Shown: piece after piece, positions 1-64,000 of the stretch
How the letters are laid out: every line of letters begins with the position of its first letter
How positions within the stretch are numbered: the first letter of the stretch is position 1
From: an uncultured Acidobacteriota bacterium
Lineage (GTDB): Bacteria > Acidobacteriota > UBA6911
Assembly: GCA_963827655.1 (NCBI GenBank)
Contig: CAWHCF010000022.1
Location: 64,001-128,000, forward strand
DNA: 64,000 nt
Direction: 5' to 3'
The notes under the pieces: model-generated
The model's database searches: none
Seen by the model: the letters and a program-made list of their open reading frames with translations, nothing else
Told to the model about the DNA's origin: nothing
Made by a program: the position numbers and the translations under genes

Positions 1-2
1 AG

Positions 3-1016
3 AATGCCTACATACAGGCCTGGAACTTGAGCATCCAGCGCCAGTTCCCCGGGCAGCTGGTGGTGGAAGCCGCCTACGCGGGTACGAAAGGCACTCGCCT
101 GCATCGACAGATTGTACTGAACCTCGCCGAGCCGCTGGGCCCCTCGGCCGTGGTTCCCGACCTGACCAACGATCCGAACATCCGCAGCGACATCGGTGAG
201 GTCGGGCGCAATCAGATGCGGCGGCTGGTGCCGGTAACGATAGAGCAGGGGGTGATCATACCCCTGGCCAACGTCTTCGAAGAACAGTCCACGGCGTTTT
301 CGAACTACCATGGCGGCACGCTGCGGATTGAAAGGCGCTTCAGCCAGGGCCTGACCTTCCTTTCCACGTATACGTTCTCGAAAGGCATGTCCGACAACCC
401 GGGGTGGCGCGGCGGGGGCCAAGGGCTCTCGTCCGCGGGAGCGCAGAACATCCTGGATCGCAAGATGGAGAAGGGGCTGGCGGATCTGGACCATCGTCAT
501 CGCTTCACGACCGCGGCCGTGTACGAGTGGCCGTTCGGCCGGGACGGCAGCGGGATGGTCAGGAAGCTGATCGGCGGCTGGGCGACCGATGTGATCATCC
601 AGCTGCAATCGGGGCTGCCCATGACCCCACAGCACCAGGGTGACGTGGGATCCATGGGGACCGACCAGGCATTGCGGCCCGACCTCGTCTGCGATCCCGA
701 CCTTCCGCGCGGCGAGCAGACCGTCGAGAGGTTCTTCAACACGGACTGCTTCGTCAGGCAGGTACCGATGCGGTATGGAACGGCCGGACGCTCGGTGATC
801 CTGGGACCCGGAACTATCGGGATCGACCTCGGGGTTCGCAAAGATACTCGTATTACCGAAAGGGTCAACCTGCAGTTCCGGGCGGAGTTTTTCAATCTCC
901 CCAATCATCCCAACTTCAATCCTCCGAACAAGCGGTTGGGTTCAACACTCTTCGGGCGAGTCACCTCCGCCCGAGATCCCAGGATCATTCAGTTCGGATT
1001 GAAACTCGGGTTTTGA
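3..1016 (+). CDS. TonB-dependent receptor-like outer-membrane protein (Oar/acidobacterial type), C-terminal part; begins before window
   Basis: Open from the window edge; barrel motifs LQFRAEFFNLPNHPNF and C-terminal PRIIQFGLKLGF ending in Phe. Confidence 0.85.
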   Translation, partial: NAYIQAWNLSIQRQFPGQLVVEAAYAGTKGTRLHRQIVLNLAEPLGPSAVVPDLTNDPNIRSDIGEVGRNQMRRLVPVTIEQGVIIPLANVFEEQSTAFSNYHGGTLRIERRFSQGLTFLSTYTFSKGMSDNPGWRGGGQGLSSAGAQNILDRKMEKGLADLDHRHRFTTAAVYEWPFGRDGSGMVRKLIGGWATDVIIQLQSGLPMTPQHQGDVGSMGTDQALRPDLVCDPDLPRGEQTVERFFNTDCFVRQVPMRYGTAGRSVILGPGTIGIDLGVRKDTRITERVNLQFRAEFFNLPNHPNFNPPNKRLGSTLFGRVTSARDPRIIQFGLKLGF

Positions 1017-1057
1017 AGTATGATCATCGCAGCGATTTTTTCACCGGAGGCCGATTG

Positions 1058-3867
1058 ATGTCGAGCCGCTATCTCTTGCCGCTTTTCTTAGCCGTCGCTG
1101 TCTTACGCTTTCGCGCAGGACAACGCTACCGTGTTCTTCGAGGCCCGCATTCGGCCGGTGCTCGCGGACAAGTGTTACGCGTGTCATACCGCGTCGAAAC
1201 TAGGCGAACTGCGGCTGGACTCCCGTGACGCGATGCTCCAGGGCGGCAAGTCGGGACCTGCGATCGTCCCTGGAAAGCCGGATGAGAGCCGCCTGATTCG
1301 GGCCGTCAAGCACATGGACCCGCGGCTGAAGATGCCGATGGCCGGCGACAAGCTGTCAGAGCGCGAGATCGCGGACCTGGCCCAGTGGATTCAGGCCGGG
1401 GCGCCGTGGCCGGAACCCGCCGCGACGTCCAAGCCGGCGGAGGCAAAAAAGGGCTTTGCGATTACTGCGGAGCAAAGGGCGTTCTGGTCCTTTCAGCCGC
1501 TTCGAAAACCTCCGCTTCCCGAGGTCAAAGACGCCGGCTGGACGAAGAATCCGGTCGATCGCTTCATCCTCGCCAGGCTGGAAGCAAAGGGACTGAAGCC
1601 CGTCAAGCCCGCCGACAAGCGGGTGCTGCTTCGCCGCGCCAGCTATGATCTGACCGGATTGCCGCCGACCCCGGAGCAGGTTGATGCTTTCCTGGCTGAC
1701 AATTCGCCCGACGCCTTCGCGAAGGTCGTGGATCGGCTGCTCGCTTCGCCCCACTACGGAGAAAGATGGGGCCGGCACTGGCTGGATGTCGCGCGTTACG
1801 CCGACGGAGACGGCCGTCCCGATCGCCGGCCTGTCTTCATCGGATATGGCACGGCACGCGACGGGTATGTGAATACGTGGCGCTACCGCGACTGGGTGAT
1901 CGATGCTTTGAATCGCGACATGCCTTACGACCTTTTCGTCAAGGCGCAGATCGCAGCCGATCTGATGCCGGGCGACAGAAAGAACCTGCTGCCGGGCCTG
2001 GGGTTTTTCGGGCTGGGACCATGGTTCACCGGCGACGACGTCGTGTTCGTGGAGGCGAGAGCCAACGAGCGCGACGACAAGATCGACGCCCTGACCAAAG
2101 GCTTCCTCGGGCTGACCGCCACCTGCGCGCGCTGCCACGACCACAAGTACGACCCGATTTCACAGAAAGATTACTACGGGCTCGGAGGCGTCTTCTGGAA
2201 CTCCGGGTATTGGGAATACAACCTGGCTTCCGACGATGAGGTGGCCCGGTACAAGGCTCAGTGGAAGAAGATCAAGGCACAGCAAGCCGCTATCGAAGAC
2301 TTCGCTGATGAGATCGCTATTCAGGTGGCAGAGACCCTGGCCGCGCAGGCCTCGCGGTACATGATGGCGGCCCGAAGGGTCTTGATGAGCAATCCCAGGC
2401 CGGACCTGGCCAGGCTCGCCGACAGAGGAGAAACTTGATCTCGAAACCTTCCAGAGGTGGGTCAAGTACCTGGCCGAGCCCGCGCTGAGGGAGCACCGCT
2501 ATCTGCGCGAGTGGGACATGCTGATGGCTCGCGGGGGAGGGTCGGAGGAAGAGGCCCGACGGCTGGCCAAGCAGTTCAGGCAGCTTCTTGTCGCCGTCAT
2601 CGCCGAGAAGAAAGCGGTCAACGCCGCCAATGAGGAGCTGAAACGAAACTACAAGCCAGACCCCAACGAGGCCAGCGCCTCGCTGCCCGGCGACCTGATG
2701 CAGTTCGAGATGTTCCAGTTCAAGCAGTCAATGGTTCAGAAGGTGGTCGAGACCGAGAAGTACTACGTCTGGTTGGACGTGGTGCAAGGCGAGCCGGGCT
2801 CGCCGGATTACCCGAGGCGGGAGGCCATCTTTGAGTACCCCGGCAAGAAGCTCCTTCGGTTCTTGAGCGCCGAGCAGAAGGGGAAACTGGAAGCGATGGA
2901 GGCCGAGCTGGCCGCGCTGGAAAAGGCGCTGCCGGCCGAGTATCCGTACCTCATGGGCCTGGCGGATAACGGGAAGGTTGAAAATGTGAAGCTGAATATC
3001 CGCGGGAATCCGCATGCTCTGGGTGACGAGATTCCGCGTGGTTTTCCTGCTATTCTCGCCGGCACCGCTGGCGAGCCGGCGCCGTTCACCAACGGAAGCG
3101 GACGGCTGGAACTGGCCGAAGCGATCGTCCGCCACCCGCTGGCCGCGCGGGTCATGGCCAACCGGATCTGGATGCATCATTTCGGCCGCGGCATCGTGAC
3201 AACCCCCAGTAACTTCGGCACGATGGGCGACCGTCCCACGCATCCGGAACTGCTCGAGTATCTCGCCCACCTGTTGGTCGAGAAGAACTGGTCATTGAAG
3301 GCCATTCACCGCGAGATCATGCTCTCGGCCGGGTACCAGCTGGGCTATGAACAGGCAGAGCCGAACGCAACCACCGATCCCGACAACAAGCTCTTCTGGC
3401 GGGCTAACCTGCGTCGTCTCGACGCCGAGGCGTTGCGGGACTCGCTGCTGTTCGTATCGGGCAACCTGGATGAGAACTGCGGCGGCCCGCCTCAGGAGCT
3501 GACCAGCCTGGAAAACAAGAAGCGCACCGTGTATGGCAGAATCCGACGAAGCCCCGACGGCATGCTTCAGCTGTTTGACTTCCCTGACCCAACGGTCAGC
3601 GGCGATCAGAGGAGCGCCACGAATGTTCCGCTGCAGGGCTTGTTTTTCCTGAACAGCGACCTGGTCTGGCGTCAGGCCGAGCTGCTGGTCAAACGTCTGG
3701 GCTCCGAAGGAGATGTACCCAAAATCCACAGGGCCTACCGCCTGCTTTACGGCAGGCAGGCGACAGAGGCTGAGGTCCAGCGCGGGCTTCGGTTCCTCGA
3801 GCAAGGGGACTGGCGGCAGTATGCGCAAGTGCTGCTCAGTTCCGGTGAATTCTACTATTTGAACTGA
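1058..3867 (+). CDS. Planctomycete cytochrome c + DUF1549 (PSCyt2) + DUF1553 (PSD1) protein; apparent frameshifts near 1110 and 2430
   Basis: Signal-like N-terminus from ATG 1058 (GGAGG upstream); FFEARIRPVLADKCYACH; YGERWGRHWLDVARYAD; CARCHDHKYD; NRIWMHHFGRGIV; RRLDAEALRD. ORFs 1131-2438 and 2518-3867. Confidence 0.85.
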
Positions 3868-3879
3868 AGTGATAAGCGT

Positions 3880-5280
3880 ATGACACACTCGTTTCCATCG
3901 CGTCCCGTGAGTCGCCGCCAGGCGCTGCGCCAGATCGGCGCGGGGTTTGGAATGGCGGCCTTCGCTCAGACCGCCATTAGCCTGCCCGGCAATCCCTGGT
4001 CGGTGAAACAGCCCCATTTCCCGCCGCGCGCCAAGCGCGTGATTTTTTTGTTTCTCAACGGCGGCCTGTCTCAGATCGACTCGTTTGACTACAAGCCGCT
4101 GCTCGACAAGTACGACGGCAAGCCCCTGCCTTACGAGATGCCGAGGACCGAGTTCGCTGTCGGCAACCTGATGAAATCGCCGTTCCGGTTCAAGCAATAC
4201 GGCGCGAACGGCACCTGGGTAAGCGAGATTTTTCCGCGCATGGCCGGGATCATTGACGAATTCTGCATAATCCGGTCGATGACTTCGGACATTCCCAACC
4301 ACGGCCCTTCAATACTGATGATGAATACCGGCCAGAGCCGGGTCGGCCGGCCCTCTATGGGCTCGTGGATCACCTACGGCCTGGGCACCGAGAATCAGAA
4401 CCTGCCGGGATTCATCGTGCTCTCGCCGGCGGCGTCCGGCGATGGCGGCAGCAGCCGCTGGGGCTCGGCCTTCTTGCCTGCCGTTTACCAGGGCACGTTC
4501 GTGTCGGATCGAGAGAGCGATCCGCAAAAGCAGATCCAGTATCTGAAGAATAGCCGCCTGAATTCGGCCGAACAGCGCCGGCAACTGGATCTCCTGGGCG
4601 AACTGAACCGGGGCTACATGGAACAGCTGCAGTCGGCCCCCGAGCTGGAGGCGACCATTCAGTCCATGGAGGTGGCTTTCCGGATGCAAACCGAAGCGGC
4701 GGACGTGTTCGACATCCGGAAAGAAAGTCAAGCGACTCTCGATCGGTATGGCGACGGAGATTTCGCTCGAGGCTGCCTGATGGCGCGCCGTTTGGTCGAG
4801 CACGGGGTCCGGATGGTGCAGGTCTATTACGGCAACGCCAACGACTGGGACCAGCACGCCGACATCATGGGTCACAAGGTGCACGCACAGAAGTCGGACG
4901 GTGCCATTGCCGCTCTCATACAGGACCTGAAGGAACGCGGCCTCCTCGACGAAACCCTGGTGCTCATCGGAAGCGAATTCGGCCGGACACCGGTTCTTAA
5001 CCTCGGCGGCTTCCGGTCGGTCCATAACGGCCGGGACCACAATGTTCACGGCTTTACCTACCTGCTGGCCGGAGGCGGTGTTAAACCCGGGATGATCTAC
5101 GGCGCCACCGATGATTTCGGCTTCAAGGTCGCGGAGAATCCGATCCACGTCCATGACCTGCACGCCACAGTTCTGCACTTACTCGGCCTGGACCACGAGA
5201 AGCTGACCTACCGTTACAGCGGGCGTGATTTCCGGCTGACCGACGTGGAAGGCCGCGTAGTCAAAGAAATCATCGCCTGA
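3880..5280 (+). CDS. DUF1501 domain protein with Tat-like signal
   Basis: SRRQALR N-terminus; AKRVIFLFLNGGLSQIDSFD; SEFGRTP; GRDHN; HVHDLHATVLHLLG. Confidence 0.9.
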   Translation: MTHSFPSRPVSRRQALRQIGAGFGMAAFAQTAISLPGNPWSVKQPHFPPRAKRVIFLFLNGGLSQIDSFDYKPLLDKYDGKPLPYEMPRTEFAVGNLMKSPFRFKQYGANGTWVSEIFPRMAGIIDEFCIIRSMTSDIPNHGPSILMMNTGQSRVGRPSMGSWITYGLGTENQNLPGFIVLSPAASGDGGSSRWGSAFLPAVYQGTFVSDRESDPQKQIQYLKNSRLNSAEQRRQLDLLGELNRGYMEQLQSAPELEATIQSMEVAFRMQTEAADVFDIRKESQATLDRYGDGDFARGCLMARRLVEHGVRMVQVYYGNANDWDQHADIMGHKVHAQKSDGAIAALIQDLKERGLLDETLVLIGSEFGRTPVLNLGGFRSVHNGRDHNVHGFTYLLAGGGVKPGMIYGATDDFGFKVAENPIHVHDLHATVLHLLGLDHEKLTYRYSGRDFRLTDVEGRVVKEIIA

Positions 5281-5292
5281 GGCCCGTCAATT

Positions 5293-5370
5293 CGGTGACA
5301 GGCTCCAAATTGCGCGGTTAAGACAGGCGAAGTACCGCTGTTTTGCCAAGCAATTTGGTGCCTGTCATCG
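5293..5370. repeat. Inverted-repeat (REP/MITE-like) element, GGTGCCTGTCA family
   Basis: cggtgacaggctccaaattgc (5293-5313) vs gcaatttggtgcctgtcatcg (5350-5370): 21-bp IR with 2 mismatches; related half-copy near 6767-6782. Confidence 0.7.
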
Positions 5371-5420
5371 TATTTCTGTCAGCGAATTCGCCACAGAGCA
5401 CCCCAAAGAGGAAACAAGCC

Positions 5421-6755
5421 GTGAACCGACGAAACGTGCTCAAGACCTTTGGGGCGGCAGGAACCGGGCTGCTGGCGGGAGGCGGGCCGCTGGCAGCGGC
5501 GCAGGAGACGGCGCGAAAGGGAATGCCGCCGCTTAAAATCACCGACGTGAAGGTGATCCTCACGCAGCCGGCCAGCGATCACCTCGTGATCGTCAAGGTG
5601 ATGACCAATGAGCCGGGCCTGTACGGCGTCGGCTGCGCCACGCATCGGGAACGTCCGCTGGCGGTTGCCGCGGCCATCGAGCAGTACCTGAAGCCCTTCG
5701 TCACGGGCCGTAACTGCGACGAGATCGAGGACATCTGGCAGTCGGCGTACGTCGCCTCCTACTTCCGCAGCGGGGTGACACTCAACAACGCGATGAGCGG
5801 TATTGACGGAGCTCTTTGGGACATCCTGGGCAAGCGCTGCAATGTGCCCGTGTACAAACTGCTCGGCGGCAAGGTCCGCACCGCCGTACCGCTATACTGC
5901 CATGCCAGTGCCCGCGACTTCTCGGAACTGGAAGACCAGGTGCGCAAGTGGATGTCACAGGGCTACCGGTATGTCCGGGTGCATCAGGCCGTGCCCGGCT
6001 TCGCCGGCTACGGTGTCCGGGCCGAGACAGCCCCGGAAGTGCAAAAGCTGCGGCCGGACGGCACTCCGCCGTCACCGGTGTTCGAGCCGACACCCTACGT
6101 GAACAACACGATCAAGATGTTCGAGCAACTCCGGGCTCGCCTGGGCTTCGACGTCGAACTGCTCCATGACATCCACGAGCGCGTGCCGCCCAACCAGGCG
6201 ATCCAGCTCTGCAAGGCGGTAGAGCCTTACCGGCCGTTCTTCATGGAAGATCCCTTTTCCCCTGAAGACGTCGCCTGGTTTCGCATTCTCCGGCCGCAGA
6301 CCTCTTGCGCGATCGCGATGGGCGAGCTCTTCGTCAACCGCAACGAGTGGGTGTTCCTTGTCGCCGAGCGGCTCATCGACTTCATCCGGATCCACATCTC
6401 GGCGGTCGGCGGCCTGAACATGGCGCGCAAGGTCGCCGCCTGCTGCGAGTTTTTCAACGTGCGCACGGCCTGGCACGGCCCGGGCAACGTCTCGCCGATT
6501 GGCCATGCGGTGAACATGCACCTGGACCTGGCGACGTACAACTTCGGCATTCAGGAGCAGAACCTGTTTTCAGATACCGTTCGCGAGGTGTTCCCTGGGG
6601 CGCCCGAGATCAAGGGCGGCTACATGTATGCCAACGACAAGCCGGGACTGGGGATCGACATCGATGAGAAGCTTGCGGCGAAATTCCCGTACAGCACGCC
6701 GGGTGGCAGCCGCGGCAATGACCGGCGACTGGATGGGACGATAGTCCGGCCGTGA
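5421..6755 (+). CDS. Enolase-superfamily sugar-acid dehydratase (ManD/RspA-like) with Tat signal
   Basis: GTG start with GAGG; NRRNVLK; SGIDGALWDILGK; LLHDIHER; FFMEDP; AMGEL; TAWHGP; PGLGIDIDE. Confidence 0.85.
   Translation: MNRRNVLKTFGAAGTGLLAGGGPLAAAQETARKGMPPLKITDVKVILTQPASDHLVIVKVMTNEPGLYGVGCATHRERPLAVAAAIEQYLKPFVTGRNCDEIEDIWQSAYVASYFRSGVTLNNAMSGIDGALWDILGKRCNVPVYKLLGGKVRTAVPLYCHASARDFSELEDQVRKWMSQGYRYVRVHQAVPGFAGYGVRAETAPEVQKLRPDGTPPSPVFEPTPYVNNTIKMFEQLRARLGFDVELLHDIHERVPPNQAIQLCKAVEPYRPFFMEDPFSPEDVAWFRILRPQTSCAIAMGELFVNRNEWVFLVAERLIDFIRIHISAVGGLNMARKVAACCEFFNVRTAWHGPGNVSPIGHAVNMHLDLATYNFGIQEQNLFSDTVREVFPGAPEIKGGYMYANDKPGLGIDIDEKLAAKFPYSTPGGSRGNDRRLDGTIVRP
6093..6118 (+). repeat. 26-bp direct repeat, copy 1 (inside dehydratase gene)
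   Basis: ccctacgtgaacaacacgatcaagat identical to 8253-8278. Confidence 0.9.
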
Positions 6756-6950
6756 AAGAATAGGAAATGGTACCGTCACCTTAGGGTTCGCGCAGAAATA
6801 GTCGGTGGGATTACCGCGGCATTCCGTTCGCGGCGCCCCCGCAATTCGCTTGCTCCTCGGGCGCTCTCGCGATAGAAACGCTTACACATCGCGGCGGTGC
6901 GCGGGTCAGCGGGCGAGCAACCGTAGAATAGCAATGGAAGGACGCAGTCG

Positions 6951-7349
6951 ATGGCCACACTGGGACTGATCGAATACGGGGATGCCACGCCGGACGTCCG
7001 CGCGGTCTATGACGACATCATGGCAACACGCGGCGTCGACCGGGTCAACAACTTCTGGAAGGCCATCGCCCACGACCCGGCGACGCTGCGTCGGACCTGG
7101 GACGCCGTCAAGCAGACCATGGCGCCGGGAGCGCTCGACGCCCTCACTAAAGAGATGCTCTATCTGGCCGTCAGCACGACGAACCAGTGCGGCTACTGCA
7201 TCGCATCCCACACGGCAGCGGCGCGCAAGCAGGGGATGACCGATTCCATGCTGGCCGAGCTGATGGCTGTCGTCGGGTTGGCCAACGCTACCAACCGGCT
7301 GGCGAGCGGCTACCAGGTCGAGATCGACGACCAGTTCAAGACGTTTTAG
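6951..7349 (+). CDS. Carboxymuconolactone decarboxylase / AhpD-like protein
   Basis: KEMLYLAVSTTNQCGYCIASH (CxxC..H AhpD core). Confidence 0.85.
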   Translation: MATLGLIEYGDATPDVRAVYDDIMATRGVDRVNNFWKAIAHDPATLRRTWDAVKQTMAPGALDALTKEMLYLAVSTTNQCGYCIASHTAAARKQGMTDSMLAELMAVVGLANATNRLASGYQVEIDDQFKTF

Positions 7350-7429
7350 TCCGTTGAGTGTCCCGCGATGAAAGAAGCCGAGCATGCTCAGAGGCGTCGA
7401 GTCGACGGCGGAAGCAAAGGGTGAAGTCT

Positions 7430-7521
7430 TTGACAGGAAACGGGCGAACGAGTCTTCCGTTGCCGCAACTCGCACAGGAGCCGCATTCATTTCCTCGAGA
7501 GCGGAACTTTTCAACTGGCAT
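7430..7521 (-). pseudogene. Possible remnant of a small hypothetical gene (MPVEKFRS/LEEMNAAPVRV...)
   Basis: ATG 7521 with GGAG upstream; plausible peptide only if a 1-nt shift near 7498 is assumed; lower boundary approximate. Confidence 0.3.
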
Positions 7522-7555
7522 GGTCGCAGTCTTCTCCGACCTGACCACAGTTCGG

Positions 7556-7954
7556 TCACGCCTCGAGCAGCTTGAGCGGAGCAACCTCTGCGATCGTGCG
7601 AAAGTCGGCGTCGTTTTCCAAGAGCGAAGCGGTTTCTTCGATGGCGCAGGCTGCAATCAGGCAGTCGGCCGGACTGCGGATCGTTCTGCCTTTCTTCCGC
7701 AGAGCGCGGAAGATCTCCGCCGAATGAATGAAAAGCGGTTGCTTCATTTCAAGATACGTGAAGTCACTCAACAGTAGGTCCCGAACTCGACGAAACTGCG
7801 CGTCGCTTCTCAGACCACGCAAGATCTCCTCAAGGATGACTCCCGGAACGCCGACGTCCTCCGGCCCCTCGATGACCACGCGTGCCCGGTCCGCTTTCGG
7901 ATGATCGATTCCGTTCAGTAGAGGGATCCAGACACTAGTGTCGATGATGATCAC
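7556..7954 (-). CDS. vapC: PIN-domain toxin, VapC family
   Basis: IIIDTSVWI; EEILRG; DCLIAACA; LLENDADF; GTGA overlap with upstream antitoxin. Confidence 0.88.
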   Translation of the reverse strand: MIIIDTSVWIPLLNGIDHPKADRARVVIEGPEDVGVPGVILEEILRGLRSDAQFRRVRDLLLSDFTYLEMKQPLFIHSAEIFRALRKKGRTIRSPADCLIAACAIEETASLLENDADFRTIAEVAPLKLLEA

Positions 7955-8163
7955 GCAAACCGCCGACCACGCCGCATCGCCGAGAGATCCCCTTCCCACT
8001 TTACTTTGCCGGCAAGCCGCAGGATGCGGCGGCGGCGAAGATTCCGGACCAGTCGTCGCAAAGCCAGATCAATCACGTCCTTCGTGAAGCGAGCTCCGGT
8101 GAGATCCTTGGCCGTTTCGACGAGTTCCTCGTCCAGTAGAACATTCGTTTTCTTCACGCTCAT
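7951..8163 (-). CDS. vapB: VapB-family antitoxin
   Basis: KKTNVLLDEELVETA...VIDLALR...KVKWEGDLSAMR; coupled to PIN gene. Confidence 0.85.
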   Translation of the reverse strand: MSVKKTNVLLDEELVETAKDLTGARFTKDVIDLALRRLVRNLRRRRILRLAGKVKWEGDLSAMRRGRRFA

Positions 8164-8184
8164 CGTCTTGTCTTCCTGTGGAGA

Positions 8185-8216
8185 CACATTTTACGTGAGG
8201 AAATGTGGCTCAACAA
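8185..8216 (-). promoter_or_regulatory. vapBC promoter with overlapping palindromic operator
   Basis: Minus strand TTGTTG-N17-TAAAAT; IR cacattt (8185-8191)/aaatgtg (8201-8207) overlaps the -10. Confidence 0.55.
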
Positions 8217-8252
8217 GTGGTGATTCGTTTAGACCGTGTTCGAAGTTCCTCG

Positions 8253-8278
8253 CCCTACGTGAACAACACGATCAAGAT
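8253..8278 (+). repeat. 26-bp direct repeat, copy 2 (intergenic)
   Basis: Identical to 6093-6118; both copies preceded by gtgttcga. Confidence 0.9.
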
Positions 8279-8341
8279 CAGATCGACTCTGAGACCCAAC
8301 AACAATGTGAACTAATTGTTGAGCGCGCGCTAAGGGGTTGC

Positions 8342-9754
8342 TCACAGGTGCATGACGACCATCTTGGTCTCGGTCATTTCCTGTACTGCGTAACGCGGTC
8401 CCTCCTTGCCGAACCCGCTCTCCTTGAGACCGCCGTAGGGCATCAGGTCGGCACGCCACTGCGGTCCCCAGTTGATGTGCAGATTGCCCGACTCGACTTC
8501 GCGAGCAAAACGCATCGCCGAGTCGAGGCTCTCGGTAAAGATGGCTGCCGAGAGGCCGTAACGGGTATCGTTAGCCAGCGCTATTGCCTCGTCCACGGTG
8601 TCGACCGGCGTAAACGTGACCGCAGGTCCGAACAGCTCTTCTGAAGAGACGCGCAGCCGCGGATCAACATCGGCCAGGACGGTCGGGGCATGCAAAGCGC
8701 CCCGGCGTGAGCCTCCCGTCACGAGCCGGGCACCCGCCTCGACAGCTTCACTCACCCACTCGGAAACCCGCTGCGCGTCCTTCTCCCGGATCATCGGCCC
8801 CATCCCGGTTGACTCGTCGAGCGGGTTCCCGGTCGAGATCGCCTCGACTCGCGGCTGCACGGCGTTTACCAGATCGGCGTAAATCTTGCGCAGGGGCAGG
8901 ATCCGCTGCGCGCTGATGCAGACCTGGCCGGCGTTGGCAAAGCCAGTGGCCGCGATCGCCTGGGCGGCTTTTTCGAGATCCGCGTCCGGCAGTACAATCA
9001 GCGGCGAGTTGCTCCCCAGCTCCATCGTGACCTTCTTCAGCCCGGCGATCTTGCAGATATGCTCCCCCACATCGCGGCTCCCCGTAAACGTGATCTTCCG
9101 CACGCGGCTGTCGGAACACAACGCATCGCCGATATCGCTGCCCGATCCGGTCAGGCACTGAATCCCCTCCGGCGGCATTCCCGCTTCCAGCAGAATCTCG
9201 GTCAGCTTGAGAGCCGTGAGCGGCGTGTCGGTGGCCGGCTTGAGAATCACGCTGTTCCCGGCAGCCAATGCCGGCCCGACCTTGTGCGCCACCAGATTGA
9301 GCGGAAAATTGAAGGGGCTGATCGCCACCACCACGCCGCATGGCACGCGGATAGTGAAGCCGAACCGGTTCCCGGCTCCGGGCGCGGCGTCGAGCGGCAC
9401 GACTTCCCCGCAGATCCGCTTCGCCTCTTCAGCGGACTCGCTCAGGGTCGCAACGGCGCGCGAAACTTCGAAACGCGACTCCGCCAGGATCTTTCCTTCC
9501 TCCAGCGTGATCGTACGAGCGAGATCTTCAGCCCGCTTCTCGAGGAGTTCCGCACTCCGCTTCAAACGAAGCCAGCGTTCGTGCGCGGGAAGCCGCTTCA
9601 TGACAGAAGCCCCTTTCGCTGCGAAGTCGAGCGCCCGCTCCACTTCGCCCGCTCCTGCGCGCGGAACCGTGTCGATCACTGAGCTATCGAACGGGTTTTC
9701 GACCGGGATCTGGCGCGACCCATCCACCCACTCACCGGCAAGGAACATCTTCAT
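8342..9754 (-). CDS. NAD(P)-dependent aldehyde dehydrogenase
   Basis: ISPFNFP; KPA; FTGS; MELGSNSP; AGQVCIS; EELFGP; PYGGLKESGFGKEG. Confidence 0.93.
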   Translation of the reverse strand: MKMFLAGEWVDGSRQIPVENPFDSSVIDTVPRAGAGEVERALDFAAKGASVMKRLPAHERWLRLKRSAELLEKRAEDLARTITLEEGKILAESRFEVSRAVATLSESAEEAKRICGEVVPLDAAPGAGNRFGFTIRVPCGVVVAISPFNFPLNLVAHKVGPALAAGNSVILKPATDTPLTALKLTEILLEAGMPPEGIQCLTGSGSDIGDALCSDSRVRKITFTGSRDVGEHICKIAGLKKVTMELGSNSPLIVLPDADLEKAAQAIAATGFANAGQVCISAQRILPLRKIYADLVNAVQPRVEAISTGNPLDESTGMGPMIREKDAQRVSEWVSEAVEAGARLVTGGSRRGALHAPTVLADVDPRLRVSSEELFGPAVTFTPVDTVDEAIALANDTRYGLSAAIFTESLDSAMRFAREVESGNLHINWGPQWRADLMPYGGLKESGFGKEGPRYAVQEMTETKMVVMHL

Positions 9755-10232
9755 AGTGGTTTCTCCCGCCCGGAGGCCGGGCAAAAAGCAGACCTCAACC
9801 CAAACTAAATGCCAACGATCGTGGCACCGCCTTCGATCGTGAAAGCATAGGAGATTCTATCTCGAGCGCGGCAAAGAATTCGCTCTCACTGCAGAAATTT
9901 TTCATCACTCCCGGACGATTTTCACGCCGCGAAACAAATTCAAGTCGCACAAAATGTCCCTTGCCAAGGATAAATTAGGTTCATAAGGAAAGGGAATTGG
10001 CTAAAATCTATGACGCAGCGCTGCCGATTCTCACTGAGAGCAGCACGATATGGACTGTTTCCTGAACCGGCTCGCACAGGTAATGGAACCCGTTAACCGT
10101 TTGAGAGCGAGGTCCTCCTTGAGCGGACACAACGAGGCGCAGAGTCCCGGCATCTTTTGCCCTGGCTTGCCCTCGGTGCCGACCGGACCCGCAAATGTTC
10201 GTCGGGCGAGCAACCACAACCCGGAGGTTTTT

Positions 10233-10838
10233 ATGCCCCGCGCCGTTCTTCCTGTGTGTGCCCTGATCTGGATGGTGGCGATCGTACCGCCGGCGTCTGC
10301 GCAGTCGGGTGCCAAGCGAACTCCCGAACAGATAAAGGCGTCCTACGAGGCGCATAAGGGTGACTTCGACTACCTGCTCGGCGATTGGGACTTTACCGCG
10401 GCAAGTCAGGAGTTCGGAAAGTTCCGCGGTCGCTGGAGCGCCGTGCGCCTCGATGAGGGACAGATCCTGGACGAGTATCGCGTCATCGGCGACGCCGGCG
10501 AGACGTATTACGTAACCACGACGCTGCGCAACTACAACAGCGTCCTCGATCGGTGGGAGCTGGTAGGCGCTGACGCGGGAACCGGGCTGCAGAATATGGG
10601 CACCGGACGCAAGGTCGGCGCGGAAATGCATATCGAGCAGAAGTTCGGCGTGACCAGCGATAAGCCCTCGATCTGGAAGATCCGCTATTACAACATCCGG
10701 CCGGATAGCTTTTCCTGGTCCGCCGACCGCTCCATGGATGGTGGAAAAACCTGGGTCAAGAATTTCCAGACCATCGAGGCCCGCCGCACCGGCCCGCCAC
10801 GTTCCCTGGGTGCGCTCGCCCCGGCGAAGAAACCGTAA
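10233..10838 (+). CDS. Secreted hypothetical protein (DUF1579-like)
   Basis: GGAGG RBS; signal peptide ending ASA-Q; DFDYLLGDW...SMDGGKTW. Confidence 0.65.
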   Translation: MPRAVLPVCALIWMVAIVPPASAQSGAKRTPEQIKASYEAHKGDFDYLLGDWDFTAASQEFGKFRGRWSAVRLDEGQILDEYRVIGDAGETYYVTTTLRNYNSVLDRWELVGADAGTGLQNMGTGRKVGAEMHIEQKFGVTSDKPSIWKIRYYNIRPDSFSWSADRSMDGGKTWVKNFQTIEARRTGPPRSLGALAPAKKP

Positions 10839-12800
10839 TGAGCGAGAATCCGCAGGACCGCAGTTCCTCTCCAGATGTGAAATCCGCCGCCGAGAAGATC
10901 CGGCGCATGATCCGGCCCGAGGCGCTCAAGAAAAATGAGCCGCTGTTCTGGGCGCCGGGACTGGGCACCGAAGTGTGGGAGATGTTCTGTGCCGCGATCG
11001 CGGGAGACCTGGAAACCACGAAGCGGCTGCTCGACAAGGATCCGTCGCTCGTGCGCTCCGCATACGAATACCGCACGCCTCTGTCCTTCGCCGTCCGGGA
11101 GAATCAGGTCGAGGTCGCCGCGTTCTTGCTGAAGCGCGGCGCCGACCCGGTAAACTCGGGGACCCCGGACACGCTGCTCCAGATCGCTCGCGACCGGGAA
11201 TATGACGGGATGCAGAAGCTGCTGGAAGCCGCGCTCGCCGGCGCGAATGAAGCGGCGCCCAGAGGCGCAGCCATCGCAGCGGCGATCCGGGAGCGCGACC
11301 TGGCAAAAGTGCGAAGCATGCTCGACGCCTCGCCAGGAGGTCGTGCATGCCGTCGATGAGCGGACGAATCAGCCGATTCACTGGGCTGTGATGACGCGCC
11401 AGCCCGACATGATCGACGAGTTGCTGGCGCGCGGCGCGGACATCAACGCGCGGCGCTCCGACGGCGCGCGTCCGATCCAGCTCACCAATGGCGACTACAT
11501 GTATCGCGGCTGGCGCGACGTGCCCAAAGACACCGCGACCACGCCTCGAGAGGTGCTCGCGCACCTCCGTGCCCGCGGCGCGTACTGCGACATCTGCACG
11601 GCGGCGTACATAGGGGATCTCGAACGCGTGCGAGAGCTGCTCGATGAGGACCCAGCGCTGGCCAATCGACCGTCGGACTACGTCACCTATTACGCGTGCT
11701 CCGGGACGCCGCTGCGCAATGCGGCTGCAGGCGGACACATCGAGATCGTGAAGCTGTTGCTGGACCGTCACGCCGATCCGAATCTCCCCGAGGAGGGGAT
11801 CGCGCCGCGCGGCCACGCGCTCTATTCCGCCGTATATAACGGCCATCACGAGATCGCCAGGCTGCTGCTGGAAAACGGCGCGTACCCGAACGCGGAGGTG
11901 GAAAGCTCCGCCGACGCGCTGAGCATTGCCATCATGAATTCCGACCAGCGGATGATCGATCTGCTCTGCTCTTACGGCGCCGCACGCCCGGTGCATCTCC
12001 TGGCTCACTACGGCGATATCCGCACCGCCGCCGCCGTTTTCGCAGCCAACCCGGCACTGGCCGACGACCCGGACGCTCTGGGCAGCGCGGCCGGACACGA
12101 GGGCTTCGTTCGCTTGATGCTGCGCTACCAGCCTGACTTGCCCCGACGCGTCGCCGTGGCCGCCAAGACGCCCGCATTGACCGAGCTCCTGTTCGAGCAC
12201 GGCATGAATCCAAGCCTGCCGGACTGGCTGCGGGTCACGCCGCTGCACCGCTTCGCAGAAAAAGGGCACATCGAGAATGCCGCCCTCTTCATCGACCATG
12301 GAGCCGACCTGCATGCGCGCGATGAGGAATTCCGCTCGACGCCGCTGGGGTATGCGGCCAAGTACGGCAAGACCCTCATGGTTGAATTTCTCCTGAGACG
12401 CGGCGCCAAGCCGCGCCTGCCGGACGATCCACCCTGGGCCACTCCGCTGGCCTGGGCGATCCGGCGCGGGCATGACAGAATTGCGCAAACGCTGAAACAG
12501 TACGAGGAAGAGGGAGCATTGCGCGCGCGGCCGCTGGAGCAGTATGAGTCCTTGGCAAAGGACCTCATCGAAGCCTACGGCTCGGGCGATGCCGTGTCGT
12601 TGCGCCGGCTCGAAGAGCACTTCCAGCCCGAGCGCGCGTTAACCTGGGAGCAACTGCGCCGGAATACGCGCCAGCGGTTAGGCAAGCCGGCCGATTCAGA
12701 GAATGGAAGCGACACCCTGGCTCTGGCCGAAGCTCAGCTCCTGATCGCCCGCTCGCACGGCTTCGAGAGCTGGCCCGAGCTGGCGAAAGACGGAGGATGA
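10838..12800 (+). CDS. Ankyrin-repeat protein; apparent frameshift near 11335
   Basis: Repeated TPLxxAA..G..EIVKLLL..GAD motifs over ORFs 10838-11359 and 11202-12800; TAATG overlap with upstream gene. Confidence 0.85.
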
Positions 12801-12807
12801 TCAGCGC

Positions 12808-15800
12808 ATGGCGAGGCGCAATCGCGAAATCCGTGAACCCCAGGATCCCCTGTGGTACAAAGACGCGATCATCTACGAGCTTCACGTTCGAGCTTTCTTC
12901 GACTCAAACGGCGATGGCATCGGCGACTTTCAGGGCCTCACGGAAAAGCTCGACTACCTCCGGGATCTCGGGATCACGGCTCTGTGGCTGCTCCCTTTCT
13001 ATCCCTCTCCGCTCAAGGATGACGGCTACGACATTGCCGATTACACCGGCATACACCCCTCTTACGGCGACCTGCGCGACTTCACTACCTTCCTGAAGGA
13101 GGCGCACCGGCGGGGGCTCTATGTGATCACGGAGCTGGTCGTCAACCATACTTCGGATCAGCACCCATGGTTCCAGCGCGCCCGGCGCGCAAAGCCATCG
13201 AGCCGGGCACGCGACTTCTACGTCTGGAGTGAGACCCCGGACCGGTACCGGGAAACCCGGATCATATTCAAGGATTTCGAGTCCTCCAATTGGGCCTGGG
13301 ACCCGGTGGCCCACGCCTACTACTGGCATCGCTTCTACTCGCATCAGCCGGACCTCAACTTCGACAACCCGGAGGTTCACCAGGCCGTTTTCGAAACGCT
13401 CGACTTCTGGCTCGGCCTCGGGGTTGATGGGGTTCGCCTGGACGCCGTGCCCTATCTCTATGAACGCGAGGGGACGAACTGCGAAAATCTTCCGGAGACT
13501 CACGAATTTCTGCGCGCGCTGCGGCACCACGTCGATCAACGCTTTCCCAATCGCATGATCCTGGCCGAAGCCAACCAGTGGCCCGAAGATGCCGTCGCGT
13601 ATTTCGGCGCCGGGGACGAGTGCCACATGGCCTTCTACTTTCCCCTCATGCCGCGGCTCTTCATGGGAATCCGAATGGAAGATCGCTTTCCGATCACCGA
13701 CATTCTCGAGCAGACTCCGTCGATTCCGGAGGTGTGCCAGTGGGCGGTGTTCCTGCGCAACCACGATGAGCTGACTCTCGAAATGGTGACCGACGAGGAG
13801 CGCGACTACATGTACCGCGTCTACGCGCATGACCCGAAGGCCAAGATCAATCTGGGAATCCGCCGCCGGCTGGCGCCTCTCCTCGGCAACGACCGCCGTC
13901 GCATCGAGCTCATGAATTCCCTCCTTATCTCGCTCTCGGGCACGCCCGTGATTTACTACGGGGACGAGATCGGGATGGGAGAAAACATCTACCTGGGCGA
14001 CCGCAATGGAGTCCGGACTCCCATGCAGTGGAGCGCCGACCGGAACGCGGGCTTTTCCCGAGCTAACCCCCAAAAGCTCTACCTTCCCGTCATCATCGAT
14101 CCCGAGTACCACGCCGAGACGATCAACGTGGAAGCGCACCTGAATAATCCTCACTCGCTGCTCTGGTGGATGCGCCGTCTGCTGGCGCTGCGAAAGCGGC
14201 ACAAAGCCCTGGGCCGCGGGACCCTCGAATTGCTTCATCCTGAAAACCGAAAGGTGCTGGCCTTTCTCCGCAGGTATGGTGACGAAACCCTCCTCGTCGT
14301 CGCCAATCTCTCGCGCTTTGTCCAGCACGTGGAACTTGACCTGCCGCTATTCCAGGGCGCCGTCCCGGTCGAGCTCTTCGGGCAAACCGATTTCCCGCGC
14401 CTGTCGAACCATCCGTACTTCTTGAGCCTGGGCCCGCACGGTTTTTACTGGTTCGCCCTGCGACCCGATCCTGCCATCCGCGGCAAGACGGATATCACAG
14501 GCTCCGCGACCGCGCTGCCGTCCCTGGTGGTCGCGGAACACTGGCAGAGTATTCTCGAGCGACCCGCGCGGGCTTCGCTGGAAGAACTTCTCCCCGATTA
14601 TCTGCAGGCGCGGCGCTGGTTCGGAGGCGAGGCGCGCTCCATCAAGTCGGCCCAGATCCAGGCGGCGCTTCCACTGGCGCAACTCGACGCAGGCTGTATC
14701 GCCCTCGTCCGGGTCGAGTTCAGGGAAGGAGAACCGCACATCTATGCGTTGCCGCTGGCCTTTGTCAAGGGAAGCCGGGCGGATCAACTCCGGAGCCGTC
14801 TGCCCCAGGCGATCATCGCCGAACTCAAAGTTCAGGACCAGGGCGAAGAGGGCGTCCTGGTTGATGCCCTGAAGGATCGTGATTTCTGTTTCGCCTTACT
14901 CGATATCATGGCGCGCCGGCGCACCATTCGGGGGGCGGCGGGTCAGCTGGCCGGGATTTCCACTCCGGCGTTTAAGGGTCTCATTCAGGACGGCACCGAA
15001 TCCCTCGAGCCTTCCGCTGACCGGGTCGAACTGAGCAACAACTCAGTCGTCTTCAGCAACCGCTTCATCATGAAATTTTTCCGGCGCCTGGAACCCGGTG
15101 TGAATCCGGACCTGGAGATCGGCCGTTTTCTGACGGACAAAGGCTTTGCCCATACGCCGCCGGTGGTCGGCGCCCTGGAATACCGCGAAAGCAAAGGCGA
15201 ACCGATGACACTGGCAGTCATTCAAAGTTTCATCCCCTACAGCCAGGATGCGTGGCAATTCACGCTTGAGGCTCTGGGCCGGTATTACGAGCGGGTTTTG
15301 GCACGCCAGGACCCGTCTCCCGCGCCCGTGCCGAAGGAGCCGATTCTCGACCTGATTGTCGCCGAGACTCATCCCCTGGCTCAGGAGATGATTGGAACTT
15401 ACCTGGAATTCGCGCGGCTGATCGGCCGGCGCACCGCTGAGCTTCATGTAGCTCTGGCATCCGGGGGTGAAGATCCTGATTTTGCCCCCGAGCCTTTCAC
15501 TGCGCTCTATCAGCGTTCCATGTACCAGTCGATGCGCACGACTGCCGGCCAGGCGCTCGCGCGACTGAGGCAGCGGCTTTCCACGCTACCCGACGGACTG
15601 CGGGCAGAAGCGCAACGAGTATTCAGCCTGAGCGGACAGGTTCTCCAGCGCTATCGGATCGTGCTCGAACGAAAAATCGCAGCCGCAAGGATCCGGTGCC
15701 ACGGGGACTACCACCTCGGCCAGTTGCTTTACACCGGGAAGGACTTCGTGATCATCGACTTCGAGGGGGATCCGGCCCGCCCGATCGGTGAGCGGCGCCT

Positions 15801-16162
15801 GAAGCGCACACCGCTGCGCGACGTGGCCGGCATGCTGCGCTCCTTCGGTTATGCGGCTCACGCCGCATTGCTGGAGTTGCAGGCCCGGGGCCTGGAACAC
15901 CGGAATGTCGGCACCATCGAGTCCTGGGCGCGCTTGTGGCATAACTGCGGTCTCGATCGCTTTTCTCAAAGAATACCTGCGAATTGCCGATACCGGAGCC
16001 CTGCTTCCTTCGCCCCGCGAGGACTTGCTGGCCCTGCTTGAGGTACTGCTTCTCGACAACGCTTTCTACGAGTTAGGTTGGCAACTGAACCACCGCCCCG
16101 AGTGGCTGGCCATTCCTCTTCGCGCAATTATCGAACTGGTCCAAGGGCCATCGAGGGGATGA
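12808..16162 (+). CDS. treS: Trehalose synthase TreS fused to maltokinase (Pep2/Mak)-like domain; apparent frameshift near 15945
   Basis: WYKDAIIYELHVRAF; LVVNHTSDQH; RLDAVPY; LAEANQW; FLRNHDE; C-terminal RCHGDYHLGQ..IIDFEG; tail FYELGWQLNHRPEW in next frame. Confidence 0.92.
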
Positions 16163-16166
16163 GCAC

Positions 16167-16204
16167 TTCTTGGTGTTTCTTCGTGTCTTTGTGTCTCGGT
16201 GGTT
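16167..16204. repeat. Nonamer-unit intergenic repeat (CTTCGTGTC-like units ending GTGGTT)
   Basis: ttcttggtgtttcttcgtgtctttgtgtctcggtggtt; about 14 related copies in the window. Confidence 0.75.
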
Positions 16205-16223
16205 AGAGCTGGCTATCAAATTA

Positions 16224-16661
16224 TCATCTTCCCTGCGCCTGATCCCCGCGCAGGGTCAGACATGTGCTGCTGGCCCTCGCGATGAGCCGTCCTCGATCGT
16301 CGGTCACGGAGCATTCCACGAGACCGACAGTTCGCCCACGCGTGACAACGCGCGCTTCGGCCGTCAGGGTTGCGCGCCACACCGGCCGGAGAAAATTGAT
16401 CTTGAGCTCTAGCGTTGTGAAGGACTCATCCTGAGCGAGAGTGCTCGCATAGGCAAGGCCCATCGCGGCGTCGGTCAGGTCGCACAGGACCCCACCGTGG
16501 ATCGTTCCCATCGGGTTTGCGTGACGTTCCGGTTCCGATTCCATCGTGCATGTCACCTCGCCCGGTTCCGCCTTGGTAATCTTGAAACCAATCAGCACCG
16601 CCACCGGCGGTGGAGGCAGTTCGCCCGACATCATGAGCCGGATGCGCTCGAGCATCACCAT
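16224..16661 (-). CDS. PaaI-family thioesterase
   Basis: NPMGTIHGGVLCDLTDAAMG; TLELKINFLRP. Confidence 0.9.
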   Translation of the reverse strand: MVMLERIRLMMSGELPPPPVAVLIGFKITKAEPGEVTCTMESEPERHANPMGTIHGGVLCDLTDAAMGLAYASTLAQDESFTTLELKINFLRPVWRATLTAEARVVTRGRTVGLVECSVTDDRGRLIARASSTCLTLRGDQAQGR

Positions 16662-16664
16662 CTC

Positions 16665-18118
16665 TTATTTCCCGCTTCCCCACCGAGGCTCAACCATCTG
16701 GCGGTTCAGGCGCTCCGCCGCAGCGCGCAGTTCGCGCGCCAGGTCGGGTCTTTGCTGCGCAAGGTTCCTGCTTTCGGCAACATCGTCAGCCAGATCGAAA
16801 AGCTCGAACGTAGCCGATCGCCCATCCCTGTCGAATTGTTGCACGAGTTTCCAGTCGCCCCTGCGCAGCGCCATATTCCGGCCATAGCGCCAGAAGAGCA
16901 CTTCGTGGGGCGAGTCCGTCCGTTGCCCGGTGAGGTACGGGAGAAGGTCGACGCCGTCGAGCGCAGCGTGACTCGAAACGTCCCGGCCAACAGCAGCCAT
17001 TACGGTGCCGAAGACGTCGAGAGAAATTACCGGCTTGCGAAAAACCTGGCCCCCGGGCAACCGTCCCTTCCATTGCATCAGAAAAGGAACCCGAATGCCT
17101 CCTTCCCACAGCTGGCCTTTGCCCCCGCGCAAGGGTGTGTTGCTCGAGGTAAGCTCGGCTGTCGGACCCCCATTGTCGCTCAGGAAAAACACGATCGTGT
17201 CCCGGTCCAGTTTCAGCTGGTTCAGTTGTTCCAGAACCGCGCCTACTCCCTCGTCGAGATTAGCGAGCATTGCCGCGAAAACGCGGCGGTGCAAGTTCTC
17301 AATGTGTCCGAACCGCGACATGTATTTCCCGGCCGCTTGCATCGGACTGTGGGGCGCGTTGTAAGCCAGATACAGAAAAAAGGGGTGGGCCTTGTGCCTC
17401 TCGATGAATGCCTTCGCCTCGCGGGTCAGAGCGTCGGTCAGATATTCGGTTTCGATGACCGCTTGCCCGCCGCGCAGGATTGGATTGTCCGCGTCGTAAG
17501 GCGGTTCGTCAGCGGGAAGGTGAGTGGACCAAATGATCTCCCCGTCTACTTTCCTGCCAAGAAACTCAGAGGGTAGCTGGCGGATCCGAAGAAAAGACGT
17601 CGCGCCCCGGTAGGGCGGCGGCAGATAGAAGTGTCCTTCGTGCAGAAAACCGTAAACCTCATCGAAGCCGCGCTTCTGTGGGTGATAGCCCGGCGTTCCC
17701 CCCAGATGCCACTTCCCGATGAGGCCCGTTGCGTAGCCAGCCGCCTTGAGCGCGTCCGCCAGAGTTACTTCGGAGAGCGGCAGCCCGACCTCGGGCTGGA
17801 GATTCTGCCGCCGATCGCATTAAGTTCGTGACCGAAGCGCGTCTGGTAGCGCCCCGTCAACAGCCCTGCGCGCGAGGGGCTGCAAACGGGTGCGGTGACG
17901 TGCCCATCCGTGAACCTGATCCCGTTACTCGCGATGGAATCAATATGGGGAGTCGGGATCTGGCGGTTTCCCTGACAGCCGAGCTCGCCGTACCCTAGAT
18001 CATCGGCGACGATCACAAGAATGTTCGGGCGGGACGCGGCTGCGTGGGCGACCGCTACCAGCCCAAGCGTGAGCGCGCAGTAGCCAAGAAATCTCTTCGC
18101 TGAGGACCGCCGCGTCAC
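16665..18118 (-). CDS. Sulfatase (Cys-type); apparent frameshift near 17790-17810
   Basis: [14 protein letters not shown]; [13 protein letters not shown]; GKWHLG; SDNGG; LWEGGIRVP. Confidence 0.88.
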
Positions 18119-18185
18119 TGGTTAGTTACTCTCCAGCTCTTTTTGAAGAGATCGCGACCGCCAGGAGGAAGGCGCAAGGGAGACT

Positions 18186-19569
18186 CTATCTCGCGCTTTG
18201 AGTTCTACGGTTGCGGTTCGGAATCCAACGCGGTTCCTCCAGCTCGGCATCCCATTTCTTCCATGCAGCTTCAAGCTTCTTCACCTTGCCGGGTTCCTTG
18301 TCGGCGAGATTGTTCTTTTCGCCGATGTCGGCGGCCAGATTGAAGAGCTGGGCTTCGGAGATCTGGGCGGGGCCTTGGCGGGGGAGCACGCCCGGTCCTG
18401 AATCCGGCGCTCTTACCAGCTTCCACTCCCCCATCCGGATGGCCATCTGCTGCCCGAAGCGCCAGTAAATCGCGTCGTGCGGCGCTTCTTTCTTTGAGCC
18501 TTTCAGGTATGGGAGAAGATTTACCCCGTCGAGCTTCCATTCCGGTTGGATCGGAACACCGCCTGCAGCAAGCGCCGTGGGGAGAAAGTCGAGCTGGATA
18601 ACCGGCTGGTCATATACTTTGCCGGCCGGCAGCTCTCCTTTCCACTGCATGATGAACGGCACACGAATGCCACCTTCCCAGGTCTGCGCCTTGTAGCCAC
18701 GCAAGGAACCGTTGCTCGAACCGTTGACCGGTGGGCCCCCGTTGTCGCTGACGAAGAAGATAAGGGTTTGTTCCTCCAGCTTGAGCGTCCTCAGTTTTTC
18801 GAGCACGGCGCCGATAGCCTCGTCCATCGCCCACATCATGGCGGCATAGGTCCGTCGGTTTTCGTCCTTTATCTCCTTGAAGCGGTCCAGATACTTCGGA
18901 GGAGCGTGCATCGGCGTATGCACTGCGTTGAATCCCAGGTAGAGAAACCAGGGGTCTTTCGAGTTGCGGTCGATGAAAGCGAGCGCCTCGCGCCTGAAAG
19001 CGTCGGTAAGATACTCCTGCTCGTCGACCGGCTGGATGCCGCGCAGAATGGGATTGGCCTTGTCGGCCCTGGCGTCGAAATAGGAATGAGCGCCGCCAAG
19101 GAAGCCGAAGTATTCGCTGAAGCCGCGCTTCATCGGATGGAACTCAGGTTCGTATCCCAGGTGCCATTTGCCGACCAGGGCTGTGACGTAGCCCGCCGCC
19201 TTGAGCCGGTCGGCCAGAGTCTTCTCAGTCAAGCGGCAAGCCAAAGTCCTTCTGTACCTGATCAGCCGGGCCGGGATTGAACTCATGCCCGAATCGTTGC
19301 TGGTAGCGTCCCGACATGAGAGCGGCGCGGGTGGGACTGCAATACGGACCGCTGACGTAGCCGCTGCTGCAGCGAACACCGTTTCTTGCCAGCGAGTCAA
19401 TGTTGGGCGTCGGGATATCCTTGGAGCCGTGCACGCCGATATCGCCATAACCCATGTCATCGCCGACGATGAGTAGTATGTTCGGCTTGCGCGCTTCGGC
19501 GGCCCAGCCATGCACCGCCATGGAGAATACAAGACCGACACAAAGCGCCAGGTAGCATCGATTTTTCAT
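18186..19569 (-). CDS. Sulfatase (Cys-type); apparent frameshift near 19230
   Basis: PNILLIVGDDMGYG; CSPTRAALMSGRY; GKWHLG; SDNGG; TWEGGIRVP. Confidence 0.9.
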
Positions 19570-19603
19570 GGGCGCCATTGTATCCCACCGGTCGCACAGA
19601 TTC

Positions 19604-20332
19604 TTAGTGTTTCTTCGTGTCTTTGAGTCTTTGTGGTCTTTGTTTTGCCGCGCAGTAAAAATGAATGACCAGCATGAGCCAGCAAGATCCAAGGCAGTAA
19701 CCTCCAATCACGTCGCTGGCCCAGTGCGCGCCGAGGTAGATGCGCGACAGGCCGACCAGGCTCAGCAGAGCGCCCAGGATCGTCATCAGAAAAGAACGGA
19801 GGCGTGAGCGTGGCATCAGCACATAGATCAGGTAAAAGAGAAAACCGTAAAGGGCCAGGTAACTCACTACATGACCCGAGGGAAAGCTCATGGTCCGATG
19901 GCTCACATAGATCTCAACGAGCTCCGCGGCCGGACGCGACCGGGCGATAATGAGCTTCAGTATGTTGGTGACCAGCGAGCCAATCCCCGCACTGGCCACC
20001 AGGCAACCTGCCTCCAATTTCAGACGCAGTATCAGCAACACGCAGGCGGCGCCTACCGTCACGATGAATCCGTGGAAACCATAACCCGGCCATGAGACCG
20101 CAATCATCAACCGTCGAACGCCGGGATGGGTAAACTGTTGTACGCGTTGAGTCACCCACAAATCGACGGCGAAGTAGGGGACGTAGGAGGCCGCGACGGC
20201 GAGTGACAGCGCTGACAACAGGAGCAAGAGCAAGAAACCCCAAAGAAGACGCCGGTGCCGGCGCATGATGCGCTCTCGTTCTCGGGCACGAGATGCTTCT
20301 TCAGGTTGTGATAGACCGGGGTCAGCTGTCAT
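19604..20332 (-). CDS. PAP2-family membrane phosphatase
   Basis: KLIIARSRP; SFPSGH; SRIYLGAHWASDV; C-terminus runs into a nonamer repeat. Confidence 0.88.
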   Translation of the reverse strand: MTADPGLSQPEEASRARERERIMRRHRRLLWGFLLLLLLSALSLAVAASYVPYFAVDLWVTQRVQQFTHPGVRRLMIAVSWPGYGFHGFIVTVGAACVLLILRLKLEAGCLVASAGIGSLVTNILKLIIARSRPAAELVEIYVSHRTMSFPSGHVVSYLALYGFLFYLIYVLMPRSRLRSFLMTILGALLSLVGLSRIYLGAHWASDVIGGYCLGSCWLMLVIHFYCAAKQRPQRLKDTKKH

Positions 20333-20412
20333 TTTAGTGTCTTCGTGACTTCGTGGCTAGAGCGGTCTAACCAATACCACGAACCCTCAAAGACACGAAG
20401 AAACACCAGGAA
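20333..20412. repeat. Nonamer-family inverted-pair element
   Basis: gtgtcttcgtgacttcgtgg ... ccacgaaccctcaaagacacgaagaaacacc in opposite orientations. Confidence 0.7.
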
Positions 20413-20462
20413 TCTTTGCCGAAGAAGCTTACCGGGAATCGAGGCAAACGCTAAGATAGTTG

Positions 20463-20492
20463 TTGACAGCGTATTCGCACTCAGAGTAAAAG
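20463..20492 (+). promoter_or_regulatory. Putative sigma70 promoter about 400 bp upstream of the surface-protein operon
   Basis: TTGACA-N18-TAAAAG (weak -10). Confidence 0.35.
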
Positions 20493-20892
20493 GTTGTTAC
20501 CCATGGGCAGGACGAGGCTTTTGAAGCCTTGGTTTAAGACCCACAGCAATTCCCCCAGCCCTGGCAGCCCCCAATTGTTTCCGCGCGAGAAGTTTCCGCG
20601 AGCGAGTGTAACTATGGATTGTGCCTCTGACATGACTCCGAGTTCTGAAAGCGATAGATGTCCGAGTCCTCCTGAGGTTTTCACACGGCGCACTCATTCC
20701 GGAATAGACCCAATGCGATATCTAAGCGCAATTGAACAAAACCAAAGGGACTTGCCGCGACGTCCGCAGCCAAAAGTAAAGGCTGGATGAAGCTACAGGA
20801 TGGAAGATGCCTCAAGCCTTTTCGCCTAGCTTTGCATCAACAGCTGGTTCTCATTCGCCGAAATTTGTCGGAAACCTTTGACGGAGCGAACT

Positions 20893-23800
20893 ATGAAAAA
20901 CTCCGGCGGTCAGAAGCGAGGTCTGACGTCGAGAATGGTCTTGGGGACTCTGGTCATTTTCGTGACGTCAGTATGGCTATACTCCTCGGGAGATGTTTTC
21001 TACCTGGAAGCCGACCCGATGGCGGTCGATGCGCTACCCGGGCACCTGGTCACAGTCAGTCTGGCTCGGCCCGCGTCGACGCTTGAAGTCGATCTCGTCG
21101 TCAGGCTCGAGAGCCTGAATCCCGAGATCGCACTGGTTCCAGAGAGTGTCGTCATCCCTAGAGGCGCGACCAGTAGCCAGATCCCGGTGGCACCCCTGCG
21201 ATCAGGTACCGCCAATATCAGGGCCAGCGCCGAACTTTTCGGCGATGTGGTATTCACCATCAATGTTCTCGATGGTCCAGGCCCTCTCGAACAGGTCAAC
21301 CCTGAGACCATCCGGCTCAGGCTGGCCCGCGGAGAGACGGCCATGGTGCCGGTGTCGGTTCAGGTTCCCCCTGATACCATTCCTACCGTCGTGGATCTGG
21401 TATTTGCCGTCGACGGCCGAGCAAGCTTTACCGACGCCGTCACCAGACTGCAAGGGGCTGTTCCTGTACATCGTTTCTACCCTGAGAAGCACGTATCCGC
21501 GGATCAGTTTTTCTTTTGCGGTCACAAAGTTTCTGGACTACGGCGGCCCAGGCAAGATCTTCCATCGGGTCATAATTCCGGGCCCCGAAGGCGATTTTGA
21601 GCGCCCGTTCGCACTGATCGCCCCCGCAATGTCGGTGGAGACCACCGCCGGCGTCACGGCCCTCGCAGACGCCATAGGCGTTACGCTTCCCGGCGCTAGT
21701 GAGGCAAGCGCTTTCGCGAGCTACCTGGAAGCCCTGGTACAGATCGCGCAAGGGGCGGGTTTCGATGGAAACGACAATGGTTCCCGAACCGAAAGCGGTC
21801 CGGCAGGAGTTGCCGGAAGCGCCACCGCGCCCACAACACCCGGCTATCTCAACCCGGGAGCCAGCGGCGACGTGCCGCCATTCTCGACCAAGCCTGCGTC
21901 GGTTCCCAGCGCGGGAACTCTGGGCGGAGTCGGCTTCAGGGCGGGTTCTCAAAAGATCGTGTTGCTCGCAACCAACACCTATCCCGTTTCCCCTATCGCC
22001 CGGGGCCAGGGAGCCCCCGACGTCATTACGGGAGTCGGGGGAATCGAAGTCCCCAGCTCGGTTTTCCAGGAAGTGCAGACTTTTCCTCTTCTCGGTGTAT
22101 TTCAGAGTCAGAGATATGGGCCGGAGAGTGCGTCCGCGTCGGTGGCCGACCCAGTCAACTCCGTTGCGCCCAAGGGGGGCGCTACACTGCTCAACGTGTT
22201 TGACGTTCTCGCCGACATGAATATCGAGGTCGTATCGTTCTTCCAGATAAGCGAGCCCGCGCCACGCGGGTTAATCGACCCCAAGAATGTCCTGAGCGCC
22301 ATCGCGCAACTCACCGGCGCGCTCGACAGCAACCGCGTCCCTTTGACCTTCGAATTGATCGGCGGCAATGCTAGTCAGGTCGCGAATCAGATCGTGGAAG
22401 CGATCAGGCCCTTGCTGACCGGCCCCAAGAGAGTGACCCTGCGGGCCGTGGGCAATGACGAGAACTTTGGATTTGACTTTGCTCCTCAGGATGTAACGGT
22501 TCCGCCCGGAGGACAGGCCCAGTTCGTGACCAGGATTACGGGAACCGGCGAGGCCGGCATGTTTGAAATCCACTTCGTGACCGAAGACGGGGCCGTGATC
22601 GGACGAATTCCGGTCTCGATCAATCAAGATGATGGTGGCGCTCCCGTGATCACCGGGATCAATCCATCGGCAGGGCCGGCCGGCACTCCGGTAACGATCA
22701 CGGGCACCGGCTTTTCTACCACTGCTTCGGAGATCCAGATAAGATTCGGCGACGTCCCGGCGCAGGTCACTTCGTCGACGCTGACCACCATCCAGACGGC
22801 CGTCCCGGCAGGAATGGTGGCAGGACCGGTCAACGTCGTCGTGACCGTCAGGGGCATGGCCAGCAATCCCTTCCCGTTCACGGTCCAGCACCGGATCACC
22901 TCGTTCACTCCCACGACCGGGCCCCCCGGCACGCCCTTCGTCATCCAGGGTACCGGGTTTGCGCCGACGGTCGGGGGCAATACCGTCACGTTCGGAACCG
23001 CGGCGGCAACCATAACCGCGGCCACCAATACTGAGATTCGCGGAACCGTGCCCAACCTGGCCGCGGGTCCCTATCCGGTGCGGGTAACGACCAATGGGGT
23101 AACCACCGACGTCGGGACCTTCACGGTCATTCTCATGCCGGTACTCGCCAACATTGTTCCGGACCGCGGCCCGGGCGGTACACCGTTCGCCATAACCGGC
23201 ACGGGGTTCTCCACCACGGTGGCCCAGAACACGATCACATTCACCGACACCCAGACCGGCGCGACCGCCAACGCAACCGTGACTTCGGCGACGGCTACCC
23301 AGTTGGAAGGCACGGTTCCAGTCCAGCTGGTCGCAGGCCCACACACCGTGAGAGTCACGGTCGTCGGCGGCCAACCGAGCTTGCCCTTGAATTTCACGGT
23401 GACGCCCCTGATAACCGCAGTCACTCCGGCAACGGCCGTTATTCTTCAGCAATTGCAGATCAGCGGCACGGGCTTCTCGCCCACGCTATCGGATAATGTG
23501 GTGACGCTCAACGGGCGCGCCGCCGTGGTCCTTCCGGCTTCGAGCGCTTCCACATTGGTGGTGATCGTGCCGCTGCGGCACTTCCGGCGCTGGAATCGAC
23601 GTGGTCGTGACGACGCGAGGAATCGCATCCAACACTTTCCGCGTTGCGCTGAGCCAGGTTCCTGGGATTCAAACTGTTTCCGGAATCTTCGAGACGCGCG
23701 AGAGGCTGGTTATTAGAATTACCGGCTTCCACGCGACCGGTAACCTCGCAAGCGCGGCGATTGTCATCCGGGACGGCGAACAACAGGTCCTTGCATTCCT

Positions 23801-23981
23801 CCCCGCCGTCACCCTCCCGACTGGCCAGACGGAGTTCAACCTCAGTGTGCCATTTGATAATGCAAATCATTTCACGGCTGCGATGACCGTAACTGTACAG
23901 ATCAGGGATACGGCCGGAAACGTAAGCCCCCTCGTTACCGGGCGGATCATCAATCCCGATATCAGGGGGAGCGTGCCATAG
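20893..23981 (+). CDS. Large exported protein: Ig-like domain, integrin-beta-like hybrid/vWA module, four IPT/TIG domains; apparent frameshifts near 21455 and 23575
   Basis: N-terminal hydrophobic segment; VDLVFAVDGRASF...KIVLLATN vWA strands; repeats of PxITxxxPxxGPxGTxxxIxGTGF. Confidence 0.75.
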
Positions 23982-24076
23982 CCGTTTTAGAAACCTGGAG
24001 CCAGTGACAAAAGACGAGTGAAACAAAATTGCCATCCTGTCGCTCGTAATTCGCCACTCTAGTGAGGGAAGAGCCT

Positions 24077-25075
24077 ATGAGATCCACAACGAAAACGCGA
24101 GGAGCCTTGGCGCTGTTTCTGCTGGTCAGCTTGGTGCACCTGTGTGCCATTTCCGCCGCCGGAGGAGACCTGAAGAACCTTAGCCGCCCTTCCCTTAAAC
24201 CAGTTCTTCCTGAGCACATGACGCAGACTGCGCGATTGCCGCTTGCTGCGCAGCCTCTCGGAGTGGCCGCGACTATCGGAACTGTCGCGTGGACAAATCT
24301 GCAGCAAGCCACCCCCTCGTGGATCTGCACGACCGGCGGCAACTCGAGCGTCTCGCTCGATCTCAAAACGGGCGGGAGAGTATCGATACTGGAACGCAGC
24401 CGAGTCAACCTGCAGTTCCCGGAGGGCGATCCGGTGCTGACCCTGCTCGGCGGCTCGCTCCACCTCTCAGGATCGGAAGGCAACCGAGTTCGCATTCAGA
24501 CTTATGACGGAGTCTATCTACTCGAGTCGATGAGGCCTTACCAGACGCGGGTTTCCTGGCGCGCCGGACAGTTGGCCTTGAGCGGCGATTCCATCCGGAA
24601 GCTGGAGAATGAACGCTTGAGCGCGGCGGACCTGGGCTTGGAAATCCGTCCGGAAAATCCAAGTCTCGTGCTTTCGAGTGGAAAACCTCATCCGGTCGGG
24701 GCCGTAGTGACGGACGCCGCCGGACAGCCGCTCGCCGACGTTCCGATTCTATTCTCATCAAACTCCCAGTCAAACTCCCAGAACGATACCGCTTTCGAGT
24801 CTCATTTTCAGGGAGCCCGTCGGTAACCGCTCTGACCGATGAGAAGGGGGTCGCTGTGTCCAAAGTGACCGTGATCGGACACAATGGGTTTGGGAGCCAT
24901 CTTCGCAACCATCCCGGGAACGACCGCCACCGCAGCGCTGCCGGCCGATGTGAATCCCACGTCCAAGGGGGGAAAGGTCGCCGCGTGGCTGGTGTTTGCG
25001 GGGATTGTCGCGGTAAGCATCTTTTTTATACTGGATGCCGTCGACGAAGACGACCCTGTGCTGGAGCCTCGTTGA
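24077..25075 (+). CDS. Exported protein with FecR-like beta region, Big_1-like Ig domain and C-terminal TM; apparent frameshifts at 24800-24890
   Basis: Signal peptide; VTDAAGQPLADVPILF...TDEKGVA; C-terminal WLVFAGIVAVSIFFIL. Confidence 0.5.
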
Positions 25076-25132
25076 TCAAGAAGGTACCCTGACGCGTTTT
25101 CGACATATTCAAACTTGCGGAGGTGCCGAATC

Positions 25133-27276
25133 ATGGTAAGGAAATCGAGTTCAACCTTAGCCGCAGTCATTGCAGTTCTTCTCCTGGCCGGAACTTCGCA
25201 TGCCCAGCAGACCGAGAAGAGACTGAGACTGAAGGCGGGCAGTGTTGATGGCACCACAGGTTTGTTCACGCACCTGGGACGCAGAGACGTTTAGAAAGGG
25301 TGAGTTTGACTTTTCGTTCGCCTGGGATCGCTACCATCGCGATCCGGGCATGTTGCGCTTCGATAATATCCCCTGGGGCTTCGCAGTTGGATTGGGCGAC
25401 CGGGTCGAGTTCTTCGGCTCGTATGAGGTCATGCGGCGCGTGAGAGCGTCCAACATCCGGGAGTATCGAGTCCTTCCGGACGCCCTTCCCGTGCCATCCT
25501 GGTCTCCGATGGGAGCGGCGCGATTCACCAACGAAGCCGCATTTATCGATGTTCCCGCGCTCGACCGCAATGGGAGACTTGCGTCTCGGGGCAAAGTTCA
25601 ACCTCCTTTCCGAGCGGCACTATGACGGCATCGGCCTGGCTGCTGTAACCTTCGTGAAAGTTCCATTCCTGGACTCGCCCACTCAGTTGAACCGGGGACT
25701 CGGCACCGGTGAGTGGGAAGGGGGCTGGGGGCTGCTCTTTTCAAAGAGAGCCGGTCGTGGCGCGGTATTTCACCTGAATTCAATGATCAACTGGGTGAGA
25801 GATCCCGAGCTGGAAGGGATTCAACTCGCTGACCTCCAGCCCGAGTTCTGGTTCCGCGCCGGCGCAGCCTTTCCAAGTTTATTCGAGTGCGGTCGGACAC
25901 GGGGTGCTCAATTTATTGCGGAGCTCGATAGCAAGATACACTTCGGCTCTCGAACATTCGGCGCCAATCCGCGCGATCCGATGGATCTTATTCTCGGAGT
26001 AAGGGGCTACCCGACCGAATGGATGAGTATCGGTGGAGCCTACCGCTACAGTCTCAACAAGCTGGATGACAACGCCGCTCTGGGAATCGAGGGTCGCGGA
26101 AAACACGGCTTCATAGCCCAGTTGACCTTTGGCAAGCGCTCCAACGATCCACCTACGGCTACATGCTCCGTCACAAATGCCACGATCAAGGAGGATGAAA
26201 CCACGACGGTGCGAGTCAGCGCCCTCGATCCCGATTGTGATCCTTTGACCTATACCTGGACGACGACCGGTGGCAAAGTAACCGGCACAGGCGATACGGT
26301 CACGTTCGACGCCACAGGCGTCCCGCCGGGCAAATACACGGTTACGGCTTCGGTTACTGACGGAAGGCACCCCCCCGTTACCTGCAGCTCCGAGATTACA
26401 GTCATAATGAAGAATCGCCCGCCCACCGTGGAGTGCGATCCCAAGGACCTCACGATCACGATTCCTGAGACCGGCAAGATCACGGCCAAGGCTACCGATC
26501 CCAACAACGATAAGTTGACCTACAGGTGGACGGTCGACGGCCAGCCGCTGGCGGCGGATACGGCGACCATCGAGTTCGGTTCGGAAGGCCGGAAGCCCGG
26601 CACCTATAAGGTAGCGGTAACGGTCAGCGATGGCGAACTGACTGCGGAGTGCTCGGTCACGGTCACGGTCCGCGAGCGACCCAACCGTCCGCCCACGATC
26701 GAGTGCCTGACCACGAGTGTCGATGTGGCTTCGGGCGGAACCGCGGAGCTGAGAGTGCGAACCGCGGATCCGGATAATGACAAGGTCACCGTGACCTGGT
26801 CGGCCACGGGCGGCACCGTCAGTGGAGCCGGCGACACCGCGACCTTCAACTCGACCGGGCTGAGAGCCGGAATCTACACGGTGACGGCAACGGTCGACGA
26901 TGGCCGCGGCGGACGCGCTTCGTGCAACATGACCGTCAATGTCGGCGAGCGTATCACGCTGCCGTGCGGCTTCCGTGCTGGCAGAGCGCGCCTGGATAAC
27001 AAGTGCAAGGCTGCTCTGGACGACATCGCCGTGCGCATGCAGAACGATACCCGTCTGCGCGCTCACATCATCGGCTACACGGATGACAGCCGGGGCGATA
27101 AGGGCCTTGGGATCAAGCGCGCTGAGGCGACGGCCGATTATCTCAGGAAGAAGCAAATCGACGGCTCACGCCTGACCACCAGCGATGGCGGCACATCCAA
27201 GCCAGTCGCCGACAACAAGTCGACTGCAGGACGCGCGGCCAATCGCCGCGTCGAAATCGAGTTCAGCGCGAAGTGA
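25133..27276 (+). CDS. OmpA-family outer-membrane protein with three Cys-paired PKD/Ig-like repeats; apparent frameshifts near 25265 and 25560
   Basis: GGAGG + signal MVRKSSSTLAAVIAVLLLAGTSHA; three NxPPTxxC..DPD/N..TYxW repeats; IIGYTD...KRAEA...NRRVEI. Confidence 0.85.
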
Positions 27277-27287
27277 CGCTCTCTGAC

Positions 27288-27329
27288 TCTTCGCGTCCTG
27301 GCGGGGTTGACCCCGCCAGGACGCGAAGA
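27288..27329. terminator. Perfect 19-bp-arm hairpin between convergent genes (also a nonamer-family repeat)
   Basis: tcttcgcgtcctggcgggg-ttga-ccccgccaggacgcgaaga. Confidence 0.7.
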
Positions 27330-27345
27330 CGCGAGGAGGGTGTTG

Positions 27346-28603
27346 TTACGCGGTTTTCCCTGCCGATCTGGGCGTCGCCCAGTGCTGCCGGTACTCGCGC
27401 CGGGTAAGGCGCCCGGCCTCTTCATCAGCGATTACGCTTTCGGTGCGAGGATCAAACTTCAGGACGCCGCCCGGTCCGGGCCACGATATTTCCCAGATGA
27501 GCGTGCAGCGTCGAGACATGCCCGATCTCGATTTCGGCGTTGGGCGCCTTGCGGTTGCGGATGCAATCGATGAAGTTTCTGGCATGAGTGTCGGGCGTCT
27601 CTTCTTCGGTTAGCACAAGCTTTCCCTTCGCGTCGAACACCTTGAAGCCGCGCCCGAGATGGACCATCCCCTCGGTGCCATAGACGGCGACGCCGTTCTC
27701 GATTCCGTCCATCCCATAGGGATTCCAGATCCGCATTTCAAACATCATCACCTTGTCCGGGTAATTGAAGGTGATGCTCATCGTGTCCGGAGTCTGCTGG
27801 TCGTCATCGAAAAACAGCTTCCTTCCCATTCCCGTGACCTCGGTCGGATAGTCCACTCCAAGCGCCCAGCGCGCGATATCGAGCTGGTGGACGCCGTCGT
27901 TGCCTATATCCCCGGTGCCGTAGTTCCAGTGCCAGTGCCACTGATAGTGGTAACGATTCTCGTTAAACGGCAGCATCAAAGCCGGACCGGTCCACGTATC
28001 GTAATCCACGCCTTTGGGAACCGGGCCGTCCTTCTTGCGTCCGATGTTTTCCCTGAGCTGCACGTTCCAGGCCTTGGCCATCAGGACCTTGCCGATCTTC
28101 CCGGACTGGATGTACTCGATGCCCTGCCGGGTCGATGACCGGCTTCTGGCTTGAGTACCGTGTTGAACAATTCGCTTGGAGCGCCGTGCGGCCTCCACCA
28201 TCATGCGTCCTTCCCGGAGGTTGTGCGCCGCCGGCTTCTCCACATAGACATCCTTGCCGGCATCGCAAGCAAGAATCGTGGCCGGGGCGTGCCAGTGATC
28301 GGGCGTGGCCATGACGATCGCATCTACGGATTTGTCGTCGAGCGCCCGGCGTATGTCGCCGATCAGCTTGGGTTGAAATCCCTTCGCCTGCGCGATCTTC
28401 AATGCCGGCCCAAACACGTTTTCGTCCACGTCGCAGAGGTAAGCGATCCGGGCGTCGGGAAGTTCGGCAAAGTTTGTCGTGAGGGCTCTTCCCCGACCGC
28501 GCACACCCATTACGGCAAGATTGACCTTGTCACTGGCGGGCATGCTATGTCTCATGGCGAGCGCGCCCGCGGCCACCGATTGGATGAAGTAACGCCGGTT
28601 CAT
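27346..28603 (-). CDS. Gfo/Idh/MocA oxidoreductase with Tat signal; apparent frameshift near 27460
   Basis: MNRRYFIQ; GVRGRG; ATPDHWH; YVEKP; GVHQLD; tail LTRREYRQHW in next frame. Confidence 0.9.
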
Positions 28604-28656
28604 AACAACCTCCCCTACTTAGCGTTTCTTGGTGTCTTCGTGTCTTGGTGGTTGTT

Positions 28657-30408
28657 TTACAGTTTCCCGCCGCTCCCCTTGACTGCGCGCGCGCCCTGGT
28701 TATCGCGTTGCGGTGGGTGATCGAGGTTGGCGACGCGGGCGCCGATTTCATAACCAAACTGCCCGATTCGCGCCATCTTTTCGTAGTTGATTTTCTCCGC
28801 GCTGTCGGTGTTGGTGTGGTAGTCGGAATGCAACCCGGTAGTCAAAAAAACGATCGGAATGCCTTTCGCAGCATAGCTGTAGTGGTCGCTGCGATAATAA
28901 ACCTGCTGTAAATCGGTCGGGTTGTTCAGCTCAAAATCAAGTTTTAGCGGCTTATCCAGCGATTCATTCGCGCTCACCGTAATGTTGTGAAGCTCGGTGC
29001 TGATGCGATCGGAGCCCACGAGGTAAATGGTGTTGGCTTCGTCCCCCTTGTCGTCGCGGTTCCGCCCCACCATGTCCATGTTGATGTGCGCAACGATGCG
29101 CTCAATCGGAACGGTGGGGTGATCCGCGAAGAAGCGCGAGCCCCAAAGCCCGCGTTCCTCGCCCGAGTGCCACACAAACAGCAGGGATCGCCGCGGCCGC
29201 GGCCCGAGTGCGAACGCCTTGGCCGCAGCCAGAATTGTTACCGTACCCGACCCATCGTCGTCGGCGCCGTTCCAGATGCGGTCGTCCCTGGCATCCTCGT
29301 TCACGCGCCCGCGCGGTTCGGCGCGCCGCTGGCCACCCGAAGTCTCGACCAGCTCCCCCTCCGAGTACCCTACATGATCGTAATGCGCCCCGAATGCCAC
29401 ATACGTGTCTTTCAGCTTCGGGTCGGTCCCCTCGACAATTCCGACGACGTTGCGGGTGAATTGAGTCCGTACGATCTTGTACTCCGCATCGAGATTGATG
29501 GTGATGGTCGTATTCTTGAAGGAGAACCCGGGAAGAGGCTCTCTGCGATTTACTTTTCCCTTCAAGTCGTCATAGTTCACATCTTGATTCTGAAACAGGA
29601 ACTTGAAGAAATCCTCCTGGGCTGAAACCGCAGGCGGGATGGGCGCGTCCAGTCGCTGGGCGGTGGTGAAGTCCGGACGCTCAATCGGCGGGCCGCCAGA
29701 GCCGCCCCGGCGCGAGTTTGACGAGGTTTCGGCAGGATCCGGCGACTCGGTATCGACAGGTCGCTCGTTGGGCGAGCGGGTCTCGGTTCGTCTGTTTCCG
29801 AGAACCGGCCCAATGCTGGCTAATGCGCCTTCCTGTTCGATCGCGTAGCGCGAACGGCTCGAGAGTGCCGAACGGTATTCTCGATCCACTTCCCGTGGGC
29901 CCTCCGGTCCCAGCCAGACTACGATCTTTCCCTTTTCGCTCTTGCCGGCATAATCGTTGTGCCCGACCAGCGGCGCGTTCAGTCCGTAGCCGACGAACTC
30001 GATCTGATCCGAAGAGAAGATTCGCTTGGCGCCGACATTTCTGGCAAAAATGACACCGTCGCCATTCTTGAATGTTCGGGTTTGGCCCCTGGTGCTAACC
30101 GTGATGGTCGAATGATTGTTGCTCTTGACGCCCAGGACACGAACCCTTTGAAAGTAAGATCCCCCATCTCCGCCCGGTCGCACCCCCCATGTCTTCATCT
30201 GGGCCGCAATATAAGCAGCGGCCAGCCCGAGCCCCTCGGAAAAAGTGCTCCTCCCTTCGAGCTCGTCCGAAGACAGGTAGGTCAACCATTCCCGCATTTC
30301 ATCCGTCTTGATCAGGTTTCGCCCGCCGTTCGCCGCAGGGTTGGCCAGAATAAAGGTCGCAATCAAAACCAATTGAGCGCAGATGGCGGTTGTTCGGCGA
30401 AAACTCAT
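28657..30408 (-). CDS. M28-family metallopeptidase with PA domain
   Basis: GAHYDH; NGADDDGSG; SGEERGL; NMDMVGR; RSDHY; DYH. Confidence 0.9.
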   Translation of the reverse strand: MSFRRTTAICAQLVLIATFILANPAANGGRNLIKTDEMREWLTYLSSDELEGRSTFSEGLGLAAAYIAAQMKTWGVRPGGDGGSYFQRVRVLGVKSNNHSTITVSTRGQTRTFKNGDGVIFARNVGAKRIFSSDQIEFVGYGLNAPLVGHNDYAGKSEKGKIVVWLGPEGPREVDREYRSALSSRSRYAIEQEGALASIGPVLGNRRTETRSPNERPVDTESPDPAETSSNSRRGGSGGPPIERPDFTTAQRLDAPIPPAVSAQEDFFKFLFQNQDVNYDDLKGKVNRREPLPGFSFKNTTITINLDAEYKIVRTQFTRNVVGIVEGTDPKLKDTYVAFGAHYDHVGYSEGELVETSGGQRRAEPRGRVNEDARDDRIWNGADDDGSGTVTILAAAKAFALGPRPRRSLLFVWHSGEERGLWGSRFFADHPTVPIERIVAHINMDMVGRNRDDKGDEANTIYLVGSDRISTELHNITVSANESLDKPLKLDFELNNPTDLQQVYYRSDHYSYAAKGIPIVFLTTGLHSDYHTNTDSAEKINYEKMARIGQFGYEIGARVANLDHPPQRDNQGARAVKGSGGKL

Positions 30409-30595
30409 GCTTTCTCCCTTCTTTCTGTGTCTCTTGTCAGGGAAAAAACTACCACAAAGGCGCAAAGACGCGAAGGCATCGCGCTGAAACCGCGGCCACT
30501 CAGAAATCACACTTTGGCTTCGGAATCTAGAATCCCGGCTCTGCCTCGAAAGCTTCATGTGGATCGTTCTCGAAAATTCTGTGTTGACCTCCATC

Positions 30596-30686
30596 AGGAT
30601 TCAGGATCTAAGATTCAGGTCGTTTGCTACGCAAACAATTGCTGAGTCCCTAAATCCTAGATCCTAAATCCTAAATCCTGAATCCT
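30596..30686. repeat. Inverted pair of heptamer tandem arrays (AGGATTC / CCTAAAT)
   Basis: aggattc-aggatct-aagattc-agg facing cctaaat-cctagat-cctaaat-cctaaat-cctgaat-cct; abuts the TBDR stop codon. Confidence 0.8.
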
Positions 30687-33600
30687 AGAACACGATCTTG
30701 AGCTGCATGTGGATCGTTCTCGGAAGATTCTGTTGCACCAGGTTGAGCTGTCCCAGGCTCGACGATGTCGGCGATGTCGTGGCCAGACCGACGAACCAGG
30801 GATGGTTGAATACATTGATCATCTCAGTTCGGAACTGGATCTTTGCGCCTTCGGTCACAATGAAGTCTTTGAAGATCGAAAAGCTCACGTCGTATCGGGT
30901 AGGAAACTTTACGTCGGGGAAGATAGTGGGGAAATCACGCAACGTGTTCGGTGTCGGACTCCTGAAGATCGTGTTATCGAACCATCTCAACAAGGTCCTC
31001 TCGCTGGAGTCGAGCTTGGCGCTTTGCTCCACGGTCTTGGGTCCGGCGGGATGGTCGACCGGAAATCCGGAGAATATCTCCGAGTACCAATTCAGCTGCC
31101 ATCCTCCCAGCACCTGATGGGTCCATCCCGGAACATCCGATAGCCAACGCGCCCCTCTTCCGAAAGGAAGGCTCCAATACCCAGCCAGCGTGAACCGCTG
31201 CGGAGTATCCAATTCCCGCGCCAGTCTTCGTTCCAATCTCGACTGGTCGGGATCTGCCGGATTAAAGTCCTGCGGGTTCAGGAAATTGATCTCCTCCAGA
31301 GTCTTGGAAAGGGCGTAGCTGGCCACGACGCTGAAGCCCTGTGAAAAGCGTCTTATGACCTTGGCTTGCAGGGCGTGGTAGGAAGAATTTCCGATCGGGA
31401 TGTTGTTCAGGACGACGCTGGTGTATTGAGGGAACGGCCTGAGGAGAAAACTGCGCTGGATCGTAGGACCGTTCAGTGACGCGTTATCCGGCAGCAACCC
31501 GGCAAGCGGATTGGGAATTCTTTCAGCGTAGTAGCTATCGGGTTTGCCCAGCTCGGAGGCGGGAAGAACGTTTAACTCAACTCCCACGGGAAGCCGTTGC
31601 GTACGGTTGCCCACATAGGCAATGTCGCCTACCAGGTTCCAGGGAAGCTCGTGTTCGAGATCCAGTGAGAATGTATGTGCGTAGGGAAGGTCGCGGCCCA
31701 GGTAGTTGACCGCAACCCCGAGTCCAAGATTGGTGGCCGTTCCCAGCGAGTTCCCGATAGGTGCCAGCAAGGTTTGTGGAAACGGACTGCTCAGGGTGCC
31801 TCCCGGCTTCCCGAATTCGGTACTGGGGATCACCAGCGTATTGCGAGCGTATCCCTCGGTTCCGCCGGTCGCGCGCTGGCCCAGGTAATACATCCCATAT
31901 CCTCCCCGGACAACCATATGGCGGGTGAGTCGATACGCGGCACCCGCGCGCGGCTGCCAATTGTTGCGGTCCGGTTCAAAAGCCAGGCGCGCCTTCCCTT
32001 CGGTCCCGGCGTAAATAAGGCCGCCGGTCAAGTTCAGACCTGGCGCCTGGATCGGTGCCGGCTGGCCGAAGGCGAAGCCTCGAGTCTGCCGGTCGAAGCG
32101 TTCGCTCGTCGGCGCTTCGTAGTCCCATCGCAACCCGAGATTCACGGTGAGACGTTCGTTGATTTTCCAGTCGTCCTGGAGATAACCGACGTAATAGAGG
32201 TTCTGCCAGGCGAAGGTTTCGTTCTTGGAGACAAACCCTGAACCGGGTAGCCCAGCAGAAACGATGCGTAGGGATCTCCCGAGGTCGTATCGGCCGTACT
32301 GGGGTCGCGCCGGGTCATGTCACGAAGGAAGCTGTAGGAGCCCGTCGTGTTGCCGGGCGAAACGTCAAACCAGCGGTAGACGCGGAACTCGAAGCCCGTC
32401 TTGATCGTGTGCTTTCGCCAGTTCCTGGTAAGATTGGCCTGCGCGCTGTAGGTGTAGTCAGGATTGAGCGTCTCGGGGCGGCTGGCTCCGAATCCCTGAT
32501 AACCGTCCAGATTGAACTGAGGGAAGTGGAAGGGCTGGTTGAACTGAGATACCAGGCTGGACGGGAAACCGATGAGTGTGGGATCGAACCCTGCCCCAAA
32601 GGTTCCGCTGCGGTTGTGCCACTTCAAGGCGCCCACGCGCGCGTTGAAGATGGTCGTTGGATTCAATGTGGAGGTCCAGTCTACAGCGCCGCTCGTGTCA
32701 CCGCGCACCAGAGGTTGGTTGCCGCTGGGCTCGGCCGCGTTAGTGCCCCAGATGATGCCTCGATGTTCATGGAGGATATTGTGGCCATAGCGGACGAAAA
32801 TGTTGTTCTTTGGGTTCATCGCCCAGTCGAGACGACCGATGTACGAGTCGAAATGCTGAATCCAGCGCGAGGGATAAATGTAGTTGTTGGCGCGCTGGGG
32901 GCCGTCTCCCGGTGAGTTAGGGAGGGGATAATAACTCCCTTGAAGGATCTTCAGCGCCACCGGATCCATGCGGCTCGCGGGAATGATATTGTTAGGGAAC
33001 GGATCGCGGACGTATCGCTGGGTGGCGTCGTCAAGCCGGGTCGTCAGCGGATCGTAAATAGCGATCGGTTGTCCGGCGGAGTTCCTGAGGCTGTTGAAAT
33101 CACCGTTGCGGATCTCCGCAATCGGCAGTGTGACCGTTCCGGGATCGGCGGTGCCCTGGCGGATGCTCTCGTAGCTGACCATGAAGAAAAGCTTGTCCCG
33201 CCCGTCGAGAACGCGTGGAATCACAACCGGCCCATCGACCTGCAGCCCATAGGTGTGAATCTTGGCCGATGGCCGGCGAGCCTTGCCCGTCTCGGGATCC
33301 ATCAAGGTTCCCCGGTTCAATTCAAAGGTGTTGGCATTAAGGATGCTGGCCTGTTCGTCGAAGAAGGCCGAGCCATGCAACCTGTTGGTTCCGGTCTTCA
33401 GAGAGATATTGACTACGCCTCCCGAGCTGCGGCCATATTGAGCATCGTAGGTATTGGTCTGGACCTTGAACTCTTGAGTGGCGTCAATCGTGGGGACCAG
33501 CGAAACGCTGCGATCCGAGCGCACGTTGGTGACGCCATCGATCAGGACCTCGTTTTCCCTGGGACGGCCGCCGTTGATCGATATCCCGGAACTGCCGGCT

Positions 33601-34136
33601 ATGTCTAGCGGGCGCAGGTAGCGCCAGGTCCCTCCGCGCAGAACCCCCGGGGAGAGCCAGGCCAATTGGAATGGATTCCGCCCGGAGGTAGGCAGATTGA
33701 AGATCTCCTTCTTGCCGATGACCACTCCGCGATTGGCGGTGTCGGTTTCCAGGACCTCGGTCTGTCCCGTGACGGTCACACTCTCCGCGACCTCACCCAA
33801 CTCCAACTGAATATCCAGACGCAGCCTGTCGTTAACGCGCAACTCGACGCTCGAACGGACGTAGCGCTTGAATCCGGCGAGTTCTGCCGAGACCCGATAA
33901 TTCCCGGGCAGGAGGAAAAGAACCAGGTAATTCCCATCGTGAGCGCTCACGGTTTCATGCGAGACATTGCGCTCGACACTGGTTACGGTAAGGGTAACAC
34001 CGGGAATCGCGGCTCCGGAGGGATCCGTCACGGTACCGCCGATCGAGCCCCGGTATTCCTGGGCTGCGACAGGAATCGAGAGAAGAAGCAAAACGAAAAG
34101 CAGGACGCACTTGATGTCGCTTCGGGGGTATTCCAT
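30685..34136 (-). CDS. TonB-dependent receptor with N-terminal carboxypeptidase-regulatory-like domain; apparent frameshift near 32240
   Basis: Signal; GTVTDPSGAAIPG; QEFKVQTNTYDAQYGRSSGG; NLGLRWDY; PRTIHMQLKIVF. Confidence 0.9.
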
Positions 34137-34269
34137 GTTTCCTCCAGAAGGGGGAGGTTTGGGAGGCCGCCTGATTTCTCAGCGAAGGGAATTCTACCCC
34201 GACCGTCGGCGCGACTCAAAGGGTCTTGGTGTTTCCTGGCGTCTTCGTGTCTTCGTGGTTAGCGCGACG

Positions 34270-34962
34270 TCATGCGTCAGGATTCAAGCGATACCCTACC
34301 CATGGTTCGGTCAAGATGTATCGAGGGTGTTGAGGATCAGGTTCGATCTTGCGGCGCAGCTGATTGATGACTACGCGCAAATATTCGGTCTGCTCGGACG
34401 ATTGCCAGCCCCAAACTGATTGCAGCAGCTTTCGATGAGTCACAACCTTGCCCGCGTTGCTCGCCAGGTACTTGAGCACGTCGAATTCTTTGGGCGTCAG
34501 TTTGAATTCCTTGCCCGCGACTACAACCCGCCTCTCAGCGCTGTCGATCAGGACGTCCCCCACCTCCAGCACGGAGGCGCCGGCTTCAGATGCGGGCAGC
34601 CGGCGCAACACAGCCCGAACGCGCGCCAGCAGTTCGTCCATGCCGAAAGGCTTCGTGACATAATCGTCCGCCCCCAGATCCAGGGCCGCGACCTTATCAC
34701 TCTCCGACCCTTTTGCGGAGAGCACAATCACGGGCACGGACGAAAACTCGCGCACACGCCGGCAGACTTCGAGTCCAGACATGCCCGGCATCGCCAGATC
34801 GAGAATAATGATGTCGGGCATCTGCTTGCCGATCTCATCGAGCGCTTCGTCGCCATCAGACGCCGTCCTGACCTCGTATCCACGCGCGGGCAAGCTGGCC
34901 CGCATGACGCGCAGGATTTGTGGTTCATCGTCGACCACAAGGATGACTGGTTTACTGTTCAT
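34270..34962 (-). CDS. kdpE: KDP operon response regulator
   Basis: REC (VDDE, ILDL, KPF) + OmpR wHTH; LRRKIEPDPQHPRYILTEPWVGYR; kdp context. Confidence 0.92.
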   Translation of the reverse strand: MNSKPVILVVDDEPQILRVMRASLPARGYEVRTASDGDEALDEIGKQMPDIIILDLAMPGMSGLEVCRRVREFSSVPVIVLSAKGSESDKVAALDLGADDYVTKPFGMDELLARVRAVLRRLPASEAGASVLEVGDVLIDSAERRVVVAGKEFKLTPKEFDVLKYLASNAGKVVTHRKLLQSVWGWQSSEQTEYLRVVINQLRRKIEPDPQHPRYILTEPWVGYRLNPDA

Positions 34963-35012
34963 TGAACGATTGTCTTGGGAAACAAAAGCGGAGCCCGGCC
35001 GCAGCCGTTCAG

Positions 35013-36530
35013 TTACCCTGCCATTGCGCGCTTATACTCTACCGGAATCGCGATTGTGAAGGTGGCTCCCTGGGCAGGAGCGCTCTCGACCCATATCCGC
35101 CCGCCATGCGCCTCTACTATGCCGCGCGCTATCGCCAGGCCCATGCCCGTCCCTTCGCTGACCCGCCTCGCGGGGTGCCGGCCGCGATAGAATTTGTCAA
35201 AGATGCGGCCCATCTCATCGGACGTGATTCCAGGTCCGTGGTCCGTGACGCTGATAATCAATTCATCCCCTGCTACGCGCGCGCGGACAATTATGGCGCT
35301 GTCAGCCGGTGAATATTTGGCGGCGTTCTCGACCAGATTGGTGAGAGCCTCCGCCACCAGCCGGGAATCGACTTTCACAACCGGCGTGTGCTCGTCTAGG
35401 GCGACGCTCACGCGGTGATTGCGAATTGAGGCCGCGCACCTCTCCAGCACGTTATCGACTATCTCGGAGACTGATTGCCAGTGTTTGGATGGCTTGAGTT
35501 CGCCCGCCTCTATGCGAGCCATCTCCAGCAGATTCCGGACCAGCTTCGTCAGGCGCGAGACCTCCTCGCTGATAATCAGGTGAAACTCACGCAGCGCCTT
35601 CCGGTCCCATTCGGTCTCTTCCTGCAGGAGGCTATCAATCGCCGCTCGAATCGAAGTGAGCGGTGTGCGCAGGTCGTGCGATACCGAGGCGAGCAGCGCC
35701 GACTTCAACTCATCGCTCTGTCGGAGAGCCTCTGTGCGACTGACCTCTTTAAGGAAGCGCGCTCGTTCCAGCGCGAGGGCGACCAGGCCGGCGATGGCTT
35801 CCACAGTCCCGCGTTCGAGCGCTGACGATACTATGACCATTACCCCGATCGACCGGACTCCGACTTTTAACGGCACGTAGGCGACGGTGTGCTTCCGTTC
35901 GAGCGCTCCGGCCTCCGAGTCGGCCAGGCCGATTTCTCCCAGGCGAAAAGCTCTATCCACCCCTGTCTCTGCCGGCGTGAATGAGCCATACACATTGACG
36001 TCGGTGGCGATTGCCAGCCTCCGCCACCCGCCTCGATCGTCGGGCACGAAGACACCACAGTAGTCGAACGCGAAGACCTCGACGACCTGCCTCGCGATCG
36101 ATGACACGGCCGTCTCGGAGTCGGGCGTGGCGATTATTGCCCGGCTGAGCTGGTAAAGATTCCACACCTCCTCTCGCCGTCTTTCTGCCTCGCGGGTTCG
36201 ACTGCGCGCGGCAGCGGACAGCTGACTGGCAATAACCGCGGTCACCAGGAATGCGAACAACGCCACCCAATTCTGGGGATCCTGTATGGTCAGCGTTCCA
36301 ACGGGCGGGAGGAAAAAGAAGTTGAAGCAGAGCATTCCAGTGACGGACGCCAGGATGCCGGCACCGAGTCCGTGAGCGAATGCGGCGAGCAGCACGACGA
36401 GCAAAAGGCTGAGCGCGACGGTCGTATAGTTAACTTCGGTGACGACAAACCTGTACAGAGCCGTGACCGACGCCACGCCCGCGAGAGCGATGATATACCC
36501 TATCCAGTTTTGACGGGCGGAGGTGTGCAT
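35013..36530 (-). CDS. kdpD: KdpD C-terminal half (DUF4118 TM region, GAF, HisKA, HATPase)
   Basis: FNFFFLPPVGTLTI; SVSHDLRTPL; NLVENAAKY; GTGMGL. Confidence 0.88.
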   Translation of the reverse strand: MHTSARQNWIGYIIALAGVASVTALYRFVVTEVNYTTVALSLLLVVLLAAFAHGLGAGILASVTGMLCFNFFFLPPVGTLTIQDPQNWVALFAFLVTAVIASQLSAAARSRTREAERRREEVWNLYQLSRAIIATPDSETAVSSIARQVVEVFAFDYCGVFVPDDRGGWRRLAIATDVNVYGSFTPAETGVDRAFRLGEIGLADSEAGALERKHTVAYVPLKVGVRSIGVMVIVSSALERGTVEAIAGLVALALERARFLKEVSRTEALRQSDELKSALLASVSHDLRTPLTSIRAAIDSLLQEETEWDRKALREFHLIISEEVSRLTKLVRNLLEMARIEAGELKPSKHWQSVSEIVDNVLERCAASIRNHRVSVALDEHTPVVKVDSRLVAEALTNLVENAAKYSPADSAIIVRARVAGDELIISVTDHGPGITSDEMGRIFDKFYRGRHPARRVSEGTGMGLAIARGIVEAHGGRIWVESAPAQGATFTIAIPVEYKRAMAG

Positions 36531-36587
36531 TGGGCGCCTTTACCCGGTGATTTTACCTCGAGCGGGTTGAGATGACAAATGCGCCAA

Positions 36588-36648
36588 GAAAGTCGAAAGT
36601 AAAAAGTGCTGAGTTGAAAGCACTTCAGCACTTTTAACTCAGCACTCG
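36588..36648. repeat. Inverted pair of degenerate heptamer arrays between the kdpD halves
   Basis: aaagtcg-aaagtaa-aaagtgc-tgagttg facing cagcact-tttaact-cagcact. Confidence 0.6.
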
Positions 36649-36656
36649 ACAGGATC

Positions 36657-37828
36657 CTAGGCGTCCCGCCGCTCTCGGGCCTCGACCGTCTCACCGGTAG
36701 GTATGACCTGGACAGCGGCGTCTTTCACCTCTGCCAGAAAGCGGTTGAGAGTGGAGCCGCGCAGGAGAATGTCCCAGCGCGAGCGGGCCGACTGGCCGAA
36801 AATGACGTGGCTGATGCCTTCGCGCCGAGCGAACTCAACCAGCGCATCGGCCGCGCGTTTCGCTTTCAGCTTGACTACGGTCGCTCCGAGCTCTTCAGCT
36901 AACTCGATATTCGCAGCCAGCTGACGGGCGTCATTGGGATTTATCCGGGCGGCATCTTCCTCGGGGGTTTCCACGTAGACGGCATACCATAGGGCGCCCA
37001 ACCGCCCGGCAATACGCGCGCCCGCCCGCAGCAGTTTCTTGGCCGTCTGGTTCGACGAGATGCAGACCATCACTTTTTCAGGTATCAAGGCGGCGCCAAG
37101 CCCCTCGCGTGAACGGTACTGCGCGGCTTTCGAGCCCACCTCCTCGGCAACGGCGCGCAGCGCCAGCTCTCGCAGCGTCGATAGATTTCCCTTGCGAAAA
37201 AAGTGAGTGAGCGCCTGTTCGATTTTTTCCGGCTTGTATATCTTGCCCTGTCTCAACCGGGCGCGCAGTTCCTCGATCGTGACATCAACGTTAACTACTT
37301 CGTCGGCCCGCTTCAAGAAGCTGTCGGGAACGGTCTCGCGCACACGAACGCCGGACGAGCGTATCACGGCGTCGTTGAGCGTCTCGAGATGCTGGATGTT
37401 GACGGCGGTGAATACGCTGATGCCCGCCTCCAGGAGGTCGAGCACGTCTTCGTAGCGTTTCTTGTTTTTCGACCCTGGAACGTTCGAGTGCGCGAGTTCA
37501 TCGACCAGGCAGATTTCGGGCTTCCGTGCAATGATTGCATCCACGTCCATCTCTTCCAGCACGACGTTGCGATATTCGATCTTCCTGCGCGGAATGGTCT
37601 CCAGATCGCGAATCTGCGCTTCCGTTTCCGGCCGGCGTAAGTCTCGAGAAAACCGATCACCACGTCGTAGCCCTGGCGCCGAAGATGGTGCGCGTCTTCG
37701 AGCATCTGATAGGTCTTGCCTACACCAGGGGCTGCTCCAATGTAGATCCGCAGCCGCGCGCGCTGCTCTTGCTCAAGCCGCGCGAGCAGCGCTTCGCCGC
37801 TCGGGCGGACGTCAGCGTCTCGGCTCAT
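36657..37828 (-). CDS. kdpD: KdpD N-terminal half (KdpD domain + Usp domain); apparent frameshift near 37635
   Basis: IGAAPGVGKTYQML; VDELAHSN; VNIQHLE; RETVPD; LRELAL; C-terminal Usp with own stop. Confidence 0.88.
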
Positions 37829-39807
37829 AAACCAATACCGCTAAGACACGAAGACACAAAGAAACACAAGGGTTCGCGCAGAAATAAGTTCGCATTCTGT
37901 GCAGGCCAGGCCGCTGGCGAGGCCACGACGATCGTACCCCTACTCCATGTCTGGTGGCCTGCGGGCCGTCCGGTGGGAAGAGCAAACGTAAAGGTCGTAC
38001 CCTCAGCCCACCCGCGGCTCTCGACCCCGATCTGCCCCCCTTGAGCGTCGACGAGCCGCTTCACCAGCGCCAGTCCCAATCCCGTTCCGCCGCCCGGGCG
38101 CCCCTCGACGTGGACGAACCGTCCGAAAATATTCGGCAGAGATTCTTCAGGGATGCCGTCGCCGGTATCCCTTACGCTGAAGAATACACGATCGGCGCGC
38201 TCGATTGCCGCGAGGGTCACCGTCCCATCGCGCCCCGTGTGACGGATGGCGTTCGACAGCAAGTTATCGAAAATGCGCTTGACGGCCTGGCGATCGGCCT
38301 TGACCCAGGGGAGGTCGGGCCAGACATTGTTCTCCAGTTTGACGCGCTTGCATTCGGCCGCAGACTGGAAGCGTTCGATGGCCACCCGCGCCAGGTCAAT
38401 CGGACGCAAGCGCTCGGTCGAAACCTGCCGCGCGCCCGACTCGATTTCCGCCAGCTCCAGCAGGTCGCCCATGATCTCGTCGAGCTGCTCGGCGTCCTGC
38501 CGCGCGCCCAGGAGCATCTCTCTTTGCTCGTCGGTTAGTTCTCCGGTATACCCTTCCAGGACGCCATGCAAGGCGAGCTGGAGCGAGTGGAGCGGCTCGC
38601 GCAATTTGCCCGAGGCGACCGAAATGAAATCCGTCTTGATTTTGTCAACCTCCCTGAGGGCGGTAATATCTTCCAACACGGTGACGGCACCGAGAAGCCG
38701 TCCGTCCTCGTCACGCATGGGTGTGGTACGCAGGCGGAAGCTGCGCTGCGCGCCCCCCACTTTCAGGGGCACGAGCGCCGCGTCGCCTTCGGCCGCCACG
38801 GGCTGCTGCATCCTGACGGCGTCTTGCACGGCGCGCAAGATGCGCTCTCCCGCGGTAAAGCCCGTGAGCGACAGATCGCCCTCACCCCCATTGCCGCCCC
38901 TGGAGTCGAACAACTGCCTGGCCGCGCGGTTGATCTTGGTGACACGACCGCGCGCGTCCGTCACGATGACAGGTTCGTAGATAGAGTCGATGGCCGCATC
39001 GGATTTTTTCTGTTCTATCCGCAGGCGCCAGTACTCCGACTGGCGCAGCTCGCGCAGCCTCGCCGCCATCCGGTTGAACTCGGCGGCCAGCATCCCTATT
39101 TCATCCTGAGAGGAGATGTGCAGGCGCTGGTCGAAATCTCCCTCGGCTATCCGCTTCGCTTTCTGGGTGAGAGTCGAGATCGGATCGACCACATAGCTGG
39201 TAAAGCGGTAGGCGAACAGGAGCGCCAACACGACCGCCGCCACGCCGGCAATCGCGGTGGAAACCTCCGCGCGCCACGACTGGGCGACGGCGCGCTCGCT
39301 CGCCGCCAGCATCGCCTTCTGGTTGAGTTGCAACAGGTCGTCGAGTCGCTGTTTCAGGTCAAGGAAGGCCGGCTCGAGCCGCGCGAAGTACCTGTTGGAC
39401 TGCTCGGGCGAAGGGAGCGGCTGCGGCGGGTTGATGAATCGTTCGATCTCTTGTTTGTAGGCCGAGTATTTCGCGTCTATCTCGGCGACGATCTGATCCT
39501 CTCCCGGCTCCGTGATGTTGCTCGCGGCAACCTGAAACTCCTGCCGGAATCTATCGATGTTGGCCGCAAACTGGGCGCGGGCTTGATCGGGATGACCGGC
39601 AATGAAAAACATGGCCGCGGAGTCCTGCCGTTCGAGCGCCTCCTTCATGTTCTCGGCAGCGACGATGCTCTTGTAGTTATTGACGAGTATTACATCGACG
39701 GCCCGCCCCAGAACCACCAGGTGGTAGATGGCCCACGTGCTCACGGCCAGGATGATAACAATCAGCAGGCCGTAACTGAGGGCCAGTTTGCGTTTCAGGC
39801 TTCTCAT
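37825..39807 (-). CDS. Membrane sensor kinase-like protein (four-helix sensor, HAMP, PAS, HisKA, HATPase) lacking the canonical phospho-His; true C-terminus uncertain
   Basis: Two TMs; DEIGMLAAEFNRM; H-box reads VASGKLREPL; NLLSNAIRH, DTGDGI, GTGLGL intact. Confidence 0.8.
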   Translation of the reverse strand: MRSLKRKLALSYGLLIVIILAVSTWAIYHLVVLGRAVDVILVNNYKSIVAAENMKEALERQDSAAMFFIAGHPDQARAQFAANIDRFRQEFQVAASNITEPGEDQIVAEIDAKYSAYKQEIERFINPPQPLPSPEQSNRYFARLEPAFLDLKQRLDDLLQLNQKAMLAASERAVAQSWRAEVSTAIAGVAAVVLALLFAYRFTSYVVDPISTLTQKAKRIAEGDFDQRLHISSQDEIGMLAAEFNRMAARLRELRQSEYWRLRIEQKKSDAAIDSIYEPVIVTDARGRVTKINRAARQLFDSRGGNGGEGDLSLTGFTAGERILRAVQDAVRMQQPVAAEGDAALVPLKVGGAQRSFRLRTTPMRDEDGRLLGAVTVLEDITALREVDKIKTDFISVASGKLREPLHSLQLALHGVLEGYTGELTDEQREMLLGARQDAEQLDEIMGDLLELAEIESGARQVSTERLRPIDLARVAIERFQSAAECKRVKLENNVWPDLPWVKADRQAVKRIFDNLLSNAIRHTGRDGTVTLAAIERADRVFFSVRDTGDGIPEESLPNIFGRFVHVEGRPGGGTGLGLALVKRLVDAQGGQIGVESRGWAEGTTFTFALPTGRPAGHQTWSRGTIVVASPAAWPAQNANLFLREPLCFFVSSCLSGIGL

Positions 39808-39890
39808 ATTACCAGGACGTGACTTCGCTGTTTCTTCGGTCTGGTCTTGTGGTTTGTTAACAGCTCAAAGACACGAAAAACACTAGCGCC

Positions 39891-40478
39891 TTAGCGCGCC
39901 GGTTTCGCTCGAACCTCATCCAGAACCAGATTCAATTCGAGGACGTTGACACGCGCCTCGCCCAGCACGCCGAACTGCCGCCCCTCGGTATGCTCCCGCA
40001 CCAGGCGGCGCACTTCGTCCTGGCTCATCTGCCGCGCGCGCGCGACACGCGGAAGCTGAAACTCGGCCGCGGCCGGTGTGATATGAGGGTCGAGTCCCGA
40101 TGCCGATGACGTAACCAGGTCGACCGGGATCGGCAAACCAGGATTTTCCTCCCGGCGCGCCTTGGCAGCTACGCCCACCTGTTCTTCGATGAGCTTCTTG
40201 CTCGTGGGGCCGAGATTGGTCCCGCCGGAGGAAACCCCGTCGTACCCTTGACCCGCCGCCGAGGGACGCGAATGGAAGTAACCTTCGCCCGAAAACGGCT
40301 GGCCGATCAATCGAGATCCTATCACCTTGCCGTCTTTCTCAATGAGGCTGCCCGCCGCTTTATCGGGAAAGATCGCCTGCGCCAGCCCGGTCACGACCAG
40401 CGGATAAACCAGCCCAAACAGCACAGTAAGCACAACAGTCATTGCGACAGCCGGATAAATCTGTTTGATCAAGTTCAT
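39891..40478 (-). CDS. kdpC: K+-transporting ATPase subunit C
   Basis: YPLVVTGLAQ; YFHSRPS; VTSSASGLDPHI; VNVLELN. Confidence 0.95.
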   Translation of the reverse strand: MNLIKQIYPAVAMTVVLTVLFGLVYPLVVTGLAQAIFPDKAAGSLIEKDGKVIGSRLIGQPFSGEGYFHSRPSAAGQGYDGVSSGGTNLGPTSKKLIEEQVGVAAKARREENPGLPIPVDLVTSSASGLDPHITPAAAEFQLPRVARARQMSQDEVRRLVREHTEGRQFGVLGEARVNVLELNLVLDEVRAKPAR

Positions 40479-40526
40479 TGTATCACCAAGATGTTAGCGT
40501 TTCTTCGCGGTTGATTGTGTTTCGCA

Positions 40527-42650
<2,124 letters not shown>

Positions 42651-42706
42651 AACAACTCCTGATGAGAATTCCGATTGCGAAGCTCGAGCGCGAAGACTCC
42701 AATCAA

Positions 42707-44497
42707 TTAAAACGTTGTTCCCGCATTCATCAAGAAGTGCTCTACGATCGGGCCCAGCGACAGCATGGGGAAGAAGGTCAGCGCGCCCACGATCAATATC
42801 ACGCCGATCAAGAGCGTGACGAAAAGGGGCGTGTGAACCGGGAAAGTGCCCGCGGAAGGAGGCACGATCTTCTTGGCCGCAAGACTTCCAGCGATCCCCA
42901 TCATCGGGATGATCATGAGAAATCGCCCGATAAGCATGGCAAGCCCCAGGGTCGTGTTGTACCAATGGGTATTGACGGTAATCCCGGCGAAGGCGGAGCC
43001 GTTGTTGCCGGTGGCGGAGGTGTAAGCGTAGACGATCTCCGAGAGACCGTGCGGGCCGCTATTGTTGACTTTCGACGCGCCGTAATCCACGACGCTCGAC
43101 CAGGCCGAGAAGACCAGGATCGAAAGCGCAAAGACCAGCACGTAAAGCATCGCCAACTTCACGTCCTTCGACTCGATTTTCTTTCCCAGGTATTCGGGCG
43201 TGCGCCCAACCATCAGCCCCGCGATGAAGACCGTCAGCACGACCATCACCAGCATCCCGTACATGCCTGCGCCCACTCCGCCGAAGATCACCTCGCCCAA
43301 CATTATGTTCAACAGCGGCACCATGCCTCCCAGCGGCGTGTACGAGTCATGCATGGAGTTGACCGCGCCGCACGAAGCATCGGTTGTCATCGTGGCGAAC
43401 AGCGCCGAGTTCGCGATGCCGAAGCGCACCTCCTTGCCTTCCATGTTGCCGCCTGACTGCTCGCCTCCCGGCGTATCAACGGCCGCTTGCGTTATCCCGT
43501 GCCGGTCGAACATAGGATTGCCGCGAGCCTCGAAGTAATAGGCGGCGAAAAATCCCGCCAGGAAGAGTACCGCCATCGCAGCAAAGACCGCCCAGCCGTG
43601 CTTTTGATTGCCGGTCATGCGACCCAGCGTGTAAGTGAGCCCGGCCCGATGGCGAAGATGGCGAGCATCTCGAAGAAGTTGGAGAAGGGCGTCGGGTTCT
43701 CAAACGGATGGGCCGAATTAGCGTTGAAGAATCCGCCGCCGTTCGTGCCCAGTTCCTTGATGATCTCCTGAGAGGCGACCGGCCCCTGGGCAATCACCTG
43801 CTCGGTTCGGGTCTCGGTGGTGGTGGTGCCGTCATCCTTCTTGGTCTCGACCTGCTGCTCCTCGACCAGCGTCGCCGAGGTGTACGGGCTCAAGTTCTGG
43901 ACCACGCCCTGGGAGACCAGCACGAGCGCCCCGACTATGCAGAGCGGGAAGCAGCAAGTAAAGCGAGCAGCGCACAAGGTCAACCCAGAAATTACCAACC
44001 GTCCTGGCTTCGCGCCGCGCGATCCCTCGAATGAAGGCGACGGCCAACACTATGCCGGTAGCCGCGGAGACGAAATTGTGAAAAGCGAGCCCGGCCATCT
44101 GCACCAGGTAGCTCATCGTGGACTCGCCGGAGTAAGCCTGCCAGTTGGTGTTAGTGGTGAAGCTGACGGCCGTGTTGAATGCCAGGTCCGGGTTGACACC
44201 CGTGAATGCCTGCGGGTTAAGCGGCAGGTAGAACTGGAGCCGCTGGAGCGCGTAGAGCACAAGCAGCCCCGCCAGGTTGAACATCAGCATGGCCGCGGTG
44301 TACTCGGTCCAGCGCTGCTCATTTCCCGCGTCCACGCGGCATAAGCGATAAATAAACCGCTCTACGGGACCGAGCAACCTGCCGGCAAGCGTCCGCTCTC
44401 CGGAGAAGATCCTGGCCATGAAAACCCCGAGCGGCTTGGTAACGGCGAGCACGGCCAGGAAAAGGATCGCGAGCTGGACTATCCCGTTGGTTGTCAT
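42707..44497 (-). CDS. kdpA: K+-transporting ATPase subunit A; apparent frameshifts near 43645 and 43950
   Basis: TNTNWQAY; LGTNGGGFF; DASCGAVN; GNNGSAFAG across three ORFs. Confidence 0.93.
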
Positions 44498-44530
44498 TTT
44501 CTTTTCCTCGATTAGTGCGTTCGACGTGCT

Positions 44531-44590
44531 TTGGACTGCGGTAGCTTGCCTGGCTTGCTACCGCCTTGGTTCGGCGAAGCTGTTTCGCTG
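44531..44590. repeat. REP-like palindrome (GGA(C/G)TGCG family)
   Basis: ggactgcggtagc...gctaccgc hairpin; related copy in opposite orientation at about 47135-47220. Confidence 0.5.
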
Positions 44591-44629
44591 GTCCCATTCA
44601 ACTGTTTGCAATCCGGGCGTCAGGCACCG

Positions 44630-44719
44630 CTAGAACTTCTCCGGCTTGAGCATCGCGTAGGTAAGGTACACAAGCAGGCCCAGAGCAATGAGTCCGCTGA
44701 TGATGTATTCCAAGCTCAT
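44630..44719 (-). CDS. kdpF: K+-transporting ATPase subunit F (29 aa; missing from the ORF track)
   Basis: Translated by hand: MSLEYIISGLIALGLLVYLTYAMLKPEKF; GGAGG RBS; PEKF terminus. Confidence 0.92.
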   Translation of the reverse strand: MSLEYIISGLIALGLLVYLTYAMLKPEKF

Positions 44720-44805
44720 AACCCCTCCGGAGTTACCACGTAGCTGACAACGGGCCAGAAACGTCAACTTCTTGCCGTTGTCGGTTGCCTGTTATGGCAA
44801 TTGCC

Positions 44806-44889
44806 TCAAACGCGCTCGCAGAAAGTCACGTACCAGAACGCCAGCGCAAAGAAAATCAAAACCAATGCGATAAAGATGATGTCGAGCAT
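44806..44889 (-). CDS. 27-aa single-TM peptide upstream of kdpF
   Basis: Translated by hand: MLDIIFIALVLIFFALAFWYVTFCERV; GGAG upstream. Confidence 0.75.
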   Translation of the reverse strand: MLDIIFIALVLIFFALAFWYVTFCERV

Positions 44890-45058
44890 CTGTGTCAGGC
44901 TCCGCTATGTACCTGCGATTCAGACAGCAGTATGGTTCGAAAGTTCTCTTGCGTCCCGTTAACCAGGGCCGTAGCTTGGTTCGCCATCCCGGCTCCGCCC
45001 TTTTGGTCCTTCCCCTCTTCGTTCTCGGCCAGCGGAGCACTGTCGGAACCGCAGAGTT

Positions 45059-46567
45059 TCACCAGGAACCTTCCTTGCGGCCGAGCCACCATATGACTCC
45101 GAGGGTGGCTGTATTCTGTTCCGACTTGCGGACGCCGGGAACTTCGGTCAAGAAGAACTCCTGGTTGGAAAAATCGCGTCTCCACTCCCCTCGCATCAAG
45201 AAGCCATCGGCCAGTTTGAAATCAGCGGTGAGCGTCGTCTCCTTCAAGGCCTGAGTCACGCCGCTGAACAGTCCGCCGCGATCGGACAGATACTCGGCGC
45301 GCGCTGCGAGAGCGAACCTGGGAGTGAATTGATAGCGCGCGTAAGCCGCGCCGCCCGTGACTCGAGTGGGCGACGAGAATTCCTCCACGCGATTGATAGC
45401 GTAGTCCGCTTCGAAAGCCAGGGTGAAATTGTCGGTCGCGTTGAAGGTCACGTAAGTATCGAGCACATGGAACCTGCCCCTGGACTCCGGCCGGATGACG
45501 TCGGTCGGCAGACCCGGCTGAGTCGGCAGGCTGGGGAAAGTGGGATTCAGAATGGCCACCACGTCACGCTGTTCGCGCCCGACGTAGTAGTTGATCTGCC
45601 AGGCGACCTTCTTGGACGGCGTCAATATCAACGAGACTTCCTGGGACTTGAAGCCGTTGAAGTCTTCCGACTGTTGAGTGCCGTTCACCAGCTGATACTG
45701 CACGGCAAATTTTTCGTTGAAGGGATATTTCGCCCGCAGGCCGAGATGATAGAACGGCAAAAAAGTGAAGAAGTAGGCGCGGGAATAGTTGAAATTGTCC
45801 CGCGTATAGTTGGTCTCGTAGCCGAGATTGGCCGCGAATTTGCCGAAATCAACCGTCAACCCGGAGCCGACCGGTGCGACATAGGTTCCGTAGGCTTGCC
45901 AGATGTTCCGGTATGCCTGGGGGCGCAACTCGTTCGCGGCGCTCCCCTGGGCGGCCTCGGTCGCCTGGCCGTACTGCAAGTCCAGGCGCAGTCCGAAGCG
46001 GCGGCCCGCTTCCACGTCGGGCGCGCGTTCGATAACAACCGCCGCCTGGTTGAGGCTGAAGCTATTGCTCGATACATCGTAGGCCCGAAGCAGATTGACG
46101 CGCCCTACGGGTTTATTGAAGTTGTATCCGTAGTAACCGTCGACCGTCAGGTTGATGGTCGTATCACGAAAGAAGTCGAGCACCGCGCGATCTTCCGTCG
46201 CCGCCTGCGGAGCCGTTGCAGCGCCGCCAGCCTGAACCGGCGCCGAAGTCGCCGGAGCCGGCTCGACCGCCGCCGGTTCTTTCGCGGCCGTATGAGACGG
46301 CTCGCCGCTGCCATTGCCTGCCGTTCGCGCCTCGAGCTCGGCCAGCCGCCGCTCCAACTGCTCGATGCGATCGACCAATGCACGCTCCCGTTCGTTCGTC
46401 TCGCCGGTTTTGGCCGCTGGACCCGACGCCTCCGCTTTGCCGGCAGCGACGCGCGCGCCATTCTCCCCCGGCTCCTTGCCGTTCGCCGCTTGCGCCCTGG
46501 CCGTCCCGCCCACGGTCGAGAACAAAGCCGCCGCAATCAGGATTCGGGTGACCAGATGAAGCTTCAC
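45059..46567 (-). CDS. Outer-membrane beta-barrel porin (BBP2/OmpL-like) heading the kdp operon; start uncertain
   Basis: Signal ..TVGGTARA-Q; coiled coil RIEQLERRLAELE; VDGYYGYNFNKP; DFGKF...GYE...NFNYSRAY. Confidence 0.75.
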   Translation of the reverse strand: MKLHLVTRILIAAALFSTVGGTARAQAANGKEPGENGARVAAGKAEASGPAAKTGETNERERALVDRIEQLERRLAELEARTAGNGSGEPSHTAAKEPAAVEPAPATSAPVQAGGAATAPQAATEDRAVLDFFRDTTINLTVDGYYGYNFNKPVGRVNLLRAYDVSSNSFSLNQAAVVIERAPDVEAGRRFGLRLDLQYGQATEAAQGSAANELRPQAYRNIWQAYGTYVAPVGSGLTVDFGKFAANLGYETNYTRDNFNYSRAYFFTFLPFYHLGLRAKYPFNEKFAVQYQLVNGTQQSEDFNGFKSQEVSLILTPSKKVAWQINYYVGREQRDVVAILNPTFPSLPTQPGLPTDVIRPESRGRFHVLDTYVTFNATDNFTLAFEADYAINRVEEFSSPTRVTGGAAYARYQFTPRFALAARAEYLSDRGGLFSGVTQALKETTLTADFKLADGFLMRGEWRRDFSNQEFFLTEVPGVRKSEQNTATLGVIWWLGRKEGSW

Positions 46568-47234
46568 TTTGCGCGGTGTCCGGGAGGTTCCAGCCGACAC
46601 CCCGTCTTTGTGCCGCGCGCGCCGCTTCAGACACGCGGGAAGAATGGCGAGTTGAGCCGCGAGGTGAGGGTGCATAGCAGTTCGGTGAATCGGAAGGCCT
46701 CCACCTGAAACACCCGTAATAGACGTTTGCGCCGAGACCTTGCCGGCTCGGCCCATCAGTGCCACGGCAGTGACAAACGGATTTTGAACGCGTTGATCGG
46801 CAACAGTTCTATTGAGCATTGCAGAATAACTCCCCTCTCTTCCAAGCGTGCGCCACGGACGACAAAAGAATTGTTTCAATTTGACACAAACTCCATCGAG
46901 GTCTGCGTAGGATCTGATACTGGCTCGCGAGCCAAAGTTACCATTCGCCGGAACTCTTACGACATCCGCAAGCCTCGGTCCCTGAAGTTCCTGAGCGGAA
47001 CCGTTCTGCCCGAGCCCCAGAAAAAAATCTCGAAAACGCAGCAGAAGATACGTAATGACAACCATAGAGTCCCATGCCCAGCAATTGTTCTTTCATCGCG
47101 TCCATCCTGAGCCGCCATTGTCTAGCGGCGTTTGGCGAAGCTTGCTACGCCATCCCGATCCGACGTCGAGGCCTGGAGCCTGTACCCGCCCTCGGCAGCA
47201 AGCTTGCGCACTCCACAGCGCACATTGCCCGAAT

Positions 47235-47312
47235 AGACTAGCAGAGGGGGCATAAGAGACGCGTAAGGTACGCATCAAGAATTCGTAAGGAAGGCGTTAG
47301 AAGTCTGTTAGG
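47235..47312 (-). promoter_or_regulatory. kdp promoter: six 11-bp-periodic direct repeats (putative KdpE sites) plus extended -10
   Basis: Units start at 47250, 47261, 47272, 47283, 47294, 47305 (gcataag, gcgtaag, gcatcaa, tcgtaag, gcgttag, ctgttag); minus-strand TGcTAGTCT. Confidence 0.7.
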
Positions 47313-47346
47313 CGGCGAGTGAGGATTGACAAGAGCGCAGCGCGAA

Positions 47347-47443
47347 GATTTCTTAGCGGCCATCGTGTCTTCGCGGTTAGTGCGACTGGACGAATCCCAG
47401 CGTCACTCAGCGACTCAGACGACTCGAAGAAACGCTAAGAATC
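47347..47443. repeat. Nonamer-family inverted-pair element
   Basis: agatttcttagcg...cgtgtcttcgcggtt facing ...cgaagaaacgctaagaatct. Confidence 0.65.
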
Positions 47444-48886
47444 TTAACCGAAGAGGTTCAGCAACGGTTGGCCTTTGACCAGCGGGCGAGGCTGATTGAG
47501 ATCGTTGAGAACTTCCATGGCTGGATCGACGCCCAGCGCATAGTAAACCGTCGCCAGCAGGTCGGTTGGGTGGACCGGGTTCTCCTTTGGCGCCGACCCC
47601 GTGTCGTCGGACATGCCATAACTCTCCCCTCGCTTGATTCCGGCGCCCGCAATCAGCGCGGTGTAGCAATAGGGCCAGTGATCCCTCCCGTCGGGAGCAT
47701 TGGTGTTTCCCGAGGTGCTGACCCCGAGTCGCGGAGAGCGACCAAACTCGCCCACCGCAACCACCAGGGTTTCGTCAAGCAGACGGCGCTCCTCGAGGTC
47801 CTCCAATAAAGCCGAAAGGGTCCGATCGAGGATGGGGCAGTGGAGATTTTTCAGGGGTCCGAAATTGGCGGCGTGAGTATCGAACGCGTCGACCTCCGGA
47901 TTTCCGTTGGCGACGGCCGGCCAGTTCAGCTGGACCAGGCGCGTCCCTGCTTCCACCAACCGGCGCGCGAGGAGAGCGCCCTGGCCGAACGTCGTGCGGC
48001 CGTATCGCTCGCGCATCGCGGCAGGCTCGCGCTCGAGATCAAAGGCGTCGCGGGCCTTGCCTGAAAGCACGAGATCGTAGGCTTTAGCGTAATACTCGTC
48101 TACTGCGGTGGAGCTGACGGCCTTTTCCAGGTCCTTCATCGAACCGTTAATCCCCTTCAAGAGTTCGTAACGCTCTTTCAATCGCGCCTCGCCGACATCC
48201 GAGCGCAGCGAAAGATCGTCGGTCCTGATGGGCTTGTTTGGATCCTGGTAGAGGCGATACGGATCGTAGGCCTTTCCTAGAAACCCGGCGGCGCCACCCT
48301 TTCCGATGACATTGCTCTCTTGCAGCGGGCGCGGCATTTCAACGAAGGGGATCATTGGAACCGTGGGAGGCTTCAGCTTGGCGATCTGCGATCCTGCATT
48401 GGGAAAATCCCTGGGCGACGGGGGCTCGAGCTGGCCGGAGGGAGAGACTCGGTCGGGTGGGTAACCTGTCAGCATCTGGTAAATCGCAGCCGTGTGATTG
48501 AAGAGTCCCTCGGGGGTGTAGCTCATCGACCGGATGAGCGTGCACTTGTCCAGTTGTTGCGCCAGCATTGGCATGGTTTCACTGACATACACACCCGAGA
48601 TTTTCGTCTTTATAGGCTTGAATTCGCCCCGGATGTTCGTCGGGGCATCAGGCTTCGGGTCCCAGATGTCCAGGTGGCTTGGCCCCCCTTGCAGAAAAAG
48701 CAGGATGACGGATTTCGCCTGTCCGAAACCCTTCTGCTTTCGCGTTCCATCCGCGGCGGGGTGTTCTTGAAACGCAAACAACTGCGGCAAGCTCATCCCG
48801 AAAACCGCGGAACTTCCTACGCGCAGGAACTCGCGCCGCGTGGTGCCATCACACAACCTGCCGACCTTGCCTGGAATGACTAACAT
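47444..48886 (-). CDS. DUF1501 domain protein
   Basis: TRREFLR; AKSVILLFLQGGPSHLDIWDPKP; GEFGRSP; GRDHWP. Confidence 0.9.
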   Translation of the reverse strand: MLVIPGKVGRLCDGTTRREFLRVGSSAVFGMSLPQLFAFQEHPAADGTRKQKGFGQAKSVILLFLQGGPSHLDIWDPKPDAPTNIRGEFKPIKTKISGVYVSETMPMLAQQLDKCTLIRSMSYTPEGLFNHTAAIYQMLTGYPPDRVSPSGQLEPPSPRDFPNAGSQIAKLKPPTVPMIPFVEMPRPLQESNVIGKGGAAGFLGKAYDPYRLYQDPNKPIRTDDLSLRSDVGEARLKERYELLKGINGSMKDLEKAVSSTAVDEYYAKAYDLVLSGKARDAFDLEREPAAMRERYGRTTFGQGALLARRLVEAGTRLVQLNWPAVANGNPEVDAFDTHAANFGPLKNLHCPILDRTLSALLEDLEERRLLDETLVVAVGEFGRSPRLGVSTSGNTNAPDGRDHWPYCYTALIAGAGIKRGESYGMSDDTGSAPKENPVHPTDLLATVYYALGVDPAMEVLNDLNQPRPLVKGQPLLNLFG

Positions 48887-48943
48887 GGTTTCTCCCTCAC
48901 GAGAAATGCAGAAAAGAATGAACCAGGAAGCCGCAAAGGGTCC

Positions 48944-51412
48944 TCACCGATTGAACAAGAAGGCGTGACTGTTTAAAAGGGCCCAGAGAAGATCCTGTGC
49001 GCGTTCGGTGCGATTGTTCCCGGCCTTCAGATGCTTGATCGAGGATGCGAGCTCGTTCTCATCCGGCGGCCGGCTCAGCGTTGCCAGATAGAGGCTCTCG
49101 ACAATCTTCTGGTCGCTGGCTCCGGAAAGAATCAGCCGGGCGACCCGTCCGTCGGGATCGGCGAGGGCATCGGCCACCACTCCCCCGTTGACCAGATTGA
49201 GCGCCTGAGCCAGGCTGATATCGCCGCGACGCTCGCATTCGCAGGACGACTCGCGGGCAGGCCGGCCAAAGAGATCCAGAAACCCTCCTACTCCAACCCT
49301 GGAGTCTGGCAGCTGCTGCGCGCTATATCCTTTGGGGACTCCTTCGAAATCCGTGCTGCTGCCGGTTGCCAGACTTACGGCATCGAGCAATTCCTCGGCC
49401 GAGAGACGGCGCGGACGCTGGTGAGCAAAGTTCGCTTCGTCGTCTTCGTTCCATTCATTCGAGCGATAGCTCGTCTGGTAAATCCGGGAGGACGTGATCC
49501 GGCGCATCAGATGCTTCAGGTCCATTCGATTCCGCTTGAGATCACCAGCAAGCGCGGCGAGTAACGCAGGATTAGTGGGCGGATTGCTTGGGCGCAAATC
49601 GTCTACCGGCTCGATGATTCCTCGCGCGAAGAAGTAGCTCCAGATTCGGTTTGCAATGGCGAACGCGAAATAGGGATTGTCTTTAGAGGTCAGCCAGGCG
49701 GCAAACTGTTCGCGGCGATTCTTCTCCGTGTCGACCTGATCAGGACCGGCAAACGGGAATTTAGCCGGCACCGTGTAACCGTACTTGGGATGACGAATCT
49801 CATAGGCCTGGCGCTTCTCGTAAACAATCTCCTCGTCGCTCTGCGCTCCCTCCTTCAGGGTCACACCGCCGAAGAATGCCGTCATCTCGTAATAGTTGCG
49901 CTGGGTCCACGGCTCGAACGGATGATCGTGACAGTTAGCGCACATCATGCGCACGCCGAGAAAGAGCTGTGACGCCGTCTCCATCATCGCCTTCGGTTCA
50001 CGGGTCGCCCTGAAGAAATTGCTGGGCGGGTTATCATGAGTGCTGCCGTTTGCGACCACGATCTCCCGGACAAACTGATCGTAGGGCTTGTTTTCAGCAA
50101 TGGATTGGCGGATCCAGTTCCGGTAGCTCCACAAACCCTTTTCGCCCAGAAAACGGCGATTGCTGAGCAACAGGTCTCCCCACTTCAACGACCAATGATC
50201 GACATACTCGGGCGATGCAAGCAACTTGTCGATCAGCCTGCCCCGCTTGATCTGCGACTCGGTCGGATCCTCGAGGAAAGCCCGGACATCTTCCGGACGA
50301 GGGAGAAGCCCGATCAGGTCGAGGGAAACGCGACGCATGAACTCGGCGTCGGTGCTAATGCTCGATGGAAGCACTTTAAGGCGCTTCAGTTTCTCATCTA
50401 CCAGCCTGTCGATGTAGTTGTGCTGAGGAAGCTGCGTCCACTTGAACCCTGGTTTTTCGGTTACCGCGGTGAGAGGAACTGAAATCGACTGTCCCTGGTA
50501 CCGCACCTGTATCGTTGTTTCGCCTTTTCGAAGCGACTTCACCACGCCGGTGTCGGAAACTTCGGCCACCGACGGGGTGCCCGACACGTAGACCGATTCG
50601 GCGGTCACGTCGCGTTGCGAGCCATCGGGATAGTGCGCCAGAGCCAGCACCTGCTGGGTCAATCCCGGTTTGTTCATGAAAATCTCCGGCGGCACAACGT
50701 TCAGCTTTACGACCATGCCCTCCTTTTCGTCGGCATAGGAGACTCCCTGGCGGATCCACTCCAGCAGAGTCTTGTAGTAGCGCGAACCAGCCGCGAAACG
50801 GAGACCGCCGCCGTGCGCGACACCCATGGTCGGTTTCAGAAGCATGAGCGAATCCTCCGGAACGGCGCGGTTAAAGCGTCTTCCGGACAGGTCGTGAATC
50901 AGAGCGGCATAGTCGAAGCCAGGATCGTAGCCGCGCAGCGAAAGCTTGAAACCATTTTTCCCTTTCGCTCCGCCGTGACAGGCGCCGCTGTTGCAACCCG
51001 CTTTGCCCAGGATCGGCATAACGTCCTTGACGAACCCGACAGGACGGGCGCGCGAGAACCCCTGGACCGTGACATCGAAATGCGTCGTGATTCCTTCAGC
51101 CTCGACCTCTACCGTGCCCTGGCCATCCTTGAGCGGATGGATCAGTCCGGCTTCATCGATTTTCACCACGTCGCTGGTCGTCTTCAACTTTGCGACCGGG
51201 GTCAGGTCAACCATGCGGCCATCCGGCTGTTTTTTCGAAATCAAGACCCGACGCGTCTCGCGAGGATCGGAGATCACGACGGGAAGGGGGGTAATCTCCA
51301 GCACCGGTTTCGAAATCGAGCGCGGCGCCGGTGTCTTCGCGCTCACCCAAGGAGCCGAAACCCAGATCATCAAACCTGTTATGCACAACCCTCGTAGAAT
51401 CCGCATTGGCAT
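48944..51412 (-). CDS. DUF1549/DUF1553 protein with Big_2-like domains
   Basis: GCNSGACHG; LSLRGYDP; RRVSLDLIG; CANCHDHPFE; NRIWSYFFARG; CECER. Confidence 0.88.
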   Translation of the reverse strand: MPMRILRGLCITGLMIWVSAPWVSAKTPAPRSISKPVLEITPLPVVISDPRETRRVLISKKQPDGRMVDLTPVAKLKTTSDVVKIDEAGLIHPLKDGQGTVEVEAEGITTHFDVTVQGFSRARPVGFVKDVMPILGKAGCNSGACHGGAKGKNGFKLSLRGYDPGFDYAALIHDLSGRRFNRAVPEDSLMLLKPTMGVAHGGGLRFAAGSRYYKTLLEWIRQGVSYADEKEGMVVKLNVVPPEIFMNKPGLTQQVLALAHYPDGSQRDVTAESVYVSGTPSVAEVSDTGVVKSLRKGETTIQVRYQGQSISVPLTAVTEKPGFKWTQLPQHNYIDRLVDEKLKRLKVLPSSISTDAEFMRRVSLDLIGLLPRPEDVRAFLEDPTESQIKRGRLIDKLLASPEYVDHWSLKWGDLLLSNRRFLGEKGLWSYRNWIRQSIAENKPYDQFVREIVVANGSTHDNPPSNFFRATREPKAMMETASQLFLGVRMMCANCHDHPFEPWTQRNYYEMTAFFGGVTLKEGAQSDEEIVYEKRQAYEIRHPKYGYTVPAKFPFAGPDQVDTEKNRREQFAAWLTSKDNPYFAFAIANRIWSYFFARGIIEPVDDLRPSNPPTNPALLAALAGDLKRNRMDLKHLMRRITSSRIYQTSYRSNEWNEDDEANFAHQRPRRLSAEELLDAVSLATGSSTDFEGVPKGYSAQQLPDSRVGVGGFLDLFGRPARESSCECERRGDISLAQALNLVNGGVVADALADPDGRVARLILSGASDQKIVESLYLATLSRPPDENELASSIKHLKAGNNRTERAQDLLWALLNSHAFLFNR

Positions 51413-51455
51413 CTTTTTACCACGAAGACACGAAGGTGCGAAGAAACGCAACCAG

Positions 51456-53874
51456 TCAATCGTTGCTGGTCCGCGCTATTCTCAATCGCAACTTCACGTC
51501 GGGAATGGTGTAGTCCTTATTGTCCTTACGGCCTTCCATCTGGGCCGTCGCCACAAGGCGCACTTCATGCTCTCCTGGCTGTGCCGCCGGATCGGCCTGA
51601 AACTCAAGTCCTGAACGCCGATTCGCCGGGCGGGACGTCAACCGGCGCGCTCGTGACGTGCAGGGGGAGATCTTCCACCTTGAGGTGCACCGCCTCTTGA
51701 AATGGAGACTGGCGATGAATCTTTCCCTCGAGCACGAACTTGCCACCGCTCGCGAGCTGGATCCCTGGCTCCGGTATGACCAGCGCAAACGCTCGCACCA
51801 GTTCCACGGTAATGCAGGGAGAGACGACTCGCACCTCCCGGCCGCCCAGGTCCGCGCGCGCGACCATGACCATATCGAACCGGCCAATCTGGCTGTTGAA
51901 GGTCGAGGAGAGTTGCACGGGCGCCGAATTAGTCTTGGCATCCACGGCAGCTCCCTTGATGCTCACATCCAGACCGAGGGGCTGCATTCCCTCGATGCGG
52001 ATCGGGGCGTTCAGGGGAACGTTGCTGCGCACCTTCACCGGGAAATCTTGCTTCAGCCCCTGTACCAGCTTGATGGCGCGCTCCTCCAGCTCAAACGCAA
52101 TCGGCGGTGGACCCGCGACGCCGGCGGGAAGCTGCATTCCAAGCCACCTTGCCACATATGGCCTCTGAGTTGCCGCGCTCCCGCCCCCGACTTCTCTTCT
52201 TGCGCCCTTTACGGCAGTAACGAGGCCAGGACCGACCGCTCGACGACGGATTGGTTCCTGGCTCGAGGAGACCCCCTCTCCCCAGACTTCCAGATCAACG
52301 GTCGAGACAGCCGCGTTCGCCTTGGCGGTGGCTACGATCAACCCCTCTCTCGCGTTAGCGGGAATGTGCCCACCTTCGGTTGTGATTTCACCTCCTGCGC
52401 CGGTTACGCTGAGCTGGATCGGCCCACCGTAGGTATCGCGGATGACGCGCACAGATATCGCCGCGCTTCCTCCCGCGGGGATGTTAATGAACGGCGCAAC
52501 CAGCTCCAGGGAAAACTCTTCAATCTTCCGCGTGGCGCGCAGCCGGTAGCCATAAGCCGGGCCGCCGCGGTTGTTGATGTCTTCCACCGAAAGAGTTAAC
52601 TCTTCGATCTTTTCAGGCACCGTGAAAAGCAATTTCGGATCAACTCCCTTTTCACGTGGCACAAACGAGAACCCGGTCTGAAGCAGACTCGCTGCATCCA
52701 CCGCCGACGCGAGATGTTTCATTGCGTTGTCGGATACGCCCAGGTATGCTCCCAGCCGAGACGTTCCCAACCCGGCGGCCTGGATCTCAAAAAGCCACTT
52801 CTCTCCAGGCTTGACCGCGAGGCGATAGAGATCCTTCTCGCCCGGCTTCGAAATCCTTCCGTTCACGATGGTGTCGCCCGTCAGATTCGCCGGAGCACCA
52901 GACTCCGGTTCCTGAATCTCCGGCAGGTCTCCCAGGACGAACGGGAGCGGCAAACTTCCTTGCTCCTTCGCGGCAGGGAGGTTGATCATGGCCACTTCAT
53001 GAGACGGCGGATATTTCAAAGAGGCGCGCACAACGACCGGCTTCGGCAGGTTGCCGCCTTGAAGAGTCACGTCGACATCTTTTCCACGCTCGCCGCCCAA
53101 AGGGAAAATGCTTTCCGCGAAGAGGTAGTTTCCAATCTTGAGCCGGTAGAAGTTTTGCTCCTGGTCGCTGAATCGACTGTCGTGAACAACGACGCGATAC
53201 TCGCCCGCTCGCGGAAACTTCATTTCGACGCGTGAGTCGACACCGATGCCCGGCGCGTCGTCGTTGAACGCCAGCTCGCGGCCGTTGCTGTCAAGAATGC
53301 GAATCACCGGATCGATGGCAGAGGCCATGCGCCGGGCTTCGACTTCGAATACCAGGTTCTGACCCGCGGCGGCCGAGAATTTGAAAGCGTCCTGTTCGCC
53401 GGCTTTCAACGAGCTGCTGATGACCACCGGAGGCGTTACACTCCGGATTCTGTCTTTCACGTCCTGGTCATCTTCGGTTTTCTTGATCTCGATTTCTGGA
53501 AAGTCGCCCACGCTGAAGAGCATGACGTTCGAAATTCCTTCTCGAGTCCTCAGTCGAACGGGATAGTGAGCCAGGGGAGCATCGGCACGCAGTTCAATAA
53601 GAAACGGAAGCTCGGTTTCCGGAGTCTTCAGATCCCGTGAGGGCCCGAGGCGCGAAATCGTTGCGGGAAGCGTGGTGATCAACTCGGAACCCGCGGTCAA
53701 CTCCTGGCCGACGAGCGTCAAAGTAAAGGTGGTTCCCCGCTGAGCCCCGAACGGACGCAGAGTCTTGAGACTCGGAGCCGCTTGTACAAAACCAACCGCA
53801 AGTACCCAAAGGCACAGAGACAACATTCGGGCGACCTGACGTTTTCGATGAACCTGCATCAAAGCAGCACCCAT
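51456..53874 (-). CDS. PPC (pre-peptidase C-terminal) domain protein; apparent frameshift near 51610; start uncertain
   Basis: PFGAQRGT; DPVIRILDSNGRELAFNDD; NGRISKPGEKDLY. Confidence 0.75.
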
Positions 53875-53878
53875 GACG

Positions 53879-55270
53879 TCACCTGGAGGAAGCAGAGCCC
53901 GCGGCAATAGGAACCGGGACAAAGTCCTTAAGTAGATCCTGAGACTTTATATCGTAAATACGCACCAAACCGTCGAATCCAGCCGCAGCGAGCTGGGTTC
54001 CGGCAGGATGGAAATCCAGAGCATAGATCCCGCCTTTGTGACCCTTCAGTGTGGCTACTTTTGCGGCATTTTCAACCAGATAGATATTTATTTCGTCGCC
54101 CATACCGGCGACGGCGACCCGCAATCCGTCCGGACTGAAGCGCGCGCACTGGACGGGACCGGCTTGAATCGGGAACTCGCGCAAGAGACAGGAATCGTCG
54201 TCGATTTTCATTGCCCTCGGACGATGCATGGTATACATGCGCGGCGTCCGATCATCACCGGCGGCGACTACGACGTCGGATTTAGGATGGCGCGCCACGC
54301 AATAGAGTTCCCCATGGCCACCAAAGGTGGCTTTGGTCAACAGATTCAAGTTCTCCAGAAAAGAACCGGTCGCCACCTCCGATAGTTTGACGAAATGGTC
54401 GCGGCTAACGGAGACCAGTCGTTTCCCATCTACGGAAAAGACTGTTCCAAAGACCCAGTCTTCATGGCTTTCGATCTTCCTGACCGCTTCGCCGCTCCCG
54501 GCGTCAAAGATCCGCACCGTCTTGTCCGGACACCCCACGGCAAGATACTTGTCGTCGGGTGAAAAGGTAACGCTCAGGAGCGTGTCCGAACCGAGTTTGA
54601 TCGAACGAAGCTGCTTCGCATTGCCGACGTCCCAGAACTGTACCTCGCCGAAGCGAGCCGGAGAGCCTCCCACGGCAACCAGAATCTTGCCGTCCTTTGA
54701 GAAAGCCAGCGATTGAATGCGTTCGGCGCGGCCCACAAGGCGGCCGGCAATGCCGGAGCCATCCGTCCGGTGAAGGAGAATCTCGTGATTGCCCGAGACC
54801 GCCAGGATCGCCCCGTCAGGCGAATACGCCAGCGCCGTGATGACCGGCGACGCCTGGTAGACCGGAACCGAGGTCGGGATAGGATCACCATCGCCGCTCG
54901 CGCTGTCGTCTTTGCCTCCTTCGAGGATCCAGCGGCGGAAGAGCTCGATTTCAGCGGCTGCGAGCGGATCCATGCCCATCGGCATACGCGGTTCGAGCGC
55001 GCCGCTGAGGTGTTTGATCACGACGCTTTCATCCGGCTTTCCTGGAACAAAGGAGGGTCCCTTGCGTCCGCCTTTCTTGAAGTCGGAAAACGAAGTCGCC
55101 AGCATTCCACCGCTGCGCAGGCTGGGCAGGTGACAACCCTGGCACTTGGCGGTCAGGATGGGAAAGATCTGCTTGGCAAAACTCGCTTCGTCTTGAGCTG
55201 TAGCAACGGCCAAGGCGACCGTTGGAATGCAGACGACCGGCAAGAGAAATTGAAGAAACCTGGGAGGCAT
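53879..55270 (-). CDS. Planctomycete cytochrome c domain + WD40 propeller protein
   Basis: Signal; KCQGCH...RMP...RRWI; WD repeats ALAYSPDG, GHKGG..DGLVRIYD. Confidence 0.88.
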   Translation of the reverse strand: MPPRFLQFLLPVVCIPTVALAVATAQDEASFAKQIFPILTAKCQGCHLPSLRSGGMLATSFSDFKKGGRKGPSFVPGKPDESVVIKHLSGALEPRMPMGMDPLAAAEIELFRRWILEGGKDDSASGDGDPIPTSVPVYQASPVITALAYSPDGAILAVSGNHEILLHRTDGSGIAGRLVGRAERIQSLAFSKDGKILVAVGGSPARFGEVQFWDVGNAKQLRSIKLGSDTLLSVTFSPDDKYLAVGCPDKTVRIFDAGSGEAVRKIESHEDWVFGTVFSVDGKRLVSVSRDHFVKLSEVATGSFLENLNLLTKATFGGHGELYCVARHPKSDVVVAAGDDRTPRMYTMHRPRAMKIDDDSCLLREFPIQAGPVQCARFSPDGLRVAVAGMGDEINIYLVENAAKVATLKGHKGGIYALDFHPAGTQLAAAGFDGLVRIYDIKSQDLLKDFVPVPIAAGSASSR

Positions 55271-55603
55271 CGAAACCCGAACGCTGACAGTTTATCGACT
55301 GCAAAAAGTACGTCTATGTATAAGTCATTTCTCGTTAACTGTCAACAATTCCGGGCGAGCGAAATGGTTCCGGAGGGGCCGCAATCGACGACGATTCTTG
55401 GTGCCCCGAGCGCATGGCGAGCACGTTCCCTCAATATCGCTCTCTCGCAATTGATTGTATTGAAGGACGACATGCAAAATAGTGATAGGATTCGCGCCCC
55501 GATAGTGTACCAGTGAATTCGTCCAGTCGACCAAAGAGCTTGCGTGCAATGAGATCAGTCACTCGATGTCAACCAGACGGGGCGAACGACGCCACACCGC
55601 GTG

Positions 55604-55619
55604 GTTTACCCGGGTAAAC
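55604..55619. promoter_or_regulatory. Perfect 16-bp palindrome, candidate operator
   Basis: gtttacccgggtaaac in a divergent intergenic region. Confidence 0.4.
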
Positions 55620-55794
55620 GTGCAAGCATCTGCTGCAGGTTTTTGCTTGCGCCTGTGAGCCACCCGCGATAGAAACACTTTTACGTTCGATGAAATCCGC
55701 ACGCCTCGCCAAACGGGTGACTGGCCACCGCCGATCGACGTGAACGGAGCGCCGATGCCGGTCATCTGAACTTGACCCCGCAGCTCGGACGCTG

Positions 55795-58515
55795 ATGCGC
55801 TGCGCCACGTGCCATTCCGAAATCCCCGACATGCACCGCTTCTGCGGCTCGTGCGGCGCCCCGGCGCCCGCGCGGTCTGAGACGGCGACGGTAAGCGCTG
55901 CGTCGGACTCCTTGCCCGCCCCTGCTGCTGGTCCGCCCGTGGTCCGAATCGTTTCGAGCGATTCGATGGCGGCGGGCGGGTTCACACCCGGGACGATTCT
56001 CGCCGGACGGTATCGCGTCATCGGACTGCTCGGCCGGGGCGGCATGGGTGAGGTTTACCGCGCCGATGACCTCAAGCTCGGCCAGCCGGTCGCCCTCAAG
56101 TTCCTGCCCCGCGCGCTCGCCGTTGACACCGTACAGCGAGAGCGGTTCCTGGCCGAGGTCCGCATCGCGCGCCAGGTCGCGCACCCGAATGTCTGCCGCG
56201 TTTACGATATCGCCGAGCTCGATGGCCAGCAGTTCCTCTCGATGGAGTACATCGACGGCGAGGACCTCGCTTCGCTGCTCAAGCGGATCGGCCGCCTGCC
56301 CCCGGACAAGGCGCTCGACATCGCACGGCAGATCTGCGCCGGCCTTGCCGCCGCCCACGACCGCGGCGTCCTCCATCGCGACCTCAAGCCGGCCAATGTA
56401 ATGCTCGACGGCCGCGGGCGCGTGCGCATCACAGATTTCGGACTCGCAGTCGCGGCCGACGCCAGCGGGCTTGAAGCGGACGTATCCGGGACGCCGGCCT
56501 ACATGGCGCCCGAGCAGTTCGCCGGCAAAGGCGCGTCGGTTCGCAGCGACATCTACGGGCTCGGCCTCGTGCTCTACGAGCTCTACACGGGCAAGCGCGC
56601 TTTCACCGCCGCGTCACTGCACGAACTCCGGGCGCGCAAAGAGCGAGGAGATGCCGCCGCCCCCGTCCGAGTTCATCAAGGACATCGACCCCGTGGTCGA
56701 GCGCGTTATCCTGCGCGCGATCGCGCGCGACCCGCGGGCACGCCAGGCCTCGGCGGCGCAGGTCGCGGCGGCGCTTCCGGGCGGGAACCCGCTTGAGGCG
56801 GCACTGCGCTCGGGTGAGACGCCGTCACCCGAGATGGTGGCCGCGTCCGGCAGCAGCGAGGGGCTCCATGCCGCCGATTGCCTGGGCGCTCCTGGCGCTG
56901 GTGATACGTCGGAACTATCGCGGCAGTCAGTCTGGGATCGAATGCGCTGCTCTGGCGCCGCGCCGCCCTTGAGAGGTCGCCCGACGCTCTCGCCGAGAAA
57001 GCTCGTGAGATCGGCGTCCGGCTCGGCTACGCTGAACCGCCTGGTCGACCGCGCCTCGGGATTCGAGGCGGATCTCGATTACCTGCGGTACCTCCGGACG
57101 CAGGACCGCTCGCGGTCCCGCTGGGATCGTCACGATCCGAGCTTCCTTCGTTTCTGGTATCGAGAGAGCCCGCAGCCGCTCGAGAGCTGGCGCTACGTGT
57201 TCCGCTACGGCAATCTCTCGCGGGTCGACCCTGTCGACCCTCCACTTGACCTGGCCGGCATGACGCTCATCCGGCTCGACCCCAGCGGCCGGCTAGTCCA
57301 GCTCGTCGTCGTCCCGACCTCCACCGGAGAGGCAGCCTCCAGTCGCGAATCCTGATTGGCCCGCGCTTCTCCAAGCCGGTGGCTTCGATCCCTCGGTCTG
57401 GAAGCCGGTCGAGCCGCGCTCGACGCCCCCCTTCTACGCAGACGCGCGCGCGGCGTGGGAGGGGACGTGGCCGAGCCGGCCCGACCTCAAGGTCCGGCTG
57501 GAGGCAGGAGGCTTTCGCGGCAAACCCGTCTACTTCGAAGCTGTGCTCCCGTGGACCCGATCCGTGCGGACGGAATCGAACCTGCTCACGGGCGCCGAAC
57601 GCACGTCTCTGGTGCTGATCTTCTTCGTGCTCGCCGCGATGATCGCGGCGGCTGCGATCTTCGCGCGGCGCAACCTGCGGGCGGGGCGAGGTGATCGACA
57701 GGGTGCGTTCCGGCTGTCGGCCTTCGTGTTCGCGGCGATGTTCGTTGCCTGGTTTTTCGGTGAAAGCCACGTCGCCACGCTGTGGGAAGTCGTGCTCGTC
57801 ACGATGGCGCTGAGCTGGGCACTACTCACGGCCGGCTTCTGCTGGCTGGCTTACGTGGCGGTCGAACCGTTCGTACGCCGCCGCTGGCCGGAGGTCCTGG
57901 TCTCGTGGGCCCGCCTGCTGGGGGGTGAATTCCGCGACCCGCTGGTCGGCCGCGACCTGCTGATCGGGTGCGTCGGTGGAATCGCCCTCGCCCTGATAGG
58001 CTTCGCAGGCATACTTCTCCCCGGAGTGGCTCGGGTTGGCGCCGGAGCTGATACCTGCGGATCTCATCGGCGTCGCCTACGGTCTCCAGCGGGTAGTTCC
58101 GCTGCTGGTTTGGCGCCTCGGTCAGAGCGTCATCGTCTCCCTCGCAACCCTGTTTCTGCTGTTTCTGGTGCGGCTGGCGCTTGGGTCCCGGTGGCGCGCG
58201 ATCGCCGCATGTGTGCTCCTCAGCTCCGTCCCCGGAGCGCTGGCGCAGGAGCATTTCTGGATTTCGCTCCTCCACTCGGCGGCTATGACCGGAGTTTTCT
58301 TCCTGCTGCTCGTACGGGTCGGGCTCGTGGCATCCGTGGCCGCCTTCTATACGTGGGGCCTGTTCGTTCTGTTCCCGGTGACGATGCAGCTGTCGGCCTG
58401 GTACGCAGGCAGCGGTGTGGCCGCGCTCATCGTCCTCGCCGCGCTTGCCTTGTTCGGTTTCTCCACGTCGCTCGGCGGCCGGCCTGCGCTGGGCGACGTC
58501 GAGCTTCACCAGTGA
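55795..58515 (+). CDS. Hanks-type Ser/Thr kinase with N-terminal zinc ribbon and polytopic membrane C-terminus; several apparent frameshifts
   Basis: CxxC..CxxC; LGRGGMGEV; ALK; HRDLKPAN; DFG; YMAPE; hydrophobic ORFs 57543- and 58036-58515. Confidence 0.85.
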
Positions 58516-58682
58516 CATTCAGCCAACGCTGCCGAACACTGCTTCGAGCAGGCCCCGATCGTCTTGTCGAATTTGGACACGTCTCCAGCGAGAGTTAATA
58601 AAATTAGAGTTTCTCAACTTCTTAAAATATAATATCAAGTAGCGATCTCCGATCAAAACTTCGACAAGGAAGGAAAGACGAG

Positions 58683-58967
58683 ATGGCACTGGTGAAGGTC
58701 AAGCGCTTTGCGCAAGTAACCTTGCCCCCGGACCTACGAAAGCGCTTCAACCTGACTGAAGGCGATTACCTGGAGGCCGAGGCCGTGAAGGAAGGCATTC
58801 TCCTCAAGCCTGTGACCGTGATCGAGCGAGCAAGAGCCTGGGACAAGGTATTTGGTGCGATGAAGAGCGTCAAAGACCGAAAGCCAAACCCTAAGCAGGG
58901 CCCCAAGGAACAAGAGGAGGAGATCGCTTCCTGGGTCAAGGACTTCAGAAAAAAGCGGCATGCCTGA
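58683..58967 (+). CDS. AbrB/MazE/SpoVT-family antitoxin
   Basis: QVTLPPDLRKRFNLTEGD...GILLKP; TATAAT at 58628-58633; overlaps the PIN gene. Confidence 0.88.
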   Translation: MALVKVKRFAQVTLPPDLRKRFNLTEGDYLEAEAVKEGILLKPVTVIERARAWDKVFGAMKSVKDRKPNPKQGPKEQEEEIASWVKDFRKKRHA

Positions 58968-59397
58968 ACCTCTCCGCGTGGTGCTTGATTCCACGGTACT
59001 GGTAAGCGCATTTCTTGCGGAGAAGAAACTCTCCGCCGAGCTCCTCCGCTTCGCTCGCCAAGGAGCTTTCATCGTGTGTTCAACCAATTCCATCCTGGTC
59101 GAAACCCAGCGCGTGCTTCTGGAATATCCTCGCATCCGTCGCCGCTACGAATACAAAGACCAAAAGGTGTTTGACTTTGTCCAGGGGTTACACGTTCTCG
59201 CCCGGCTCAGCATCGACCTTCCGGCGATCAAGGTAGTAAGAGATCCTGAAGATGACGTGGTGATTGCCACCGCGCTGGCTTCTCAAGCAAGCCACGTGGT
59301 TACGAGAGACAAAGATCTTCTTTCACTGAGAACGCATGAAGGAATCACGATTACGACCCCCGAAGATTTCATGGCCCTGCTCCGCAAGCGTTCTTAG
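58960..59397 (+). CDS. PIN-family putative toxin (PIN_3 type)
   Basis: RVVLDSTVLVSA; RDPEDDVVIATA; VTRDKDLL; TPEDF. Confidence 0.88.
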   Translation: MPEPLRVVLDSTVLVSAFLAEKKLSAELLRFARQGAFIVCSTNSILVETQRVLLEYPRIRRRYEYKDQKVFDFVQGLHVLARLSIDLPAIKVVRDPEDDVVIATALASQASHVVTRDKDLLSLRTHEGITITTPEDFMALLRKRS

Positions 59398-59481
59398 AGC
59401 GCCCGCTCCACTCGAATGTCCGTGTCATGTTTCGTCACTTCCGCGTCAAACGCGAGCCCGGATGTTCTTGGCCAAAAGCCT

Positions 59482-60216
59482 CTATCCTCTGCCCAGATAA
59501 GCCTGCTGAACCGGCAGGACGATGGCTTCAAGCATGTTGATGTGGGGCGGGAGAACCGCCATGAGTACGGCTACCTGCGCGAGCTCGTCCGGCTCCATCA
59601 TCGGTTCTCGATCCTCCGGCCGGCTTCCAAGAGCGCGCCATTCATTGACCACGTTTCCGGGGTGAAGACAACTGGCGATGATGCCATGCTCCCGTCCCTC
59701 CAGCGCCGTCACCTGGGTGAGTCCCCACAATCCGTGCTTGGTTGCCGCATAGGCCGCGGCGCGAGGCCGCACGCGCTGCGCGGAAATACTTGCGATATTG
59801 ATGATGCGGCCGCCGCCCTGCTTCTTCATGATCCGGAAGGCCGCGCGAGAGCAGAGGAAGGGACCGCGCAGGTTTACCGCCACGACTCGGTCCCATTTTT
59901 CCGCGCTGAGTTCGTCGATCGGTCCGCCGTCAAACGCGCCCGCGTTGTTTACCAGCACATCCAGACGGCCAAAGCGTTCCATGGTCTGCTCAAACAGCCT
60001 CTCGACCTGCGCCTCATCCGAAACATCACTCGGGAATCCGGCCGCCGCGGGAGAACCCAAGTTGCCGACCTGCCGAACGGTTTGCTCCAATCGGACAGGA
60101 TCGCGCGCTGCCAGCGCCAGGCTCGCCCCTTCACTCGCGAAAGCGCGCGCGATCGCCGCCCCGATGCCTCGATTTCCGCCTGTGATCAATGCCGTCTTCC
60201 CATCGAGTTTGCCCAA
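59482..60216 (-). CDS. Short-chain dehydrogenase/reductase
   Basis: TTG start after GGAGG; TGGNRGIG; NNAG; YAATK. Confidence 0.92.
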   Translation of the reverse strand: MGKLDGKTALITGGNRGIGAAIARAFASEGASLALAARDPVRLEQTVRQVGNLGSPAAAGFPSDVSDEAQVERLFEQTMERFGRLDVLVNNAGAFDGGPIDELSAEKWDRVVAVNLRGPFLCSRAAFRIMKKQGGGRIINIASISAQRVRPRAAAYAATKHGLWGLTQVTALEGREHGIIASCLHPGNVVNEWRALGSRPEDREPMMEPDELAQVAVLMAVLPPHINMLEAIVLPVQQAYLGRG

Positions 60217-60251
60217 AGTAGTCCTCCCCGGTGTACTTTCTTGTTTTTTCG

Positions 60252-60331
60252 GGTCTTCGAGTCTTAGTGGTTGGTTTTGTTCTGCCGCACTAACCACGAA
60301 GGCACGAACGACCGAACGAAGGCACGTAAGG
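60252..60331. repeat. Nonamer-family inverted-pair element
   Basis: gtcttcgagtcttagtggtt facing aaccacgaaggcacgaac...gaaggcacg. Confidence 0.65.
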
Positions 60332-60379
60332 CGTTTCACCAGCGCCTAGAAACGACATTTTAACGGGACGGCTGCTCGC

Positions 60380-60443
60380 AAAATGTTTTCAAAAAAAATT
60401 TTTCTAAAAAATCGTTGACAACATTTTTGAGCTCTGGCAAAGT
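60380..60443 (+). promoter_or_regulatory. Sigma70-like promoter with A/T-tract UP element
   Basis: A/T tracts 60380-60412; TTGACA 60415-60420; N17; CAAAGT 60438-60443 preceded by TG. Confidence 0.6.
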
Positions 60444-60450
60444 GACGCCC

Positions 60451-60683
60451 GGTCGTTGCAGTTTGCGTGACCTTGAACACCGGTAGATGATCGACGGATG
60501 GGCTTAACAGGTTTGTTCGTCGGGCTAGGAAGCCGGAGCCAGTTGGCGGAAACCAATTCCCAACTGGTGTCGTCGAGAGAGAGACTTGACGACTGGTAGC
60601 GCCTTCCGGCTGACGTTCGATCCCGGGCAACGGGAGAGAACATTCCAAAAGGATCGGGTCAAGGGAACGGAGCCGCAACGGCC
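60451..60683 (+). ncRNA. Candidate structured non-coding RNA (about 233 nt), family not recognised
   Basis: 5' and 3' ends pair; five internal helices; G-U pairs favour the + strand; promoter directly upstream, T-rich run directly downstream. Confidence 0.6.
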
Positions 60684-60827
60684 ATTTTATTTTGTCCCGC
60701 TGACCGAAACAATCCACCGCCAAGACTCGAAGTCGCCGAGAACCCATAGGACCACCAAGATCTATTTGGGTCTCGTTTCTACGGGTGCTAGAATCATGGC
60801 GTCTACATCATTTTCACGGAGGCCCGG

Positions 60828-61193
60828 ATGAAAAAGGTGATGGTCTATTCAGTCGTACTGGCATGCACTCTGGCCGCTTCGATCGCGCTGGGCGCCAACG
60901 GCAATATCGATAAACGCGAGTATGTCTGCATGATGCAGGACATGGTTTTGACCAAGCCGGGAATTGCCATTGAGTACGAGGGAAAAACCTACTACGGCTG
61001 CTGCGACATGTGTAAAGACAAGATCAAGAACCAGCCGCAGAAATACACGCGAGCTACCGACGCTGTATCCGGCAAGCAGGTCGACAAAGCCACCGCGTTC
61101 ATCTATGGGCTCGACGGGGACGCCTACTACTTCACCTCCGAGGCAAACCGAAAAGCCTTCGCCGAAAATCCGCAGAAGTTTCTCAAGAAGTAA
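60828..61193 (+). CDS. Secreted tandem YHS/TRASH-domain protein
   Basis: GGAGG; signal; VCMM..YEGKTYYGCCDMC; DAVSG..YYFTSE. Confidence 0.8.
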   Translation: MKKVMVYSVVLACTLAASIALGANGNIDKREYVCMMQDMVLTKPGIAIEYEGKTYYGCCDMCKDKIKNQPQKYTRATDAVSGKQVDKATAFIYGLDGDAYYFTSEANRKAFAENPQKFLKK

Positions 61194-61295
61194 GCTGAAT
61201 AACACTAGATGGCATTTCCCATCTTTTCTTTGGCTTCGGGTCTTCGCCTTTTCTGGCTCAGCCATAGACGCGGATCGAGGACCTGAACGCGAACC

Positions 61296-63755
61296 ATGTC
61301 CGCTTTTGCGCGCCTCTACGAAAAACTCATTCTCCGGCACCCGCTTCTCGTCGTCCTTGCCTTTGGCGCCGGGCTGATCTTCTTCGGCTACAACCTCAAG
61401 AATTTCCGCATGGACGCGTCGAGTGACTCACTGATCCTCGAAAACGACGCCGATCTGAAATATTACGAAGCGACCCGGGAAATCTTCGGCTCCGACGACT
61501 ACATTGTCCTCGCAGTCACGCTTCGCGAGCATCTGCTTTCCGACAACGTGCTTCGCACTCTGGAAAGCCTTTCTCGGGAGCTGGAACGGGTCTCGAATAT
61601 CGAATCGGTCAACAGCGTTCTCACCGTCCCGCTCTTCCATAGCCCGAAGGTTTCACTCTATGAAATGGGGACTCAGCACAAGACCTTGCTGATGGAGGGG
61701 TGCGACCGCCAGCTGGCCTACCAGGAGCTCACCACGAGTCCTCTGTGGCGCAATAACCTTATTTCCGAGGATGGCAAGACCACAGCCATTGTTCTCACCT
61801 TCAAGCCCAATGCGGAGTTCAACGCGCTCCGAGACGAACGTTACCGTCTCCGCCGCCAGCAGGCTTCGGGAAGTTTGACGGCCGATGAAGAAAGGCGGAT
61901 GAGAACGGTCAACCGGGCCTACAACGAAAAGCATGCCGAACTCTCGGCGCAACGGCGCGCCGATGTGCGGGAAATCAGGACGATCCTGGCCAAGTACCGC
62001 GGGCAAGCCTACGACTTTGTCGAGTCCGGCCTGCCGATGATCATCGCCGACATGGTCAGCTACATCGAACGAGACATCATTGTTTTCGGGATTGCGGTCC
62101 TGGCATTTCTCACTGCGGTTCTGGGCATCCTCTTTCGACAGGTCAAATGGATCCTGCTTCCGATCGTAACCTGCTTGATCTCCGCCATCTTCACGATGGG
62201 TTATCTGGGGTTGACCGGCTGGGAAACGACGGTGGTCTCCGCCAATTTTTCTTCGATGCTGCTCATCGTGGGGATGCAGAACGCCATCTACCTGATCGTG
62301 CGCTTCAGGGAGATTCATGCGCGCTTTCCCGAGCGCGACAAGAAGGACATCCTGTTTCAGACCGTGCGGGAAATCAGCGTTCCGTGCTTTTATGCTACCG
62401 CGACCGCCGTGGCAGGTTTTGCGACCCTCATCATCAGCGGCATCCGGCCCGTCATCGATTTCGGTCTCCTTATGGCGGCAGGTCTCTCGCTCGCCTATGT
62501 CGTGAACTTTACCTTCTTTCCGGCTGCGCTCCTCCTCTTCCCCAAGGGACCGCCACCTCCAAAGCATCTCGCTACGCTGGAGAAATCACCGGTCGCATTT
62601 CTGGCGGCATTCAGCCGCCGGCACCAAATCCCGATCGCAATGGCAAGCCTCGGGCTTCTCGGCGTATCAATCGCAGGTATGACGAAGCTTCAGGTGGAAA
62701 ACCGCTTCATTGATTATTTCCGGAAAAGCACGCCCATTTCCCGTGGCTTGAGCGTGATTGATGAACGCCTCGGGGGCACGACATCGCTGGAGATCGTCCT
62801 CGACGGCAAGAAGAAGGATTACTGGCTGGAGCCGCAGAATCTGGAGATCCTGCGCAAAATCCACAAACACACCGAGCAGCTGCCGAACGTCGGCAAGGTA
62901 TCGTCACTCGACACGCTGATCGAGATTCTGACCAAAGTCAACGACGGCGTTCCGCCCAACAAGTTCATCCTCAATCTGGCGCGCGCGACCCTCGCGCCCA
63001 GGATGCAGCAGGCCTATCTTCTCCCCTATGTGACCAGCGACTTTTCGCAAGCGCGCATCTTCATCCGGATTCGCGAGTCGAGCCCCACGCTGAGCCGTGA
63101 TGCCATGCTGGGAGACCTCGCAAATTTTCTGAGGAAGGAAACCAGGTTTACCGAGGATGAGGCCCGGGTCACCGGGCTCTTTGTCTTATACAACAACTTG
63201 CTGAACAGTCTTTTCGACTCGCAGATAAAGACGCTGGGCGTGGTCTTCGTGGTGATTTACTTGATGCTGGTTGCGCTCTTCCGCTCTTTTTATCTCTCCT
63301 TTATTTCGATGTTACCGACAACCCTTCCGATCCTGATTATCCTGGGAACCATGGGGGCGCTTCATATCTCGCTCGATATGATGACGATCATGATCGCTTC
63401 CGTGACCATGGGAATCGCCGTCGACAACATGATCCAATACACATTCCGTCACCGGGATGAGTTCCGTCTTCATGGAGATTACACCGTCGCCACGGACAGG
63501 ACGCACAACAGTATCGGCCGGGCGATTCTCTATTCCAATCTCACCATCATCGCCGGGTTCAGCATCCTGGCGTTATCGAATTTCATCCCGACCATCTACT
63601 TTGGAATCTTTACCAGCCTGGCCATGAGCGCCGGGTTGCTGGGTTCCCTCACTCTCCTTCCGATGTTGCTGAGTCTGCTCAAACCGTATCGACGCCGCGT
63701 CGTCGACCCACTCGCAGAGGCTGATCGTCAATCGTCAACCGCCAATCGCCAATAG
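61296..63755 (+). CDS. MMPL/RND-superfamily transporter
   Basis: Two repeated halves, each a periplasmic loop plus 5-6 TMs; FGSDD; GIAVDNMI; GRAI..S. Confidence 0.88.
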   Translation: MSAFARLYEKLILRHPLLVVLAFGAGLIFFGYNLKNFRMDASSDSLILENDADLKYYEATREIFGSDDYIVLAVTLREHLLSDNVLRTLESLSRELERVSNIESVNSVLTVPLFHSPKVSLYEMGTQHKTLLMEGCDRQLAYQELTTSPLWRNNLISEDGKTTAIVLTFKPNAEFNALRDERYRLRRQQASGSLTADEERRMRTVNRAYNEKHAELSAQRRADVREIRTILAKYRGQAYDFVESGLPMIIADMVSYIERDIIVFGIAVLAFLTAVLGILFRQVKWILLPIVTCLISAIFTMGYLGLTGWETTVVSANFSSMLLIVGMQNAIYLIVRFREIHARFPERDKKDILFQTVREISVPCFYATATAVAGFATLIISGIRPVIDFGLLMAAGLSLAYVVNFTFFPAALLLFPKGPPPPKHLATLEKSPVAFLAAFSRRHQIPIAMASLGLLGVSIAGMTKLQVENRFIDYFRKSTPISRGLSVIDERLGGTTSLEIVLDGKKKDYWLEPQNLEILRKIHKHTEQLPNVGKVSSLDTLIEILTKVNDGVPPNKFILNLARATLAPRMQQAYLLPYVTSDFSQARIFIRIRESSPTLSRDAMLGDLANFLRKETRFTEDEARVTGLFVLYNNLLNSLFDSQIKTLGVVFVVIYLMLVALFRSFYLSFISMLPTTLPILIILGTMGALHISLDMMTIMIASVTMGIAVDNMIQYTFRHRDEFRLHGDYTVATDRTHNSIGRAILYSNLTIIAGFSILALSNFIPTIYFGIFTSLAMSAGLLGSLTLLPMLLSLLKPYRRRVVDPLAEADRQSSTANRQ

Positions 63756-63853
63756 GTCGGTCGTTTCCCGCTTTGACTTCAGGTTCCCTGACTCGTCTGT
63801 TTCCAGCGCTGCGCGGTATCACTGTCAATTGGTCGACCCCACTCGCGGAGCCA

Positions 63854-63916
63854 AATCGTCAATCGTCAATCGTCAATCGCCCATCGTCAATCGTCAATCG
63901 TCAATCGTCAATCGTC
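63854..63916 (+). repeat. Heptamer tandem array (AATCGTC) x9
   Basis: Seven exact and two variant units; shorter array at about 63723-63755. Confidence 0.92.
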
Positions 63917-64000
63917 TCACTTCCCCGCTTTGACGGGTTCCTTCGTGATGTTGAAAGTCCCTTCGCCGATTTTCTCCCCTTTGGCCATCATGGAAAAAGT
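63917..64000 (-). CDS. C-terminus of a gene extending beyond the window
   Basis: Open frame ...SMMAKGEKIGEGTFNITKEPVKAGK-TGA ending at the heptamer array. Confidence 0.55.
   Translation of the reverse strand, partial: TFSMMAKGEKIGEGTFNITKEPVKAGK

Follow-up and report, generated by a model that had tools for sequence, protein, structure and literature searches.

A ~234-nt structured RNA gene from uncultured Acidobacteriota represents a previously undescribed RNA family

Near the end of a 64,000-nt stretch of DNA from an uncultured Acidobacteriota bacterium (hereafter the window), a short region of the plus strand was originally predicted to encode a stand-alone, highly structured noncoding RNA. 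This locus raises two questions. The first is whether the region truly constitutes an RNA gene in its own right, and the second is whether the RNA is a divergent relative of the 6S and Ms1 RNAs that bind RNA polymerase or instead represents a new class. Re-reading of the letters showed that the sequence and coordinates given for the region were correct. The comparative data described below show that nucleotides 60451 to 60684 form an independently transcribed, stand-alone gene. Its product is a structured RNA of ~234 nt, and this RNA represents a family not described before.

The boundaries of the gene are marked by the extent of sequence similarity among its relatives. In most of the 29 matches in related genomes, similarity begins at position 60450 or 60451 of the window (query 71–72) and ends at about 60693 (query ~314). 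These limits coincide with those predicted for the RNA, and farther upstream only promoter elements are held in common. The promoter had been proposed to have the form TTGACA-N17-CAAAGT, and this assignment is borne out by 59 distinct upstream regions, every one of which carries TTG[AC][CA] at a fixed distance of 35 to 37 nt upstream of the first base of the RNA (strictly TTGAC in 55). The two hexamers of the window's copy are separated by a 17-nt spacer, and the fold begins 7 nt after CAAAGT, at 60451. Among the same 59 regions the −10 element conforms to the consensus yAAAkT, wherein A occupies position 2 in ~80% and T occupies position 6 in ~90%; CAAATT is found in 10 and CAAAGT in 8, and the TG dinucleotide at −15/−14 is found in 28. 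A T-rich tract followed by an A-rich tract is located at the same place upstream of the −35 hexamer throughout this collection. Thus, the promoter is a conserved one and, as judged from its elements, is of the sigma-70 type.

The closing stem of the RNA, P1, ends at 60683 and doubles as the stem of an intrinsic terminator, and the U tract that had been noted directly after this stem is matched by a T-rich run in the homologues (Table 1). A scanner for consensus promoters and terminators called neither signal at this RNA. The promoter was missed because CAAAGT agrees with TATAAT at only three of six positions, and the terminator was missed because its stem encloses the whole RNA. The assignment of both signals therefore rests on comparative evidence.

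Table 1. Positions in the window of the RNA, its structural elements and its transcription signals.
Feature	Position	Strand	Remarks
A/T-rich tract	60380–60412	+	UP-element-like, read from the letters; putative function
−35 hexamer TTGACA	60415–60420	+	Conserved in upstream regions of homologues
Extended −10, TG-G-CAAAGT	60435–60443	+	TG at 60435–36, CAAAGT at 60438–60443; assigned by conservation
RNA body	60451–60684	+	5′ end at 60451 predicted; 3′ end at or shortly after 60684; covariance model score 261 bits
P1/P1b closing stem	60451–60467 with 60668–60683	+	15 pairs, 6 with compensatory changes
P2, 5′ strand CCUUGA-A-C-A-CCGGU	60471–60484 with 60653–60664	+	12 pairs; 99.1% of cells paired
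P3 hairpin, loop AAC	60491–60523	+	15 bp, 7 G-U; sequence nearly invariant
J3/4, unpaired CUAGGA(A/G)	60524–60530	+	C, A and G invariant in 27/27
P4	60531–36 with 60606–11	+	Encloses P5, P6 and J6/4; compensatory changes in 4/6 pairs
P5, variable A-rich loop	60538–60568	+	Compensatory changes in 5/8 pairs
P6	60569–60593	+	Compensatory changes in 8/9 pairs
J6/4, conserved strand UGGUAGCGCCUU	60594–60605	+	Within the P4 domain (60531–60611)
P7 hairpin, GUUC-GA-UCCCG-GGCAA-CGGGA-GA-GAAC	60616–60640	+	8 pairs, 3 with compensatory changes
J7/2, possible mini-hairpin CC-(G/A)AAA-GG	60641–60652	+	76.5% of cells paired; 1 compensatory change
U tract ATTTTATTTT of the intrinsic terminator	60684–60693	+	T-rich run after the closing stem in 27/27 aligned homologues

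The region between these signals has the properties of a selected RNA fold. The plus strand has a predicted folding energy of −114.8 kcal/mol (z −5.66), and none of 200 dinucleotide shuffles folds as well. The minus strand folds less stably (−87.8 kcal/mol, z −3.17), as expected for a fold with numerous G-U pairs and in agreement with the earlier view that the G-U bias points to the plus strand. The RNAalifold consensus of 27 homologues is a nested structure with 73 base pairs, the centre of which is a four-way junction bearing P3, a three-way domain comprising P4 to P6, and P7.

Covariation among homologues, which had been suggested as a check on this fold, is extensive. When 27 full-length copies are aligned by sequence alone (alignment A1), 31 of the 73 pairs exhibit compensatory changes relative to 16.5 ± 2.2 in shuffles (0/500 reach this number), a comparison that is inflated by kinship among the copies. 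In the safer control, wherein the 3′ partners are slid by one to three columns, just 3 to 11 pairs change on both sides. Moreover, 97.0% of the cells in this alignment are paired versus 91.8% in shuffles. The addition of three divergent members (alignment A2, which was fitted to the covariance model, unlike the sequence-only A1) yields 44 of 73 pairs that change on both sides versus 20.6 ± 2.6. In a larger set of 78 distinct genome and metagenome sequences (A4), the top 14 column pairs by mutual information all belong to the consensus structure.

Nine helices had been proposed originally, and eight of these are present in the comparative consensus. They include the closing stem, GUUU-G-CGU/ACG-GAGC, CCUUGA/UCAAGG, the 15-bp hairpin, GCCGGA/UCCGGC, CCAGUUGG/CCAACUGG and GUCGUCGAG/CUUGACGAC. 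The exception is the pairing of TTCGATCC (60616–23) with GGATCGGG (60651–58), which is wrong: it has 0 compensatory changes, is not above shuffles, and its bases are used instead by P7 and by the inner portion of P2 (CCGGU, 60480–84, with 60653–57). The description of the 15-bp hairpin, now P3, was accurate to the letter, since its strands (60491–60505 and 60509–60523) form seven G-U pairs and contain zero mismatches. Four of these G-U pairs stay G-U in 26 to 27 of the 27 sequences and never become G-C or A-U, and divergent relatives retain the hairpin with changes.

Conservation is distributed unevenly over this structure. P5 and P6 vary freely with compensation, whereas P2, P3, the P7 loop and the junction strands are nearly invariant. 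Among the 27 homologues, three pairs of P2 carry compensatory changes and six pairs are invariant, and the P7 loop CCGGGCARCGGG is invariant as well. J7/2 might accommodate a GNRA-type mini-hairpin, which is a weakly supported element of the model.

The intricacy of this architecture brings to mind a self-sufficient RNA that would function as a ribozyme, as a trans-acting ligand sensor or as an assembly made of RNA alone. Orphan RNA classes of comparable standing exist, including raiA, ROOL, GOLLD and OLE, and the multiple junctions, the invariant junction strands, the GAAA mini-hairpin and the GGCAA pentaloop would be suggestive of a compact tertiary fold. However, corrected mutual information for the 78 distinct sequences revealed no pseudoknot or long-range covariation beyond the nested helices, the RNA is far smaller than ROOL, GOLLD and OLE, and no conserved neighbour genes hint at a chemistry. 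We therefore consider an RNA that acts by itself to be improbable.

As was originally stated, the region holds no credible open reading frame. Among 73 distinct homologues, a frame that is free of stops across the RNA is found in only 3 on the plus strand and in 30 on the minus strand, and the lengths of these homologues (229–250 nt) differ by increments not divisible by three. A hidden reading frame is thus rejected on the grounds that frames are not conserved, and a chance fold is excluded because the covariation is strong and the promoter is conserved. Another conceivable explanation is that the fold acts in cis, as a leader or riboswitch for the gene that follows it. In 9 of 100 loci a gene for a YacP-like nuclease lies downstream of the RNA and in the same orientation, at distances from 73 nt to ~3.4 kb (~70–190 nt in four of the six members listed). 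Yet the downstream genes differ from locus to locus, in two relatives the RNA and yacP have opposite orientations, and the terminator is built from the RNA's own closing stem. A leader, a chance fold and a hidden reading frame, even when considered together, are scarcely credible explanations.

The wider genomic context likewise lacks a constant partner. The largest cluster of flanking proteins, PrmA, accounts for only 11 of 100 loci, and the neighbours of the window's copy (SDR, YHS/TRASH and MMPL) are not common to relatives, except for MMPL in one. Pfam matches to 75 flanking open reading frames fell into 61 families, the 25 most frequent of which are ordinary enzymes and transporters, with no nuclease, recombinase, reverse transcriptase or toxin among these 25. 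An RNA of a mobile element or defence system (omega or bridge RNA, retron, type III antitoxin) was rejected because no such gene is constantly adjacent, and plasmid and phage collections yielded no match to the RNA. The RNA motif does occur at the end of a single IMG/VR contig, which is 1268 nt long. Among the loci examined, no co-occurring or constantly adjacent gene was found that could encode a protein partner.

We also compared the RNA with known families. With the 4227 families of Rfam 15, there is no match at the gathering score anywhere in the window, and even at E ≤ 10 nothing is found on the RNA body in the window or across the RNA in any of 16 homologous loci. All matches fall outside the RNA: they are chance ones on the AT-rich promoter and, elsewhere in the loci, tRNAs and sub-threshold Acido-Lenti-1 hits. 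ARAGORN found nothing in the window. Full-text literature searches, considered at the level of abstracts, returned no description of such an RNA. The option of a new class raised in the original prediction is supported by these results, and it is a well-supported conclusion that the RNA forms a new family with no described relative.

The housekeeping RNAs of this organism are accounted for elsewhere. Signatures of tmRNA, RNase P and SRP RNAs had been judged missing from the locus, and the genome's own copies of all three are located on other contigs (RNase P RNA, 324 bits; tmRNA, 170.9 bits; SRP RNA, 69.8 bits), which excludes these identities. A canonical 6S RNA (RF00013), for which a look elsewhere in the genome had been advised, is indeed present there (G000:C52) with a score of 84.7 bits versus a cut-off of 46.4.

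These data bear directly on the suggestion of a divergent 6S/Ms1-like RNA. As a statement of family membership it does not hold: the genome has a canonical 6S, there is no Rfam 6S-type match, the fold has a four-way junction rather than being a rod with a central bubble, and the RNA exists in up to three copies and is patchily distributed. A purely functional analogy, wherein the RNA would bind RNA polymerase in the manner of 6S or Ms1, has some features in its favour. These are a long irregular closing stem, ~30 unpaired junction nucleotides that could make a bubble-like centre, and probable abundance in soil RNA libraries. Nevertheless, the coexisting 6S, the failure of any Rfam 6S-type model to match, the three hairpin domains at the centre, and the occurrence of up to three copies in some genomes when many close relatives have none make even this analogy quite improbable.

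The phylogenetic range of the RNA is narrow. Among 61 genomes searched by blastn (the window's own and 60 relatives), 16 contain the stretch; outside the window's genome, 15 of the 36 members of its family were positive, and the 24 genomes drawn from 13 other families were all negative. In searches with two covariance models, R1 and R2, 19 of the 51 genomes that represent the order carried the RNA, and every carrier belongs to a single family of uncultured Acidobacteriota. With strict filters, the RNA was found in none of the 86 remaining genomes of the class and in none of 149 further genomes sampled across the phylum. It was not found in five further genomes of the same family, three of which are 96–98% complete. 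Short, weak covariance model matches (20.7–29 bits) occur in three genomes (G020, G062 and G069). When named genome records were scanned for the motif, 25 loci were obtained, each in a metagenome-assembled genome labelled Acidobacteriota or Terriglobia.

Carrier genomes hold one to three copies of the RNA. The genome of the window has a single copy, which diverges close to the base of the main clade. Paralogues from the same genome share 78–87% identity, except for three recent pairs at 96–98%. Clear copies in genus g2 are present in only 3 of 30 species and are divergent (197–219 nt, 110–118 bits with R2). These copies lie between prmA, the gene for the L11 methyltransferase, and a gene for a YacP-type NYN nuclease, as does one paralogue group in genus g9, which is likewise flanked by prmA and a yacP-type gene. 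The gap upstream of prmA in g2 spans 355–465 nt in the three carriers versus 35–61 nt in species that lack the RNA (neighbouring reading frames in the latter were assigned without Pfam), and a covariance model search uncovered no hidden divergent copies at this locus in those species. In the window's genome, prmA is on another contig and not beside the RNA. The simplest reading is an ancestral prmA-yacP locus followed by loss in many species and by duplication to new loci elsewhere.

The distribution shows that the RNA is dispensable in its family, having been lost from many species, and that in others it has been amplified to two or three diverged paralogues. One genome (G017) has two truncated copies. 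The idea that these mark integration sites was rejected, and they are more likely decayed duplicates because the contig contains no 3′ half and the genes beside them are ordinary ones.

The RNA is also represented in public sequence libraries. Parts of the stretch are contained in 20 runs from 17 studies, and six of these runs are soil or rhizosphere metatranscriptomes. Four RNA runs from four studies were compared as assembled contigs instead of reads, a form of data that cannot prove transcription, strand, true ends or level and that leaves room for DNA carry-over. Contigs cover positions 60461–60684 (224 nt) in run X18, 60461–60672 in X16 and 60469–60683 in X20, and in X15 there are 481 short contigs on the RNA. 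Word depth, summed over many related strains (481 contigs in X15), amounts to as much as 9.6 × 10⁵ in X15 and to 2.7–4.3 × 10³ in X16. The flanks (60300–60452 and 60691–60800) are uncovered in all four runs, a result from which nothing follows because the flanks are strain-specific and the data are contigs only.

Illumina adapter letters abut position 60461 on the left in six contigs and position 60684 on the right in three. Many inserts therefore ended at these positions, as is expected if the template is a discrete molecule of short length. Each contig end carries only one of the two adapter types, which would indicate plus-strand RNA if the library was of the dUTP-type stranded kind. The contigs begin 10 nt inside the predicted 5′ end at 60451. 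RNA 5′ ends usually lose ~10 nt in such libraries, and the observed start may reflect this chemistry or may be a processed end. Overall, the RNA is probably stable and highly expressed or abundant in soil.

The upstream regions of the paralogues contain two additional elements. An 18-bp palindrome, GTTTCC-N6-GGAAAC (≤2 mismatches), is present in 43 of the 59 distinct upstream regions, mostly at the fixed position −134, and an ATATCYTGTG box at about −71 is present in 40. In G009 both genomic occurrences of the exact palindrome lie upstream of RNA copies, the same is true for both occurrences in G014, and in G025 one of two is so placed. Other palindrome sites in G000, G005 and G025 look like chance matches within coding sequence. 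The exact palindrome thus appears to be almost private to these RNA genes. From this arrangement we infer that transcription of most paralogues is probably switched by a dedicated factor, which would bind the palindrome at about −134 and the ATATCYTGTG boxes at about −71. The window's own copy has neither element, only the A/T tracts, and therefore the proposal of a dedicated switch does not apply to it.

Such a palindrome upstream of several paralogous genes recalls rsmX, rsmY and rsmZ, and the stem that closes the ends of the RNA recalls Y RNAs. On this basis, the RNA might titrate CsrA as a Csr/Rsm-type sponge, or it might be a Y RNA that associates with Rsr. However, searches for CsrA were negative in the window's genome, in G025 (which is 100% complete and has two copies of the RNA) and in G029, although 17 of the 32 genomes that lack the RNA do encode it. 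Nor is there an enrichment of GGA motifs (mean z 0.57 versus dinucleotide shuffles). The TROVE/Rsr domain (PF05731), which a YrlA-type Y RNA would call for, was detected in 3 of 51 genomes, and it was not found in the window's genome or in 17 of the 19 carriers. Both identities were rejected, and we regard them as very improbable.

For an RNA that would act in trans, two modes of action have to be weighed. The invariance of helices P2, P3 and P7 beside the free variation of P5 and P6 is a pointer to protein binding rather than base pairing, as is the locking of both RNA ends in a helix. A trans-acting, protein-binding RNA fits best because of the locked ends, the invariant helices and junctions, the probable abundance, the paralogues and the private upstream site. 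We tentatively propose, with a likelihood somewhat short of even, that the RNA serves as a stable scaffold or decoy for protein that works via its abundance. The protein partner would recognise the invariant elements of P2, P3 and P7 together with the junction strands, and P5 and P6 would be structural spacers. CsrA and Rsr are excluded as this partner, and there is no indication in favour of RNA polymerase.

A counterpoint is that the conserved unpaired strands CUAGGAGG and GUAGCACCUUC could equally be base-pairing seeds. If so, the RNA would be an sRNA that uses a conserved unpaired strand to pair with mRNAs and thereby to control their translation or decay. Candidate seeds are the anti-Shine-Dalgarno-like GUAGCACCUUC in J6/4, CUAGGAGG in J3/4, and the loop of P3 or P7. 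A promoter of its own, an intrinsic terminator with a U tract and conserved single-stranded segments are all as in base-pairing sRNAs, for which paralogues under different promoters are also common. By contrast, 73 base pairs in ~234 nt along with invariant helical P2, P3 and P7 would be unusual for a seed-type sRNA, and the candidate seeds reside in junction strands rather than in open loops. A base-pairing sRNA is thus unlikely. Our preferred explanation, a gene of a new family whose RNA binds protein in trans, has as a whole a probability of roughly 0.5.

A more far-reaching version of the protein-binding proposal can be drawn, although we hold it to be doubtful. It would regard the RNA as an ornate new class that ranks with the non-ribosomal transcripts of highest abundance in a widespread, uncultured soil lineage, is switched on via the palindrome in most paralogues, and acts through its partner as an abundance-based global regulator of the transitions between growth and dormancy in soil. 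Such a regulator would reproduce a logic like that of Gac/Rsm or 6S from entirely different parts.

Acidobacteriota are among the dominant bacteria of soil and are mostly uncultured, and to our knowledge almost nothing has been established about their RNA-based regulation. Its strongly covarying fold of 73 pairs, its regulated promoter, its two to three paralogues in some genomes and its very high summed contig depth make the RNA a good candidate for a regulator or ribonucleoprotein of major importance in this lineage. The family is now defined by a covariance model suitable for database submission, and metatranscriptome reads that would otherwise go unassigned can be annotated as this RNA.

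Comparison with named systems places the RNA near several of them. 6S RNA binds the RNA polymerase holoenzyme, and Ms1, an RNA of Actinobacteria, binds the core enzyme. Like these, the RNA described here is a stable molecule in the range of ~200–300 nt that ends in a long stem, is transcribed from its own promoter, probably accumulates to high levels and has paralogues in some genomes. It is unlike them in having no sequence or structure match, in its four-way junction in place of an open bubble, in its coexistence with 6S and in its patchy range within one family.

The layout of the upstream palindrome recalls that of rsmY and rsmZ, which are controlled by GacA. The resemblance to RsmX/Y/Z and to CsrB (GacA/UvrY) lies in the several redundant genes and in an 18-bp palindrome of the 6-N6-6 form upstream that is almost unique in the genome. 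The differences are a fixed, covarying fold instead of a string of GGA hairpins, a different palindrome sequence, several carriers in which CsrA was not found, and a window copy that lacks the palindrome.

YrlA Y RNAs, which usually have the gene for Rsr (TROVE) nearby, similarly end in a long stem, contain a branched module inside and occur in multiple copies. They differ from the present RNA, for which there is no Rfam match, no tRNA-like T/D arm, and no Rsr/TROVE in 17 of 19 carriers. Finally, orphan RNAs from the surveys of the Breaker laboratory, such as the raiA motif, are represented in Rfam, whereas the RNA reported here has no Rfam match, comes from a different phylum and has no constant gene association. 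Like the raiA-type RNAs, it is a conserved multi-stem RNA of the ~200-nt size class that emerged from comparative analysis and that is probably highly expressed.

The intergenic region between prmA and yacP holds the RNA gene at five loci (L072, L073, L074, L012 and L014), and the same arrangement, in which prmA and a gene for a YacP-type NYN nuclease diverge on either side of the RNA gene, occurs in genus g9 as well as in g2, a distant genus. The RNA is inverted at L073 and L074 relative to its orientation at L072 and in the g9 copies. Both PrmA and YacP are ribosome-related.

tRNA genes also lie near some copies of the RNA. A tRNA-Asp(GUC) gene is located 0.4 to 1.3 kb upstream at 5 of the 33 loci scanned (L004, L011, L012, L021 and L028), and tRNA-Met is found close to the RNA at two further loci (L025 and L029). 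Matches to the Acido-Lenti-1 RNA motif that fall below its gathering score of 37 are present at L074 (positions 497-544, 32.2 bits) and L008 (2201-2237, 27.8 bits), each within about 1 kb of an RNA copy.

In the window itself, the two overlapping ORFs spanning 58683-59397 probably constitute a toxin-antitoxin pair; they precede the RNA by about 1 kb. As in the window, an MMPL gene lies downstream of the RNA at L011 in genome G003.

Neighbors of the RNA in the window, and the upstream module of its paralogues (negative positions are distances upstream of RNA base 1)
Feature	Position	Remarks
94-aa ORF	window 58683-58967	overlaps the PIN-domain ORF, on its 5' side
PIN-domain (VapC-like) ORF	window 58960-59397	PF13470, 2.1e-17
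YHS/TRASH metal-binding domain protein	window 60828-61193	downstream, same strand as the RNA
MMPL/RND-type transporter	window 61296-63755	downstream, same strand as the RNA
Module element 1: palindrome (A)GTTTCC-N6-GGAAAC(T)	~-134	
Module element 2: A-rich run		3' of the palindrome
Module element 3: ATATCTC motif		after the A-rich run
Module element 4: GATATCCTGTGGA(A/T)AA	~-71	last of the series

Contig C116 of genome G017 carries two truncated RNA copies of 317 bp (L099:6213-6529 and L099:11081-11397) that are 91.5% identical to each other. Both begin with the palindrome, reach RNA position 183 and end after GGGCAACG in the P7 loop, beyond which the sequence is unrelated; the 3' half of the RNA was not found on this contig. 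A gene for a MacB/FtsX permease comes after the first copy, an arrangement also seen at the full-length locus L019, with a fragment of an IS1-type transposase some 3 kb further along.

At window 60553, in the P5 loop, T replaces C in the majority of the summed depth of the metatranscriptome run X15 (27 contigs), a difference that is strain variation within the family. The conserved P3 motif also occurs at the extreme end of a 1268-nt IMG/VR contig (L208), which is filed as viral and is probably a misfiled short bacterial fragment.

An upstream module of about 150 bp is kept in most RNA paralogues (upstream regions of L002-L030; for example, L008:1290-1500); for the window's own copy, the module is absent from the region examined (60250-60414). 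Some copies (L007, L018, L027 and L030) carry two ATATCYTGTG boxes in tandem. The last element of the module is compatible with the relaxed DnaA-box consensus.
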